From Arcobacteraceae bacterium (GTDB lineage Bacteria > Campylobacterota > Campylobacteria > Campylobacterales > Arcobacteraceae), in the NCBI GenBank assembly GCA_963678145.2, contig CAXXWH010000002.1, positions 1,150,063 through 1,214,062 on the forward strand: a DNA stretch of 64,000 nucleotides, given 5' to 3'. The notes below the pieces were generated by a model, which was given only the letters and a program-made list of their open reading frames with translations, was not told the origin of the DNA and ran no database searches. How positions within the stretch are numbered: the stretch's first letter is position 1; each line of letters starts with the position of its first letter. This document shows positions 1-64,000 of the stretch, piece after piece. The translations under genes and the position numbers were made by a program.

Positions 1-252
1 TTTAAAAATAAAGAAGGACTAAACTATGGAAAAGATCGTAGAAAGAATAGATGAGATACTTTTTAAAATAGCCGACGTTATCCTGTAAAAATATCAAATT
101 TATTACAAAACTTGTAGAATTGTTAAAACTTTGTAAATTTTTTAAACAATTAAAGATGATTAAATATTTACTAAAGCAATTTTTCTATAAAATAATGAAA
201 TTTTAATTTTTGGTTGTTTATTTAAAATTACTAAAATAAAAATGGAGATTAT

Positions 253-501
253 ATGGAAGAAGTAAACTTAGTTTCTGAAGCTTTTAAGTTTATGGTTTTA
301 GGAATGGGAATTGTATTTTTATTCCTTACAATTATGGTATTTGCTTTAAAAATACAAGCAAAATTAATCGAAAAGTTTTTCCCGGAAAAAGAAGCTGAAA
401 CTTCTAACGAGTGGAAACCACAGACTACACAACAATCTGATGACAAGAATGTAATCGCAGCCATAACTGCTGCAATAATACATCATAATAATCAAAAATA
501 A
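253..501 (+). CDS. oadG: Oxaloacetate decarboxylase gamma-subunit-like small membrane protein (OadG family)
   Basis: 82 aa with one N-terminal TM helix (FKFMVLGMGIVFLFLTIMVFAL) and a polar tail, the OadG pattern. GGAG lies 5 nt upstream of the ATG. First gene of the oadG-oadA-oadB string. Confidence 0.7.
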   Translation: MEEVNLVSEAFKFMVLGMGIVFLFLTIMVFALKIQAKLIEKFFPEKEAETSNEWKPQTTQQSDDKNVIAAITAAIIHHNNQK

Positions 502-515
502 AAAGGTTAACAATA

Positions 516-2342
516 ATGTCAAAAAAATTTATTGATATAATGGATACTACTTTTAGGGACGGATTCCAGTCTGTCTTCGGGGGTAGAGTTCTTATGAACG
601 ATTTCTTTCCTGCAGTTGAAGCGGCGAAAGAAGCTGGTATCACGCATTTCGAATTTGGTGGAGGAGCAAGATTTCAATCTTTATTCTTCTACCTGCAGGA
701 AAATGCTTTCGATATGATGGATAAATTCAGAAGTATCGTGGGACCGGATGCAAATCTTCAAACACTTTCAAGAGGTATCAACACGGTAATGTTGGATACG
801 GGAAGTAGAGAACTTATCGACTTGCACGCAAAAATGTTTGCAAAACACGGTACAACAACGATCAGAAACTTTGATGCATTAAACGATATTGACAACTTGC
901 AGTTTTCTGCGCAGTGTATCAAAAACCACGGGCTGAAGCATGAAGCTGTTGTTACGATGATGGATCTTCCTCCAGGTTGTGAAGGTGCACACGATGTTCC
1001 ATTTTATGAAAAAACCCTAAGAGGTATTTTAGACAGCGGTCTTCCTTACGATTCAATCTGTTTTAAAGATGCGAGCGGTACGGCAAACCCTAATAAAGTA
1101 TACGAAACTATCAAAATGGCAAGAAAACTTGTAGGTGAAGATACACATATCAGACTTCATACACATGAGACTGCAGGTGTTTCTGTTGCATCATACCTTG
1201 CAGCTTTAGAAGCCGGTGCAGACGGTATTGACTGTGCGGCAGCTCCTGTAAGCGGAGGAACAAGCCAGCCTGATATCCTTACTATGCTTCATGCAACAAA
1301 AGGAACCAAATATGACCTTGGCGGATTAACTACAGATAAAGTTTTAGCTTACCAAGATGTATTAAAAGATTGTCTAAAAGATTACTTTATGCCACCTGAA
1401 GCTACTCAGGTAAGTCCATTGATCCCATTCTCTCCAATGCCGGGCGGTGCTTTAACAGCAAATACTCAAATGATGAGAGACAACGGTACGTTAGACAAGT
1501 TTAACGACGTTATCAAAGCTATGAGAGAAGTTGTTGAAAAAGGTGGTTACGGAACATCTGTTACTCCTGTTTCTCAATTCTACTGGCAGCAGGCATACGC
1601 AAACGTAAACTTCGGTGCTTGGAAGCAAATAGCTCCGGGTTACGGTAAGATGGTACTTGGTTATTTCGGTAAAACACCTGTTGAACCGGATCCTGAGATA
1701 GTAAAACTGGCTTCAGAAAAATTAAAACTTGAACCTACTACTAAAAACCCGCTTGATATAGCTGATGAAGATCCTAAAAAATCTATCGCAGCATGGAAAG
1801 AAAGACTGGAGATAGAAGGTATTGAAGCAACTGAAGAAAATATCTTTATAGCAGCTGCTTGTGATGAAAAAGGGATCGCTTTCCTAAAAGGTGAATCACC
1901 GTTAAATATAAGAAAAGTAGAAGAATGTGAAAACATTACCTGCGAAACTAAAAATGATAATGATAAGGGAGAAAATAAAATGGCAGACGGAAACTATACG
2001 GTAGTTGTAGACGGTAAAAAATTCAGCGTGCAGGTTGCACAAGGGGATGTTGATATTCAAGTAGCTGCACCTGCAGCGGCTGAAACACCGGCACCTGCAG
2101 CTGAAGCTGCACCTGCACCTAGTGCAGGCGGAACTGAAGTTGGAGCAACTGTAAGTGGAAATGTTTGGAAAATATTAGTAGCTGTTGGAGACAAAGTTGA
2201 AAAAGGTCAGGTTATCTCTATCCTTGAAGCTATGAAGATGGAAATCGACATTGAAGCACCTTGTGCCGGAACAATCACGGCTATACCAGTTAAACCTAAC
2301 GATGCAGTCAATGAAGGTCAAACAATAGCAGTTATAGGCTAA
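516..2342 (+). CDS. oadA: Oxaloacetate decarboxylase alpha subunit / pyruvate carboxylase subunit B-type carboxyltransferase with C-terminal biotinyl domain
   Basis: 608 aa. N-terminal carboxyltransferase TIM-barrel motif (MDTTFRDGFQS), Ala/Pro-rich linker (AAPAAAETPAPAAEAAPAPS), and C-terminal biotin attachment motif EAMKME. Confidence 0.9.
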   Translation: MSKKFIDIMDTTFRDGFQSVFGGRVLMNDFFPAVEAAKEAGITHFEFGGGARFQSLFFYLQENAFDMMDKFRSIVGPDANLQTLSRGINTVMLDTGSRELIDLHAKMFAKHGTTTIRNFDALNDIDNLQFSAQCIKNHGLKHEAVVTMMDLPPGCEGAHDVPFYEKTLRGILDSGLPYDSICFKDASGTANPNKVYETIKMARKLVGEDTHIRLHTHETAGVSVASYLAALEAGADGIDCAAAPVSGGTSQPDILTMLHATKGTKYDLGGLTTDKVLAYQDVLKDCLKDYFMPPEATQVSPLIPFSPMPGGALTANTQMMRDNGTLDKFNDVIKAMREVVEKGGYGTSVTPVSQFYWQQAYANVNFGAWKQIAPGYGKMVLGYFGKTPVEPDPEIVKLASEKLKLEPTTKNPLDIADEDPKKSIAAWKERLEIEGIEATEENIFIAAACDEKGIAFLKGESPLNIRKVEECENITCETKNDNDKGENKMADGNYTVVVDGKKFSVQVAQGDVDIQVAAPAAAETPAPAAEAAPAPSAGGTEVGATVSGNVWKILVAVGDKVEKGQVISILEAMKMEIDIEAPCAGTITAIPVKPNDAVNEGQTIAVIG

Positions 2343-2366
2343 GTGAGAAAAGCTTTGGAGAAAAAA

Positions 2367-3686
2367 ATGAACAAAAAAATCATCTCTGTTCTATTTTTGA
2401 TGCTTGTCACCCTGTTTAGTACGAATATGTACGCCTCAGGGGGACATGAAGCGGTCGAAACAGAACAAAAAGAGTACCAGCCAAAGACTCTAACTCAACT
2501 TGTCGAGTCTTTTTACGAAACTACAGGTATCAATGCCTTATTAAATCCTAATGATGATGTAATGACATCAGAACCAAATCCAGCAGACGCAAGACCAATG
2601 TCAAACTTTGAACAAACATGGGGAAGAATCATCATGTTTGCTATCGTTTTCCTATTATTTTACCTTGCTATTGCAAAAGGGTTTGAACCCCTTCTTCTGC
2701 TTCCTATTGCCTTTGGTGGTCTTTTAGCCAATGTTCCTTTGGCAAATATGGGTGGAGAACACGGTATGCTTGGTATTATCTATAATATGGGTATCGCCAA
2801 TGAATTTTTCCCGCTGCTTATTTTTATGGGTGTTGGAGCTATGACAGACTTTACTCCGCTACTTGCCAACCCTAAAACTGCACTGCTGGGAGGTGCTGCG
2901 CAATTTGGTATCTTCGGATCTTTGGTTGGTGCGGTTATGCTTGGATTCAGTTTACAAGAAGCAAGTGCTATCTCGATTATCGGAGGAGCTGATGGACCGA
3001 CGTCGATTTTCATTGCAAACAGACTTGCGCCTGAAATGCTTGGGGCTATCGCGGTTGCCGCATATTCATACATGGCACTTGTACCTGTTATTCAGCCTCC
3101 TATTATGAAGATGCTTACTACAAAAGAGGAAAGAAAGATCAAAATGCCTCCTTTAAGAAAAGTACATCCTTTAGAAAAACTTTTCTTACCTATCCTTATT
3201 CTTATGATGGCTGTACTTATCCTGCCTGAGTCTGTACCTCTTATCGGAGCATTTGCACTTGGTAACTTTGCAAAACAGTCTGGTGTTGTTGACAGATTAA
3301 GCGATACTATGCAAAACTCGCTTATAAACATTGTAACTATTTTCCTAGGATTAGGTGTAGGTTCAAAGCTTGCTGCCGATAAATTCCTGGTTCTTGATAC
3401 CATGGGTATTATGATTATAGGTCTTATCGCGTTCTCTGTTGGTACTGCGATGGGTGTGTTAATGGCCAAACTAATGAACAAATTAAGTCCGAAAGACTCT
3501 CAAATCAATCCCTTAATAGGAGCTGCCGGTGTATCTGCCGTTCCTATGTCTGCAAGGGTTGTTAGCAAAGTAGGGAGTGACGAGGACAAATCAAACATTC
3601 TGCTGATGCATGCAATGGGTCCAAACGTTGCGGGTGTAATCGGATCTGCCGTTGCGGCGGGTGTATTATTATCAATATTTAAATAG
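2367..3686 (+). CDS. oadB: Sodium ion-translocating decarboxylase beta subunit
   Basis: Polytopic membrane protein with OadB/GcdB-like sequence throughout. I prefer ATG 2367 (GGAG 7 nt upstream) to the GTG at 2343 used in the ORF track. Confidence 0.85.
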
Positions 3687-3695
3687 GGAAAAAAA

Positions 3696-5273
3696 ATGTT
3701 AGAAATAAAAAATTCAATTGGTTTAGAAAATGTAGGTGAGATTTACAGAAATCTCGACCTTGACACATTAATAGACCATGCGGTTGAGAACGAAGGGGCT
3801 ACTATTAGCTCTACTGGTGCATTAATGATCGATACTGGGATCTTCACGGGAAGAAGCCCAAAAGACAAATATTTTGTTAATCAAGACCCTTCGAACAAAT
3901 ATATCTCTTGGGGAGATGTTAACCAGCCTATTACAAAAGAGATCTACGATTCTCTTTTAAGTGTGGGTAAAAACCAATTAAACGGTAAAAACCTTTATGT
4001 GACTGATGTTTACTGCGGTGCGAGTGACCAAAGCAGAAAATCTATCAGATTTATAACTGAGATCGCATGGCAGTCTCACTTTATCAAAAATATGTTCCTT
4101 CTTCCTTCAGAAGAGGAGCTTGAAAACTTTGAGCCGGAGTTTACCGTTTACAATGCTTGTAAAACAACTAATCCTGACTTTAAAGCCCAAGACCTTAATT
4201 CTGAAGTTTTTGTTGCTTTTGACGTAGAAGCTAACGAAGCTGTTATCGGTGGTACCTGGTACGCAGGTGAGATGAAAAAAGGTATCTTCTCTATGATGAA
4301 CTATTGGCTTCCTTTAGAAGGGAAACTGCCAATGCACTGTTCTGCAAACGTTGGGAAAGACGGAGATACGGCATTGTTCTTCGGACTTTCGGGAACAGGT
4401 AAAACTACACTTTCAACTGATCCGCACAGAGCCCTTATCGGTGATGACGAACATGGTTGGGATAACGATGGAGTATTTAACTTCGAGGGAGGTTGTTACG
4501 CAAAAGTTATCAACCTTGATCCAAGTTCAGAACCTGAGATCTTTGCGGCAATTAAAAAAGGTGCTATCCTGGAGAACGTTGTTGCAAATGACAAAGGTGA
4601 AGTTGACTACAGCGACGGTTCTAAGACTGAGAACACCAGAGTTTCTTACCCTATTAACCATATTGAAAACATCCAGCCGGGAAGTATAGCAGGACATCCT
4701 ACTAATATTATTTTCCTAAGTGCAGATGCATTCGGTGTATTGCCTCCTGTATCCAAACTTACAAAAGAACAGGCAATGTACTACTTCCTAAGCGGATACA
4801 CTGCCAAAGTTGCAGGAACAGAAAGAGGTGTAACTGAACCTCAAGCTACGTTTAGTGCATGTTTCGGGGAAGCTTTCCTTCCTCAACACCCGACTGTTTA
4901 CGCAAAACTTTTAGGTGAAAAGATCGACAAGCACAACGTAAACGTTTACCTGGTAAATACTGGATGGACGGGAGGTGCTTACGGTACCGGATCTAGAATG
5001 AGCATTAAAAACACTAGAGCCTGCATCAACGGTATCCTTGACGGAAATATAGAATCAAGCGAATTTGAAACGCTTCCTATCTTTGACCTGTCTATCCCGA
5101 AAACTTTAGCAGGTGTTGATACTGAAGTATTAAACCCTAGAAACACTTGGGCTGACAAAGATGCATACGATGCACAGGCAAAAGAGCTGGCTTCTATGTA
5201 TGTTGAAAACTTCAAAAAATACTTAACAGATGACAGTGATTTCGACTTCACTTCTGCAGGTCCTCAACTATAG
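3696..5273 (+). CDS. pckA: Phosphoenolpyruvate carboxykinase (ATP)
   Basis: 525 aa with the ATP-PEPCK kinase-1a motif [11 protein letters not shown] and family-typical length and sequence. Starts 9 nt after oadB. Confidence 0.95.
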
Positions 5274-5310
5274 TATCAGCTTTAGTTACTGATCTTAACC
5301 AAAAATATTA

Positions 5311-5336
5311 AGGGAGCTTTAGGCTCCCTTTTTTTA
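5311..5336 (+). terminator. Rho-independent terminator after pckA
   Basis: Stem AGGGAGC (5311-5317) / GCTCCCT (5323-5329), 5-nt loop, followed by a T-run to 5336. Confidence 0.75.
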
Positions 5337-5368
5337 TTATTAGCTACAAACAATTAATAGGCAAACAT

Positions 5369-5857
5369 ATGACAAAAGAACAATTTTTAAAAAATATAGA
5401 GCAAAACTGCAGTGAAATAACGTTTTTAAGCGTAAAGCATATGACAGACAAAATATACAAAGATAATAAACCTTTCGACAAAGATGAAAATATCGAATTT
5501 TTCTCAAACTACAAGAACTACCATCTTTACCTGAACGATTTTGCCGCAACCATATACAGCAGATACGCTTCAAGCGTAAATAATATCTATATCGATGTGT
5601 GCGAGTACCTGGATATCTCGGTAGATAATAAATATACCCTTGAACATACAATTATGAAGCTTGAAAAACAGACACCGCAGCTGCTTTTGGGATTAACAGA
5701 TGAAGATATCCAAAAACAGACGATCATGCACTTTGACGAAAAACTGGATGCTATTGACGGGTCAAGCCATTATAATGAAAACCTTGATGAATTTAAAAGC
5801 AGAGTCGATAAACTGAAATCAAATATAAAGTTGGTAAAACAGGCATTAAACTATTAA
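5369..5857 (+). CDS. Hypothetical protein (162 aa, no recognisable domain)
   Basis: Intact ORF between the pckA terminator and mobB. Soluble, Lys/Asp/Asn-rich. No motif I recognise and only a weak RBS. Confidence 0.5.
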   Translation: MTKEQFLKNIEQNCSEITFLSVKHMTDKIYKDNKPFDKDENIEFFSNYKNYHLYLNDFAATIYSRYASSVNNIYIDVCEYLDISVDNKYTLEHTIMKLEKQTPQLLLGLTDEDIQKQTIMHFDEKLDAIDGSSHYNENLDEFKSRVDKLKSNIKLVKQALNY

Positions 5858-5913
5858 GTGCCCCTTTATCAGACTCTAGTGTTATAAAGGACTTTTTTGA
5901 TACAATTCCTTTT

Positions 5914-6417
5914 ATGAACGATAATAAAACAAGATCAGCCGTTGCCTTTACGGGAGCATCAAACAGCGGGAAAACAACACTTATTATAAAGATTTCCAAT
6001 GTTTTGCAAGAACAAGGCTATAAAGTTGCAATCATTAAACATGATCCAAAGGACAAGGCTGTTTTTGACAAAGAGGGAAAAGACAGTTACAGGTTTTCAC
6101 AAACAGGTGCCGATGTAGCTGTAGTGTCACCGAATAAAACTACAATATTTAAAAAAGAGACTTCAACAATTGAAAATATCATTCAGTCTTTCGGTGATTT
6201 TGATTTTCTACTGGTAGAGGGTCTGAAAACACTCCCTCTGCCTAGAATATGCATACAAAGAGAAAATCTACAAGAATCATACTTTCAGGTCAGTGATACT
6301 ATTGCCACGGACGGGTCTATAGAAAGATCGCTTTTCCCAAAAGGGATGCAGATACTTGATATGAATGATACGGAGCAAATTATAAACTGGATAAAAATAA
6401 ACGGGAAAAAGGTGTAA
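5914..6417 (+). CDS. mobB: Molybdopterin-guanine dinucleotide biosynthesis adaptor protein MobB
   Basis: 167 aa with P-loop [11 protein letters not shown] near the N-terminus and a later LLVEGLK motif, typical of MobB. Confidence 0.8.
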
Positions 6418-6418
6418 A

Positions 6419-7261
6419 ATGGAACAAATATTAAATACTATTAAAGAAGCAAGCATTGAGATCAAAAAAACTATCGAACTTGGAGATACCGGTAAAAGTG
6501 AACAGCAGAACTCTACAGGAGACACCCAACTTAAGCTTGATATAGCGAGTGACATAATTATTGAGAATGCATTTAAAAAAATAACTGATGTAAAAAGAAT
6601 AGTAAGTGAAGAACAGGATATAATAGTTGATATCAACGAAAACGGTAAATACCTGATAGCTTATGATCCCCTTGACGGAAGCAGCCTTGTTGACGTGAAC
6701 CTTTCGGTTGGTTCTATTTACGGTATATACAAAGAGGACTTTACGGGTAAGAATATAGTTGCTTCGGTTTATGTGGTTTTCGGTCCAAGAGTAGAGATGG
6801 TAATATGTGACGGGGAGAGCGTAAAACTTTACAGACTTCACAATGATCAATTTACATATGTGCAGGATATCAAGATGGATCAAAAAGGTATACTGAACTC
6901 TCCAGGATCAACCCAGCAGTGCTGGTATCCCCATCACAGACAAATGATAGAAGATATCTTCAGTGAAGACTATACTTTAACATACAGCGGCGGGATGGTT
7001 CCAGATCTTCACCATATCCTGGTAAGAGGGGGTGGACTTTTCTCATATCCCGGAGCCAGCGACAAACCGCAGGGAAAACTTAGACAACTCTTTGAAGTAT
7101 TCCCGTTCGCCCATATATTTGAAACAGCAGGCGGTGCGGCAACTAACGGGAAAGGAAGGGTTTTAGAAATAGAAACTACTCATATCCATGATACAAGCCC
7201 CTGCTTTTTTGGAAGCAATTACGAGATAAACAAAGTAATTGAGGCTTATAAAGAGCACTAA
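6419..7261 (+). CDS. fbp: Fructose-1,6-bisphosphatase class 1 (short Campylobacterota-type)
   Basis: 280 aa with the metal-binding motif DPLDGSS and FBPase-like sequence throughout. Starts 1 nt after the mobB stop. Confidence 0.9.
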
Positions 7262-7455
7262 TGGAAAAAGAAAAAGATCAATGGGACGTGAAGCTGGATC
7301 ATCAGCTTGAAATAATTTATAAATGCCAGCAGGATCATAATGTGGACTCCTGCATGAAATGTGAAAAGCTCCTGAACTGCGAGATCAGGGATAATTATAT
7401 TAAAGCTGTTTATGAGAGTATGAATAAAGGAAGCGGCGGCGGATTTGAATTTTAA
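7261..7455 (+). CDS. Small Cys-rich protein of unknown function (64 aa)
   Basis: The ATG overlaps the fbp stop (TAATG). Four Cys arranged C-X8-C-X2-C-X5-C (CQQDHNVDSCMKCEKLLNC). Gly-rich C-terminus. Confidence 0.5.
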   Translation: MEKEKDQWDVKLDHQLEIIYKCQQDHNVDSCMKCEKLLNCEIRDNYIKAVYESMNKGSGGGFEF

Positions 7456-7512
7456 ACAAATTAAATCTATACTATGATATAATAAATTATAATTTTATTC
7501 GAGGATTACTCT

Positions 7513-8334
7513 ATGAGAGACATATTATCTAAAAAAGTGGATTCATTACCACCTTTACCAAAAACAATATTGGATTTGGAAGAATTCAAAAAGTCTGCTA
7601 ACAAAGATTTAGATGAGCTTCTAGCTATTGTTGAGCAGGATCCTTTAACTGTTGCTACCCTTTTGAAAGTAGCTAATTCGGCTATGTTCGGATTTAACAA
7701 TAAGGTTGAAACAGCAAGTCGGGCTATACACCTTTTAGGTGTTAACTTTACTTTATCTATAGCTTTCGGTAGTGCCATTAAGAATGCATTTAAAACAAAC
7801 CTTGAAGCTTACGGAATAAGTGCCGACCAGTTTATGAGACTTGCTAATATCTCTTCAAATCTTTTATCGCTTTGGTACGGTAAAATCGACAATGAGACAA
7901 AAGAAGAGCTTTTATTACCTGTATTTTTACTCGAAACAGGAAGATTTGTATTATCAAGTATAGCAGCGGATGAGAATATAAAAGAAAACTTCCTTATAAA
8001 AATAAAACAGAACCCGTCAGATATACCTGCAATTGAGAAAGAGTTCTTCGGTACAACTTCAACAAAAGTTACCGCTTCGATATTCAGACACTGGAATTTA
8101 AGTGACAGTCTGATCAATATGATCGAATATACTGACGACTTCGCGGACTGTCCTGATCAATATATCAAACATGTACATATTATGAATGTTATAAAAATAA
8201 TCGCTAATGTTACTGATCCTTTAGGCGACAAATTCGTTGAAGAGGGTATGGCAAAGGCTGAACAGTTCGGTCTAGATACGAAATCTTTGGAAAAAGCTAT
8301 AGAGAAGATGCAGGATAGACTATTAGATGAGTAA
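7513..8334 (+). CDS. HDOD domain-containing signalling protein
   Basis: 273 aa with an HDOD-type N-terminal region (LPPLPKTILDLEEF...DPLTVATLLKVANSAMFG...SRAIHLLG). GAGGA RBS. Confidence 0.85.
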   Translation: MRDILSKKVDSLPPLPKTILDLEEFKKSANKDLDELLAIVEQDPLTVATLLKVANSAMFGFNNKVETASRAIHLLGVNFTLSIAFGSAIKNAFKTNLEAYGISADQFMRLANISSNLLSLWYGKIDNETKEELLLPVFLLETGRFVLSSIAADENIKENFLIKIKQNPSDIPAIEKEFFGTTSTKVTASIFRHWNLSDSLINMIEYTDDFADCPDQYIKHVHIMNVIKIIANVTDPLGDKFVEEGMAKAEQFGLDTKSLEKAIEKMQDRLLDE

Positions 8335-8346
8335 TTTCCACTCATC
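8326..8346. terminator. Possible bidirectional hairpin between convergent genes
   Basis: GATGAGT (8326-8332) / ACTCATC (8340-8346) with a 7-nt loop, in the 21-nt gap between convergent stops. No strong T-run. Confidence 0.35.
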
Positions 8347-8355
8347 TATTTAAAT

Positions 8356-8958
8356 TTATTTCTTTCTGTTTAGTCTCTCTTTAACCAGCGTTACCGCTTT
8401 TGAGAGATTCTCTTTTTTCTCTTTTTCACTCATAGAACCTTCTATAGTCCCTGATTTTACCTGTCCTGTATATATCCTGTCAACCGTTCTATCCTCATTT
8501 ACAAAATAAACAAAATATTTCAGAACATCCTGGCTTTTAACCTGCAGAAAATGTCTCATCTCTCCGTTTCTGTCATATATCCAAGGATCTTTTTGATCCC
8601 CTTTCAGCTCTATATTTTGATTATGAGCCTGCCACTTTTTGATAAACCACGGTGCATCGGAGATATTTGATACTACCGCATACCCTCCAATAGGAAGATT
8701 AAGCATATTTTTAAAGTTATTAGCCAAAGCTATTGACTCATGGTTACCTACGTAAATTACCGTATTTGGTTTTATTATACTTTTTGCCGAAAACTCCTGA
8801 TTCTCAAAACCGATAAGCTCAACCTTATCCGGCAGCTGATCCAGGGTGATCACTTTTTTTTCGATTTTTTTAGGGGGTTCAACCGTTAAATAAGTCAATC
8901 CCACCAAAAACGCTACACTTAAAAAAACAACTTTTAAAGTAGTTCCCAGTCTATTCAA
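8356..8958 (-). CDS. Membrane-anchored/exported protein of unknown function (200 aa)
   Basis: N-terminal hydrophobic anchor (LKVVFLSVAFLVGLTYL). The start overlaps the stop of the upstream FAD oxidoreductase gene by 4 nt. No domain recognised. Confidence 0.55.
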   Translation of the reverse strand: MNRLGTTLKVVFLSVAFLVGLTYLTVEPPKKIEKKVITLDQLPDKVELIGFENQEFSAKSIIKPNTVIYVGNHESIALANNFKNMLNLPIGGYAVVSNISDAPWFIKKWQAHNQNIELKGDQKDPWIYDRNGEMRHFLQVKSQDVLKYFVYFVNEDRTVDRIYTGQVKSGTIEGSMSEKEKKENLSKAVTLVKERLNRKK

Positions 8959-10073
8959 ATTTTCCCCTTTTTTGCATATCTGTTAAATAATCTGTCAACT
9001 TTGATTTCATCATCCAAAGGAGTTCCCTTTATTATATGCTCAACCAGGCAGGAAGCCAGATAAGGACCAAGTACAAACCCCCTGCCCCCTACGCCGTTCA
9101 GGACAAACATATTTTTATATCTTGTAAACCTTTCAGCCTGTACATGGGTACCGTTTCGCAGATATGGGAACTCTTTAAGCGTTTCACTGCTGTTGATCAC
9201 CTCTCCCACCATAGGAAAATAGTCCTCGCTGCAGGCTCTTGCACCTGTAAAAGATTTAACGATTTCAATATCCTCAAGTTCAATAATATCAAAAGCTTTT
9301 TCAAGAAGCTCTTTGTTGTTCTTCTCGGTATTGAGTACATCTTCCTGTTTTCTATTGTGAGTTGCACCTATGGATACACGAAATTTACCGTTTTCTACTG
9401 GAAAGCTTTTTGATACGGAGCAGGCTTTGTGATAATTATGCTCAAGCTTTGTTGATGTTTCCACATCAATCCTGTAGCCCCATACGGGTCTGATCTTCAT
9501 ATACTCTTCACCTGTCAGGTTAATACCAGCCCCCGTGCTGAGAATAAGGTTCTTGCAGCACAGGTCATTATCCAGGAACCATTTTCCATCTTTATATGAT
9601 ATTTGCTTTACTTCTTTCTTAAAAAGGGTCTCTATACCGTTCTCCTGCTCCAAGAAACTAACAGTCATCATTTTACAGACCCCGAACGAATTTACAACGG
9701 TTCCTATCTTGAAATAGTAACCTTTTTCATCCTCTTTATAAGGGAAATCCATATAAGGCCTATATGATTCAAACTTCTGTTTATCTGTGTCATTCTGGGG
9801 AATTCTCGTAGTTCCGCAGTTATCTATAACATTTGGAAAGTTCTTCTTATAAAGTTTAGTTGAGAATTTAAGCGATCTAGTTACCAGGTCTTTAAAGGGA
9901 TTAGGCTTGCCAAGCAGAGGCGATAAAAAAGCTCCCGCCGCACCTGAGGCACCGGAAGCTATATTTGGTAATTTGTCTATTAAGAGTATACTTTTTGAGT
10001 GTTTTGAAAGCTCATAGGCAACACTGCAGCCGCAGATCCCTGCGCCAACTATTATATACTCATACTCTTTCAT
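8955..10073 (-). CDS. FAD-dependent oxidoreductase (DAO family; MnmC oxidase-domain-like)
   Basis: 372 aa with an N-terminal dinucleotide-binding motif (IVGAGICGCSVAYEL). Begins 1 nt after the glyS stop. Confidence 0.8.
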   Translation of the reverse strand: MKEYEYIIVGAGICGCSVAYELSKHSKSILLIDKLPNIASGASGAAGAFLSPLLGKPNPFKDLVTRSLKFSTKLYKKNFPNVIDNCGTTRIPQNDTDKQKFESYRPYMDFPYKEDEKGYYFKIGTVVNSFGVCKMMTVSFLEQENGIETLFKKEVKQISYKDGKWFLDNDLCCKNLILSTGAGINLTGEEYMKIRPVWGYRIDVETSTKLEHNYHKACSVSKSFPVENGKFRVSIGATHNRKQEDVLNTEKNNKELLEKAFDIIELEDIEIVKSFTGARACSEDYFPMVGEVINSSETLKEFPYLRNGTHVQAERFTRYKNMFVLNGVGGRGFVLGPYLASCLVEHIIKGTPLDDEIKVDRLFNRYAKKGKI

Positions 10074-10074
10074 T

Positions 10075-12099
10075 TTATACTGTGATCTCTTTTATATCCG
10101 CAATAGTTTTAAAGCTTGCGTATACTGTACAGATCAGGTTCTTTCTGTTATTTTTAATATTTTCATCTTCATGGTTAACGAATACATTGTCAAAGAAAGC
10201 ATCAAGCTGAGGCTTTAAACTGAAAAGCGCTTCGAGCTCTTCGTCAAACGTGGTGTAAACCCGGCTTTTAACTTCTGAGAACTTGGCAAACAGCTCTTTT
10301 TCCTCTTTATCGCTGAATAACGACTCGTTTATCTCAAGACCCGCAGATTCATCCATATCTTTAACAATATTTGCAACCCTTTTGAAAGTATCGCTGGCAT
10401 CTTTAAAGTCGCTGCTTTTTACCAAAGGATCAACCGCTTCGATCTTCTCGCAGATACTTAAGATATCTTTTTCACCGCTGCTGTTAAGAACAGATTTAAC
10501 CACACTTGGGTTTACGTTGCTGTAAAGTTTGTATAGTCTTTCGTCTATAAATGTTTCAAGCTGTCCAAGATCGATATTCTCATATAATCCTTTAAGGCTT
10601 TGCATCACTTTGTTCAGGTCAAGTTTAAGTTTATGCTCTTTTGCTATTTTAAATATACCGGCAGCCGCACGTCTAAGTGCAAAAGGGTCCCTGCTTCCTG
10701 TAGGTATCATTCCAACGCTGAAAAGTCCCATAAGGTTATCAATCTTGTTTGAGATTGAGACAACCGAACTGAATACGTTTGAAGGAAGCGCACTCTCCTC
10801 TCCGTCGGGAAGATATTGTTCTTTTAACGCGGTACAAACAAGAGGATCTCTTTTTTCTATCTGTGCGTAATAATATCCCATTAACCCCTGAAGCTCCGTA
10901 AACTCGTAAACCATATCGGTAAGTAGGTCAGCCTTGCTTATCATAACAGCTTCTTCTAACAGGTTTTTATCCTCGTCAAGATCAAATTCCGCAGCTATCG
11001 TCTGCGCGATCTTGCTTTCTCTTACGCACTTGTCATACATGCTTCCAAGCCCTTCAACGAAACTTACGCTTTTAAGACCTTCATTGTTAAGACCGTTCTT
11101 GATATCGTTCTTCCAGAAGAACATACCGTCGCTTAATCTTGGTCTTAATACCTTTTCATTCCCCGCGACAATATGGCTGAAATCTTTTGTGTAAGAGTTT
11201 GAAACTACAATAAATTTATTTGTGATCTTACCGTCTTTATAAACTGCAAAATATCTTTGGTGCTCTTTCATAGAGTTTACTATAACTTCATCGGGAAGCT
11301 CAAGGAAATCTTCATCGAAGTTCCCTAAAAGTGCCGTTGGAAATTCGGTGATCGAGACAACCTCGTCCAAAAGTTCCTGATCAATCTCTATTTTAATATC
11401 GTTTTGCTTTTCTATCTTTTCCATTTGAGAAAGGATCATTTTCTTTCTTTCTTCGGGATAAAGAATAACCCCTTGCTTATCAAGCTTGCAGAAATAATCA
11501 CCGGCAAAATCAAAAGCAAAAGGCTCATAAGAAACCATTCTGTGCCCGAAACTCGATTTTGAAGATTTCACCCCGTAAAGCTCACCCTCTACCAGATCTT
11601 CCCCTAAAACGATACTAAGCCCTCTGATAGGTCGGATAAAGCTGTCGCTTCTGCTTCCCCATCTCATAGATTTACCAAAATTAAGTTTTGATATAAACTC
11701 ATTTATCATATCGTTTAGAAGCTCTTTTGATTCTTTACCTTTAACTGTTTGTTTATGGTACAGAAACTCCTGGTTGTTTCTTGCAGCAGTTTGAAGTTGA
11801 TCCACACTGATACCGCATTTTTTTGCAAAACCGTTTGCCGCTCCCGTTGGTTCACCGTCTTTATACGCAATAGCGACGGGCGCACCCCAAAGCTCCTGCT
11901 CTTTATCTTCCTGGGCTGTTTTAAATTCCCTGTGCCAGAAAGTTAACCTTCTTGGGGTATAATAAAATTGAAATTCACATAATAGATCATTTGCTTCTAG
12001 AATATCCGACCATTTTTTCTCAATATTTGGTAACTCTTTTAAAAAAGGTATTGCCGGAAGCTCCTCAACTACGATCTCAATTAATAATGGTTTAATCAT
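10075..12099 (-). CDS. glyS: Glycine--tRNA ligase beta subunit
   Basis: 674 aa. N-terminus LLIEIVVEELPA and full-length similarity to GlyS of the split alpha/beta GlyRS. Confidence 0.95.
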   Translation of the reverse strand: MIKPLLIEIVVEELPAIPFLKELPNIEKKWSDILEANDLLCEFQFYYTPRRLTFWHREFKTAQEDKEQELWGAPVAIAYKDGEPTGAANGFAKKCGISVDQLQTAARNNQEFLYHKQTVKGKESKELLNDMINEFISKLNFGKSMRWGSRSDSFIRPIRGLSIVLGEDLVEGELYGVKSSKSSFGHRMVSYEPFAFDFAGDYFCKLDKQGVILYPEERKKMILSQMEKIEKQNDIKIEIDQELLDEVVSITEFPTALLGNFDEDFLELPDEVIVNSMKEHQRYFAVYKDGKITNKFIVVSNSYTKDFSHIVAGNEKVLRPRLSDGMFFWKNDIKNGLNNEGLKSVSFVEGLGSMYDKCVRESKIAQTIAAEFDLDEDKNLLEEAVMISKADLLTDMVYEFTELQGLMGYYYAQIEKRDPLVCTALKEQYLPDGEESALPSNVFSSVVSISNKIDNLMGLFSVGMIPTGSRDPFALRRAAAGIFKIAKEHKLKLDLNKVMQSLKGLYENIDLGQLETFIDERLYKLYSNVNPSVVKSVLNSSGEKDILSICEKIEAVDPLVKSSDFKDASDTFKRVANIVKDMDESAGLEINESLFSDKEEKELFAKFSEVKSRVYTTFDEELEALFSLKPQLDAFFDNVFVNHEDENIKNNRKNLICTVYASFKTIADIKEITV

Positions 12100-12102
12100 C
12101 TA

Positions 12103-12267
12103 TTACTGTTCCTTTGTTTCGTTTTTTTCTTTTTGCTTTTTTTTCAGTTCCGCTTCTTCTAATTTATCTTTATGTTTTTCCACCTGTGTTTCATTCATTC
12201 CCCTTAGGAAAATAAACAAAATATAGATAAATACCGCCCAAACCAAAATGTTTACTATCTCTGCCAT
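12103..12267 (-). CDS. Small membrane protein (54 aa), below the ORF-track length cut-off
   Basis: My translation: MAEIVNILVWAVFIYILFIFLRGMNETQVEKHKDKLEEAELKKKQKEKNETKEQ. One TM helix plus a charged tail. The stop is 3 nt before the glyS ATG. Confidence 0.5.
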   Translation of the reverse strand: MAEIVNILVWAVFIYILFIFLRGMNETQVEKHKDKLEEAELKKKQKEKNETKEQ

Positions 12268-12314
12268 AAATAATCCGTTTTTATTTTAAAATCTGCATTA
12301 TATCCAAATGTTCA

Positions 12315-12527
12315 TTAAGTACCGCAAATCTCATAGATCTCGTCTAGATAATCTTTTGAGATACTTGCTTTGGATTCTTTTGTTTTAAGAAGCCGCTGTT
12401 TGATCTCTTCCAACTCTTCGAGCTGAAAATACTCAAGATAAGCGGGATTGATATCGACTTTTGAGCCGTCTATGCTTATAAGCTCTTTTATCTGCTCGAT
12501 TAATTGCTCTTTTGTTAATTCATCCAT
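12315..12527 (-). CDS. Hypothetical acidic protein (70 aa)
   Basis: ORF whose start overlaps the stop of the BFD-like gene by 8 nt. Helical and Glu/Leu-rich with no known motif. Confidence 0.5.
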   Translation of the reverse strand: MDELTKEQLIEQIKELISIDGSKVDINPAYLEYFQLEELEEIKQRLLKTKESKASISKDYLDEIYEICGT

Positions 12528-12747
12528 TTTTAAACTTTTTCAATATCTGTTCCAGGTATAACTCCTTTTTGGGTTCCCCGAAATCATCACGGGCACTCTT
12601 GCAGCAGCCGCAAACAGTTCCGGCATCCGACAGTTTCCCTATTTTTCCTATATTATCGGCACCTTTTTCTTTTATTGAGTGTAATACTTCACCTAAACTT
12701 ACTTTTTTACATGTACACACTTCATGCGACATATGAAATTCAGCCAT
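12520..12747 (-). CDS. BFD-like [2Fe-2S]-binding domain protein
   Basis: Cys pattern C-X-C ... C-X-C-C (HEVCTCKKVSLGEV...AGTVCGCCKS), typical of bacterioferritin-associated-ferredoxin-like domains. I prefer ATG 12747 (AAGGAG RBS) to the upstream start in the track. Confidence 0.75.
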   Translation of the reverse strand: MAEFHMSHEVCTCKKVSLGEVLHSIKEKGADNIGKIGKLSDAGTVCGCCKSARDDFGEPKKELYLEQILKKFKNG

Positions 12748-13504
12748 TTTTCTCCTTTTTAAGCAGCTCGTACGCTTCATTTATCTCTTGAAGTTTTGCC
12801 GTTGCCTCATCAATTATGGATTGCGACGCGCCGCTTCCCGCTACGATATCGGGGTGATTTTCTTTTACCAGCTTTCTGTAGCTTTTCTTTATGGCTGCCA
12901 TATCATCTTCCATACTTACTCCAAGCACCTCGCAGGCTTTTTGAAGTGACAACTCTTTTGTGTTTTGCTTTGAAGCGTAAAAATGCTCGAATGATGCAAT
13001 AAGCTGTTCAAAGTCGCTTTTCTTTATCTCAAGGGTATTTGCGATATCTTCCGTTATCATAAACTCTGTTTTTGAAAAGTCGTTGTCTATAAATGCAAGA
13101 TTTAAAAGGTACTCCATAACCTTTAATCTCTTGCCGTAATCCCTTTTTGTAAGTTTAAGGTATTTTTTGGCTACATCAATGGTATTTTCAAAGCTGTTCA
13201 TCTCTTTTTTGTAGATCGATTTCAGCTGTTCCCTTACCTCTTGAGAGTTTTCAAAATGGTTTGATATATCAGTAAAAGTATGGCTTAATATTTCAGCTTC
13301 AAGCTCACTTACTTTTCCGTCCGCTTTTGCGACCTTTGCCATTAATCCGACTAAAAGACCCGCCTCGTGTTCCGCAAGGTCTCCTTGGAATTTCTGTTTG
13401 CCGTCAACCTTGATCCTCTCATAGTCGCTGCTTTTGTAATTTCTGTTCAACATAAAAAATATAAAACCAACTATTAGTAATACCAATAATTTAATCATTA
13501 TCAA
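12740..13504 (-). CDS. djlA: DjlA-type membrane co-chaperone (TM + TerB-like + C-terminal J domain)
   Basis: 254 aa with an N-terminal TM helix, a central TerB-like region (LMAKVAKADGKVSELE) and a C-terminal J domain with the HPD motif (KENHPDIV). Confidence 0.8.
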   Translation of the reverse strand: MIMIKLLVLLIVGFIFFMLNRNYKSSDYERIKVDGKQKFQGDLAEHEAGLLVGLMAKVAKADGKVSELEAEILSHTFTDISNHFENSQEVREQLKSIYKKEMNSFENTIDVAKKYLKLTKRDYGKRLKVMEYLLNLAFIDNDFSKTEFMITEDIANTLEIKKSDFEQLIASFEHFYASKQNTKELSLQKACEVLGVSMEDDMAAIKKSYRKLVKENHPDIVAGSGASQSIIDEATAKLQEINEAYELLKKEKNG

Positions 13505-13602
13505 TCCTATCTGTAAATTTGGTGTAATTTTATCAAACTTTAGGTAAAATCTCTCTTCTTGTTTTTAGATCATAAAATTATAATATATACGGGGTATTTA
13601 AA

Positions 13603-13995
13603 ATGTTTGGAATGGGTTTTTTCGAAATTTTTCTGGTTTTAATCGTTGCTATCATAGCCTTGGGGCCTGAAAAGCTTCCAACTGCGGCAGTTGAAGTGGT
13701 AAAGTTCTTCAAAAAGTTTAAAAGCGGAATCGAAGATGCAAAATCTACAATTAACAACGAACTGCAGCTTGAAGATATGAAAAGAGAAGCACAGCAGTTT
13801 CAATCAAGCTTGACGGAAATAAAAAGCAATGTTGAAGATGTTACAAGCAGCGTAGATCTTGATATAGATGAAATAACTTCAATGGAAACAAAACCTTCCA
13901 AGAAAAAAGATGAAGAACCTGCTAAAGAAATAAAAGCAGAAAAAAAATCATCAAAAAAAGAGAAAATATCATTTGATAACGAGGATAAAGCATAA
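13603..13995 (+). CDS. tatB: Sec-independent (Tat) translocase subunit TatB
   Basis: 130 aa with N-terminus MFGMGFFEIFLVLIVAIIALGPEKLP (TatA/B signature). Directly precedes tatC. Confidence 0.85.
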   Translation: MFGMGFFEIFLVLIVAIIALGPEKLPTAAVEVVKFFKKFKSGIEDAKSTINNELQLEDMKREAQQFQSSLTEIKSNVEDVTSSVDLDIDEITSMETKPSKKKDEEPAKEIKAEKKSSKKEKISFDNEDKA

Positions 13996-14810
13996 TGTTA
14001 GAGGATTTAAAACCCCATATAGCCGACCTTAGAAAAAGGCTTGTTATATCAAGTGCCGCACTTTTTATAGCGTTTTTTGCATGTTTTGCGGTATATGAAC
14101 CGATACTTGAATGGATGATGGTCCCTGTAGAAGCAGTCCTGGGAGAGAATTCCCAAATGGTTGCGATCGAAGTACAGGAGACTTTCTTCACGGCGCTTAA
14201 AGTTGCATTTTTCAGCGGATTCCTGATCTCTCTTCCTGTTATATTATGGCAGATGTGGCTTTTCCTGGCTCCGGGACTTTACGATAATGAGAAGAAGCTT
14301 GTAATACCTTTTGTTCTTGGTGCTACAAGTATGTTCCTTATAGGTGCATCATTTGCATATTATATCGTTGTGCCTTTCGGGTTTGAATTTCTTGTAAACT
14401 TCGGTAACAGCGTCGTAACTGTGATGCCAAGTATCGGAAAATACGTAAGTTTCTTTACAAAACTTCTGTTCGGGTTCGGGCTTGCTTTCGAACTGCCTGT
14501 ATTTACCTTCTTCTTTGCCGTGATCGGTCTGGTTGATGACAGAATGCTAAAGAACTTCTTTAAATATGCGGTTGTACTTATTTTCGTACTTTCTGCACTT
14601 TTAACCCCTCCTGATGTTATTACGCAGTTCTTGATGGCGGGGCCTTTAATACTTTTATACGGTGTATCTATCTATATTGCCAGAATATTCAACCCCGCTC
14701 CAAAAGAGGACGAGATCGAAGATGACGAGACAGAAGAAGAGGATATGGACGAGGAAGAGTTCGAAAAAGAGTTTAAAAATGCTATGAAAGAGGATAAAAA
14801 ACTTAAATAA
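13995..14810 (+). CDS. tatC: Tat translocase subunit TatC (with acidic C-terminal extension)
   Basis: 271 aa with six predicted TM segments and TatC-like sequence. The ATG overlaps the tatB stop (TAATG). The C-terminus is an Asp/Glu-rich tail. Confidence 0.95.
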   Translation: MLEDLKPHIADLRKRLVISSAALFIAFFACFAVYEPILEWMMVPVEAVLGENSQMVAIEVQETFFTALKVAFFSGFLISLPVILWQMWLFLAPGLYDNEKKLVIPFVLGATSMFLIGASFAYYIVVPFGFEFLVNFGNSVVTVMPSIGKYVSFFTKLLFGFGLAFELPVFTFFFAVIGLVDDRMLKNFFKYAVVLIFVLSALLTPPDVITQFLMAGPLILLYGVSIYIARIFNPAPKEDEIEDDETEEEDMDEEEFEKEFKNAMKEDKKLK

Positions 14811-14811
14811 A

Positions 14812-15837
14812 ATGGCGTTAGACCCCTTAAAGACAGACAGCTACGACTATGAGCTTCCAAATGAGCTCATAGCTACCTACCCTGCAAACCCTGCAGATCA
14901 CGCGAAACTATTGGTTTATGACAGAGAAACAAAAAAGATCACCCATACGATATTTAAAAATATTCTTCAATACATTCCCGATAATACGGAAGTTTTCTTC
15001 AACGATACAAAAGTTATAAAAGCCAGAATATTCGGCAAAAAAGAAACAGGCGGCAAGATCGAGCTTCTGTTCAACAAGCCCCTTGCGAACAATGAGTATC
15101 TAGTATATATAAGAGGAAGAGTTCAGGAGGGATACAGGCTTTTCTTTGAAAAAGGACTATTATTGGAAATAATCGCCCTTCAAGAGGACGGAAGCAGGAT
15201 CGTGAAATTCTTCAAAGATGGAAAAGAGCTGGATTTCCTAAGTCTTGTAGAGATACTCAACGAAATAGGACACCTTCCCCTCCCCCCTTATATAAAAAGG
15301 GAGGATGAAGAATCGGACAATACAGCCTACCAAACACTTTTTGCCAAAAATTACGGAGCGGTTGCGGCTCCTACTGCATCATTGCATTTTACCCCCGAAC
15401 TGCTTGAAGAATTAAAAGCAAAACACCACACGAACTATCTGACCCTTCATGTGGGTGCAGGTACCTTCAAGCCCGTAGAATCGGAAGATATACTTGACCA
15501 CCCTATGCACAGTGAATATTACGAGATACCGCAAAGCTCACAGGATATTCTAAACAGCGATAAAAAGATTTTAGCTGTGGGTACGACCGTTACAAGAACA
15601 ATAGAGTTTTACAATGATACGAAAAAAGCTGACGGCGAAGCGAATCTTTTTTTAAATCCTCTGAATCCTCCCAAAAGAGTTGATTATCTGCTTACTAACT
15701 TCCATTTACCCAAGTCTACTCTAATAATGCTCGTAGCTTCTTTTATAGGTCTTGAAGAAACTCAAAGGATTTATAGTGAAGCCGTTAAAGAAAAATACAA
15801 ATTTTTCTCCTACGGCGATGCAATGCTCATAATATAA
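14812..15837 (+). CDS. queA: S-adenosylmethionine:tRNA ribosyltransferase-isomerase
   Basis: 341 aa with QueA-typical motifs (YDYELPNELIA, LPLPPYI, GTTVTRT). Confidence 0.95.
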   Translation: MALDPLKTDSYDYELPNELIATYPANPADHAKLLVYDRETKKITHTIFKNILQYIPDNTEVFFNDTKVIKARIFGKKETGGKIELLFNKPLANNEYLVYIRGRVQEGYRLFFEKGLLLEIIALQEDGSRIVKFFKDGKELDFLSLVEILNEIGHLPLPPYIKREDEESDNTAYQTLFAKNYGAVAAPTASLHFTPELLEELKAKHHTNYLTLHVGAGTFKPVESEDILDHPMHSEYYEIPQSSQDILNSDKKILAVGTTVTRTIEFYNDTKKADGEANLFLNPLNPPKRVDYLLTNFHLPKSTLIMLVASFIGLEETQRIYSEAVKEKYKFFSYGDAMLII

Positions 15838-15850
15838 GATATAATATCTT

Positions 15851-17218
15851 ATGGCAAGAAATGAACTACTTACAAAAGATATAAATTCACTTATAAAACA
15901 AATCGCTATCCCTTCAAGTATAGGGATGTTTTTCAATACCATGTACAATGTAGTCGATACCTTTTACGTGGGAACTATCTCAACCGTTGCTATTACTGCA
16001 CTTTCATACAGCTTTGTACTGTTCTTTATGCTTTTATCCCTTAGCTTCGGCCTCTCTTCAGCGATCACTGCTCACGTAGGAAATTCCCTGGGTAAACATA
16101 AAACTGTCTTAGCAAAAATATTCGTCTCGAACGGTCTTTCTTTTGTATTTACAGCTTCCCTGCTGCTTTGTATCCTTGGCTTTATCTTTATTGAGGATAT
16201 TTTTATTCTAATAGGTGCAAGAGATCAGGCTCTGGCGCTTTGTCTTGAATATACCTATATCATACTTCTTGGAACCGTTCCCATGCTTTTGGGACTCGGG
16301 GCAAATGCAGTACTTATTGCAAAAGGAGACACCAAAAGCTACAGAAATACCCTGGTTTTCGGTTTTTTTCTAAATCTTGTGCTTGATCCTTTGTTTATCT
16401 ACGGCTTTTGGATCATCCCGGAACTCGGCTTTGCAGGAGTTGCCTATGCGACCATACTTATCCAGTTTATAACTTTTTGCTACATCATCTACAAACTCAA
16501 ACTAACAGGGCTTTTAGATCAGGCAGGGCTCAAGAACTTCCTTCCCGATATCAGGGTATACAAAAAGCTTTTTATCCAGGCCTACCCCATGAGCCTTAAT
16601 ATGTTCACAATGTCCCTTGGAACAATGGTTGTTACATACTTTGTCTCATCATACGGTTTTAAAGCTGTTGCCGCATTTGGTATCGGATACAGGGTAGAGC
16701 AGATCATTCTTCTTCCCATGCTTGGTCTTAATACTGCCGTTGCCTCTATCGTATCGAACAACTTCGGAGCAAAGAACTTTGACAGGATCCATGAGGTAAG
16801 ATCAAAAGCTTTAAGATACGGATATATTATGAGCACCATAGGGGTGGCCCTGCTTGCGCTGTTTGGAAAATATATTATTATGATATTCAACGATGATCCG
16901 ATGGTTGTGCAGACGGCTTATGAGTATACGATGGTGGAGAGTATCATATTTTTTGCATTTATAACCATATTTATCTCAAACTCCACTCTGCAGGGGATAA
17001 AGCAGCCTTTTATAATCCCCGTTATAAGTGTTTATAGACAGCTTATTATGCCTTTTATATTTTTATATCTGGTGGTTTTCGTATTTAAAGCCGATATTTT
17101 TTATATGTGGATTACAATGCTGCTAATAGCATTCAGTGCAGCAGTTTGGATATATCTTTATACAAAAAAGAAGTTAGCATTCATAGAAAGTGAATCGATA
17201 AGAAAGGGGATCAGATGA
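15851..17218 (+). CDS. MATE family efflux transporter
   Basis: 455 aa, about 12 TM segments, with a MATE-type N-terminal motif (IAIPSSIGMFFNTMYNVVDTFYVG). Confidence 0.9.
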   Translation: MARNELLTKDINSLIKQIAIPSSIGMFFNTMYNVVDTFYVGTISTVAITALSYSFVLFFMLLSLSFGLSSAITAHVGNSLGKHKTVLAKIFVSNGLSFVFTASLLLCILGFIFIEDIFILIGARDQALALCLEYTYIILLGTVPMLLGLGANAVLIAKGDTKSYRNTLVFGFFLNLVLDPLFIYGFWIIPELGFAGVAYATILIQFITFCYIIYKLKLTGLLDQAGLKNFLPDIRVYKKLFIQAYPMSLNMFTMSLGTMVVTYFVSSYGFKAVAAFGIGYRVEQIILLPMLGLNTAVASIVSNNFGAKNFDRIHEVRSKALRYGYIMSTIGVALLALFGKYIIMIFNDDPMVVQTAYEYTMVESIIFFAFITIFISNSTLQGIKQPFIIPVISVYRQLIMPFIFLYLVVFVFKADIFYMWITMLLIAFSAAVWIYLYTKKKLAFIESESIRKGIR

Positions 17219-17361
17219 AAAAGTTGATTTCAGCGGTTTTTATATCTGTTTTGATCTTTTTGGGTTTAAACGGATGCGGCAATATTCAGCCTGAATTTCA
17301 AGGGGAAATGAATATAGAGTTCATAACCGCTCTGGATAAAACAATGCAGGGAAAAGAGTAA
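17215..17361 (+). CDS. Small lipoprotein (48 aa), below the ORF-track cut-off
   Basis: My translation: MKKLISAVFISVLIFLGLNGCGNIQPEFQGEMNIEFITALDKTMQGKE. Signal peptide with lipobox LNGC. The ATG overlaps the MATE stop (ATGA). Confidence 0.55.
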   Translation: MKKLISAVFISVLIFLGLNGCGNIQPEFQGEMNIEFITALDKTMQGKE

Positions 17362-17374
17362 AAACTACTCTTTT
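17352..17374. terminator. Bidirectional hairpin terminator shared by convergent genes
   Basis: AAAAGAGTA (17352-17360) / TACTCTTTT (17366-17374) with a 5-nt loop. The A/T runs give a U-tract in both directions. It overlaps both stop codons. Confidence 0.6.
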
Positions 17375-18174
17375 CTATTCTGCTGCTTGATAAGCTCTTT
17401 TAACTCCTGAACCTCTTTTAAAAGAGTATCTACTTTTTCATGTTCGTCATGGATCTCGTCTTTCATATCTTCATCCTGAAGTTTCTGCATCTCGCCAATG
17501 ATAACCGCAACAAAAAGATTAAAAAACACGAACGCCGCAATAATAACAAAGCTCACGAAATATGCCCATGCCCAAGGATATACTTCCATTGCCTCGTACA
17601 TAACATCTGTCCAGTCTTCAAAAGTAAGAACCCTGAAAAGTGTAAGCATCGATGTAAGGAAGTTGTTCCATAATCCCGAAGGCAGATCTGCAAACACGAA
17701 GCTTCCGATAATAGCATATATATAGAAAATGATGAACATCAGTATAACGATATCTATGATCGACGGGATAGCTTTTATAAGCATATCAATGATTCTTTTA
17801 AGTTCCGGCCTTGCAGTGAAGAGCCTTAGAACCCTGAATACCCTCATAAGCCTTGCGATTGCAGCAAAGGAACTGTTCTCCAAAGGTATCAATGTAATAG
17901 CAACAATGACAAAATCAAAAACATTCCAGCCGCTTTTAAAGAAATTTACGAGCTTCTCTTCTGCGGCCATTTTTATGATTATCTCTATAACGAAATATAT
18001 CGTTACGAACCAGTCGAAAATATAAAGGATATTTCCAAAAGGCTGACTTGCATCCTCCAGGGTTTTAAACCCTAGAACCGAAGCGTAAAATATTATTATA
18101 GCCGTCGTAAGGTTGGAAAACCATCTGGCATCCCTGACCTCTTTTATTCTTGCAACAAAACTGTTACTTACCAT
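17365..18174 (-). CDS. Single-domain voltage-gated cation channel (BacNaV/NaChBac family) with acidic CaV-like selectivity filter
   Basis: 269 aa with 6 TM segments. S4 carries Arg at every third position (RLMRVFRVLRLF). Pore loop is TLFRVLTFEDWTDVMY. C-terminal coiled coil (LLKEVQELKELIKQQ). Confidence 0.85.
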   Translation of the reverse strand: MVSNSFVARIKEVRDARWFSNLTTAIIIFYASVLGFKTLEDASQPFGNILYIFDWFVTIYFVIEIIIKMAAEEKLVNFFKSGWNVFDFVIVAITLIPLENSSFAAIARLMRVFRVLRLFTARPELKRIIDMLIKAIPSIIDIVILMFIIFYIYAIIGSFVFADLPSGLWNNFLTSMLTLFRVLTFEDWTDVMYEAMEVYPWAWAYFVSFVIIAAFVFFNLFVAVIIGEMQKLQDEDMKDEIHDEHEKVDTLLKEVQELKELIKQQNRKE

Positions 18175-18252
18175 TTATTTCTCCATCTTCAGATATTAAA
18201 CTTTTTGGGAAGAATATCCAAAGAAGATTAAAAAATATATAAAGAAAATATT

Positions 18253-20274
18253 TTAATCTCTACTGCCGGGCTGTTTATTTAAAATTATAGTAAATTTCGC
18301 GCCTTTGCAATCTTTTCCATCATACTTAAAGTGATCATTTTCAACTGTAATTTTCCCTTCCATACCGTTTACGATGATATTGTAAACCATATTTAACCCA
18401 AGTCCCGTCCCCTGAGATTTATGCTTTGTCGTAAAATAGGGTTCAAACACCCTGTTCTTTATAGTATCACAGATCCCTCCCGCATTATCTTTGAAAGTGA
18501 TATATATTTTTTCCTCTTTTAAATAGGCATCTATAAATATATACTTGTCAGCCAGGCATTTATCCTCTTCCACGAGGGCGTCTTTTGAATTATTTATTAT
18601 ATTCAAAAAGCACTGCAGCAGTTCGTTTTTATACCCTTCCATCTGAATATTTTCATCAAGATTGTAAACTGCAGTGATATGATTGTTTTTAAGGGTAGAC
18701 CGGACAAGATTGTCACAGCTTTCAAACAGCTCTTTTAATAAGAACTGCTCTTTTTTCTTCTCACCTTTTATAAAATTCCTGAAATCATCTATCGTTTTTG
18801 AAAGATACTGTGCATTGTCATTTATGGTTTTGCAGGACTTGAACAACTCCTCCTCATCCAGAATATTCATCCTCTTTTGAACCTCCAAAGCCGTGGAAAT
18901 ACTTGAAATTACAGATAACGGCTGTCTCCACTGATGGGCAATATTTCCAATCATCTCACCCATTGAAGCCAACTTTTCGGTTCTAAAGAGCTGTTCTTGT
19001 ATATCCTGATTTTTTTTGATCTCTTTTGAAATGATATTTTCAAGGTTTGCATTTAACTTTTTTAGTTCGGATGTTTTTTCATCCACTGTTCTTTTCAGTT
19101 TTCTGTTCCAGTATATTACAAAAGATATCACGACAAAAAAGAATAATGCAATATCCCTTAGAAGGATCCAGTCCAGCTCTTTTTTGATCTGAATAGTTGT
19201 CCACTTGTAAAATATCCTGCTTTTCTCATCATTGTCTATTGTTGCAAGTGTTTTATCCAAAACAGACACCAGTTCCTTTGGCAGAGTTTTGTGTACGGCT
19301 ATTTTATAATGAAAAGTAAAATCAAGTTTTCGGTAGATCTTAAAGCCGTCGTATTTTTTCATTTTAAGAAGATACTGCGCAGTAATCCCGTTTAGTGCAT
19401 AAAAATCTATTTTCTTTGATTTTAAAATATCAAAACCTGTCTCAAGCTTGTCTATCTCCGTAAGCTTTACCTGGGGAAATTTTTTTTCCAGATAGCTTTT
19501 TAATCTGCTGTTTTTCAGGACTGCGACTTTTTTATTTTTCAGATCGCTGATATCGTCAAAATAGATATTATTACTCTGTACATTTTCTATTAAAACAGCG
19601 GGAATCTTTAAGAAGTCGTTCTTTGTTAGATAAAAATCTTTTTCAATCCCTTTCTCCCGTAAAGTTGCAAAAACAATGTTATCCTGCATTTCCTTGGTCA
19701 CTTTAAACTTAAGGCCGTTCTTTTCACTGACAAGATCAAGGGTATCTATAAATATTCCCTGGTACTCCTGCTGTTCACTCTCCCACTGAAAAGGTTTCTT
19801 TTCTTCTTTTAAAATGTAGACGACCTGTTTTGTTTTTTCGATCAGCTCTTTCTCTTTGGGAGTGAAGTTCAATCTGTCTGAAGCATAATATACTATTACC
19901 CTTCCTATCTCATTACCGTCATATTTTACACTCGTCTCAAAATGCGACAGCCCTTTAAACCCTGAAGGGATATTTTCATTGAAAACCATCCCCCGTTTTG
20001 AATCTCTGAAAAACCTAAGAAGCTTCTCTTTTTCCAAGTTCTCCTCAAGATATAAGGCTTTTATGTTTTTATTCTCTTGTAAGAAAGGCGTTAAGATACT
20101 TGGCAGTTCCTCTTTATCAAGATGGTAAACGGCACTTGCACTAAGCATCGCGATATTATGTGAATCCTGCTGTATCTTTTTCTCAAGGGCTTCCCCAAGA
20201 ACAGCCAGGGGGAAAACAATAATAAATACCAGCAACCTCATCTTATTCATATCTGCCACGGTATGAGTCTTCAA
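18253..20274 (-). CDS. Sensor histidine kinase with periplasmic family-3 solute-binding-protein-like domain
   Basis: 673 aa. SBP_bac_3-like region, then a TM helix, H-box GNIAHQWRQPLS, and HATPase G-boxes (KSQGTGLGLNMV). Confidence 0.85.
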   Translation of the reverse strand: MKTHTVADMNKMRLLVFIIVFPLAVLGEALEKKIQQDSHNIAMLSASAVYHLDKEELPSILTPFLQENKNIKALYLEENLEKEKLLRFFRDSKRGMVFNENIPSGFKGLSHFETSVKYDGNEIGRVIVYYASDRLNFTPKEKELIEKTKQVVYILKEEKKPFQWESEQQEYQGIFIDTLDLVSEKNGLKFKVTKEMQDNIVFATLREKGIEKDFYLTKNDFLKIPAVLIENVQSNNIYFDDISDLKNKKVAVLKNSRLKSYLEKKFPQVKLTEIDKLETGFDILKSKKIDFYALNGITAQYLLKMKKYDGFKIYRKLDFTFHYKIAVHKTLPKELVSVLDKTLATIDNDEKSRIFYKWTTIQIKKELDWILLRDIALFFFVVISFVIYWNRKLKRTVDEKTSELKKLNANLENIISKEIKKNQDIQEQLFRTEKLASMGEMIGNIAHQWRQPLSVISSISTALEVQKRMNILDEEELFKSCKTINDNAQYLSKTIDDFRNFIKGEKKKEQFLLKELFESCDNLVRSTLKNNHITAVYNLDENIQMEGYKNELLQCFLNIINNSKDALVEEDKCLADKYIFIDAYLKEEKIYITFKDNAGGICDTIKNRVFEPYFTTKHKSQGTGLGLNMVYNIIVNGMEGKITVENDHFKYDGKDCKGAKFTIILNKQPGSRD

Positions 20275-20992
20275 TCATTTTATTTATCAGTTTTTTTGAT
20301 TTTAATATTTTCAATCCTTTGTTAAAACTCTCCAGCAGCTGTTTGTGTTCCTTGTTATTTTTTGAGACCATAAGATATACAGACTTTTCAAAAACACTTT
20401 TTTGGGAAAACTGCAGCTTGGATATCTGCTCTTTTGTAAAGTTTTTCTGAAGCAAAGACCGGGCAACGCTTAACGAACAGATAAAAGCGTCAAAGGTGTG
20501 TTTTTTCAGTGTCTGCCTTAGTCCCGCCAGGTCAGAACTTACCCAATGAACTTTCAGGGTGGAGTTCTTTATCATATCGTCAATTTCCTGGGAATAGGAA
20601 TACCCTTTTGTTACGGCTATTTTATATTTTTTCAGGTCATCCACACTCTCAAAATCGATCTTTTTATTTTTTTTAAATATAAGTACGTTTTTTATAGTGA
20701 ATATCTCATCTGAGAAATAAAAATCTTTTGTTCTTTCTTTTGTTTTAAGCCAGAACCCCGTTGCATCCTCTTTGCCTACTTTTGCAGATACATAGCTTCT
20801 CTTCCAGGGGTAAAAATTGAACTGCACATCATCACCTTGTGTTTTAAAAGCCTCTTTTGTTATATGGGCTGCAACACCTTTATGCTTTAAGGATTCTGAA
20901 ACCCAGGGGCTCCATTCCCCTGTAGCTATATAAACAGTATCTCCATATAGCCACAATGCAAAGAGAAGTATAGCCTGAATTTTTATCATCAT
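20243..20992 (-). CDS. Periplasmic substrate-binding protein (family 3-like)
   Basis: 249 aa with a signal peptide (IQAILLFALWLYG) and an SBP-like sequence. Its 3' end overlaps the downstream kinase by 32 nt. Confidence 0.8.
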   Translation of the reverse strand: MMIKIQAILLFALWLYGDTVYIATGEWSPWVSESLKHKGVAAHITKEAFKTQGDDVQFNFYPWKRSYVSAKVGKEDATGFWLKTKERTKDFYFSDEIFTIKNVLIFKKNKKIDFESVDDLKKYKIAVTKGYSYSQEIDDMIKNSTLKVHWVSSDLAGLRQTLKKHTFDAFICSLSVARSLLQKNFTKEQISKLQFSQKSVFEKSVYLMVSKNNKEHKQLLESFNKGLKILKSKKLINKMIEDSYRGRYE

Positions 20993-21031
20993 TTTGCCTT
21001 AAATCTATTTTATTACATTTTTATTACTATT

Positions 21032-23164
21032 TTAACAAATAAAACTTATAATAAAACATACCCCGTCATTGATATTTTGTACTTTTATTTGTGCATTGTT
21101 CTTGTCTATTATCTGTTTTGACATATAAAGTCCTATTCCGGTGCCTTTGCCTTGCTCTTTTGTAGTGAAGTTTGGTTCAAATATATGATCTATCACCTCT
21201 TTATCTATACCTCCCGCATTGTCGCTGATAGATAAAAAGATCTTTCCCTCTTTGTTTGATACATAAAATGATATCATCCTTTCTTTTGTACCATTCTGTA
21301 TAAAAGCATCTTTGGCATTGTTTATTATATTAATAAGCACATGCTTGAACTCGGCACTGTTGAGTTTCACTTTTGCTTCAGTATCTCCGTTTACAACTGT
21401 TTTGATAGAGTTTTTTACCAATTCGTCCTTTACAAGTAAAATAGAGGTATCGATCATCTCTTGCAGTGATACCTCCTCTATTATTTCAGAGGGTCTGAAG
21501 AACCTTCTGAACTCGTTCATGGTATTAACCAAATGATCTATCTGCCCAAGACTGCTATTGACAAACTCTTCTATCCTCTCATCGGTGAGTTCTTTGTACT
21601 CATGGTCCGCCTGCATAGTCTGGATCTTCATTTTTATGATGCCCACAGGCTGCATCCACTGATGGGCGATTGAGTCTATCATCTCTCCCATTGCCGCAAG
21701 TTTGCTCTGCTGGGCAAGCATTGCGTCTTTGAGCCTTAGATCCTCTATTGATCTTTCCACTTCCTTTTGAAGGTTATTGTTCAGCCTCTCTAACTTAAGC
21801 TTGTCTTCCAAAGGATTTACCACCACGATAAAAGCGTCTTTTGAAGGCAGGAGAGTAAGCGAAAACTCAATATGCACAACTGAACCGTCTTTTTTTATAC
21901 ATATTTTTCTCTCTTTGCTTATATGCCCCAGTTTATAGGCTTCTATCAATGTTTCTATTATTTTTGGTATATCTTCCTTCCTGCTTAGATCCATACATGA
22001 AATCTTTACTATCTCATCCTGGGAATATCCCAATATCCTGCTGTAAGCATCATTTACCTCAAGAAATCTTCCTTTTAGATCTATCAGGGCAATACCGCTG
22101 TCGGCATCTTTGAACACGGAAGAGAGTTTTTTATTATTCTCGTCAATTTTTGTTACGTATATATCCTCTTTGTATATAAGATATAAAACAACCAAAAGGC
22201 TTACCATCGTCAGTATTAAAAATATTTTAAAGTTTTTGTTCTTTTGATCAATAACCTCTGCACCGCTTCTGATCACAAATACGCCTGATATAGTTTTATG
22301 TATAGGATTTTTAACGGAAATAAAGGTCATAAGCTCTTTCCTTAGGGGATCATACAGGGTAAAGCTATCTTCATTTTTTATTCTTTTTTCAAACTCTTTT
22401 TTGGTTTTAGAAGCCAAAGGAAGCAATACTTTCTCTTTTCGTTTTTTCTTTATAGCTTCCACGATCGATCTTTCCATATAGTAGCCGTCTAATACAGAAG
22501 AAACATAATTGCTTTTCTCCTCTTCAAAAAGCTTTTTATCCGCCAAAGCCTTGGGTATTAGAAAATTGGGTATTACGTTAAAACTGTTCATAAACTCTTT
22601 GCTTAATGCAAGTGTGCTATAAGAAATCTCAACGCTTCCTATATGTTCATCTTTGTAAAAAAGGGGGAATATAAATCTGTACCCGTTGAATATACGCCCC
22701 TCTTCAAAACCGTTTATCTTTTTCTTGTTTTTATTTACATAGGCAACCGTATCACGTATACCAGTTAGATTATCGCCGAATTTCCCCGGCCTGTGAAATC
22801 TTAAGAAACTTTCATTATCAGGAAGATGAAAATGAAGCTGTTTGATATCATAACTTTTTAAAAGATTATAGACATCTTTTAGATGATCATAAAGCTTTTT
22901 TCTAAGCTGTTCTTTCTTTCTTACATCACTTTTATATGCATCTTTAAATATTGATATTGTCTCTTTTGTATTTATATGGGTATAGAAAATAAGATCCGCC
23001 CAGGTGATATAGTCATCATAGTGGGCTTCATAATTTTGTTTGTACTGAACTGTTTTTGATTTTAAATATTCATCGATCTTGGTATCTCTTTCCCAATCCA
23101 GTATCATAAAAGAGATAAAAGACAATATAATAAATAAAATTGTATATACGGGAACTTTTCTCAT
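21032..23164 (-). CDS. Sensor histidine kinase (Cache-like periplasmic domain, PAS, HisKA/HATPase)
   Basis: 710 aa. N-terminal TM helix, a Cache-like extracytoplasmic region, a second TM helix, PAS (GIALIDLKGRFLEVNDAYSRILGYSQDE), H-box DSIAHQWMQPVG, and G-box GKGTGIGLYMS. Confidence 0.85.
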   Translation of the reverse strand: MRKVPVYTILFIILSFISFMILDWERDTKIDEYLKSKTVQYKQNYEAHYDDYITWADLIFYTHINTKETISIFKDAYKSDVRKKEQLRKKLYDHLKDVYNLLKSYDIKQLHFHLPDNESFLRFHRPGKFGDNLTGIRDTVAYVNKNKKKINGFEEGRIFNGYRFIFPLFYKDEHIGSVEISYSTLALSKEFMNSFNVIPNFLIPKALADKKLFEEEKSNYVSSVLDGYYMERSIVEAIKKKRKEKVLLPLASKTKKEFEKRIKNEDSFTLYDPLRKELMTFISVKNPIHKTISGVFVIRSGAEVIDQKNKNFKIFLILTMVSLLVVLYLIYKEDIYVTKIDENNKKLSSVFKDADSGIALIDLKGRFLEVNDAYSRILGYSQDEIVKISCMDLSRKEDIPKIIETLIEAYKLGHISKERKICIKKDGSVVHIEFSLTLLPSKDAFIVVVNPLEDKLKLERLNNNLQKEVERSIEDLRLKDAMLAQQSKLAAMGEMIDSIAHQWMQPVGIIKMKIQTMQADHEYKELTDERIEEFVNSSLGQIDHLVNTMNEFRRFFRPSEIIEEVSLQEMIDTSILLVKDELVKNSIKTVVNGDTEAKVKLNSAEFKHVLINIINNAKDAFIQNGTKERMISFYVSNKEGKIFLSISDNAGGIDKEVIDHIFEPNFTTKEQGKGTGIGLYMSKQIIDKNNAQIKVQNINDGVCFIISFIC

Positions 23165-23184
23165 AGTTTATCTAAACTCTCTTC

Positions 23185-24042
23185 CTATTTTCCAGCCAGA
23201 TCATTGACTGTCTCTTCGATAGTCTCGAACTCAAACTCAAAACCGCTGTCCAAAAGCCTTTTTGGATAGATACTCTGTCCCTGTGTCAGCACGGTAGACC
23301 CTTCCCCGAATATAAGGCTCAATACAAATTTGGGAAGAGGTATCACAGTAGGTCTGTGCAGAGTTTCTCCCAAAGCTTTGGTAAGAGCATAATTTGTAGT
23401 ATGCTTGGGTGCCGTCAGATTAAATATCCCTGACATATATTCATCATTTACCACAAGTTTGTAAACCCTTATAAGATCACTTATATGTATAAAAGAAAAC
23501 GGATGTTTCCCGTCACCTATGGTTCCCCCTATTCCAAGCTTGAAAGCGGGAAGCATCTTCTGCAATGCGCCCTCTTCCCCCATAACGATACCGAGCCTGA
23601 AAACAGAGGTTCTGATACCGGCATCCTCTGCTTTTAAAGCTTCTTTCTCCCAATCTTGGCAAAGCTTTCCCAGAAAATCGTCGCTTAACTCATAATCCTC
23701 TTCATTATAGACCCTTTTGGTATCATAAATCCCTACTGCGGAAGTTGAGATAAACACCTCAGGTTTGACCCGGGCTTTCCCCATTGCTTCAACAAGTGAT
23801 TTAGTGGTATCGATCCTGCTGTGGTAAAGCAGCTTCTTGTACTCTTCACTCCATCTGTGAATGATATTCGCACCTGCAAGGTTAATAACAGCTTTACACC
23901 CGTCTACCACTTCGGAAAGCTTTTCCACATCATTTAGGATATCCCTTTTTACCGGTACTACCGTATACCCTTCTTTGGTAAACATTTTTTTCAGGTTTCT
24001 ACCTACAAAACCGCTTGCACCCGTTATTGCTATTCTTTTCAT
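23185..24042 (-). CDS. TIGR01777/YfcH-type atypical SDR epimerase-family protein
   Basis: 285 aa with an N-terminal Rossmann motif (ITGASGFVGRNL) and a C-terminal DUF1731-like region. Confidence 0.85.
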   Translation of the reverse strand: MKRIAITGASGFVGRNLKKMFTKEGYTVVPVKRDILNDVEKLSEVVDGCKAVINLAGANIIHRWSEEYKKLLYHSRIDTTKSLVEAMGKARVKPEVFISTSAVGIYDTKRVYNEEDYELSDDFLGKLCQDWEKEALKAEDAGIRTSVFRLGIVMGEEGALQKMLPAFKLGIGGTIGDGKHPFSFIHISDLIRVYKLVVNDEYMSGIFNLTAPKHTTNYALTKALGETLHRPTVIPLPKFVLSLIFGEGSTVLTQGQSIYPKRLLDSGFEFEFETIEETVNDLAGK

Positions 24043-24211
24043 AATCGTTTACCTCCGATTCTTTATATATTAATAGTTTATCATAAATTATAATAATTTA
24101 GTATATAAATAAAGTATGTTTAATCTTAAATATATGCAATTAAGAATTCATTGTCTTAGCTGTTTTTAAACCTTTTTTATTATAAAATAGAAACAAAAAA
24201 GATATCACTTT

Positions 24212-24823
24212 ATGACAATAGAAAAATTTCTTCACAAACTTGAAAAAAGAGCCAACAAGAACAGCTCCAACAATCCCTACAAAGACGAAAGGGTATTAAA
24301 TAACCTCAGGATATACCTGAATATTCTCAAAGACAGATACTACAATGAAGTGATGCTTGTCGCCGAGGCTCCCGGCTACAGCGGGTGTAATATCACGGGG
24401 ATCCCTTTTACGACCGTAAAGATACTTGAAGAGAAACCCCACAAAATATTCAATGAACTTGACAAAGAACTCTTTAAAGGAACCTACTTTTCGAATATAA
24501 GCGGATCTGTCATCTGGGACTACCTCAAAGATAAAAACACCCTCCCGCTTTTTTGGAACGCTTTCCCGTTCCACCCCTATAAAAAATATAATAAACTATC
24601 AAACAGAAAACCAACTTCAAAAGAGGTACTTGAGGGTATGGATTATATTGACGACCTTATAGAGATATTCAAACCCCGCACGATAGCTTCCCTTGGAAGG
24701 TACGGTCAGCTCTCCTTGCAGAAGATATATCCAGATAAAAGGATCGACTATATAAGGCACCCTTCCCATGGAGGGAAGAAGGGGTTTATAAAGGGAATGG
24801 ATGAGTTTGTTTATAAAAAGTAA
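24212..24823 (+). CDS. Uracil-DNA glycosylase superfamily protein
   Basis: 203 aa with the motif VMLVAEAPGYSGCNITGIPFT (UDG motif A region) and a C-terminal HPSHGG (motif B region). Confidence 0.8.
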   Translation: MTIEKFLHKLEKRANKNSSNNPYKDERVLNNLRIYLNILKDRYYNEVMLVAEAPGYSGCNITGIPFTTVKILEEKPHKIFNELDKELFKGTYFSNISGSVIWDYLKDKNTLPLFWNAFPFHPYKKYNKLSNRKPTSKEVLEGMDYIDDLIEIFKPRTIASLGRYGQLSLQKIYPDKRIDYIRHPSHGGKKGFIKGMDEFVYKK

Positions 24824-24838
24824 CAAATCGTTACTTTT
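24816..24838 (+). terminator. Putative rho-independent terminator after the UDG-family gene
   Basis: AAAAGTAAC (24816-24824) / GTTACTTTT (24830-24838) with a 5-nt loop. Overlaps the stop codon and is followed by more T. Confidence 0.45.
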
Positions 24839-24915
24839 ATTAATTTTTCTTATAATTATTCTTGACTAATATATAAATTTAATTTATAATTAAATTATTT
24901 ATTAAAGGAGCCCTT

Positions 24916-25239
24916 ATGATATCTGACAACATATTAAAAGATAAAATTATCCTTGCCCTTAGTTCAAAAGATGTAAATACCCTCACAAATCTTGCAAAAG
25001 ATCTTTCATACAGGGTAAGAAGAGCCGTTGCAAGAAACGACCATACGCCCTCCTCTATCCTTGGAATTCTGGCATTTGACCCAGTTGCAAATGTCTCCTT
25101 TAAAGCAGTGGAACATAAAAACTGCGAAATAAAAAGATCCTTCAACGACTACAATCACCCATGTATCTGCTGTAATCTGAATGAAGCAAATATGGACTGC
25201 AACGCCTGTAAGAAGATAAATGAGTTTAACTGTTCCTAA
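24916..25239 (+). CDS. Hypothetical protein with LRV-like helical repeat and Cys-rich C-terminus (107 aa)
   Basis: Strong AAGGAG RBS. The segment YRVRRAVARNDHTPSSILGILAFDP resembles leucine-rich-repeat-variant motifs. C-terminus is HPCICCNLNEANMDCNACKK. Confidence 0.55.
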   Translation: MISDNILKDKIILALSSKDVNTLTNLAKDLSYRVRRAVARNDHTPSSILGILAFDPVANVSFKAVEHKNCEIKRSFNDYNHPCICCNLNEANMDCNACKKINEFNCS

Positions 25240-26548
25240 AAACCTCTATTGCCCTGTTCCTGGAACTTTTTATATCCACAATTGGGGAAGAATAATCTGT
25301 AAACAGATCTGCCCCTGATGCATATTCCGTATGGATAGATTTTGGGTCAGTGTCTTTTAGTGCAGGGATCACTTGTTTTATAAACACTGCTTCCTTATCG
25401 AACTTTGCACTTTGCAAATATGGATTAAATACCCTGAAATAAGGAACCGAATCCGCACCCGTACTTGCAGCCCACTGCCATGAGCCTGTATTTGCACTTG
25501 CATCATAATCCAGAAGCTTCAAGGAGAAATACTCCTCCCCTTTTCTCCAGTCAATTAAAAGATTTTTTGTCAAAAAAGAGGATACCACCATCCTAAGGCG
25601 GTTATGCATAAGCCCCGTACGGTTCAGGTGTCTCATGGCAGCATCCACTATTGGGACCCCTGTATTTCCTTCACACCAGGCTTTAAAGTGACCTTCATTA
25701 TCTTCCCATTTTATTATTTTTCCGTTAAAGTTCTCATGCTCGCTTTTGGGGAAATGATACAGGATATAGTTATAAAACTCCCTCCAGAATATCTGCCTTA
25801 CAAAAGGTTCACTGCCGGGATATTTTTTTATTTTGTTAAACAGCTCCCTTGGAGATATAAGACCAAACCTTAGGTGTACGGAGAGTCTGGAGACGGCATC
25901 ATTGGCAAAATAATCCCTGTCATGTTCATAGTTTTCAAGTTTCAAGGCAAACTCATCTACAAGCGTTGAAGCACTTTTATTTAGGAACCCGGGAAGCGGC
26001 TGCTCTTCAAAGCCCATGGATTCCAGTGTGGGAAAAGAGTCATATTCAAACTGAGTTTTTCTTAATAAATCGTTTCTTTGGTATTCCCCTATAGAGTCGC
26101 TCTGCCACAGGGGATTCAGGCTTTTATAAAAAGGGGTGAAAACCCTGTATGGAGTATTATCCTGTTTTAACGCCTGATCCGGATGGAACAGGTAAGAGTC
26201 GTAATACCGATCCATAGGGATCAGCTTTTCTATTGCTTTGTCCCTTTGCAGGGCATAGCTGTCAAAATCACAGCTTGCGAGAACCCTGTCAAAACCTCTT
26301 CCAAGCTCTTTGAATATCTCTTGGGGTCTGCCGTAAAAAACAGCCAGATCAAGTCCTATGCCTTGCAGCTCTTTTTTTAACTTTATCACGCTTTTATAAA
26401 TAAAAGTAACCCTTTTATCATCTTTAGGCAGTTTCTCCAGTATATTTGTGTCAAATATAAATACAGGCAGTACTTCATCTTTGGCTTTTGATAAAAGTGC
26501 ACTGTCGCTTATTCTTAAGTCTCTTCGAAACCATAATATCTCTTTCAT
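25226..26548 (-). CDS. phrB: Deoxyribodipyrimidine photolyase (cryptochrome/photolyase family)
   Basis: 440 aa with N-terminus ILWFRRDLRISDS and a FAD-binding C-terminal region (TGVPIVDAAMRHLNRTGLMHNRLRMVVSSFL ... SWQWAAS). Confidence 0.9.
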   Translation of the reverse strand: MKEILWFRRDLRISDSALLSKAKDEVLPVFIFDTNILEKLPKDDKRVTFIYKSVIKLKKELQGIGLDLAVFYGRPQEIFKELGRGFDRVLASCDFDSYALQRDKAIEKLIPMDRYYDSYLFHPDQALKQDNTPYRVFTPFYKSLNPLWQSDSIGEYQRNDLLRKTQFEYDSFPTLESMGFEEQPLPGFLNKSASTLVDEFALKLENYEHDRDYFANDAVSRLSVHLRFGLISPRELFNKIKKYPGSEPFVRQIFWREFYNYILYHFPKSEHENFNGKIIKWEDNEGHFKAWCEGNTGVPIVDAAMRHLNRTGLMHNRLRMVVSSFLTKNLLIDWRKGEEYFSLKLLDYDASANTGSWQWAASTGADSVPYFRVFNPYLQSAKFDKEAVFIKQVIPALKDTDPKSIHTEYASGADLFTDYSSPIVDIKSSRNRAIEVFRNS

Positions 26549-26630
26549 GCAGACTCCGCTTGATTAGTTATATGATACTATATTATAAAAAATGTAAATT
26601 TTGTAGGGTAATTTTGTTGTTTAAAAGGGG

Positions 26631-26661
26631 AAAAGCAAAAGAAGGAGACACTTTTGCTTTT
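26631..26661 (-). terminator. Hairpin terminator downstream of the 38-aa micro-ORF
   Basis: Perfect 11-bp stem AAAAGCAAAAG (26631-26641) / CTTTTGCTTTT (26651-26661) with a 9-nt loop, 12 nt past the micro-ORF stop. On the minus strand it is followed by CCCCTTTT. Confidence 0.55.
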
Positions 26662-26672
26662 AAGTTGTGACT

Positions 26673-26789
26673 TTAATCTAATATATTTGGGATTAGAAGA
26701 TAAGAGCCTAGACCAATTAAGATCTCAATTGCAATGATTGCAAATACGCTCGATTTTTGTGTACTAAAACTTCTAGCAATAGATTTCAT
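26673..26789 (-). CDS. Hydrophobic micro-protein (38 aa), free-standing transcription unit
   Basis: My translation: MKSIARSFSTQKSSVFAIIAIEILIGLGSYLLIPNILD. Consensus AGGAGG RBS 7 nt upstream of the ATG. It has its own extended -10 and a downstream hairpin. Not in the ORF track (<60 aa). Confidence 0.5.
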   Translation of the reverse strand: MKSIARSFSTQKSSVFAIIAIEILIGLGSYLLIPNILD

Positions 26790-26825
26790 AAATGATACCT
26801 CCTACTAAAATTTCTAAACAGCCTA

Positions 26826-26834
26826 ATTATAACA
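26826..26834 (-). promoter_or_regulatory. Extended -10 promoter element (TGTTATAAT) for the micro-ORF
   Basis: The minus strand reads TGTTATAAT, about 36 nt upstream of the micro-ORF ATG. Confidence 0.4.
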
Positions 26835-26840
26835 CACTTT

Positions 26841-26905
26841 TTAGCACCTGTCAATTCAAAGTGCTAAATTTTTTGGCACTATTTTTATAGTAGTGCTTAT
26901 TTTTA
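26841..26905 (+). repeat. Two tandem GCAC/GTGC-type hairpins, each followed by a T-run on the plus strand
   Basis: Hairpin A: TTAGCAC (26841-47) / GTGCTAA (26861-67), then T6 (26869-74). Hairpin B: GCACTA (26876-81) / TAGTGC (26891-96), then TTATTTTT. They could be terminators of a plus-strand (antisense) RNA or operator sites. Confidence 0.45.
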
Positions 26906-26965
26906 AGTTTATTTTCAACATATGTTACAAATTCCTTCCAAAGTTTAGTTAAATAAACTAAAGTT

Positions 26966-27916
26966 TTATTTATATGCCTTTATATCCGACCTTAGAGCAA
27001 ACTCTTTTGGATAGGGTTTTAAAAACTTCTGATCTTTAAGATAAGCTATATCGAACCTTTTGGCATAAAGATTTAGAAGCTTTACCACCGCAATAAGAGG
27101 AATAATCTGCTGCTTGTACTCTTCACAGGCATTTAGGATATCTTCCTTCTCCTCTTTGGTAATAAACTTTTTAAAATACCCGAAGATATGAAGCAGTACG
27201 TTATAGGTTTTTCCGATGCTCCCTTTTTCGTTTATCGCTTCAAGAAAACCTTTTTCATACTCTTTTAAAACTTCCTTTATCTCTTTCTTATCATGGTTTG
27301 CCACAATAGATCCAAGATGCTTGTAAGAGTTTTGGGATTTTGCATAGATAAGGTACTTGTAACTTGTGTGAAACTGCACAAGGGTTTTAAAGTCCGGACG
27401 TGATCCTAAAAACTCGTAAAGATCGTTATAGGCAAATACCTGCATAATGAAATTCTCTTTAAGCCAGGGGTCGTTCAGCCTGCCCTCCTCTTCTATTGGA
27501 AGATAGGGATAAAGCTTTTTAAGCTCTTTTGCAAATACCCCTACCCCTTTTTTCTCGCTTGGAGCGTTAACCTTCTGGTAAACTTTCACCCTTTCCAGAC
27601 CGCAGGTGGGTGATTTTGATTTAAGAACAAAACCGCACAGAGTATCGCTTTTTGCTTTTTGTGCAAACTGCGAGGATACCTGTGTCAGCTCTTGGGTAAC
27701 GTCTTTTTTTGTTTCGTTGGTCATAACCTTTATGCCCTCTTCAAACTCCACAAGCCTTATTGTTTCCCGTGGAGTGCCGAAGATCTTGGCTTCGGGACAG
27801 TATGGTATAAGTTCAAAATAGCTTGAAAGTTCATCTACTACGAACCTGTCTTTTGCACCGCTGCCGTCATATCGGCATTTGTGTCCCAGCAGACATTCTG
27901 ATACGCCTATTTTCAT
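26966..27916 (-). CDS. DUF523 (TudS-like thiouracil desulfurase family) fused to DUF1722 (YbgA-like)
   Basis: 316 aa. The N-terminus MKIGVSECLLGHKCRYDG is the DUF523 Cys motif. The C-terminal half resembles YbgA/DUF1722. Confidence 0.85.
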   Translation of the reverse strand: MKIGVSECLLGHKCRYDGSGAKDRFVVDELSSYFELIPYCPEAKIFGTPRETIRLVEFEEGIKVMTNETKKDVTQELTQVSSQFAQKAKSDTLCGFVLKSKSPTCGLERVKVYQKVNAPSEKKGVGVFAKELKKLYPYLPIEEEGRLNDPWLKENFIMQVFAYNDLYEFLGSRPDFKTLVQFHTSYKYLIYAKSQNSYKHLGSIVANHDKKEIKEVLKEYEKGFLEAINEKGSIGKTYNVLLHIFGYFKKFITKEEKEDILNACEEYKQQIIPLIAVVKLLNLYAKRFDIAYLKDQKFLKPYPKEFALRSDIKAYK

Positions 27917-27924
27917 AGAAACTC

Positions 27925-29418
27925 CTATTTATATAATATTCTAAAAAAACCGAAAAAGAAAAGAACAGCAGCTGCAATTTTCATATCGGCATCGAACAAC
28001 AGGAGAAAAACTCCTGCAAACATAAAGGCAAAAGAAGAAACTAAAGGTTTGAAATAGTGCTTGATCTCTTTTGCGATCCATCCAAGCTGTGCTTTTGAAA
28101 CCTCAACCTCCAAAGTACCCTCTGCCGCTTTTTTTATAACGGTTTTAAAATCACGGGCTATAAAAGGGATATCTTTTATCTCGTCTATTATTGTTTCTAT
28201 TATGCTCTCTTTTGCACCAAGCGCCTTTGGTATATTTCTTTGCAGTATGGGAAGGATATCTTTTACCCCGTTGAAGTTCTCTATATAAGTTGTCCCAAGC
28301 CCTTCTACTATAGCGCTTACACGAAGAATATATATAGCATCGCTTGGCAGCTTGAAAGGAAAATCCCTGGTAGTCTCAAGCACCTCGAAGGCCAGCTTCT
28401 GCATCGATTCACTGTCAAGGTTTTCATTTGAGAATATCTCGAACATCTTTGAGGTAAACAAGGCCAGTTCCCCCACAGGAGCTTCATAGCTGATGGTTCC
28501 CAGACGTTTGTTTGCACTTATATATCCCTCATAATCCTGTTCATTAGCAGCTTTTATAAGTTCGATTATAGCTACTCTTATCTCATTGGGCACTGTTTTT
28601 ACCATCCCAAAGTCAAGCAGCACAAGCTGGGAATCTTCGGTCACCAGCAGATTCCCAGGATGAGGGTCCGCATGAAAAAACCCGTTTATAAGCATCTGCG
28701 TCGTATAAAAATCAACGAGGTTCGAGATAATTTGCCTGAAATCTATTTTATGGGAAAGTATATTTTCCTTGTCATCAAACCTGAACCCCTCTTCAAAACT
28801 CATTACAAGTGCATCTTCACAGCAGTGCTGCTCGTAAGGTACAGGGAATCTGACCCCGCTGTCTTTATAGACATGAGAGAACTTCTGCAGGTTCTGAAGT
28901 TCTGTTGAAAGATTCACCTCCTGCATTATCATCTTGGAAAATTCACTTATTACCGCATCTATAGAGTTTTTGGTATAAAAAGAAAATAACGGCTTGAACA
29001 GATTGTTAAAGAAGTTCAATATCCTAATATCGGCGCTTACCTGGGATTTAATGCCGTTTCTTCTTAATTTTACTGCAACTTTCACTCCATCGGCCAGGTA
29101 TGCTTCATGCACCTGTCCTATTGAAGCGGAAGCTATGGGCTCTTTTTCAAAATGGTTGAACGGTCCACCCTTTTTAAAGGCTCTTTTAAATACTTTTTTA
29201 AACTCTTTTTCTCCCATGGCAGGTATCTGGTCGTGAAGCTTCTTTAATTCTTCCAGATATTCTTGGGAGAAGAAGTCGGCCCTTGTTGCCAAAACCTGTG
29301 CAAGCTTTATGAAGCTTGCACCCAGAGTTGTAACGGTGTGTTTTAATCTCTGGGGAGACAAAGGCTTGAAAAAAAGGAAGTTTTTCTTCTTTTTTATAAC
29401 CAGAAACAACGTAAGCAA
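27925..29418 (-). CDS. ABC1/UbiB-family atypical protein kinase
   Basis: 497 aa with motifs LGASFIKLAQVLATRADFF, ASIGQVHEA and FHADPHPGNLLV, plus a C-terminal TM segment. Confidence 0.85.
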   Translation of the reverse strand: MLTLFLVIKKKKNFLFFKPLSPQRLKHTVTTLGASFIKLAQVLATRADFFSQEYLEELKKLHDQIPAMGEKEFKKVFKRAFKKGGPFNHFEKEPIASASIGQVHEAYLADGVKVAVKLRRNGIKSQVSADIRILNFFNNLFKPLFSFYTKNSIDAVISEFSKMIMQEVNLSTELQNLQKFSHVYKDSGVRFPVPYEQHCCEDALVMSFEEGFRFDDKENILSHKIDFRQIISNLVDFYTTQMLINGFFHADPHPGNLLVTEDSQLVLLDFGMVKTVPNEIRVAIIELIKAANEQDYEGYISANKRLGTISYEAPVGELALFTSKMFEIFSNENLDSESMQKLAFEVLETTRDFPFKLPSDAIYILRVSAIVEGLGTTYIENFNGVKDILPILQRNIPKALGAKESIIETIIDEIKDIPFIARDFKTVIKKAAEGTLEVEVSKAQLGWIAKEIKHYFKPLVSSFAFMFAGVFLLLFDADMKIAAAVLFFFGFFRILYK

Positions 29419-29480
29419 AAAGGTAAAGACCCCGTATATCCTAAAGGGGGAATAAAATTTGAGCTTTTGAAAAAAAGTAT

Positions 29481-29756
29481 CTATTTCAGATCCTCTTTTA
29501 GCTCTTTTTTAAGCTTCTTGAGATCATCTTTGGTTGCAAGTCCCAGTTCATCTATAACCTCTTTCAAAGTTGATTTGAACTGCTCTTTTATCCTGTCGTC
29601 TTCCTCTTTTCCTTTTTTCTCTATAGATTCAAGAAAACTTTTTGCATCATCTGTTTTTATCTTCCCGTTCTTTTCCAGCTTTTTTACTTCACTTTCAACT
29701 TTCTCTTTAAAAACTACAGCGGCCCCAAGCCCCGTGTAAAGTATCTCTTTTAACAT
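29481..29756 (-). CDS. Phasin-like (COG3937-type) small helical protein
   Basis: 91 aa with N-terminus LKEILYTGLGAAVVFKEKVE and a charged helical remainder. Commonly paired with UbiB-like kinases. Confidence 0.6.
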   Translation of the reverse strand: MLKEILYTGLGAAVVFKEKVESEVKKLEKNGKIKTDDAKSFLESIEKKGKEEDDRIKEQFKSTLKEVIDELGLATKDDLKKLKKELKEDLK

Positions 29757-29895
29757 AGCGAATCCTTTTTGTTTTAGTATATTGTATTAAAACTGCTTTT
29801 TGTATAGCTTTTATGTTATTCTATCACTTATTTTAAAATTTTTCTATAAGAATGGAGTTTTTTATTGTTTGTTGAATTTTTGTTTGGAAAGAACA

Positions 29896-29914
29896 CCCGG
29901 GGTTGAACCCCGAG
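29896..29914 (-). terminator. Putative terminator after slyD
   Basis: GC-rich hairpin CCCGGGG / CCCCGAG (one mismatch) with a 5-nt loop, 16 nt past the slyD stop. Followed on the minus strand by TGTTCTTTCC. Confidence 0.4.
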
Positions 29915-29929
29915 CGTTAAATGTTTTTA

Positions 29930-30349
29930 TTATTGAATAGTATTGATAGTGATAGAGAATTCCAGGTCTTTACCTGCCAAAGGATGATTGAAATCTATTA
30001 GAACATCTTCATCTCTGATCTCTTTTACAACTACCTGTATAGGCTGACCGTCCTGCCCCTGTCCCTGAAGCGGCATACCGATTTCAAGATCAAGACCTTC
30101 AAATTGTGTTTTTGGAAGAGCCTGCATCGCCTCTTCGTTATATTCACCGTAACCTTCTGCTGCAGGTACAGTGATCTGTGCACTTTCCCCTTCGTTCATC
30201 TCTTTAATTCTTGATTCCAGTCCAGGAATGATCTGACCGATACCGTAAGTGAATTCTAGTGGTTCCGCATTAATATTGCTATCAACAACCTCACCGTTTA
30301 TTTTTAATTCGTACATCATCGCTACTGTTTGATTGTCATTTATAGCCAT
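29930..30349 (-). CDS. slyD: FKBP-type peptidyl-prolyl cis-trans isomerase (SlyD-like)
   Basis: FKBP core with an insert-in-flap region (EFTYGIGQIIPGLE ... VLIDFNHPLAGKDLEF). I prefer ATG 30349 (GGA RBS) to the track start at 30391. Confidence 0.85.
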   Translation of the reverse strand: MAINDNQTVAMMYELKINGEVVDSNINAEPLEFTYGIGQIIPGLESRIKEMNEGESAQITVPAAEGYGEYNEEAMQALPKTQFEGLDLEIGMPLQGQGQDGQPIQVVVKEIRDEDVLIDFNHPLAGKDLEFSITINTIQ

Positions 30350-30470
30350 ATTGGTTTCCTTTTTTTTGATATAAGTCTCCATATTATCCAAACTAGGTTA
30401 TATCAGCCTAAAAAGTGTGTATAAATTTTAAAATTTCATGGTGCAGAATCATCAAAGACCCAAAGGTGGA

Positions 30471-31361
30471 TCACTCTGCGGATTCTGACTTGTTTCTTGA
30501 TAATATGTTTTGCACCTTTTCTTCGTTTAGTATTACTTTGAACTCATCCTCGTTCTCAATTTCGGGAATATACTGTTCGTTTAGTTCTATCGCTTTTTCA
30601 AGATCATCGATCGCATTTTCTATAAAGCCCAGTACGCTGTAGACTTTGGCTCTTTGGTAGAGTCCGTCTGCATACTCACCGTCTATGCTCAATGCCTGGT
30701 TTGTAAGGTTCAAGGCCCAGTTCGCCTCACCCATGTCAAGCACGGCATCTGCTTTGTAAATAATAGCCTCCACGTCATCTGGTCGAAGTTCCAGTATCTC
30801 GTTATATATATCTATCTTACCGCTCAGGGTGGTTTCTGAAGATGCTCTCATCCATAACGAGTGCATTGTATTTGTTTTTTCAATCTCTTTTTGGTTCTGA
30901 AGAACCTGCTTGGTTCTTTTTGCCAGGTCTTTCTCTACGATATCCATTCTTCCTTCATAATCATCGATAACTTTGGCAACTTTTTCATTTACTATATTGG
31001 TGATCTTTTCATTTATATCTTTTATGGAACCCCACCCAACAAGAACAAGCAGGGAAGTTGCGGCGGCAATAATATAGAACATATTGTTTATCGTGGAAGT
31101 GGCATAGTTAACAGCATTGTTTGTAAACTCGATCTCTTTTTTCGCCAGTATCTCGTGAATCTCTACTTTAAGTTCCCGGTTCTCGTCACGCAGCTGTTTT
31201 AGTTCATTTAAAATATAGTTTTCAACAAAGGGATTGTAAAGGGGCTTTTGCAGGGAGTCAAGCTTTTCTTGGATCTTCTGTTCTTTTGTATCATTTATAT
31301 CAATCTTTGAATCGGCATATATATTCAAAACCAGAAACAGAACTAAAAATAGTTTTTTCAT
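30471..31361 (-). CDS. TPR-repeat membrane protein (signal peptide, coiled coil, TM, TPR)
   Basis: 296 aa with a signal-like N-terminus, a central TM helix (MFYIIAAATSLLVLVGWGSI) and C-terminal TPR-like repeats (ALSIDGEYADGLYQRAKVYSVLGFIENAIDDLEKAIELN). The start overlaps the upstream gene by 4 nt. Confidence 0.65.
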   Translation of the reverse strand: MKKLFLVLFLVLNIYADSKIDINDTKEQKIQEKLDSLQKPLYNPFVENYILNELKQLRDENRELKVEIHEILAKKEIEFTNNAVNYATSTINNMFYIIAAATSLLVLVGWGSIKDINEKITNIVNEKVAKVIDDYEGRMDIVEKDLAKRTKQVLQNQKEIEKTNTMHSLWMRASSETTLSGKIDIYNEILELRPDDVEAIIYKADAVLDMGEANWALNLTNQALSIDGEYADGLYQRAKVYSVLGFIENAIDDLEKAIELNEQYIPEIENEDEFKVILNEEKVQNILSRNKSESAE

Positions 31362-31825
31362 TTAATTATCCTCATCTTTTTCATAATTTTTGTAGATGTT
31401 TTCGTATCAAATTTTTTTAAGATCTTCATAACCCTTTTGGTTTTTAATCTTATCAAGATATCGAAAACTTCATCAAGCTGCCCCTGTTTTATCATGCGCT
31501 CAAAAATATTAACAGCAACCTTTAATTTCATTTTATCATAAAGTTTTATAGTTTTGGTTACCTCTTCCCTGTTTATGCGGTCAAGTTTGTTTTGGCTTTG
31601 CTGTTTTATCTTTTCGTACTTTTTAAGTTCCTTTTGAAGTTTTGCATACTCTTTTTCAAGCTTCTGCTTTTTTTTTAGGTACTCAAGCTCTTTTGTTTCA
31701 TAAAATTCGTTCAGTTCATCTTTTACCTTTATAAGTTCCATCTTCTCTTTATAAAGATTTCCCTCTGGCATAACTATCGCAAAGGTGTATGAGAAAAGCA
31801 GCAAAAAAACTATCCCTTTTTTCAT
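31358..31825 (-). CDS. MotE-like / MgtE-N-like periplasmic protein
   Basis: 155 aa with a signal peptide, a Lys/Glu coiled coil, and a C-terminal segment (LYDKMKLKVAVNIFERM...ILKKFD) resembling MgtE_N/MotE-family proteins. Assignment is tentative. Confidence 0.5.
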   Translation of the reverse strand: MKKGIVFLLLFSYTFAIVMPEGNLYKEKMELIKVKDELNEFYETKELEYLKKKQKLEKEYAKLQKELKKYEKIKQQSQNKLDRINREEVTKTIKLYDKMKLKVAVNIFERMIKQGQLDEVFDILIRLKTKRVMKILKKFDTKTSTKIMKKMRIIK

Positions 31826-31832
31826 TGTGCCG

Positions 31833-33200
31833 CTACTCTTCTTTTTTTAACAGGCTTTCGTACAGTGTTTTAAGTGCCGCATCTGCAAGATTGGATGAGA
31901 TCCCAAGATGGAACGATATCTTTGAAGGGCTCATATCGAACATTTCAAATGACAGATTATTCTGCTTCAAAGCATTGATCGCATCTACTATTGCAAAAGT
32001 GTTCTCTTTTAACCCGATACCAACTATAGTTATAATAGAAAGGTTGTAAGTGATAAAAAGATTATCTGTTTTAAGCCTTTTTTCTATCTGTCTTCTTAGG
32101 TTGTTTATATCCCCTTTAAGATCTTCCTGCTCGACCAAAATAGCTATATCGTCTTTATCTGTAGGGTAATGATAAGTATTGATATTGAACTCGCCGAATA
32201 TCTTAAGAAGCTCTGCCGTAAACCCTATCTCGTCTGCAAGCATATCTTTCTGGATATGAATTGAAGCCATATTATCAAGCTTTGCGATCCCCACAAGATC
32301 TTCCATCGGCACCCTTTCATTAAGTATCATAGTACCTTCATGTTCGGGGTTGTTGGTGTTTCTTATATTAATGGGTATCTTGCTTTTTTTACAGTTTAAC
32401 ATAGCATTGAAATGAAATACGTTAAACCCTTTTGAGCTTAGAAGTCTTAACTCTTTGAATGTAAGCCTTGGAATAACATTGGCATCGCTTATGATCCTTG
32501 GATCGACTTCATATACACCGTTGGTATCTGTCCAGTTCTCGTAAAGGTCTGCATCAAGCGCGTATGCAAGTTCCCCTCCTGTAAGGTCTGAACCTCCCCT
32601 GCTCATAACGGCTATCTCATTATTCTGCGTCACTCCGTAAAACCCCGGGATCAGATAGATATCCGCATCTTTGAAATCAAATGTTTTTTCTACGTTATCA
32701 TAGGTTTTCGGCAGTACCTTGCCGTCCCTGAACTCTTCACTTAGAATAAACCCGAAATCCTCTGGAAGCATAAGTTTAACGTTAAGGTTTGATTTTTTCA
32801 TAAACTTTTCGATAACTTTTGCATTATAGTGTTCACCTCTTGAAAGGCAGTAAGCCTCAAGCTTTTCATCTTTCAGCTTCGTATTTTTAAGATCGTTCTT
32901 CAAGGACTCTATAATCTCTTTTTTCTGAACACCCAGATCATCGCAAAGTTTTTCAAACTTTTTAACAATAGCTTCAAAACTCTGTTTTGCACTTACGTCT
33001 ATAAACTGCTCCCCGAGATGTTTACCCTCTGTAGCAAAATTAAGTAAATGGTCTGTGATCTTCTGGTCGAAATCTTCGTCTCTACCAGGAGCCGATACGA
33101 CCACCACTTTTCTCTCTTTATCGCTTTTTACTATATCGATAACTTTTCTTATCTGGGAAGCATCCTTTACCGAACTTCCCCCAAATTTACATACTTTCAT
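31833..33200 (-). CDS. ask: Aspartate kinase (ect-cluster-associated, Ask_Ect-like)
   Basis: N-terminal KFGGSSV motif, amino-acid kinase fold and C-terminal ACT region. I prefer ATG 33200 (GAGGAAG RBS, MKVCKFGGSS) to the TTG at 33215 in the track. Confidence 0.9.
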   Translation of the reverse strand: MKVCKFGGSSVKDASQIRKVIDIVKSDKERKVVVVSAPGRDEDFDQKITDHLLNFATEGKHLGEQFIDVSAKQSFEAIVKKFEKLCDDLGVQKKEIIESLKNDLKNTKLKDEKLEAYCLSRGEHYNAKVIEKFMKKSNLNVKLMLPEDFGFILSEEFRDGKVLPKTYDNVEKTFDFKDADIYLIPGFYGVTQNNEIAVMSRGGSDLTGGELAYALDADLYENWTDTNGVYEVDPRIISDANVIPRLTFKELRLLSSKGFNVFHFNAMLNCKKSKIPINIRNTNNPEHEGTMILNERVPMEDLVGIAKLDNMASIHIQKDMLADEIGFTAELLKIFGEFNINTYHYPTDKDDIAILVEQEDLKGDINNLRRQIEKRLKTDNLFITYNLSIITIVGIGLKENTFAIVDAINALKQNNLSFEMFDMSPSKISFHLGISSNLADAALKTLYESLLKKEE

Positions 33201-33423
33201 TTTCTTCCTCTTCAAAAAGCCGGTTCAACTCTTTTAAAGTATCCTCAAGCTTTCTTGATACTTTTGTCATCTCCTGTGAAACGACACTAAATCTTCTGTT
33301 AGCTTCCCCTGTCGCTTTGGAAGCTTCAATATGGGCATTCAATGAGATAAAGCTTATCTCCTGGGAAATATCTCCCAACTGGTTTTGCACACTTTTTATT
33401 TTGCCGTTTGCCATATTATTCAC
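33187..33423 (-). CDS. 78-aa protein homologous only to the hairpin-tip segment of methyl-accepting chemotaxis proteins
   Basis: ISFISLNAHIEASKATGEANRRFSVVSQEMTKVSRKL aligns with the two MCPs in this window ([40 protein letters not shown]). The start overlaps the ectD stop by 8 nt and the end overlaps the ask start. Confidence 0.6.
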   Translation of the reverse strand: MNNMANGKIKSVQNQLGDISQEISFISLNAHIEASKATGEANRRFSVVSQEMTKVSRKLEDTLKELNRLFEEEENESM

Positions 33424-34303
33424 TTTCCATCGGCGTAAAATCCCGTAAAGATAGAAAATCAGCCCTTTTTTTTACCGCCCCGAAAGGCTTTAGAGGTTTG
33501 TTATGTACAGAGTTATAGACAAAAAAAGCGTTTGTTCTTGGAAATGGAGAGATATTGTCAGGGCTTCCGTGAAGTATATTGCCGTCGTGAATAACCAAAG
33601 TTCCGGCTTTTCCGTATGCTCCTTTGATCTCATAATCTTCCATAAACTCATCGATCACTTTTTTACTTGGGACACCGTATTCCTGATTTTTTAAAGATTT
33701 TTTATAATTATCTTCAGGAGTTTCGCCCCTGCAGGATACGTATTTTTTATGACTTCCTGGAATAAGGTACAAAGGGCCGTTGAATTCATTGTTATCAGTC
33801 AGCATTATCCATGCCGTCAAACATCTGCATCTTGGCAGCCCGTCCTCCGTATGCCAGGTCTCAAAATCACTGTGCCAGGGAAATGATCTGCCTTTGTAAG
33901 CGGGTTTTATATTTATTCTGCTGTGGTGCATATAAACATCCCCTCCCAGTATCTGCCGTACTTTATCCAATATCCGGGGATCTTTTGAAACTCTGTCAAA
34001 AAGCGTGCTGAAAAGGTGCTGGTTAAAAATCGTCCTCAGCTCGTTTGATTCCGGCTCCTGGATAAACTCCTCGTTTTGGATAAGAGCATCGTTGGATGCC
34101 ATGATCTGCACCTCTTGAAGCATCTCCTTCACCTCATCGCTTTTAAAAAGGTTCGGGAATAAAATAAAACCGTTCTCATCATAGTATTGTTTGGATATGT
34201 TATCTAAGCTGTCTTTACCGACCGATTTTTCGCTGAAAACCGTTCTGTCGCACCTTTGTATAATTTTTTCTTCCATCCCTCTAGACGGGTACAGGTCTTC
34301 CAT
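33416..34303 (-). CDS. ectD: Ectoine hydroxylase
   Basis: 295 aa containing the EctD signature FPWHSDFETWHTEDGLP and an N-terminal DLYPSR. Confidence 0.9.
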   Translation of the reverse strand: MEDLYPSRGMEEKIIQRCDRTVFSEKSVGKDSLDNISKQYYDENGFILFPNLFKSDEVKEMLQEVQIMASNDALIQNEEFIQEPESNELRTIFNQHLFSTLFDRVSKDPRILDKVRQILGGDVYMHHSRINIKPAYKGRSFPWHSDFETWHTEDGLPRCRCLTAWIMLTDNNEFNGPLYLIPGSHKKYVSCRGETPEDNYKKSLKNQEYGVPSKKVIDEFMEDYEIKGAYGKAGTLVIHDGNILHGSPDNISPFPRTNAFFVYNSVHNKPLKPFGAVKKRADFLSLRDFTPMESE

Positions 34304-34323
34304 ATATTCACTCCTTTTTAAAA

Positions 34324-34977
34324 TTATTGATTCTTTAGTCTATAACCCCTGTTTCTTACTGTCTCTATAAAATCTTTACTGAATCTGTCTCGTAGTTTTG
34401 ATCTGATCTGATTCATATTCACTTCGATAATATTGTCGCTTACCATCTCTGGATCTTCCCACAAGGCATAGATCAGTTCCTCTTTGGATATGGGAGGCCT
34501 GTTCTTGTTCTTGATAAGGTATGACAATATTTCGTAAGCTTTGCCTCTTATTTTTATCTGCTGATTATTATTGTCAATGATCTCCCTTTCTTTATGGTTC
34601 ACACCGAAATAATCGTTATAATAAAGCACCTCTTTAAAGTTATCCCTATGTATCGATTCTATCTTTGCCATAAAAAGATCCGTATCAAACGGCTTTTTTA
34701 TTACGCTTATAGCACCGTTTTTCAGTAACTTCAGTTCAAACTCTTTGGAGCTGTTATTTGTTACTATCACAAATGCAGTAATGGTGTTGAACGTTGTCTT
34801 AAGAAGAGAAAGACACTCTTTTAAAGAGTCGCTTTTTATCAAAACAAGATTATAAAACCTTACGCTTAAATGATATAAAGCATCGTCAAATTCCGTTACT
34901 TCATCTATAATATACTGGGAAACATCGTTAAATTGATCTAAGATATCATTTTCTATTCCGACTGATAATAATCTCAT
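34324..34977 (-). CDS. Atypical OmpR-family response regulator (degenerate receiver + winged-helix)
   Basis: 217 aa with a C-terminal trans_reg_C-like wHTH (LIYALWEDPEMVSDNIIEVNMNQIRSKL...VRNRGYRL). The receiver retains the conserved Lys (VIKKPF). The canonical acceptor position after beta-3 reads NLVLIKSD, not hhhhD, and the N-terminal acidic pair is degenerate. Confidence 0.75.
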   Translation of the reverse strand: MRLLSVGIENDILDQFNDVSQYIIDEVTEFDDALYHLSVRFYNLVLIKSDSLKECLSLLKTTFNTITAFVIVTNNSSKEFELKLLKNGAISVIKKPFDTDLFMAKIESIHRDNFKEVLYYNDYFGVNHKEREIIDNNNQQIKIRGKAYEILSYLIKNKNRPPISKEELIYALWEDPEMVSDNIIEVNMNQIRSKLRDRFSKDFIETVRNRGYRLKNQ

Positions 34978-34980
34978 GCT

Positions 34981-35283
34981 TTAAAGTTTTATCCTTTTTT
35001 GTTCGTTATCCTCAAAAGTAAGCAGAATATCATTTTGGCTTTGCAATATCTCTTTAACCAGACAAACCTCCATATCACCTTTGTCAATGAAAAACTTTTT
35101 TATGGTTTCCATTGCAAAACTTTTATCGGATTGCTCGTCAAGCTGTAATAATAAAGAATTATCGCTAAGAAGGATTTTCTGGTTTGTTACGTTGAAGTTT
35201 TTAAAACCTTTGATAAGGATGAAAAACTCGAGTTTCTCATCCCTTGAAATATCTAAATAATTCTTTATGTAGATAAAAGGCAT
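34981..35283 (-). CDS. Hypothetical protein (100 aa) embedded in the ect operon
   Basis: ORF packed 2 nt after the ectC stop and 3 nt before the regulator start. No recognisable motif. Confidence 0.5.
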   Translation of the reverse strand: MPFIYIKNYLDISRDEKLEFFILIKGFKNFNVTNQKILLSDNSLLLQLDEQSDKSFAMETIKKFFIDKGDMEVCLVKEILQSQNDILLTFEDNEQKRIKL

Positions 35284-35285
35284 TA

Positions 35286-35678
35286 TTAGTCCTCTAATGG
35301 ATATACACCGTTCTCATCATGATTTTCAGTTCCTTTGATAGGAGGATTGAATACACAGATAAGTCTCATATCTTCGCTTCCCCCGTAAAGGTTATGGTCA
35401 TCATGTTCGTTTAAGGCATACATTACGCCGTCGTAAATTTCGTGTACGACTCCTGTTTTAAGATCTTCTATTTTACCGTTTCCTGCTACACAGTATACTG
35501 CTTCAAGGTGATTTTGGTAGTGGATATGGGTCTTGGTATTTGCTTTAATGATCGTCTCGTGGAAAGAAAACCCCATGTTGTCATCTTTTAAAAGCATTCT
35601 TCTGCTTGTCCACTGCCCCTCGTGTGCATGTACCTCTTTTTCACTTCCTATAATATCTTTTATATCTCTTACTATCAT
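35286..35678 (-). CDS. ectC: L-ectoine synthase
   Basis: 130 aa cupin with EctC-typical sequence (MIVRDIKDIIGSEKEV...WTSRRMLLKDDNMGFSFHETII...). Confidence 0.95.
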   Translation of the reverse strand: MIVRDIKDIIGSEKEVHAHEGQWTSRRMLLKDDNMGFSFHETIIKANTKTHIHYQNHLEAVYCVAGNGKIEDLKTGVVHEIYDGVMYALNEHDDHNLYGGSEDMRLICVFNPPIKGTENHDENGVYPLED

Positions 35679-35682
35679 TTTA

Positions 35683-36963
35683 TTAAAACTCCTCGCTTAA
35701 TTTTTCTTTTTTGTCTTTAAATAACTTGTCTACAGCCGTTTCAAATCTTTTTAAACCTTCATTTAGGGTTTCCTCGTCGATAATAAGAGGCGGCAGGAAT
35801 TTAACTACCTGTCCGTCGCTACCGCAGGTTTCAATAATAAGGTTCTCTTTAAATGCATATTCCGAGATTTCGCCCGCTATTGTTTTGTCGTCTTTGATCT
35901 CAAACCCGTATGCAAGTCCTCTACCTCTTACTTCAATAGTATAAGTATCGGCATGCTTTTTTGCGATTTTTTCCAAAGTCTCTTTTAATACCTTCTCTTT
36001 GTACTTAACAGCATTGCTAAGGTCATCATTCTGCCAATAGTTTTCTAGACTTACTTTTGAAGCTACGAATGCAAGATTGTTACCTCTGAATGTTCCCGTA
36101 TGCTCACCCGGTTTCCATTGGTCAAGATCAGGCTTGAACAATAATATCGCCATAGGAAGACCCCCTCCTATTGATTTTGAAAGTGTTACCATATCAGGAT
36201 TGATCCCTGCAAACTCGAATGAGAAAAACTCACCGCTTCTACCGTTACCAACCTGGATATCATCTATGATCAATAAGATATCGTACTCTCTACAAATAGA
36301 TTCTAACTCTTGAAGCCATTTTGCACTTGATACATTTATACCACCCTCACCCTGGATAGTTTCAACGATAACCGCTGCAGGAATATCAACACCGCTGCTT
36401 CCGTCATCTAAGAATTTTCTGAAATACTCTAAAGTGTTCCAGTCACCGAAATAACCGTCAAACGGCATAAATGTAGCGTTACATCTGCTGATGTAGCTTT
36501 CATCCCTGTATTCGTTGTTACCCGTTACTGCAAGTGATCCTTGAGATAAACCGTGGTAACCGTTTGTAAATGAAACAACATTTGATCTTCCTTTTACAAG
36601 TCTTGCAAGTTTTAAAGCCGTTTCAACTGCATTGGTTCCTGTAGGCCCTGTGAACTGTATCTTGTATTCAAGGTTTCTTGGTTTTAAAATAAGGTTTTCA
36701 AAAGTTTGAAGGAACTCTTTTTTTGCAGTGGTAGCCATATCAAGACCGTGAACAACACCGTCACTTTTTAAATACTCGATCAATGCTTCACTTATAGCTT
36801 CATTATTGTGACCGTAGTTAAGTGTCCCCGCACCTGCAAAGAAATCGATATATTCAACATCCTGTTCATCTGTTAATATTGCACCTTTTGCTTTTGTAAA
36901 AATCGTAGGGAAGCTTCTTATATAACCCCTAACTTCCGATTCTAAGTTCTCAAATATTCTCAT
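35683..36963 (-). CDS. ectB: Diaminobutyrate--2-oxoglutarate transaminase
   Basis: 426 aa class-III aminotransferase with N-terminus FENLESEVRGYIRSFP and the PLP-Lys region (TLSKSIGGGLP). Confidence 0.95.
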   Translation of the reverse strand: MRIFENLESEVRGYIRSFPTIFTKAKGAILTDEQDVEYIDFFAGAGTLNYGHNNEAISEALIEYLKSDGVVHGLDMATTAKKEFLQTFENLILKPRNLEYKIQFTGPTGTNAVETALKLARLVKGRSNVVSFTNGYHGLSQGSLAVTGNNEYRDESYISRCNATFMPFDGYFGDWNTLEYFRKFLDDGSSGVDIPAAVIVETIQGEGGINVSSAKWLQELESICREYDILLIIDDIQVGNGRSGEFFSFEFAGINPDMVTLSKSIGGGLPMAILLFKPDLDQWKPGEHTGTFRGNNLAFVASKVSLENYWQNDDLSNAVKYKEKVLKETLEKIAKKHADTYTIEVRGRGLAYGFEIKDDKTIAGEISEYAFKENLIIETCGSDGQVVKFLPPLIIDEETLNEGLKRFETAVDKLFKDKKEKLSEEF

Positions 36964-37454
36964 TTATTTTCCTTTTTTAATTTTATTTCATACAATACTT
37001 CATCTTCATGGGCATTGTTAAAGTCGCTTACTTCAAACATTGTTTCACTTGATATCTCACCCTCAATGTTTTGGGTAAGTTTTTCAAATAATCTTTGTGA
37101 AGATTTGTTGCTTGGGCTGATTGTAGTATGGATCTTTGTGATATCAGCCATGTTTTTTCTGGACAGGATCTCGTTGATCAGCCTTTGGGCTATCCCTTTT
37201 CCTCTGAAGTTTTCATCGACGGCTACCTGCCATACAAAAAAAACATCGTTTAATGTAGGATGAATATACCCCGAAACGAAACCTATGATCTTTTCATTTT
37301 CAACTGCTACACCGCAGCAATCTTTGAAATGGGTAGACTGCAGTAAATAAAGATATTCAGAATTTACATCTAAAATCTTTGTACTTTTTACAAGATTATA
37401 GATATGTTTCGCATCATTTTTATTTGGTTTTCGTAATATTATGTCAAAAGACAT
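36960..37454 (-). CDS. ectA: L-2,4-diaminobutyric acid acetyltransferase
   Basis: 164 aa GNAT (QVAVDENFRGKGIAQRL). First gene of ectABC order with an AAGGAG RBS. Overlaps ectB by 4 nt. Confidence 0.9.
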   Translation of the reverse strand: MSFDIILRKPNKNDAKHIYNLVKSTKILDVNSEYLYLLQSTHFKDCCGVAVENEKIIGFVSGYIHPTLNDVFFVWQVAVDENFRGKGIAQRLINEILSRKNMADITKIHTTISPSNKSSQRLFEKLTQNIEGEISSETMFEVSDFNNAHEDEVLYEIKLKKENK

Positions 37455-37464
37455 TAATCTCCTT

Positions 37465-37524
37465 TTACATTTTTATGTAATATTTTTACATCATTAATGT
37501 AAAATATTTACATATTTCATGTAC
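37465..37524. promoter_or_regulatory. Three phased palindromic operator-like sites TTACAT-N4/5-ATGTA(A/C) upstream of ectA
   Basis: IR1 37465-37480 (TTACAT TTTT ATGTAA). IR2 37486-37502 (TTACAT CATTA ATGTAA). IR3 37508-37524 (TTACAT ATTTC ATGTAC). Start-to-start spacing is 21-22 bp. IR1 begins 11 nt from the ectA ATG, abutting the RBS. Confidence 0.6.
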
Positions 37525-37693
37525 AATATAACAGACTTATCTTAATATAAAGTTAATGATATTGGTTAAATTACACTAAAATATGTATTATTAAATACAA
37601 ATATTAATCTATTTAATATCATTATATGTGTTTATAAATTTCCTATTTTTAGAAAAAAATAAATTAAAAAACGAATTTTAAACATTGCGGGGG

Positions 37694-37699
37694 TATAAT
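37694..37699 (+). promoter_or_regulatory. Candidate -10 box (TATAAT) for the divergent MerR-family gene
   Basis: Perfect TATAAT 32 nt upstream of the TTG start, with an AAGGA RBS at 37722-37726. Confidence 0.45.
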
Positions 37700-37730
37700 T
37701 GCGTTTAATAAAACAAACTAAAGGACTACA

Positions 37731-38075
37731 TTGGCTTTATTAGATAATGAAAAAGATATTTTACCGTTAAGTTCAATCGCAGAATTGTTAACTGCAAAGA
37801 TTAGAACCCTTAAAATGTACGAAGATAAAGGGCTTCTCCCAAAGAAAAGCGAAGTATCGTCAAAGAAACTTTACTCCATAAATGATGTTAAGCTTATAGC
37901 GTTCACCCATTACCTGGCAAGTGTAAAAAAAATAAACGCAAACGGGATAAAATATATTCTGGAAATGCTTGAAAATAATATGGATGAAAAGAACCGTTAT
38001 GAATTCCTTGATATTGTTGAAGAAAAGATGGAAAAACTTTCAGGAATTGATGTAAAAGATGTAGAGGTTATCTAA
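37731..38075 (+). CDS. MerR-family transcriptional regulator (short, 114 aa)
   Basis: N-terminal MerR-type HTH pattern (LSSIAELLTAKIRTLKMYEDKGLLPKK....KKLYSINDVKLIAF). TTG start. Divergent from ectA. Confidence 0.75.
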   Translation: MALLDNEKDILPLSSIAELLTAKIRTLKMYEDKGLLPKKSEVSSKKLYSINDVKLIAFTHYLASVKKINANGIKYILEMLENNMDEKNRYEFLDIVEEKMEKLSGIDVKDVEVI

Positions 38076-38261
38076 TTTTTTACAATTTTATAGTATAAAT
38101 GTAACTATTTGTAAAGACTTTGTAAAGAAATACTCAAAGCCTTGATTAAATCTTTTATAAATAACAATAAATCTCTATAATAATACTAAGAAGCTGTCCG
38201 ACATCTCTTTTAAAATTGTCATGTCAAATGGCGGGCAGCTCTTTTCTTATCTCTTAGAACC

Positions 38262-40490
38262 CTAAAATCTTTTTTCGTTAACGACACGCTCGATCTCTTT
38301 TGAGATATTATCCATTTCTACTGCCGCTTTATTGGCCTGCGTTGCAATACTGGCATTCTGCTGTGTCTGGTGATCAAGTGACGTGATGGCGTCATTTATC
38401 TGTATAATACTGTTCTGCTGCTGCTTACTGGATGTCTCAACATCTTTTATAAGTTTCATGGTACTGTTTATCTTCTCGATAAGTTTATTATACCCCTCTA
38501 TCATATCGTCAGATATTGTTTTACCCTCATTGGCTTTATCCGCAGCATTTTGAACAAGTGTTTTTATTTCATTTGCTGCTTCTGCTGATCTGCTTGCCAG
38601 GTTTCTAACCTCCTGAGCAACAACTGCGAACCCTTTACCCGCTTCCCCTGCAGTCGCGGCTTCAACAGCAGCATTAAGAGAAAGGATGTTTGTCTGGAAG
38701 GCGATCTGGTCAATCACGGTAATCGCTTCATTGATCGCGGAAACCTCATTATTTATATTATCCATTGAAGAAGTTGTTTTCTGGGCCAAATGCTGCCCCT
38801 CGGAAGAGACCTGTATCAGCTCGGAAGAGAATCCGGACATAATATTTATATTCTCGGTGCTTTTCTTGATATTGTTTGTTATCTCGTCAACAGCAGCCGA
38901 CGTTTCTTCCAAAGATGTCGCTGCATGGTTAGAGTTTTTGCTTAAGGTGTCGACATTTTCAAGCAGTACTGAAGAGTTGTTCTTTAATATCTCCCCCTGG
39001 TTTCTGTTTTCGGTTAACATTGAGACTATAGAATCCCTTAGGGCATTGATACCCTCTATTAACTCTTTGTATTCGCCTGAAATTTTATTGTTCATGGGAA
39101 TAGAACTGCTGTAATCGTATTTTGCATATTGTCCCAATACTCTTAATATATCCCGGAAAAGCTCCTGCTGTACGTCCATTGTCTCATTTACTATGTTTAC
39201 GAAGGTCTGCACCTGCGGTGTAGAAGCCGGATTCTGGATCCTGTACGACAACCCGCCTGTCTGCATTTTGTTAAGGGTCAAGATAGTTTCCCCCGCACAC
39301 AACATATCAAGCTCTGTTGACTCGTTTACTATTTTAACGTTTTCGTTGACCATATCCGCAAGGCGGCAGAATTCATCCGTTCCTTTCAGGCTTATTGGTT
39401 CAAACTCGTTATTCTTTCTTTCAAGATAACTTACAAATCCCAAAATACCGCCGTAAATCTTTTGGGTAGAACTGGTAACATTATAATAGATAAAGTGTGC
39501 AATGGCATTGGTTAAGATAACAAGCAGTATCAATCCTGCCGTTAGTGTATAAAAAACAGTATTTTTTTCATCAAGAAGAATAGATGTTTTTTCCAAAATA
39601 GTTCCGGATATGGCATCATCGACCTTTTTCAGAAGCTCTATTTTTTTTGTGATCACATCAAACCAGTAAGTGGGTTCGGCACTAAGGGTATTGGCAAGTA
39701 TCTCAGCTTCTATCCTTTTTACCTCTTGTATCGCCGAGCCTTTTACCGTGTTTTTATAAATATCTATAAACTTATTATCGGCCAGGGTAATAAACTCCTT
39801 CATATATGTATCCTGCACCACTTTTAACAAATGAAATTTATGGTGAAGACTAAGATCTTTGCTTGCAAGCATATTTGACCCTACTGCCCTTTGAATTCCC
39901 GCTCTTTCCTTACTCATAAGGAAATTGTAATAAGCAAGAATATCTCTTGATATCTCTTTCTCCTGAATATTTTTTATCGCCTGGGGAATTATACCTAAAA
40001 GCTTGCCGTTAATGGAAGTGTAATACCCAAGAGCGTCTTTAAGTTCTATGTTCAAACTGCTTACGTTTTTTCTCGTGGAAGAGAGTTTTTTGAATCTTGA
40101 AAGTACATCATCTATTACGGGAACTATCTCTTTATCGATATCCCCCTTCTGCATTTCAGACACCAGTGAAGTAAACTCTTCAAGCCTTTTATTCGTAAGT
40201 TCTCTTTGGGAAGAGAGCTTGTTTGCGAATTTTTTCCCTTTGCTTCCAAGATATCCGGCACTCATACCTCTTTCTTTCTGGGTTTCATGGATCAGAAGCG
40301 ATATACTTGATGAAAGCATCATTGTATTGTTGAGCTTTTGATATTCTTCTTTCTTTTCATAATTCTCGTAAATGTAAAAAGTGGATAACAATACCATCAA
40401 GGACATGGGTATAACGATCAGCAATACAAGTTTAATTCGGATGTTTAGATTATTTACAAACGGAAGATTATATTTAAGCGGATTTATCAT
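38262..40490 (-). CDS. Methyl-accepting chemotaxis protein with periplasmic NIT (nitrate/nitrite-sensing-type) domain
   Basis: 742 aa. TM1, a NIT-like region ([23 protein letters not shown]...), TM2, and an MCP signalling domain with the conserved tip ([37 protein letters not shown]). Confidence 0.9.
38561..38711 (-). repeat. Inverted-repeat copy 1 (MCP signalling-tip coding segment)
   Basis: About 150 nt, roughly 90 percent identical by eye to 47859-48009 on the opposite strand, including a 27-nt perfect run (caggaggttagaaacctggcaagcaga). Confidence 0.7.
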
Positions 40491-40494
40491 GATA

Positions 40495-40896
40495 CTACTC
40501 CTCCTCTTTCATTTGAGTATAGAGTTTTTCATACTTCTCTATCTCTTTTCGGGAAGCTTTTCTTCTGCAGGAAATATAACCTTTTGAACCGTCCGAAGAA
40601 CTATAGGGAAATACTGTTGCAAAGACCCAGTAGAATTTGCCGCTTTTTGTTTTGTTCTTGACAAAACCTCTCCATCTTTGCCCTTTTTTCACCGTACTCC
40701 AGAGATCTGCAAAAGCGGCTTTTGGCATATCGGGATGTCTTACGATATTATGGGGATTGCCCACAAGCTCATCCAGCTCATACTCTGCATAACGGCAGAA
40801 GTCGTCATTTGCAAATTTGATTATACCTTTTTCGTCAGTTTCGGAGACCAGGAAAGATTTATCATCCAAGATCAGTTCATTTTGTATAATTTCCAT
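40495..40896 (-). CDS. Aer-like FAD-type PAS domain protein (stand-alone, CetB-like)
   Basis: 133 aa. [45 protein letters not shown] closely matches the Aer PAS-FAD region. The stop is 4 nt before the MCP ATG, with a GGAGGAG RBS inside its 3' end. Confidence 0.85.
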
Positions 40897-40968
40897 ACGA
40901 TATACCCTCCAGCTTGCGGTTAATTGTATATTATATGATTTATTGCTTAAAAATATAATAAAAAATTA

Positions 40969-42567
40969 TTAGATTATTATATTTAAAACCTCTTTGGTGC
41001 TTATGTTGTTTTCAACAATTATATTAGTGATCCCAAGCTCCGATATATACTCTTTTTCAGTATTGGTATGCACTTTTACTATAATCCTCTCTGTTGATAT
41101 ATATTTTTTAAGTATATGACAGATATGGTGCAGTTTTTTCGGGTTGTCTACAGCTACTACTATATTTCTGGCCATATTTACATTTGTATGTTTAAGTATC
41201 TCTTTTTTAAGCGCGTTACCGAATATCACCGGTTCATTCAGGTCTTTTACTTTTTTAAATGTTTCAAGATTATTTTCAACCGCTATGTAGGGCAGGTATT
41301 CGCTCTTAAGAACTTTTGCGACATTTTGCCCGAACTCCCCGAAACCTATAATAATAGTATGATCGGAATAATCATCTGTTTCGGTATTTTTCTCAAAACC
41401 GTCTTCATCAACTTCTTTTATAAATTTACCTGCAATACCTGAAAGATTTTTCAAAATAACAGGAGTTGCAATCATAGAAATAACGATCGTTACGATCATC
41501 ACCTGCCCGTAAGGAGGACCTATAAGATCATTTGATCTTGCAAGCTCCAAAAGCGCAAGGGAAAATTCCCCTATCTGCACAAGGCTCAGTGCAGTTTTCA
41601 AGGATGTTTTCCTGTTCTCGTCCATTTTTATTATCGCATATATTATAGTAAATTTCACAACCATAACTGCAGCTAAAAGCATAATTATTATATGTATATA
41701 CTCAAATATAATACTAAAATCTATCTGCATTCCCACCGTTATGAAGAATATACCAAGCAGCAGGTCCCTAAACGGGATAAGATCCGCTTCTACCTGATGT
41801 TTGTATTTTGTCTCGGCTATAAGCATACCTGCTATAAAAGCCCCTAAAGAGTAAGAGAACCCCAGTATATGTGCTAAGTATGAAGCACCTATTGCCAAAA
41901 ACAGTATCGTACCTATAAAAAGTTCATCGGAATCTGTTTTTATGATCTGGTTGAAAAAAGGCTCAAGAAGATACTTGCCGAATACCCACAGCAGCGCAAG
42001 CAGAACTGCCGCACTTATGAACATCTCAAAAAGAACTGCAGAGATATCCTGAGTATCCTGATTACTCATAAAACCTATTATAAGCAGAATAGGGATTACC
42101 GCTATATCCTGCATTATCAAAATACCAAGACTTCTTTGCCCGTACCTCCTGCTTATCTCCCCTGTTTCATTAAATGTTTTAAGCACGATGGCAGTTGATG
42201 AAAGGGCAATGGCAAGGGAGATTATAAAAGAAACCTGCTGCTGTATACCAAAGATATAGTATGCCATAAGATATACAGTAAGAGAGGTTAATCCTATCTG
42301 CAATGCACCTGCCACGAATACCTCGTATTTCATCTTTTTCAGATGAGCCAAAGAGAACTCAAGACCGATAGTGAACATCAAAAATACCACACCAAACTCT
42401 GCGATCTCTTTAAGTTCATGGTTATGAACCATATCGTGAAGCCCGAAACCGTAAGCTATTACGGTACCGGTTACTATATACCCTATTATTGTAGGTAGGT
42501 GAAACTTTTTTAATACAATATTAATAACAAGGGATAAAAAAAGCGTGGTAACAATGATTGTCAACAT
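40969..42567 (-). CDS. CPA2-family cation:proton antiporter with C-terminal TrkA-N/RCK domain (Kef-type)
   Basis: 532 aa with a polytopic N-terminal Na_H_Exchanger-like domain, then a Rossmann motif (IIIGFGEFGQNVAKVL). Confidence 0.85.
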   Translation of the reverse strand: MLTIIVTTLFLSLVINIVLKKFHLPTIIGYIVTGTVIAYGFGLHDMVHNHELKEIAEFGVVFLMFTIGLEFSLAHLKKMKYEVFVAGALQIGLTSLTVYLMAYYIFGIQQQVSFIISLAIALSSTAIVLKTFNETGEISRRYGQRSLGILIMQDIAVIPILLIIGFMSNQDTQDISAVLFEMFISAAVLLALLWVFGKYLLEPFFNQIIKTDSDELFIGTILFLAIGASYLAHILGFSYSLGAFIAGMLIAETKYKHQVEADLIPFRDLLLGIFFITVGMQIDFSIIFEYIHIIIMLLAAVMVVKFTIIYAIIKMDENRKTSLKTALSLVQIGEFSLALLELARSNDLIGPPYGQVMIVTIVISMIATPVILKNLSGIAGKFIKEVDEDGFEKNTETDDYSDHTIIIGFGEFGQNVAKVLKSEYLPYIAVENNLETFKKVKDLNEPVIFGNALKKEILKHTNVNMARNIVVAVDNPKKLHHICHILKKYISTERIIVKVHTNTEKEYISELGITNIIVENNISTKEVLNIII

Positions 42568-42571
42568 CTAT

Positions 42572-43861
42572 TTAAGCTTTCTTCTTGCTAACTCTGTTTA
42601 TAAGCATCACACCTATCGTGGCTGCAACAAACGAAGCTATGAATATCCCAAGTTTAACCGCACTGATAAGACTCTCTTCCATAAAGGCTAGGTGGGTTAT
42701 GAATATGGACATCGTAAAACCTATACCGCCTATGAAACCGACTGCGATTATCTCTTCCCAGCTAAGGTTGTCAGGCTTGTGGATAAGCTTCATTTTCGTA
42801 GCAAAATAGGTGAATCCGAATATCCCGATAGGTTTCCCCAGTACCAGACCGAATACAACCCCAAGTACCACCATAAGGTGCTGTGAAACGGAACTGAAAT
42901 CTATTACAACCCCCGCATTGGCAAAGGCAAACAGCGGCATAATGAAAAATGCACTGAATCCGTGCAGCTGGTGTTCCAGTTTTACAAGTGGATTTTGAAC
43001 CTTGTCGTAACCGTATGCTATATTCTCCAGAGCATCTATCTGGTGATGGTTAAGGATCGGAACCTCGTCTATATTCTTTTCAAACTCCTCCACCGCTTTT
43101 TTACTGTTTTGGATAAAATCTTTCTCCTCTATCTTTGAACTGATAGGAATCGCAAAAGCAAGCAGTACACCGGCTATAGTGGCATGAATACCTATTGCAT
43201 GGATATATACCCATAAGAATATCCCGAGGATCAGATAAGGCCAAAGTGATTTAACCCCTTTTAGGTTCAATATCCAGATAAGGGCATAGATCAAGATCGC
43301 ATGGAGGAAATATGCAGTATGTATTTCATTTGTATAAACAGTTGCAACCACTAATACCGCACCAAGGTCGTCAACCACCGCCAGTGCCACAAGGAAAAGT
43401 TTCAATGCCGGATTTACCTTGTTCCCAAGAAGAAGCAAAATACCAAGGGCAAATGCTATATCCGTAGCCATAGGGATACCGAATCCGATAGGATCTTCAG
43501 TATTAAGCCCTACATAGATCAATGCAGGGACCACCATTCCCCCTACTGCAGCAAAAACAGGGAATGATGCCTTTTTTACCGATGAAAGTTCACCTATTAA
43601 CATTTCCCTTTTTATCTCTAATCCCACCATTAAGAAGAACAGGGCCATCAAGCCGTCGTTTATCCACATGGTAAGGCTCATGGATATATCATGGGAGCCG
43701 AACGTTATTCCAAGAGGCATACTCCATAAATCATAATACTCCTGCGAAAATGAAGAGTTTGCAACCACTACTGCTAAAATAGTAGCACTGAAAAGTAAGA
43801 AACCACTGAATGCTTCCTTACTTATAAAATCTTGAAAGGTCTCAATATACCTTGACATCAA
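42572..43861 (-). CDS. nhaA: Na+/H+ antiporter NhaA
   Basis: 429 aa with NhaA-typical sequence, including the VVDDLGAV (DD) motif and the N-terminus FISKEAFSGFLLF. Confidence 0.95.
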   Translation of the reverse strand: MMSRYIETFQDFISKEAFSGFLLFSATILAVVVANSSFSQEYYDLWSMPLGITFGSHDISMSLTMWINDGLMALFFLMVGLEIKREMLIGELSSVKKASFPVFAAVGGMVVPALIYVGLNTEDPIGFGIPMATDIAFALGILLLLGNKVNPALKLFLVALAVVDDLGAVLVVATVYTNEIHTAYFLHAILIYALIWILNLKGVKSLWPYLILGIFLWVYIHAIGIHATIAGVLLAFAIPISSKIEEKDFIQNSKKAVEEFEKNIDEVPILNHHQIDALENIAYGYDKVQNPLVKLEHQLHGFSAFFIMPLFAFANAGVVIDFSSVSQHLMVVLGVVFGLVLGKPIGIFGFTYFATKMKLIHKPDNLSWEEIIAVGFIGGIGFTMSIFITHLAFMEESLISAVKLGIFIASFVAATIGVMLINRVSKKKA

Positions 43862-43983
43862 TATTTCCTTTTTATTATTAATTGTGATATCTTATTAAAA
43901 ATAATTTAAAAGAACATTAATAAACGATATTATATTTATTGAAGAAATGTTACAATACAAAAAGATGACAAAAAAGGATTTAG

Positions 43984-45168
43984 ATGGAGATCGTTTTAAT
44001 AATTATCTTGACACTCGCCCTTATATTTATACTTATAAAAAACATTAAACTGAAAAAAGAACTTCTAAGCGGTGATCTGCATATGTTCAAAGAAGCCATG
44101 GAGAACATAAATGTAGGAATAACAATCTTAGACCATAAAAACGACAATAAAATAATATATGCAAACAATACCTTTGAAAAGATCTCAGGCTACAAAGAGA
44201 GAAAGATTCTTGGTAAAACCCTGAAGTTCCTCCTTAGCAACGATACCAGGCAGTTGAACCTGCAGCATATAAAAGAAGCATTGGAGGAAGGATACAGAAT
44301 ACAGGAGATAATAAGAAACTATAAGCATGACGGCACAATGTTTTACAATCAGGTAACTGTCACTCCCACTTTTAACTCAAAAGGCGACACCGTAAACTTT
44401 ATAGTTACCCATTTTGATATCACGAAACAAAAACAAAGGGAAAAACAGCTTGAACAACATGCAAAGCTCGCATCAATAGGTGAAATGATAGGGAATATCG
44501 CCCACCAGTGGAGGCAGCCTTTATCCCAGATATCCTCATCCGCGACCGCGATCATCGCAAAAGAGGAGTATGAAGAGTTAAGCAGTGAGTTTCTTGAAAA
44601 CAACTGTAACCTTATAAATGAGAATGCCCTGTACCTTTCACAGACCCTGGACAGTTTTAAGAACTTTATTGACGGTGATACAAAACCTATAAGATTCGAT
44701 CTGAAAAATGATACGAACAGTTTTGTTAATATTGTTGACTCCTCGATCAGGGCCTATCACCTTAGAATAATCCTTGACCTTGAAGAGGACGTAAAAGTAA
44801 AAGGTTACCCCAATGAACTGATACAGTGTTTTATCAATATATTCAACAATGCAAAAGACGCACTGGTTGAAAACAACGACAAGGACAACAGATATATTTT
44901 TATTACCCAGAGAATACGAAATAACAAAATAATAATAAACTTTAAAGATAATGCAGGCGGAATCAACCAGGATATAATACAGAAGGTTTTCGAGCCCTAC
45001 TTTACCACAAAGCAGGAGTCACAGGGTACGGGCCTCGGGCTTCATATGACTTACAACCTTATAGTAAATCATATGGGAGGCTCCATTGAAGTAAAAAACA
45101 AAGAATACGGCTTTAACGACCATGTGTTCAAAGGGGCTTCTTTTACAATTACCCTTCCTTTGGATTAA
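43984..45168 (+). CDS. PAS-domain sensor histidine kinase
   Basis: 394 aa with an N-terminal TM helix, PAS (GITILDHKNDNKIIYANNTFEKISGYKERKILGK), H-box GNIAHQWRQPLS and G-box SQGTGLGLHMT. Confidence 0.85.
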   Translation: MEIVLIIILTLALIFILIKNIKLKKELLSGDLHMFKEAMENINVGITILDHKNDNKIIYANNTFEKISGYKERKILGKTLKFLLSNDTRQLNLQHIKEALEEGYRIQEIIRNYKHDGTMFYNQVTVTPTFNSKGDTVNFIVTHFDITKQKQREKQLEQHAKLASIGEMIGNIAHQWRQPLSQISSSATAIIAKEEYEELSSEFLENNCNLINENALYLSQTLDSFKNFIDGDTKPIRFDLKNDTNSFVNIVDSSIRAYHLRIILDLEEDVKVKGYPNELIQCFINIFNNAKDALVENNDKDNRYIFITQRIRNNKIIINFKDNAGGINQDIIQKVFEPYFTTKQESQGTGLGLHMTYNLIVNHMGGSIEVKNKEYGFNDHVFKGASFTITLPLD

Positions 45169-45188
45169 CCTCTGTTTTGTAAAATATT

Positions 45189-46346
45189 CTAAAGATTTAC
45201 AAAATCTTTCTTAAAATTTACAACCTTTTTCAAATATCTTCTGGTCTCGTGATAAGGAAGCTTGTTTACGAGGGTATTATAAACATCGGAAGGTTTCTTT
45301 GAGTTTATAACGCTAAACGCTTTTGACCTGTTCGTATTAAAAGTTTTCAATACATTGCCGCTTCCCGTATTATATGCGCTTATCACACAATACTCTTTTG
45401 ATATGGAATTATATATATTTGAAAGATACTTCTCTTTTAATATCTGGATATATGCGCTTCCAAGTTCTATATTGTTTTTTGGATCGAACAGATAATCCCT
45501 TGAAGGTGTCCAGCTTTTGTTCTTTATATGTTTATAAGCATCCCTTCCCGCACTGGTAGGAACGATCTGCATAAGCCCTATTGCACCCGCACCGCTTACT
45601 GCGAACTGGTTAAAGTTGCTTTCTGTTCTTATTATGGCATAGACAAGGTTTTCACTTAAATTATATTTTGATGCAAATTTTTTCACATAAGGCTTGAACT
45701 TTGAGACTCTTATTCCAGCATGGTCTTTTACCATGGGGATCGTCACATAAGAGAGTTTTATATTTTTTTTCTGTTTGGTTATGTTTTTTTGTTTAAACTC
45801 GTTTTTTATAAGAATATCGGCAAATCTCTCTGCTCTCCAGGCATATCTTATATCTTTATTCTGATCATCTTTTATCTCCCCCAGAAGATAAGGGGTACCG
45901 CCAAGCTTCACGGGCTTTGTCCCGAACAGATCAACAGCCCTGGGATCATCGGGGAGCAGAAGCGTGGTAACTATAGCATTTTTCAGGCTTTTCTTCGCAT
46001 TTTTTTCATCAAGCGTCTCAATAGTAACGATACCCTTGTCAAAATCTATCATCGCCCTGCTTTTATAATTTTGCAGATATTTTACGTATTCCGTCTTTTG
46101 GGGAATCTTTACGTTCTTTTCGCCCCAGACCGAAGTGATGCTTTCTATAAGTTCTTTAAGATAGGTAAGGTCTTTAGCCAGTTTCTTAGGATTTGAAGCA
46201 TAATTAACTGCTTTTGATCTTGCAATTACCCTTAAAGCTGATGACGGGTCTTTACTTAATGCCGCGGTTGTGATCGATTGTATATCTCCTGCGGTACAGC
46301 CGCCGAATACGAACAGGGTTAGAACTATCAATAATTTTTTTCTCAT
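45189..46346 (-). CDS. Membrane-bound lytic murein transglycosylase (MltC-like lipoprotein)
   Basis: 385 aa with lipobox FGGC and a C-terminal SLT domain carrying the catalytic region (IIRTESNFNQFAVSGAGAIGLMQIVP). Confidence 0.8.
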   Translation of the reverse strand: MRKKLLIVLTLFVFGGCTAGDIQSITTAALSKDPSSALRVIARSKAVNYASNPKKLAKDLTYLKELIESITSVWGEKNVKIPQKTEYVKYLQNYKSRAMIDFDKGIVTIETLDEKNAKKSLKNAIVTTLLLPDDPRAVDLFGTKPVKLGGTPYLLGEIKDDQNKDIRYAWRAERFADILIKNEFKQKNITKQKKNIKLSYVTIPMVKDHAGIRVSKFKPYVKKFASKYNLSENLVYAIIRTESNFNQFAVSGAGAIGLMQIVPTSAGRDAYKHIKNKSWTPSRDYLFDPKNNIELGSAYIQILKEKYLSNIYNSISKEYCVISAYNTGSGNVLKTFNTNRSKAFSVINSKKPSDVYNTLVNKLPYHETRRYLKKVVNFKKDFVNL

Positions 46347-46502
46347 GGCCCAGATTTTAACAAAATCAATTTGTAAATAGCTTTAAGAGTAAAATTAACA
46401 GTTCCGAAACTTTCTATTTTTTCACTAAAATACAAAAATTTATTACTTTGTTAGAATAATTATAATAAAATAATATAATAAATAATTAAAATGAGGACCT
46501 AT

Positions 46503-48416
46503 ATGTTCAAAAACCTTAAAATAAGCACCAAACTAAATCTTAACCTTGCCATTATAATCATCGGGCTGATAATAGCCGCTATTACTTCTTTTACAGTTAT
46601 AAACTCTTTATCCCAAGAGTATAAACACTCCGTGAAAACCGCAAAAAAAACAGACCTGCTCAAATCGATATTCCTGGGAGGACTTTTATACAATTCATCT
46701 TCAGGTGTAGTATTTCAAAATCCAAATTCGCAAAAAGCTAAAAACACAATGAAATCCGCCATATCACAGGTAGACCGATATTATAAGGAGTTTTCAAAGC
46801 TTGATAAAAAACTCTCCATGCAGATATCGGGAAAAGTACAAAACTTTAAAACCACAGCCTCCTCTCTTCAGAAAAAAGCCGCTTCGGGAGAGAAGCTGAC
46901 AAAAGATGATATGAAAACCTCTTTACAAAAATGGAGAGAGCTGAAATTCGAGATCATGGAACACCTTGAGGTACTCAAAAAAGAATCAGCAAGCTCCATA
47001 GAGCACTATGATAACTTGATTGACGATTCATTGGTATTTATCGTTACAAGCATCATTATAGCTGCTATTATTCTTATTATATTCAATATGCTTCTTATAA
47101 AAAGTATCACTACTCCTCTGCATGTCCTGCAAAATGCGATGAAAGCTCTAAGCAACCAGTCCAAGGACAGCAATCAGAAAATAAATAACATTGCAAAAGA
47201 TGAAACCGGAGATATAGCAAACTCTTTCAACAACTTCATAGAGAAGATCCATATCCAGGCTCTTGAGGATGAAAAAGTTATAAAGAACGTCCGGGAAGTT
47301 GTTGAACAGATAAAAAAAGGGAATCTAAGTACAAGGGTAACTACATCTACAACAAACCCTGCAATTATGCACCTTGTTGAGTCACTCAACAGTATGCTTA
47401 CAATACTGCACGAAACAATAGAGCATTCACTTCAGGTTCTTCACCAGTACCAAAACCAAAATTTCACCTCAAAAACAGATATGAGATGCGAAGGGGAAAC
47501 GGCACAGCTAATGGAGGGTATAAACTCTCTTGGTTCCGAGATATCATCCATGCTTGTGACCAGTAATCAAAGAGGTCTTCATTTGCAAAAAAGTTCAATC
47601 GAACTTCTTGAAAATATGGATATATTAAACAAAAGTACCAATGAAGCGGCGGCATCACTGGAAGAAACCGCTGCGGCTCTTGAGCAGATCACCCAAAACG
47701 TAAACCAGAACAATACCAACGTACAAGAGATGTCCAAATATGCCAATGAGGTTATCAATTCCGCAAAACTCGGACAGGAGCTTTCAACCCAGACCGATAA
47801 TGCCATGGATGAGATCAATAATGAAGTAACATCTATCAACGAGGCCATAACCATTATCGACCAGATAGCGTTCCAGACAAATATCCTTTCACTCAATGCT
47901 GCTGTTGAAGCGGCAACTGCTGGTGAAGCGGGTAAAGGTTTCGCAGTTGTTGCGCAGGAGGTTAGAAACCTGGCAAGCAGAAGTGCAGAAGCAGCAAACG
48001 AGATAAAAAAACTAGTAGAAACAGCAAAACACAAAGCAGACAGCGGTAAGGAAGTGGCATTTAAAATGACGCAAGGGTATGAGAAGCTTTATGAGAATAT
48101 AAACGGAACAATAGAGCTTATCTCAAATGTCGAACAGGCAAGCCTGCACCAGCAGCAGGCGATAAGCCAGGTAAACGACGCAGTTAACCTGCTGGACAAG
48201 CAGACACAGAACAATGCTTCCGTAGCCGCACACACCGATACCATTGCAGATCAGACAAATAAAATATCAAACCAGATAGTTGCAGATACACAGTCTAAAC
48301 AGTTTATAGGCAAGAATGAGCCTTCACAAAACGACCAGACCTCTGAAAATAAAAAAACAAAAAAAGAAACAGATAGTACAAAAGATGATATAAAAGATGA
48401 ATGGGAGAATTTTTAA
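46503..48416 (+). CDS. Methyl-accepting chemotaxis protein (helical-bundle periplasmic sensor, HAMP, MA domain)
   Basis: Two TM segments flank a helical periplasmic region of about 150 aa, followed by the conserved MCP tip. I prefer ATG 46503 (GAGGA RBS) to 46491. Confidence 0.9.
47859..48009 (+). repeat. Inverted-repeat copy 2 (MCP signalling-tip coding segment)
   Basis: Partner of 38561-38711 in the opposite orientation. See that entry. Confidence 0.7.
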
Positions 48417-48446
48417 TCCCCCTTCATCCGAAATAATTCTTCGAAG

Positions 48447-51122
48447 TTACCCCTGAATCTCTCCCTCGGGCGCACCGATATAATACCCCTGTGCATAATC
48501 TATCCCAAGCTTTTGAATAGTATGAAGTATCTCTTTTGAAGCTACAAATTCCCCTATGGTCAGATAATCCATTTTTTTTGCAAACTCAATTATGGTTTTT
48601 ACTATCTCTTTCATGTTCTCATCGGAATTTATATTTTTGATCATGCTTCCGTCGATCTTTATAAAATCGGGTTCAAGCTTTACAAGGTATTCAAAATTAC
48701 TGTATCCCGTACCGAAATCGTCTATTGCTATCTTACAACCTAAAAACTTGAGTCTTTTAATAAAGTTCTGTACTATGTTAAACTCATTTATCCCTTCACT
48801 CTCAACTATCTCGATAACCAGTTTTTTGGATAACCTGTATTCCGCTATCATCGTTTCAAGGTAGTTACAAAGCTCCTCATCCAGAATATCTTCAATGGTA
48901 AGATTTATAGAAAACTCTACGTCAAGGTCTTTGAACTTTTCAAAAGACTTTCTGATCACGGTTTTTGTTATATCTATATACTGCCCCGATGATTTTGCCA
49001 CGTCAAGGAAATAAAATGGCGTCACTATAGATCCGTCTTCATCAAGAAGCCTGACCAGAACCTCGTATTTTTCGGTTTTTTGTGATGCCATATTGTATAT
49101 TGGCTGGTAATGGATGATTATTCTGTCTTCAAGCAAAGCTTTTTTAACTTTCTGCGTCCATATTATATTCTGTTCATACACTTTTTCTATATCAAGTTCA
49201 GGTGTATATACCAGTACTTTTTTATTTATCTCTTTTGCATATTTGTTGGCTATCTCCGCAGTTGAAATAATTGTCTCGTTGTCATTTGTAGATATCCCCG
49301 TAGTGGTTACGATATCAAACGATTCAATATCTGTTTCAATAACAGATTCGATCATTTTTGTATTCAGGTGCTCCATATAATTTACAAACCGGGTAGTATC
49401 CAGGGTAAAATTATGAATCGCAAATTTATCAGAATGCAGCCTGTAAAGCTGGAATTCGTCCGTTAAGGCCTCTTTGATAAGCTCTGAGAACTTTTGAATT
49501 ATCTCATCACCCAGGATATGTCCGTAAAAATCATTTATTGCGGCAAATTTATCAATATCTATGACCGCTATGTTGTTTACAAAGTGCTCTTTTATATCAA
49601 GGTTTAATTTATACCTGTTTCCAAAACCTGTGAGCTGATCCTTGGTTGCGATATTTATAAGGTTTTTTCTCTGCTCCATCAATTCTGTTATATCGTGTCT
49701 TACGGCAAGATACTCTACTATCTCTTTTTTTGTATTGAAAATAGGCATTATGGCGATATCCACATCATAAAAACCGCCGTTTTTCTTTCTGTTCCTAAGT
49801 ATCCCTTTCCATACTTTTCCCGACTGAATGGTAAGCCATAATATCTTGAAGGTCTCTTTAGGGGTCTTTGGATCCCTTAAAAGAGAATGGGGTTTGCCTA
49901 TCACCTCATCTTTGGAATATCCCGAAACCTTGCAGAAGTTATCGTTTACGTAGGTGATCCTTCCTTCTTTATCCGATTTTGAGATAATATTGTTTACATT
50001 CATCGCTTCAAGATATTCATCGAATATCATTGATTTCTCATCAAGCTTTCTTGTGGCATTAAAAACCTTTGATGATAGAAGAGAAGGTATATAAGCCAAA
50101 AGAAACCCTATAGGTCCGCTTAATAAAAGCACTATGGTCAGAGTGTCAAATATTTTATGCAGATTGTTCCTTGTTATCTGCTTTATCTTGGAAGATTTGA
50201 TCTTCAGGATCATTACAATTTTCTGTTTCAGTCCCACATCAAGGTTTATCTGCTTTGAATGGTAAAGCTCGGAATCAAACTCATAAGAACTTAAGAACTG
50301 TTCAATATATTCCCTGGAAGCAAAATTCTTGATATCTATCTTTTTAAGAAGATATTTTGACCAGGAATAATCCAAAAGCCTGCCGTCGTATTCATGGTAA
50401 CCTATCAGGAACTCCCCCTCTTTATCCATCAAAGAAACTATAAAAAGATCCTCTTTTGTTATGTGATCAAGAATACCTTCCATAAAGATATTTAAAATAA
50501 GTATACCTTCAAAGCTCTCCTTATTATAAACCGGAACCCCGAACCTTAATGTCGGAACATAAGGCTTCTGGATCTTTCCGTGCTCTATGTTAAGGTCAAT
50601 ATCAGAGGTCCAGACACCGGACACCTTGTCCATGGCTGCAATCTCTTTAAAGTAATACCTGTCTTTTTTATTTTGAAGGGTGCTGTCCTCTACTATCTCA
50701 TAATTAAAATCTCTTTGGGTTCTTTGTAAACGCACCTTCTCCATACCCTCTTTATCTATATAACGGATCTGCATAATATTCTTATCAGATGCTATATCGT
50801 TCTCAAAAAGTGCTATAACCTCTTCTTTGCCCTCTTTTTCCTGAATATAGTTTTTGAAGATCCCGTTAGAGGATAATGAATTTAATTTAAATTTATATTT
50901 GTCAATATGTGATTTTAGGTAATCTGTCCTGTTTTGTATAAAAGATATTGCTTCTTCATGAATCTGGTCTTTAATATATTTTTGTTCATAATTATAATTT
51001 ACTAAAAATGTAATAACTGCTATGATCACAGCGAAAAATATAAATATAAAAGAGAAAAATATTTTTAATTTAAAGGGACTTTTTAAAAATCTGTCCCAAA
51101 AAGTGATTGTTTTATCCACCAT
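48447..51122 (-). CDS. Cache-like sensor / PAS / degenerate GGDEF / EAL c-di-GMP phosphodiesterase
   Basis: 891 aa. TM helix, a periplasmic Cache-like region, a second TM helix and PAS. The GGDEF site reads RLHSDKF (degenerate). The EAL domain has EVL, DDFGTGYSN, KIDG and QGYY motifs intact. Confidence 0.9.
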   Translation of the reverse strand: MVDKTITFWDRFLKSPFKLKIFFSFIFIFFAVIIAVITFLVNYNYEQKYIKDQIHEEAISFIQNRTDYLKSHIDKYKFKLNSLSSNGIFKNYIQEKEGKEEVIALFENDIASDKNIMQIRYIDKEGMEKVRLQRTQRDFNYEIVEDSTLQNKKDRYYFKEIAAMDKVSGVWTSDIDLNIEHGKIQKPYVPTLRFGVPVYNKESFEGILILNIFMEGILDHITKEDLFIVSLMDKEGEFLIGYHEYDGRLLDYSWSKYLLKKIDIKNFASREYIEQFLSSYEFDSELYHSKQINLDVGLKQKIVMILKIKSSKIKQITRNNLHKIFDTLTIVLLLSGPIGFLLAYIPSLLSSKVFNATRKLDEKSMIFDEYLEAMNVNNIISKSDKEGRITYVNDNFCKVSGYSKDEVIGKPHSLLRDPKTPKETFKILWLTIQSGKVWKGILRNRKKNGGFYDVDIAIMPIFNTKKEIVEYLAVRHDITELMEQRKNLINIATKDQLTGFGNRYKLNLDIKEHFVNNIAVIDIDKFAAINDFYGHILGDEIIQKFSELIKEALTDEFQLYRLHSDKFAIHNFTLDTTRFVNYMEHLNTKMIESVIETDIESFDIVTTTGISTNDNETIISTAEIANKYAKEINKKVLVYTPELDIEKVYEQNIIWTQKVKKALLEDRIIIHYQPIYNMASQKTEKYEVLVRLLDEDGSIVTPFYFLDVAKSSGQYIDITKTVIRKSFEKFKDLDVEFSINLTIEDILDEELCNYLETMIAEYRLSKKLVIEIVESEGINEFNIVQNFIKRLKFLGCKIAIDDFGTGYSNFEYLVKLEPDFIKIDGSMIKNINSDENMKEIVKTIIEFAKKMDYLTIGEFVASKEILHTIQKLGIDYAQGYYIGAPEGEIQG

Positions 51123-51164
51123 CTGTTAAACCTTTTTTATTCTTTGTAACTATTCTACCCTAAA

Positions 51165-54100
51165 TCAACTCTGTAAATCAACCAGTATTTTCTCTACCTT
51201 CTGTGCCGCTTCCTCAAAACTATATCTTGAAAGCGACTTTTCTATATTATCCAAAAGCTCTTCTTCGAACATTGACCCCAGTGGTTCTTTTATTGTTTCA
51301 AACTTTTTGGCCGCTTCGGGATTAAAAAGTTCACATAACTCTTTTATCTCCTGCAGTGTTTTTAAGATATCCTTGTTTCCAAACTTTTTCTTTTCAATAT
51401 ATACTTTATTATTTATATCTTTTATTATATGATCCAACTCTTCATAGAGCTCTTTGATCTGTTCTTTTGTCACTTCACCACTTTTTTCATGGAGATTCTT
51501 GGCCATGGCGTAAAGTTTCAGGGCGCTTACATTCCCGCTTACCCCTTTTAATTGGTGCAGGGTCTTTGCCAGCTGTTCTTTGTTCTGCTCCCCTTCCATG
51601 AAATCTTTTAACTTATCCAGAGTCTCTTCTTGATTTTTTGCAAATTTCAATAAAAGATTTTTAAACTTTTCTTCATTGCCCATCAATCTGCTGATACCGG
51701 ATTCCATATCGATACCGTAAACTTGACTTTTCATATCTTTTATTTTTATGCTTTCCTCTTTTATGGACATATCAAACCACTGTTTGAGTTTTTCAAGGAA
51801 AGATGAAGGCTCTATAGGCTTGAGTATAAAGTCGTTGAACATACTCTTATCCCCTTTTATACTATCCGCACTCAAGGCTATTATAGGCAGTTCTTTTAAC
51901 CTAAGCTCCTCTTTTATTAGTCTCGTTGCCTCAAAACCGTCCATTACGGGCATCTGCAGATCCATAAGTACAAGGTCATATGCGCTGTTGCTCTGTTTTA
52001 ATTTTAATAGGGCGTCTTTACCGTTAAGTGCAAAATCAACTTCAAAATTCCAGTCCTTTAATATATCTCCGATCACAATTCTGTTAATTTCGTTATCGTC
52101 AACTATGAGTATTGAGTTTTTTTCGTCGTCAACCCCTATTTTTTTCATTACCTCTATATTGTTTGGTTCAATAGCAGCTTCTTTATCCTCTTTGCCAAGA
52201 TGCACTACCAAATCAAAACTAAACAGGGAACCTTTGCCCTCTTCACTTTTTAGATCAATATGCGACCCCATCAAAGTAAGAAGCTGTTTACAAATAGCAA
52301 GTCCGAGCCCCGTTCCACCGAACTTTCTTGTAATTGAGGAATCTGCCTGGGAAAATTTATTGAATATCTGGCTTTGCTTCTCTTCACTTATGCCGATTCC
52401 GGTGTCTCTTACCTTTATTCGAAGTTTCAGCTCGTCTGCTTCAATATGAAGAAGTTCTAACTGTAAAACTATCTCTCCCTCTTTTGTGAACTTAAGACTG
52501 TTGCTTATGAGATTCGATATGATCTGTTTTATCCGGACCTTATCCCCTAAGACATTATTTGGAATCTGCTCATCTATACGGATAAAAAACTCTATTTTCC
52601 TATCCTCTATCCTTTCTCTGAACATATCTTCTATCTCTCTAACCATTTTTCTCAAACTAAAAGAGATATCTTCGATCTCTATTTTTCTGGCTTCTATCTT
52701 TGAAAAATCAAGTATATCGTTTATTATATCAAGCAGGCTGTATGAAGATGTTTTTATCTGTTTTACATAGTTTAACTGTTTTTTGTTTTGAAGAGTTTTC
52801 TCAAGCAGATAACCTATTCCTATGATTGCGTTAAGGGGTGTTCTTACCTCATGGGACATATTTGCCAGGAATTCCGATTTTGCGGTACTTGCCTGCTCTG
52901 CTTGTTTTTTTGCTTTTATGATCTCCTGTTCATTTCTTACCTGCTCGGTTATATCGATAATCGCACCTATTAACTCTTTTGAACCGTCTTTGAATACTTT
53001 TAATTTGGCGCTTGTACGGATTACTTTCAGATTATCTTTCACTGTTCTTATTTTAAAGACAAGGCTCAACGGCGTTTCTTCAGTAATAGACTTTTCCATT
53101 TCATCCTCAACTCTTTGCTTGTCTTCAGGGACTATTCTGTCTATAAACAGGCTGATGGGTACTATCAAGCTGCCGGGCACTTTTTGTTTGTATATATCGA
53201 TATCCCATATCTCGAATCCCTCTTTGCTCACTTCCACATCCAAAGTATGTGTATTCAGTCTCCAGCTTCCAAGATGTACTACAGTCTGTACCTCATACAA
53301 AGCAGCCTGTGTTCTTTTAAGATTTATGTTGGTTTCTTCAAGTTCGTTTCTTGCTCTTTTTATTGAATTATTAACCTTTATGGCCATAATATAAACGATC
53401 AACACTCCGCCTATGGATATAAATGACAATATGGATATAAAACTTATTATTAATAAGATCATCTTATTGAAGCTTTTATAAGCTTCCTTTTTATCTATTT
53501 TTGAGCAGATACCGATATTAAGCTCTTTATTCCATTTCCACACGGACAGAACCTCAATACCCCGGTAATCTCTGTGACCTTGCATATCCGATCCGTTCTG
53601 ACCTTTAAGTGCTTTTTCAACACTGTATATAAATGATTCCGTATCTATTAAGATTTTTGGGTTAAACCCTTTTGTAATATCCCCTCCCGGGTCTTTCAAT
53701 TTTATAGAAAGAATACTTTGCTCATTTTCTCTAAGAAGGCCTGTTTTTTTAAGCATTTTCTCGAACCTGCTTTTTGTAAGAAGTCTTCCTTGCTCATCAA
53801 AACTTACGGTTTCAAGAGTTTCATCAAAATTTCCCAGCTGGTGAATTTTACTAAAAGAGTCCGCAGGATCCAGTTTCAGGGCAACAACAAGTTCTATCTG
53901 TTTGTTTTCATTTTCAATCCCTATTGCAAAAAAGATCCCGGCAGGGTTCTTTACACCTTTTTGGGTTTTGTTTATGCCAAGAACAACAGGCGGTATGAAG
54001 ACACTTTCCCCCTTTAATGCTTTATTAAAATATTTTCCCCTTTTTACTGTTAAAGGGATTGACTGATTTAGATATTCGTCATTTTTCGAGGCCAGGACTT

Positions 54101-54518
54101 TTCCCCCTTTATGGATCAAAAAAAAGTCCTGAAAATTCATATGGGGCAGTTCTTTTTTGAAAAACTCCCTTATCTTTTTCAAATGGGGTGTTTTTGATAT
54201 ATCCTGTTTGTTACGATAAGATTCTAACTGCTTTTGGGAAAGCTGCTGTAATTTTCTGCTTGAAGTAATAAATTGCAGGTGTGTTTTTCTCTCTTTTATC
54301 CAGAATAACAGATCTTCCTGGGTACTTAGAATCTTTGAATCCAGCTTGTTTTGAATATTCCGTTTAAAAATCTCTTCAAACTTTTCAATGGCGAAATACG
54401 AGATAACCACCATCAACAATGTGATCAGAAAAGTTATAAACGCAGTTATAATTTTTGCCTTTAATGAATTAAGGTCATATTTTGAAAATTCCATTATGTT
54501 CTCTTTATCTATTTTCAT
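51165..54518 (-). CDS. Hybrid sensor histidine kinase (periplasmic sensor, PAS, HisKA, HATPase, REC, Hpt)
   Basis: 1117 aa with H-box [13 protein letters not shown]-box [11 protein letters not shown], receiver ([11 protein letters not shown]...[13 protein letters not shown]) and C-terminal Hpt ([11 protein letters not shown]). Confidence 0.9.
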
Positions 54519-54523
54519 ATGTT

Positions 54524-55558
54524 TTAATTAATCCCCGTTTCCGAATATTTTTCTTTGATCTGCATAACCTGAGGGATAATTGATTTAAAGACTGCAAAGA
54601 TCTCCGGATCAAAATGTTTACCTGTGTTTTTTTCCATATATTGAAGTGCCGTTTGAGTATCCCAGGCTTCCTTATAAGGCCTTTTGGTTGTCAGTGCATC
54701 AAAAACATCGGCTATTGTTATAATCCTTGCGCTTAAAGGTATATCCTTGCCTTTAAGACCTCTGGGATATCCTGTACCGTCATACTTTTCATGGTGAGCC
54801 AAAGCTATCTCACCTGCCAGGCGCAAAAGCTCGTTTTTATCATCTCCAATTATCTCTGCCCCGAAATTTGGATGATCTTTCATAATCTTCCATTCATCTT
54901 CATCCAAAGAACCCTCTTTTTGCAGAATATGGTCAGGTATACCGATCTTTCCTATATCGTGCATCGGTGCAGCTTTGAATATAAGGTCAACCCATTTCTT
55001 ATCATCAGGGAAAAGCACACTTGCTATAAGTCTGGAATAATGACTCATCCTTATTACGTGCATTCCTGTTTCATTATCCTTGAACTCTGCCGCTCTACCC
55101 AGTATTCGTATTATCTGAAGTTTCGTATCTTCTATCTCTTTGGTTCTTTGGATAACTTTCTCTTCCAGCTCTCGCCTGAATGTGTAAAGCTCCAGGTGCG
55201 TTTCTACCCGTGCCCTTACTACGGCTGGTTTTATAGGCTTGGTTATATAATCAACGGCTCCTAGTTTAAGACCTTTCTCTTCACTGTCAATACTGCTGTC
55301 TGCTGTAATGAATATAATGGGTATCTTTGACCAGAGAGGATCTTTTTTGAGTGTGATGCATAATTCATAACCGTCAATTTCGGGCATCATAATATCAAGT
55401 AAAATTATATCGGGAGGATTTTTTTTAACAAATTCTGCAACTTTCCTAGAATCTTTTATGGCATAGATCACATATTGATCTTCAAGTATCTCTTTTAAAA
55501 CATCAATATTCTCTATTTGATCGTCAATTATCAAGATCTTGAACTTTTTCATTGCCAT
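54524..55558 (-). CDS. Response regulator with HD-GYP c-di-GMP phosphodiesterase domain (RpfG-like)
   Basis: 344 aa. REC ([10 protein letters not shown]...[13 protein letters not shown]) plus HD-GYP (HDIGKIGIP ... [13 protein letters not shown]). Confidence 0.9.
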
Positions 55559-55672
55559 ACCTCTGCATCTGCATTTATAATATTTTATTTAATTTTTTAT
55601 TTTATTACGATAAAATGATAAAAATATATATAAATAATAATTATATTTTAACCCTTTCATTAGAGCAGGACC

Positions 55673-57991
55673 ATGAAGCAGAATATTTTAATTGTAGACG
55701 ATCAGGCAGAAAATATAGATATCTTATATGACCTTTTAAGTGAAAAATATGATATTAGCGCAACTACAAGCCCCAAGAACTTTATAAAGATATTCAACCA
55801 CAGAATACCGGATCTTATACTTTTAGATATTATGATGCCCGAAATTGACGGTTATGAGATCTTAAGGGAACTGAAAAAGATAGATCCGCTTATAGATATT
55901 CCCGTTATCTTCGTAACGGCAAAGAATGATCCCCTTTCGGAAGAAAAGGGTTTTAAACTCGGAGCCGTTGATTATATATCAAAACCTTTCAATCCCGTTA
56001 TTCTAAAAGCAAGGATTAAAACACACCTTGCACTAAGGGAAAAAAACCTTAAACTTGAAGAGATGATAAGCAAAAAAGATGCGGAGATCCTAAATAATAA
56101 ATTCAACAATCTTTTAAATAACATCGACCAGGGTGTATTATCATTCGATCTTGACCTGAATATTGAAAAGGGCTACTCAAAAAAAACCTTAAGCTTTTTT
56201 AAAAAAGAGGAACTTAACTCAAAAAAGATCGATGAACTGCTTTTTAAAGACCTGAAACACGAAAAAAAGATATTCAACAAAGCCATAAATATGCTTAAAA
56301 GCAACCATGAACCTTCCTATGTCCAGATGTGTCTGTCTATTTTGCCGAAAGAGATATTTTTAGACGGGAAATACATCAAACTTGAATACAAAGCCCTGCC
56401 AAAGAAAAAATTTATACTTATACTTGAAGATATCACGGAAACAAAAGAACTTGAACAGAAAATAAGCATGCAGCAGCAGACCCAGAAAATGATCGTTGCC
56501 ATTGCATCAAACAGGGATGAGTTCCTTGAGTTAAAAAAGGATTTTGAGGATTTTGTCCAAAATGTGGAATTTACCCTTAAATCAAATAACGACAATATGA
56601 TATTTTTAAGGCACCTTCATACCTTCAAAGGACTGTTTGCACAAAAAGAACTTAACTTTATCGTCGAAACAATCCATGCCCTGGAAACAAAAATAAAAGA
56701 TATAGAAGTAACCGACGATGAATCAAGAAAAAAGATCATAAACACTGTCAAAGAAGCTGATCTTCTTTCAAACTTCGATAAAGATCTTCAAAGCGCCACG
56801 CAGATACTTGGGAAAGAGTATTTCGAGAATACCACAAAAAACTTCAAAGCCAATGCTATAAAAAACATAGAAAAAAAGATAAAGCTGATACTTGAACACA
56901 ATATAATGATAGACCCTAAAATACTGCAGAATATACTTGATGATATATTAAGCTTGAATCTAACTCCCCTTTATACGCAATTTATCAGCTACCCCTCACT
57001 TGTGGCAAAAACCGCCGACAATCTGGGCAAAAAGATATACCCCATGAAGATAAAAGGGGATCATACGATATTGGTACCTGCAGAATTCAAGAACTTTACG
57101 AAAACACTTATACATATATACAGAAATTGTGTAGACCACGGAATAGAAGATCCCGACACAAGGGATATATTCTATAAAGATGAATACGGAACTATTGAAA
57201 CGAACTTTTTTATTTATGAGAAAAAACTCATTATCGAGATAAGCGACGACGGTTCCGGTATAAATATAAACAAGGTGATCGACAAGGCGCTGAAAAGCAA
57301 TGCAGTTACCAAAGAAAAAATAGAAGAACTAAGCGAAAATGAAAAGCTTATGCTTATTTTCCATGACAGAGTAAGCACAAGAGACGAAGTAAGCCATATC
57401 TCGGGAAGAGGTGTCGGCTTAAGCGCCGTAAAAGAGGAACTTGAAAAACTAAACGGCCGTATAGAGATAGAAAACCAACCCGTGCAGGGCGTAATGTTCA
57501 GATTTATCATACCACTTGAATTGAAGAACGAAAACCAGCACGAGATAGATATTATCGTACAACAAGCGGTTTCATACTTTAAAGACAGCCTCTTCCTTAA
57601 TATAAAATCGATTGAGGAACTTGAACATTACTCACCAAAAAGTAATATTGCCGTACTTGATTTCACAAACGACCTTGATGCGACATCCACTATAGAACTT
57701 GAAGAGGAGCTGTTCAACTATCTTTCTTCCGTAATGCTTCCCGAAGGTTTCAGCAGCAGTGAGATAGAAGTTATGAAACCTGAGATCCCCAAAGAGATAT
57801 TAAATACCTTTGCGGGGCTTGCTATAAACGATTTTAAACAGCTTGACTATAAAACAATAGGGATCACCACTCCATCAATCATTAGTAAAGATAATTATGA
57901 TAGAATTATTAATAACTCAGATTTTAAAAAATTTGTAAAGATACAAACAAATAAAGGAAGCTTTATTTGTTCATTTGTCAAAAAGAAATAA
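55673..57991 (+). CDS. Multidomain signalling protein: REC, PAS-like region, Hpt, CheA-type ATPase (P4-like), CheX/CheC-like C-terminal domain
   Basis: 772 aa. REC (ILIVDDQAEN...[13 protein letters not shown]), Hpt His (LRHLHTFKGLFA), CheA-like N-box (HIYRNCVDHGIEDPDTR), G1 DDGSGIN and G2 GRGVGLSAVKEELEKLNG. The C-terminus carries E-X2-N-X22-P (EILN + 22 residues + P), the CheC/CheX/FliY phosphatase motif. Confidence 0.8.
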   Translation: MKQNILIVDDQAENIDILYDLLSEKYDISATTSPKNFIKIFNHRIPDLILLDIMMPEIDGYEILRELKKIDPLIDIPVIFVTAKNDPLSEEKGFKLGAVDYISKPFNPVILKARIKTHLALREKNLKLEEMISKKDAEILNNKFNNLLNNIDQGVLSFDLDLNIEKGYSKKTLSFFKKEELNSKKIDELLFKDLKHEKKIFNKAINMLKSNHEPSYVQMCLSILPKEIFLDGKYIKLEYKALPKKKFILILEDITETKELEQKISMQQQTQKMIVAIASNRDEFLELKKDFEDFVQNVEFTLKSNNDNMIFLRHLHTFKGLFAQKELNFIVETIHALETKIKDIEVTDDESRKKIINTVKEADLLSNFDKDLQSATQILGKEYFENTTKNFKANAIKNIEKKIKLILEHNIMIDPKILQNILDDILSLNLTPLYTQFISYPSLVAKTADNLGKKIYPMKIKGDHTILVPAEFKNFTKTLIHIYRNCVDHGIEDPDTRDIFYKDEYGTIETNFFIYEKKLIIEISDDGSGININKVIDKALKSNAVTKEKIEELSENEKLMLIFHDRVSTRDEVSHISGRGVGLSAVKEELEKLNGRIEIENQPVQGVMFRFIIPLELKNENQHEIDIIVQQAVSYFKDSLFLNIKSIEELEHYSPKSNIAVLDFTNDLDATSTIELEEELFNYLSSVMLPEGFSSSEIEVMKPEIPKEILNTFAGLAINDFKQLDYKTIGITTPSIISKDNYDRIINNSDFKKFVKIQTNKGSFICSFVKKK

Positions 57992-58000
57992 GGAAAAATT

Positions 58001-58366
58001 ATGTTAAAAGTATTAGTAGTAGATGACTCCGTTATTCTAAGAAAAGCTATAATAAGTTTGCTCGGCGAACTTGGACATGAGGGCATAGGTGAAGCGGGAA
58101 GCGGCTATGAAGCGATACATGAATATAAAAGATTACATCCTGATCTTGTTACTATGGATATAACAATGCCTGGAGTCCAGGGGATACATGACGGTGTAGA
58201 AGCACTAAAAGAGATAATGAAAATAGACCCCGAGGCAAATGTGATAATGGTTACTTCCCACGGGGAAGAAGAGCTTGTCTTGGATGCCATAGATGCAGGG
58301 GCAAAAGGTTATATACTAAAACCTATCACAAAAGAGAAAATAGAAACAATATTGAAAAAATTCTAA
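58001..58366 (+). CDS. CheY-like single-domain response regulator
   Basis: 121 aa (VLVVDDSVILRK...LVTMDITMPG...VTSHG...YILKP). Starts 9 nt after the preceding gene. Confidence 0.9.
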   Translation: MLKVLVVDDSVILRKAIISLLGELGHEGIGEAGSGYEAIHEYKRLHPDLVTMDITMPGVQGIHDGVEALKEIMKIDPEANVIMVTSHGEEELVLDAIDAGAKGYILKPITKEKIETILKKF

Positions 58367-58386
58367 TTCATCCGATAAAACAGAAT

Positions 58387-58422
58387 AAAAAAAGGCAAGG
58401 GATAAATACCCTTGCCTTTTTT
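58387..58422. terminator. Bidirectional rho-independent terminator
   Basis: A-run, GGCAAGGG (58394-58401), 7-nt loop, CCCTTGCC (58409-58416), T-run. Lies between the convergent cheY-like gene and argG. Confidence 0.85.
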
Positions 58423-58443
58423 ATTTGAAAAGAAAAAGTAAAA

Positions 58444-59685
58444 CTATTTACCTTTTCTTGTATGACCTTCAATGATAAATCTAAGAGCATTAAGCCTGAT
58501 GAACCCTTCCGCATCTTTCTGGTTATAAACTTCATCAGCCTCAAATGTAGAGTGCTCTTCAGAATATAAAGATTTAGGCGAAGTTCTACCGACAACAATA
58601 ACGTTACCTTTGTAAAGTTTAACCTTTACTTCACCTTCAACATTCTTTTGAGTTTCGTCAATTGCCGCTTGCATCATTTTTCTCTCAGGAGAGAACCAGT
58701 AACCGTTATAGATAAGCTCTGCGTATTTAGCGATAAATCCGTCTTTCATATGAGCTTCTTCTCTATCCAGACAAATAGATTCGATGGCTCTGTGGGCTTT
58801 AAGCATAATAGTCCCGCCCGGAGTTTCATAACAACCTCTGGCTTTCATACCGACATATCTGTTCTCAACTATATCGATTCTTCCGATACCGTGTTTGTTA
58901 CCAAGCTCGTTTAGTTTTGTCAGTATTGTAGCAGGAGACATTTTCTCACCGTTAATAGCTACCGGGTCACCGTTTTCATAAGAGATAGTGATATATTCTG
59001 CCTCATCGGGTGCCTCTTCAGGAGAGTTTGTCCATAACCACATAGACTCTTCAGGCTCGTTGTTTGGATTTTCAAGATGTAATCCCTCGTAAGAGATATG
59101 TAAAAGATTTGCATCCATAGAGTAAGGGCTTACGGCAGGATTACCGTTCTCGTCAAGGTGTTTTTGGGCGATCTCTATACCGTGTTCTTTTGCATATGCA
59201 AGCAGTTTTTCCCTGGAGTTTAGATCCCACTCTCTCCATGGAGCGATAACAGTAATATCAGGATTTAATCCTAAATATCCAAGCTCGAATCTTACCTGGT
59301 CGTTACCTTTTCCCGTAGCACCGTGTGCAACAGCATCCGCACCCATTTTATTGGCAATCTCGATCTGTTTTTTAGCGATAAGCGGTCTTGCAATAGAAGT
59401 TCCAAGAAGATACTCACCCTCGTAAATAGCATTTGCTCTGAACATCGGGAATACATATTCTTTTACAAACTCCTCTTTTATATCCAGGATAAATATATTT
59501 TCAGGTTTGATTCCACAGTCAAGCGCTTTTTGTCTTGCAGGTTCTACCTCTTCACCCTGTCCAAGATCGGCAGTGAATGTAATAACCTCTGCATTGTACT
59601 CTTCCTGAAGCCATTTTAATATAATAGATGTATCAAGCCCTCCACTGTAAGCTAATACAACTTTTTTAACCTCTTTTTTACTCAT
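58444..59685 (-). CDS. argG: Argininosuccinate synthase
   Basis: 413 aa with N-terminal ATP-binding AYSGGLDTS and ArgG-typical sequence throughout. Confidence 0.95.
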
Positions 59686-59754
59686 AGTTTCTCCATATTG
59701 ATTAATCTATATTTTTTGGGATTATACCCTAAAGTTCATTAAAATCTGCACAAA

Positions 59755-61152
59755 TCATTCATCATTGATTTTTGAAATTGCTCTTTCCACAAGCTCGTTT
59801 GGCAGCTGCTTGGCAGGTGCGATATTCGCTTTATCCTTAAATACCTCTATCTGCCTTATGATATTATCTTTTCCCTTATACAACTTGCCGTAGGCATCAT
59901 CGTAGCTTTTCTGGGTAGCGGAAAGGTGTTTCCCAACCTTGTCAAGATCCTCCACGAAACTTCTGACCTTGGAGTAAAGCTTCTCCGACAGTCTCACCAC
60001 CTCCTGGGTGCTTTGTGCCTGCCTTTCATACCTCCAGCTGTTCTCTATCGCTTTTAACGCCACTACTAAAGTTGTGGGGCTTACAAGCACTATTTTCTTT
60101 TTAAAGGCTTTGTCAAAAAGTGTAGTGTCGTTCTCAAGGGCAAGCATCAAGGCACTCTCAATAGGAACGAACATAAAAATAAAATCCAAAGAATTAACCC
60201 CTTGAAGCTTCTCGTATTTCTTTTGGGCAAGAGAATCGATATGCCTGTTTATAGATGCAAGATGGGCATTTAAATATAAACTTTTCTGTTCCTCAGGGGA
60301 ACTTAAATACTGTTCATATGCACTTAGACTTGTTTTTGCATCTATTATTATATCCCTGTTTTCAGGCAGTTTTACTATCACATCGGGTCTGTAGACCTTG
60401 CCGCTTTCATCTTTTAACACCTCTTCTCTTATATACTCCTGCCCGTCTCTTAAGCCAGAATTCTCAAGTACCTTCTCAAGTACCATCTCACCCCATGACC
60501 CTTGGGTCTTTGACTCCCCCTTCAACGCATTTGTAAGGTTAACGGCATCCGTACTTATCTGCTGGTTTAGTTCTTTTAAGGTCTTCAGCTCATGCTGCAG
60601 GGCGCTCCTGTCTTTTGCCTCCTTGTCATAAACATCCTCGACTTTCTTTTTAAATTCACTTAACTGCTGCTTCATGGGGCTTAATACAAGCTCCAGGTTT
60701 TCTTTGTTCTGTTCGCTTATTTTTTTGCTGTTTGAGTCAAGAACTTTGGAAGCCAGAAGGGTAAACTGCTCTTTTATCTTCTCTTCGCTGTTTTTAAGCA
60801 TCTGCAGTTTTTCGTTTATGCTTTTTTCCTGCTCTGAGAGTTTTGTCTGAAGTTTTGAAATATAAGACTTGTCACTGTTTGATATATCCTGCAGCTGTTT
60901 AAGCTGCAACTCTTTTTGATTTAACAGTTCCGTTTTTTCATATAAAACAGATTTGGCATTTTCAAGCTGAGTTGAAAGCCTGGTATTGCTTATCTGTTCG
61001 TTTTGCATACGGTTTTTCAATATATCTATCTGCTGTACTAAAGTATCGTTCTGTAAGCTTAATAGGCGGTTCTTTTTATAAAATATATAAATTGCACCGC
61101 CAAACAGCGTAACCAAAATACCTGCTAAAATCTCTACAATAATCAATGTCAT
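59755..61152 (-). CDS. rmuC: DNA recombination protein RmuC
   Basis: 465 aa with an N-terminal TM helix, a long coiled coil and a C-terminal RmuC nuclease-like domain (RPDVIVKLPENRDIIIDAKTSL). Confidence 0.9.
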   Translation of the reverse strand: MTLIIVEILAGILVTLFGGAIYIFYKKNRLLSLQNDTLVQQIDILKNRMQNEQISNTRLSTQLENAKSVLYEKTELLNQKELQLKQLQDISNSDKSYISKLQTKLSEQEKSINEKLQMLKNSEEKIKEQFTLLASKVLDSNSKKISEQNKENLELVLSPMKQQLSEFKKKVEDVYDKEAKDRSALQHELKTLKELNQQISTDAVNLTNALKGESKTQGSWGEMVLEKVLENSGLRDGQEYIREEVLKDESGKVYRPDVIVKLPENRDIIIDAKTSLSAYEQYLSSPEEQKSLYLNAHLASINRHIDSLAQKKYEKLQGVNSLDFIFMFVPIESALMLALENDTTLFDKAFKKKIVLVSPTTLVVALKAIENSWRYERQAQSTQEVVRLSEKLYSKVRSFVEDLDKVGKHLSATQKSYDDAYGKLYKGKDNIIRQIEVFKDKANIAPAKQLPNELVERAISKINDE

Positions 61153-61235
61153 ATTATTCCTGTCAATTGTTCTTTATTTAATAGGGATTATAACTTATTT
61201 TATTAATTTTTTGTTTGTAGATTGCAATTTGCAAT

Positions 61236-62540
61236 CTATAAATTAGATATCAACTGTTTTATAATTTCACCCAAATAGTCCACATTTAAACCATTTCTTT
61301 CTCTTCTTTCTTTTATTATCTCTAAATTATTTGCCGTAGTTTCAAGCTCCCAATCAGCTCTTTTGGAAGCTGCCACATCACTTAAAATATTTACGGCATT
61401 TTCTTTATCGTTTTTTAATACATACAATTCCAGTAAAGTCGCATGATCCCAGTAATCACAACTTTTTTTCATCTTTTGTTTTACAGCATAAAGCACCACA
61501 GGATATATTTCGTCAAATCTTTTATCTCCTATTATATCCATAAGTGTAAGTGCATTTACTCCGGGATATGCATCCCTGAAGTCTGCTTCAAACCCGTCAA
61601 GATAAGTATCAATAGCTTTATTTAAAAATCCTTTTGCAAGCAGTTCACCTTTCTCCAAAGCTCTTGTATATTTATCTTTATATACCCTTCCCAATATCCC
61701 GCAGGTTTCGCTGCTCTTTCCATGATCTTTTATCACATCTTCTAAAACGTTTATGGCCTTATCCTGATTGCCTATTCTATTAAGGGCAAATCCAAGCTGC
61801 TCTTGCACCATAACAGTTTGAGTTAGAGGTTTCGGCATCTCATCTACTAAAGCTATCATCTCATTATAAGCTTTTAGCTCACGGTATGATAAAAACAAGT
61901 CAATTAAAACTCCCGATTCAATATTTTTCAAATCACCCAGCTCTTTTTCGATAGCTTTCAACTCTTCTTTAGAGTCCTTGGCTCTTGCATTAGAAAGTTT
62001 ATCTTTTATATTTTTTGAATATTCTATCTGCTCCCTGAATATATCTGTTTTTATATGCTCTATATTTGAAGGCTGAATACCTTCAACCAGTTGAAAAAGA
62101 GGAGAGTCTGTATGTTTATTCTCTTTTGCATATAAAAGCTTCTTTACCAGTTTTTCTTTTAGTATATCTATATCTTTTAATTCCCTGCTATAAGGAAGTG
62201 ATCGTAAAAAACTCACATCAAAAGGTAAAAAGCTTTTATCCTCAAAAACGGTTATAGTGCTGTGAGGCCTTACTGCATGACGAATACCAAGTTCATAAAA
62301 TACATTTGCATTTAGTATGCTAAGATCAGCCACCGCATACTCACAAAGCATAAGCCTCTCATACATGGGCTTATGTATCACTCCTCCTGCCATCTCTTCG
62401 TCTGCTCTTATTGGCTCCAGGTCAGCAGCAACTATGGAGGGCTTTATAAACTTTTCATAAACTTTATCAAAATCTATTTCATTTCCATTTTGATCTTTTT
62501 TCCTGCCAAAAGGCATAAGTACAAAGCATAAGGGTTTCAT
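61236..62540 (-). CDS. Rossmann-like (nucleoside 2-deoxyribosyltransferase/TIR-like) N-terminal domain fused to TPR-like helical repeats (DUF4071-type)
   Basis: 434 aa. N-terminus CFVLMPFGRKKD ... YAVADLSILNANVFYELGIRHA. The C-terminal 300 aa or so are helical repeats. Domain naming is from memory of similarly annotated proteins. Confidence 0.65.
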   Translation of the reverse strand: MKPLCFVLMPFGRKKDQNGNEIDFDKVYEKFIKPSIVAADLEPIRADEEMAGGVIHKPMYERLMLCEYAVADLSILNANVFYELGIRHAVRPHSTITVFEDKSFLPFDVSFLRSLPYSRELKDIDILKEKLVKKLLYAKENKHTDSPLFQLVEGIQPSNIEHIKTDIFREQIEYSKNIKDKLSNARAKDSKEELKAIEKELGDLKNIESGVLIDLFLSYRELKAYNEMIALVDEMPKPLTQTVMVQEQLGFALNRIGNQDKAINVLEDVIKDHGKSSETCGILGRVYKDKYTRALEKGELLAKGFLNKAIDTYLDGFEADFRDAYPGVNALTLMDIIGDKRFDEIYPVVLYAVKQKMKKSCDYWDHATLLELYVLKNDKENAVNILSDVAASKRADWELETTANNLEIIKERRERNGLNVDYLGEIIKQLISNL

Positions 62541-62549
62541 AAGTATCCT

Positions 62550-63301
62550 TTAAATTATTCTTTTTATTCTATCAATAACTTGCTTTAGTAAATCATCTTT
62601 ATCTTTCCAGACTATATGGGGAAACTGTCTTGTATCAAAAGGCATATCATCTTTATGATCTTCCTGGCAGGTCCAGATAACAGGTATATTCATCCCCATA
62701 GCAAAACCTACTTCAAAATATACGCTATTTCGATGATTTGCCACATCTGCTATAACTATTCTGGAAGTTTTTAGTTTTACTATTATCTCATCATTTATAG
62801 ATTTATTGTGTTCAACATTATCTTGGTTTACAACAACATATTCAAAACCTTCAGCTGCTTTTTTAAACAATTGTTTAAATTCAATAAAATCTTTTATCTA
62901 ACATTTTGATAAAATTGTTTGATTAAACCACCATTCTTCTTTCTCTAAATCATCTTTAGTATACAAAACTTCATATTTATTAATTTTTCTGAACAACCAT
63001 GTAAAAAATTCATCATCAAATCAAATTTTTCTTTTATTTTTTTATCTCTTTGATTTAATATTTCTTCGAATTTCTTTTCATTTATTTTTGGTTCAACATC
63101 TTCAAAATCATTTTCTTCTGTTATTCAACTTGAAACTTTATAAAAGTTTGATATATCTTCATTCATTAATTGAGGTAAAAACTTTTTTAAATAATACTTA
63201 TCACATCTAGAACAATCAATAAACTCATAACCATCATATTTTGTCTTTTGTTTAATATTAGCCGTATTTTTTCTACAGATTGGACAATCTTCTTCACTCA
63301 T
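62550..63301 (-). pseudogene. Decayed gene: N-terminal zinc-ribbon + C-terminal nucleoside 2-deoxyribosyltransferase-like domain
   Basis: My reading from ATG 63301-63299: MSEEDCPICRKN...CSRCDKYY... It is interrupted by an in-frame TGA (63125-63127), a frame change at a T6 run (A6 at 63003-63008 on the plus strand) and an in-frame TAG (62898-62900). It then continues into the 106-aa ORF of the track (RIVIADVANHRNSVYFEVGFAMGMNIPVIW). Confidence 0.6.
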
Positions 63302-64000
63302 TATATTTCTTTTTCCACTATTAAAACAACATTATCAAATGACAATGAATTATTTCCTTGACTAAATTTTTTTGTAATATCATTATATTTAGAATTAACT
63401 TTATATTGTTTTCCAATTTTTGGTTTCGATTCATTAATATATTCTTCAATAATATTTTTATTCAATAATATTTTTATATATCGTATTAAATGTTTTTGTT
63501 TAAATCTATCTTGTTTTTGAGGATAAAAATTTCCATTTTTATAAAATTGTTTAAATAAAAGCTCTAAATCTTCTCTCAAAGATCGTCTTTTTTCTTTTTG
63601 TTCCTTTTTACTTTTTTTTATTAAATCTTCTATTTCAATTATATTACAATCAATAAACTGTTCTGGATTTACATTTATAGATATGTCTTTATTTGGTTTT
63701 AAAGACTTAAAGATACATTCTTTAAATTTTGTATCGTCTGAGATATTGCATTCCCAAAAATATTCATAATTTTCAAAATAACAATTAATTAATTCTTTGT
63801 CTTTAAAATTAAAAATTGGTTTTACTTTATCATTGGTATATAGATCAATTATACTAAGATTTTTTATTTCTTTATCACAACCAAATAAGGATTCTAATAA
63901 TTCAGTACAATTAATGTTATCGATTTTTTTAGATTGTTTTAACAAAACAAGTAAAAATATGAATATAGATGATATTCTCTGCCTTTTAATAATAGTTTTA
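63301..64000 (-). CDS. Hypothetical protein, 5' end probably outside the window
   Basis: The track calls a TTG start at 63945, but the frame stays open to position 64000 and the extra residues include a hydrophobic stretch (ISSIFIFLLVLL). The stop overlaps the pseudogene ATG (TAATG). Very AT-rich with no recognisable domain. Confidence 0.45.
   Translation of the reverse strand, partial: KTIIKRQRISSIFIFLLVLLKQSKKIDNINCTELLESLFGCDKEIKNLSIIDLYTNDKVKPIFNFKDKELINCYFENYEYFWECNISDDTKFKECIFKSLKPNKDISINVNPEQFIDCNIIEIEDLIKKSKKEQKEKRRSLREDLELLFKQFYKNGNFYPQKQDRFKQKHLIRYIKILLNKNIIEEYINESKPKIGKQYKVNSKYNDITKKFSQGNNSLSFDNVVLIVEKEI

Follow-up and report, generated by a model that had tools for sequence, protein, structure and literature searches.

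A free-standing homologue of the chemoreceptor hairpin tip encoded in an Arcobacteraceae ectoine gene cluster

The hairpin tips of chemoreceptors are among the most conserved signalling surfaces of bacteria. A preliminary description of a 64,000-nucleotide stretch of Arcobacteraceae DNA (the window, in what follows) singled out a small open reading frame made only of such a tip and wedged between the ectoine hydroxylase gene ectD and the aspartokinase gene ask. What is a detached piece of a methyl-accepting chemotaxis protein (MCP) doing among genes for ectoine biosynthesis? The mini-gene is a genuine small-protein gene under purifying selection, and its product derives from the hairpin tip of an MCP, the region farthest from the membrane and the one that mediates protein interaction. 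The reading favored here, to which a probability of about 40% is assigned, is that this mini-protein would be a tip mimic, co-expressed with the salt response, that modulates chemoreceptor arrays.

The mini-gene in the ectoine gene string

The open reading frame is present as reported, at 33187-33423 on the minus strand, with 78 codons when counted from a GTG at 33423. The ATG at 33414 (MANGK...) is the start in public gene calls and in all homologues, and is the likelier start of the mini-protein, the GTG being unlikely. An SD-like GGAAAG stands 8 nt upstream of this ATG and directly abuts the GTG. The ectD stop codon (TAA, 33416-33418) is separated from the ATG by one spacer base; the 8-nt overlap with the ectD stop that had been claimed depends on the GTG and disappears with the ATG start. 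At the other end, the 14-nt overlap with ask (ATGAAAGTATGTAA at 33187-33200) is exactly as first described. The same overlap is found at L002 and L003, with spacers of 2-20 nt at other loci, and it suggests translational coupling to ask.

The genes follow one another in the order ectABC(-regulators)-ectD-mini-ask, with stop-start or overlapping junctions (Table 1). Its place in this string and the form of the junctions make it probable that the mini-protein is produced alongside the ectoine enzymes, and it should peak in abundance under salt stress. (A scan of 31000-38300 for promoters and terminators yielded counts equal to chance and is uninformative on the limits of the operon; an Rfam scan of the cluster yielded nothing credible.) Between ectC and ectD lie an atypical response regulator, whose degenerate receiver lacks the conserved phospho-acceptor Asp in the receiver alignment, and the 100-residue protein hyp100, which is always paired with the regulator and matches no Pfam family. 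Foldseek matches of the hyp100 model are weak. As a CheW-like partner encoded within the cluster hyp100 was rejected, its predicted fold being ferredoxin-like and not an SH3-like barrel. No che genes are found in the cluster or among the 20 larger open reading frames scanned in the window.

Table 1. Features of the window that bear on the mini-gene
Feature	Position	Strand	Basis and remarks
ask, aspartokinase	31833..33200	minus	455 aa from ATG 33200; AA_kinase + ACT; NCBIfam PRK09034, 426 bits
Overlap of mini-gene 3' end with ask start	33187..33200	minus	14 nt, ATGAAAGTATGTAA
Mini-protein CDS	33187..33414	minus	75 aa from ATG; ORF and public gene call P0001 (75 aa)
SD-like GGAAAG	33423..33428	minus	Read from sequence; inside ectD 3' end
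ectD, ectoine hydroxylase	33416..34303	minus	Upstream neighbour of mini-gene; TIGR02408, 319 bits
Atypical OmpR-family response regulator	34324..34977	minus	Trans_reg_C 67 bits; Response_reg only 18.5 bits
hyp100, 100-aa protein	34981..35283	minus	AF2 pLDDT 92; ferredoxin-like (ACT/RAM/HMA-like) fold predicted
ectC	35286-35678	minus	Ectoine biosynthesis, head of same gene string
ectB	35683-36963	minus	Ectoine biosynthesis, head of same gene string
ectA	36960-37454	minus	Ectoine biosynthesis, head of same gene string
Full-length NIT-domain MCP adjoining ect cluster	38262..40490	minus	Reference for host canonical tip
Second full-length MCP	46491..48416	plus	HAMP + MCPsignal; tip identical to first MCP

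Descent from the chemoreceptor tip

The evidence that the mini-protein shares ancestry with the MCP hairpin tip, and with nothing else, is solid. The Pfam MCPsignal profile (PF00015) matches residues 7-72 to profile positions 33-97 with E=2.2e-7 and 31.3 bits, a significant similarity that falls short of the gathering score of 34.6 because only 65 of the 172 profile positions exist in the window protein; most relatives carry a precomputed PF00015 match. A BLASTP comparison with a window MCP gives 34% identity across 56 aa (E=8e-8). Run against 1.8 billion proteins, the family profile matches 10,947 at E<=1e-3, almost all of them full-length MCPs and always matched at their hairpin, with single-tip full-length MCPs reaching E ~1e-12. 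NCBIfam matches are to Tar/Tap/Aer2 tips (for example, Tar 358-421), and PDB sequence matches (E=1e-8) are to MCP tips only, including 3UR1_C and 4JPB_B, engineered fragments of 85-90 aa. The 40-residue MCP sequence quoted for comparison in the preliminary description occurs exactly in both window MCPs; its pairing of ISF with IAF was wrong, since the N-proximal arm of the mini-protein aligns with the MCP without a gap and the alignment has a single indel, an additional residue at the turn.

Convergence of coiled coils, a known source of false MCPsignal matches, might be proposed in place of common descent, since HMMER is liable to score coiled coils too highly (PMC3695513). This account is disfavored and extremely improbable: the similarity centers on the specific tip motif LNAxIEAxxAxGExGxxFxVVxxE, the matched region of the target is in every case its hairpin, and the reverse search yields MCPs almost exclusively.

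The AF2 single-chain model of the 75-residue protein (pLDDT 93) is a hairpin of two helices, H2-33 and H36-74, with the predicted turn at residues 34-35, at the GE(x)G motif; this turn aligns with Tsr 389-390, a placement that likewise argues against convergence. Its best Foldseek match in the PDB is the Tsr tip 6S1K_E (TM 0.84, rmsd 1.6), at an E-value (0.048) that is weak because hairpins are generic. Each arm is ~30 residues long, and the long four-helix coiled coil and adaptation helices are missing. The mini-protein probably pairs into a four-helix bundle resembling the tip of a receptor dimer, since it invariably keeps the Phe whose stacking bridges the dimer interface in receptors. The model of two helices agrees with the original statement that sensor, transmembrane, HAMP and methylation-helix parts are lacking, and a search for other Pfam domains or an input module gave only weak, sub-threshold matches to unrelated helical families. 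The mini-protein has thus lost the sensor, membrane segments, HAMP domain and methylation helices of its MCP ancestor and can neither sense nor be methylated; the annotation 'methyl-accepting chemotaxis protein' is misleading for it.

Selection, distribution and candidate partners

About 20 distinct homologues of 66-80 aa are recognized. (A pattern scan also gave L007-L017, none of which is a stand-alone tip; they are full-length MCPs or proteins of several domains.) Short length, frequent loss and a score under the Pfam gathering threshold might be taken as the marks of a decaying MCP relic, or of a spacer open reading frame that couples translation of ectD and ask and specifies a functionless peptide. 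However, the reading frame is kept intact in ~20 diverged homologues with independent stop codons and differing junctions, subfamilies sharing only 35-40% identity have 12 invariant columns in common, and dN/dS values of 0.03, 0.14 and 0.10 (unsaturated pairs) point to purifying selection on the amino acid sequence. Moreover, ectD and ask are coupled across a gap of 16-37 nt in clusters without the mini-gene, so that a spacer reading frame is needless. The relic and the spacer are therefore disfavored and very improbable, and the initial judgement that this is a real gene stands: it is under purifying selection and tightly packed between ectD and ask.

Conservation in related ect clusters, the lack of which had been named at the outset as grounds for refutation, is genuine yet patchy, so that this ground applies by half. 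Apart from the window, 15 distinct loci were inspected, and at each of them the mini-gene is the gene immediately upstream of ask (loci with this arrangement include L001-L006, L018, L021, L024, L030 and L050-L053), the clusters examined being of the Arcobacteraceae ectABC(D)-ask type. When related clusters were located through Ask at 70-78% identity, 22 could be evaluated and 21 of these do not have the mini-gene. Its distribution on the Ask tree is patchy, and repeated loss in related lineages is suggested; it is an accessory and not a core gene of ect clusters.

Comparison of neighborhoods bears on the choice of partner. Where ectD is missing (L024-26 and L052) the mini-gene is kept directly upstream of ask, and EctD, which had been put forward as one possible partner, is an unlikely one. 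A second possibility is that the mini-protein belongs to the regulatory module of the cluster and binds the phosphorylation-independent OmpR-like regulator, hyp100 or both, tuning ect transcription as an anti-activator or co-sensor. Most mini-gene loci carry the hyp100-regulator pair in or near the cluster, and a regulator without its phospho-acceptor Asp must be controlled in some other way. On the other hand, L050 (ectABCD-mini-ask) keeps the mini-gene in a cluster without the pair, many clusters have the pair and no mini-gene, at L018 the pair has been relocated 6 kb away while the mini-gene has stayed with ask, and hyp100 is not CheW-like. Membership in the regulatory module is, on this evidence, improbable.

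The only invariant neighbor of the mini-gene is ask. A hairpin dimer might bind the ectoine-specific Ask, in a ratio fixed by translational coupling, and so alter how active, how feedback-sensitive or how stable the enzyme is during salt stress. The adjacency survives the loss of ectD as well as the loss or relocation of the hyp100-regulator pair, and the mini-ask junctions are overlaps or short spacers; furthermore, control by a small protein partner has precedent among enzymes of the amino-acid-kinase fold, as in the case of PII with NAGK. Yet in a compact operon where deletions are the only events observed, adjacency carries little weight, and Ask is found at the same 70-78% identity in the 21 clusters that lack the mini-gene. 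No column of the Ask alignment separates mini-gene-bearing clusters from the others, and co-adaptation of Ask is rejected on this ground. No helical hairpin is known to us to regulate an aspartokinase, and the invariance of residues that in receptors make trimer and CheW contacts would be left unexplained. Partnership with Ask is accordingly considered unlikely, though less so than a role in the regulatory module.

That invariance is seen when 19 family members are compared with a sample of 93 MCPs (residues are given in Tsr numbering). N381, A382, I384, E385, A386, K(R)388, F396 and E402 are invariant in 19/19, the residue at 388 being an invariant Lys that replaces Arg, and positions 377, 380 and 398 remain hydrophobic. 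These positions are sites of trimer contact, salt bridging, dimer stacking and CheW/P5 contact (PMC13098124, PMC6681711). At position 384 Tsr has Val, 97% of the MCP sample has Ile, and the mini-protein family has Ile without exception; the corresponding residue of T. maritima is I142, mutation of which abolishes CheA binding. Retention of exposed hydrophobic residues on an 8-kDa soluble protein would imply a protein-protein interface.

The tip is nonetheless an altered one and not a faithful copy, and it probably does not share the partner preference of the host receptors. Of the residues invariant in the MCP sample (N381, A382, E385, G390, G393, G395, F396, V399, E402 and L406), N381, A382, E385, F396 and E402 are invariant in the family, G390 and G393 persist for the most part (the window protein has Asn at 393) and L406 is variable; G395, which is Gly in all 93 MCPs, is always R/K. 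Further family-specific replacements are A383 to H/R/Y, 373 to Q/N and 404 to T/S, and the window's subfamily has a one-residue insertion at the turn. Several of the positions replaced are contact positions or are invariant in the MCP sample. In four lineages (window, L004, L006 and L018) the tips of full-length MCPs agree at every one of 40+ residues, and the mini-protein evolves much faster: 34% identity to that lineage-identical tip, and 57% between the window and L004 mini-proteins, signify that it does not feel the full constraints of the array. A faithful decoy is unlikely in view of this low identity to host tips and of the changes at residues invariant in the MCP sample.

The mechanism proposed here is modulation of the chemosensory array. 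The exposed face of the N-proximal helix, through which receptors make their trimer contacts and dock CheW and CheA-P5, appears to be largely retained, and by way of this face the mini-protein would bind an array component (CheW, CheV, CheA-P5 or the tips of full-length receptors), tuning or dampening chemotactic signalling during osmoadaptation. The decoy or modulator proposed at the outset remains plausible; the key interface residues of the tip are invariant. In its more specific form, in which a free 8-kDa tip, made with the ectoine enzymes under salt stress, enters receptor trimers or sequesters CheW/CheV and so couples osmoadaptation directly to chemotactic signalling, it is possible but doubtful. 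Several findings count against action on the array: besides the low identity to host tips and the altered residues, the cluster and the window show no che gene, the only constant neighbor is ask and not a chemotaxis gene, and 21 of the 22 evaluable related clusters work without the mini-gene. An MCP gene does not adjoin every mini-gene cluster, none being found within the flanks of L003, L021 and L024. We know of no endogenous tip-mimic inhibitor of chemosensory arrays.

In laboratory truncations the bare tip can dock kinase and adaptor and can jam chemotaxis. A natural, selected tip-only protein in a salt-stress operon would offer a ready tool for probing how arrays assemble and a possible direct link from osmoprotection to motility behavior. 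Should it act instead on aspartokinase or on the atypical regulator, the receptor-tip fold would clearly have been recruited to an unrelated function.

Comparison with known systems

Accessory genes of ect clusters, namely ask_ect, ectR and mscS, are catalogued in Czech et al. 2018 (PMC5924519). The mini-gene resembles them in being extra, lineage-restricted, optional and probably co-expressed with ectABC(D), and differs from them in having no evident metabolic or transport role. Term searches of PMC5924519 turned up neither a gene derived from a chemoreceptor nor one for a response regulator within any biosynthetic ect cluster. A description of the mini-gene was not found in literature on Arcobacter ectoine, on ectABCD together with MCPs, or on truncated chemoreceptors.

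Campylobacterota have split or soluble chemoreceptors (CetA/CetB, Tlp7 Cj0951c/Cj0952c, TlpD), which keep a full-length signalling domain with its adaptation helices. The likeness is that the same group of bacteria tolerates chemoreceptor functions spread across separate polypeptides; the difference is that the mini-protein is the terminal hairpin only, and no transmission of a sensor signal is possible for it.

The MCP tip itself (E. coli Tsr ~367-420; PDB 1QU7, 6S1K) is homologous in sequence, with the same predicted antiparallel hairpin and the same turn position, and N381, A382, E385, A386, F396 and E402 are common to Tsr and the mini-family. The mini-protein differs in lacking methylation sites and glycine hinge along with HAMP, membrane and sensor parts, in the replacement of G395 by R/K and of A383 by His/Arg/Tyr, and in the extra turn residue of the window's subfamily. 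The shortest receptor classes have at least 84 residues per arm, as against ~30 in the mini-protein.

Among engineered fragments, 3UR1 and 4JPB, T. maritima Tm14 pieces reportedly crystallized with CheA-P4P5 and CheW, are similar in size to the mini-protein and cover the same receptor region, and over-produced cytoplasmic Tsr fragments jam chemotaxis. Engineered tip fragments show that a tip-only hairpin can fold, dimerize and dock CheW and CheA-P5. They are laboratory truncations with unaltered contact residues, whereas the mini-protein is natural and independently evolving, and its contacts are altered.

Coordinates and homology of the mini-gene

The reading frame of the mini-gene, first described at 33187..33423, is confirmed there on the minus strand, with 78 aa when read from a GTG. 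Public gene calls use an ATG at 33414, giving 75 aa with the N-terminus MANGK; all homologues begin at the equivalent Met, and an SD-like GGAAAG stands 8 nt ahead of this ATG and directly abuts the GTG. The gene is therefore taken to start at the ATG. The ectD stop (TAA, 33416-33418) is followed by one spacer base and then the mini-gene ATG, so that the 8-nt overlap with ectD of the preliminary description, which depends on the GTG, is gone. The 14-nt overlap with ask can be read directly (ATGAAAGTATGTAA; ask begins at ATG 33200).

Features of the window and their positions
Feature	Position	Strand	Remarks
Mini-gene	33187-33414	minus	ATG start, 75 aa
MCP	38262-40490	minus	carries the tip quoted at the outset
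MCP	46491-48416	plus	carries the tip quoted at the outset
hyp100-regulator pair	34324-35283	minus	between ectC and ectD
Two genes directly 3' of ask	30471-31825	minus	4-nt mutual overlap; 155-aa lysine-rich helical protein with signal-like N-terminus, 296-aa TPR protein
MerR/HspR-like regulator	37731-38075	plus	114 aa; divergent, upstream of ectA
Genes beside the ect cluster	38262-43861	minus	NIT-domain MCP, then Na+/H+ exchanger with TrkA-N, then NhaA-type antiporter

Kinship with the chemoreceptor (MCP) hairpin tip is borne out by the Pfam MCPsignal profile, which significantly aligns residues 7-72 with its positions 33-97 out of 172 (E=2.2e-7); the score of 31.3 bits is slightly below the 34.6-bit gathering score because the mini-protein holds only a third of the domain. 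Every NCBIfam match lies in the hairpin region of a named receptor, such as Tar 358-421 of 553. The tip originally quoted for comparison is exact in both window MCPs; in a BLASTP alignment with the window's own MCP, 34% of 56 residues are identical (E=8e-8), one extra residue at the turn is the sole gap, and the ISF/IAF pairing proposed earlier proves to be three residues off register. In an exhaustive search of 1.8 billion representative proteins, the family profile has 10,947 matches at E<=1e-3; the family itself aside, nearly every one is a full-length MCP, with the tip as the matching part. A PDB sequence search finds only MCP tips, including the 85-90 aa engineered Tm14 fragments 3UR1_C and 4JPB_B, which were reportedly crystallised with CheA and CheW. 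AlphaFold2 (19-sequence family alignment) predicts a hairpin of helices 2-33 and 36-74 (mean pLDDT 93.2), for which 6S1K, at its Tsr tip, is the best structural match in the PDB (TM 0.84, rmsd 1.6 Å); since many proteins have helical hairpins, the Foldseek E-values are weak. PMC3695513 raises the caution of coiled-coil convergence. As an explanation this is untenable here, since a specific tip motif anchors the match and the alignment sets the predicted turn against Tsr 389-390.

Word-indexed searches find ~20 distinct homologues of 66-80 aa, forming two subfamilies with twelve invariant alignment columns in common: one with the motif LNAHIEASKAxGEAGRRFS (containing the window protein, and with one extra residue at the turn), the other with INARIEASKS-GEDGKKFSVIAEEM. 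The frame is kept, with independent stop codons and differing ask junctions (14-nt overlap at some loci; spacers of 2, 12 or 20 nt elsewhere). For the three gene pairs with unsaturated synonymous sites, dN/dS is 0.03 (loci L004/L005; 8 synonymous vs 1 non-synonymous change), 0.14 and 0.10. These low values reject a decaying relic or a pure spacer ORF, in keeping with the earlier view of a translated gene.

Ectoine-cluster context and patchy distribution

The minus-strand order in the window is ectA, ectB, ectC, hyp100, OmpR-type regulator, ectD, mini-gene, ask. Four MAGs of Arcobacteraceae, from a set of species-representative genomes, share this string, as do several contigs from metagenomes (loci L002-L006, L021, L051, L053). 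Loci L024-26 and L052 have no ectD and retain regulator, mini-gene and ask; L050 has ectABCD, mini-gene and ask without hyp100 or regulator; in L018-20 the hyp100-regulator pair lies 6 kb downstream, the mini-gene still standing between ectD and ask. Thus ask is the only invariant neighbour. A partnership with EctD, suggested in the preliminary description, is rejected: some clusters without ectD keep the mini-gene.

L018-L020 also have a different 78-aa ORF (6843-7079) between ectC and ectD, without recorded Pfam match, in the slot held elsewhere by the hyp100-regulator pair. The gene pair downstream of ask is common to the window and L002 only. In L002 and L018-20, ectA is preceded by a weak MerR-family gene (112-114 aa), and L003 and L004 have ORFs without annotation that are similar to it in size and orientation; the 114-aa window protein is a candidate for another ect regulator. 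The neighbourhood at 38262-43861 is salt-related.

A metagenome collection was scanned with the window's Ask protein, a query blind to the mini-gene. It found 23 loci whose Ask is 70-78% identical, a range that mini-gene-bearing loci share. Searched with tblastn and the family HMM in all six frames, one (L030, cut by the contig end) has the mini-gene, and 21 of the 22 evaluable loci do not; at mini-gene-free loci ectD, regulator or ectC directly precedes ask (gap 16-68 nt), or the upstream sequence is free of it. Conservation in related ect clusters, lack of which was named at the outset as a refutation, is thus borne out by half: the mini-gene is conserved where present, and is dispensable for the cluster. 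In an Ask neighbour-joining tree (without support values) clusters with and without it are interleaved and the two subfamilies track two Ask clades, which fits a putative history of one early gain and several later losses. That the mini-protein is a partner of Ask, for which adjacency and tight coupling to ask are the whole argument, is unlikely: the Ask alignment has no column that tells mini-gene-bearing clusters from the others, and Ask proteins of equal similarity function without it.

The hyp100-regulator pair is far more widespread than the mini-gene (also in L003-L006, L018, L021, L024, L027, L031, L036, L044 and L051-L053). Hyp100 (100 aa, no Pfam match) is predicted to be a ferredoxin-like domain (pLDDT 92) that weakly resembles HMA, ACT and RAM modules. 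The receiver of its constant OmpR-family partner lacks the conserved phospho-acceptor Asp, so that this protein must be controlled another way; the pair is probably a phosphorylation-independent, possibly ligand-sensing ect regulator, of which no description was found in the literature searched. The mini-protein might supply the missing control as a partner of either protein, but a dedicated link is weakened by L050 and by the many hyp100-regulator clusters without a mini-gene; hyp100, moreover, does not resemble CheW. We regard this role as improbable, more so than an Ask partnership.

Tip residues and a possible array modulator

The 19 family members were mapped to Tsr numbering (the letters of the Tsr tip sequence used match every Tsr residue named in PMC13098124).

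Tip positions invariant in the mini-family
Tsr position	Residue in 19/19 members	In receptors
N381	N	key trimer contact (PMC6681711)
A382, A386	A, A	invariant or almost so among the sampled MCPs
I/V384	I	contacts CheW and CheA-P5; mutation of T. maritima equivalent I142 abolishes CheA binding (PMC13098124)
E385 + R388	E and K	interdimer salt-bridge pair at trimer axis (PMC6681711)
F396	F	stacks across dimer interface (PMC6681711)
E402	E	CheW-suppressor position (PMC13098124)

Positions 377, 380 and 398 are hydrophobic throughout. Retention of 3-4 exposed hydrophobics on a soluble 8-kDa protein argues for a putative protein-protein interface equivalent to the receptor's. Position G395 is Gly in 93/93 full-length MCP tips compared (a sample leaning to mini-like tips, because drawn from mini-protein profile matches) and Arg or Lys in every family member; the family also has its own residues at A383, a site of crosslinking to CheA-P5 (His, Arg or Tyr), at 373 (Gln or Asn), at 404 (Thr or Ser) and at 403 (always Met). 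Across four of these lineages, the tips of the full-length MCPs seen do not differ over >40 residues. For the mini-protein, identity is 57% between two of the four, the window and L004, and 34% against the host tip. This argues that it is not under full array-member constraint and is not a faithful decoy of host tips. Each full-length MCP seen (both in the window; L004, L006, L018) has this same tip, with Thr at the E. coli Tsr salt-bridge position R388.

The mini-protein is a tip-derived, predicted helical hairpin, under selection, within the ect gene string. Our leading, tentative reading (probability roughly 0.4), drawn from sequence, is that it modulates the chemosensory array during osmoadaptation. 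It would dimerise as a four-helix bundle, as invariance of F396 suggests, and would be expressed together with the ect genes, its translation coupled to that of ask; its retained N-helix face might contact CheW, CheV, CheA-P5 or receptor tips, and this contact would modulate chemotactic signalling. Array modulation is plausible because Tsr tip fragments jam chemotaxis when over-produced, because motility is commonly repressed at high osmolarity and because tip-only fragments can dock CheW and CheA, as in the reported co-crystals 3UR1 and 4JPB. In addition, CheW is a strong binder of the receptor tip and out-competes CheA (PMC13098124). No che genes are present in the ect cluster or among the window ORFs scanned. 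What the array, Ask and regulator readings leave of the probability belongs to functions yet to be imagined.

Comparison with other tip proteins

Database proteins P0009, P0011 and P0012 (158-309 aa) carry two or three tandem copies of a tip motif and no other MCP parts, a second non-canonical tip-only architecture. In 392-aa ORFs of two Planctomycetota MAGs (L007, L009) a tip-like segment near the N-terminus precedes an unrelated C-terminal domain, an unusual arrangement among MCP-related sequences. Mini-family proteins are labelled 'methyl-accepting chemotaxis protein' in databases, which they cannot be. No paper describing them was found in the literature searched, and term searches of the 2018 ect-cluster review (PMC5924519) returned no chemoreceptor-derived gene. 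The mini-gene is narrowly distributed and dispensable, and its function putative; its architecture is clean and unexpected, with an obvious experimental path. What is new here is a receptor tip that stands alone as a protein, evolves independently and is encoded in a metabolic stress operon.
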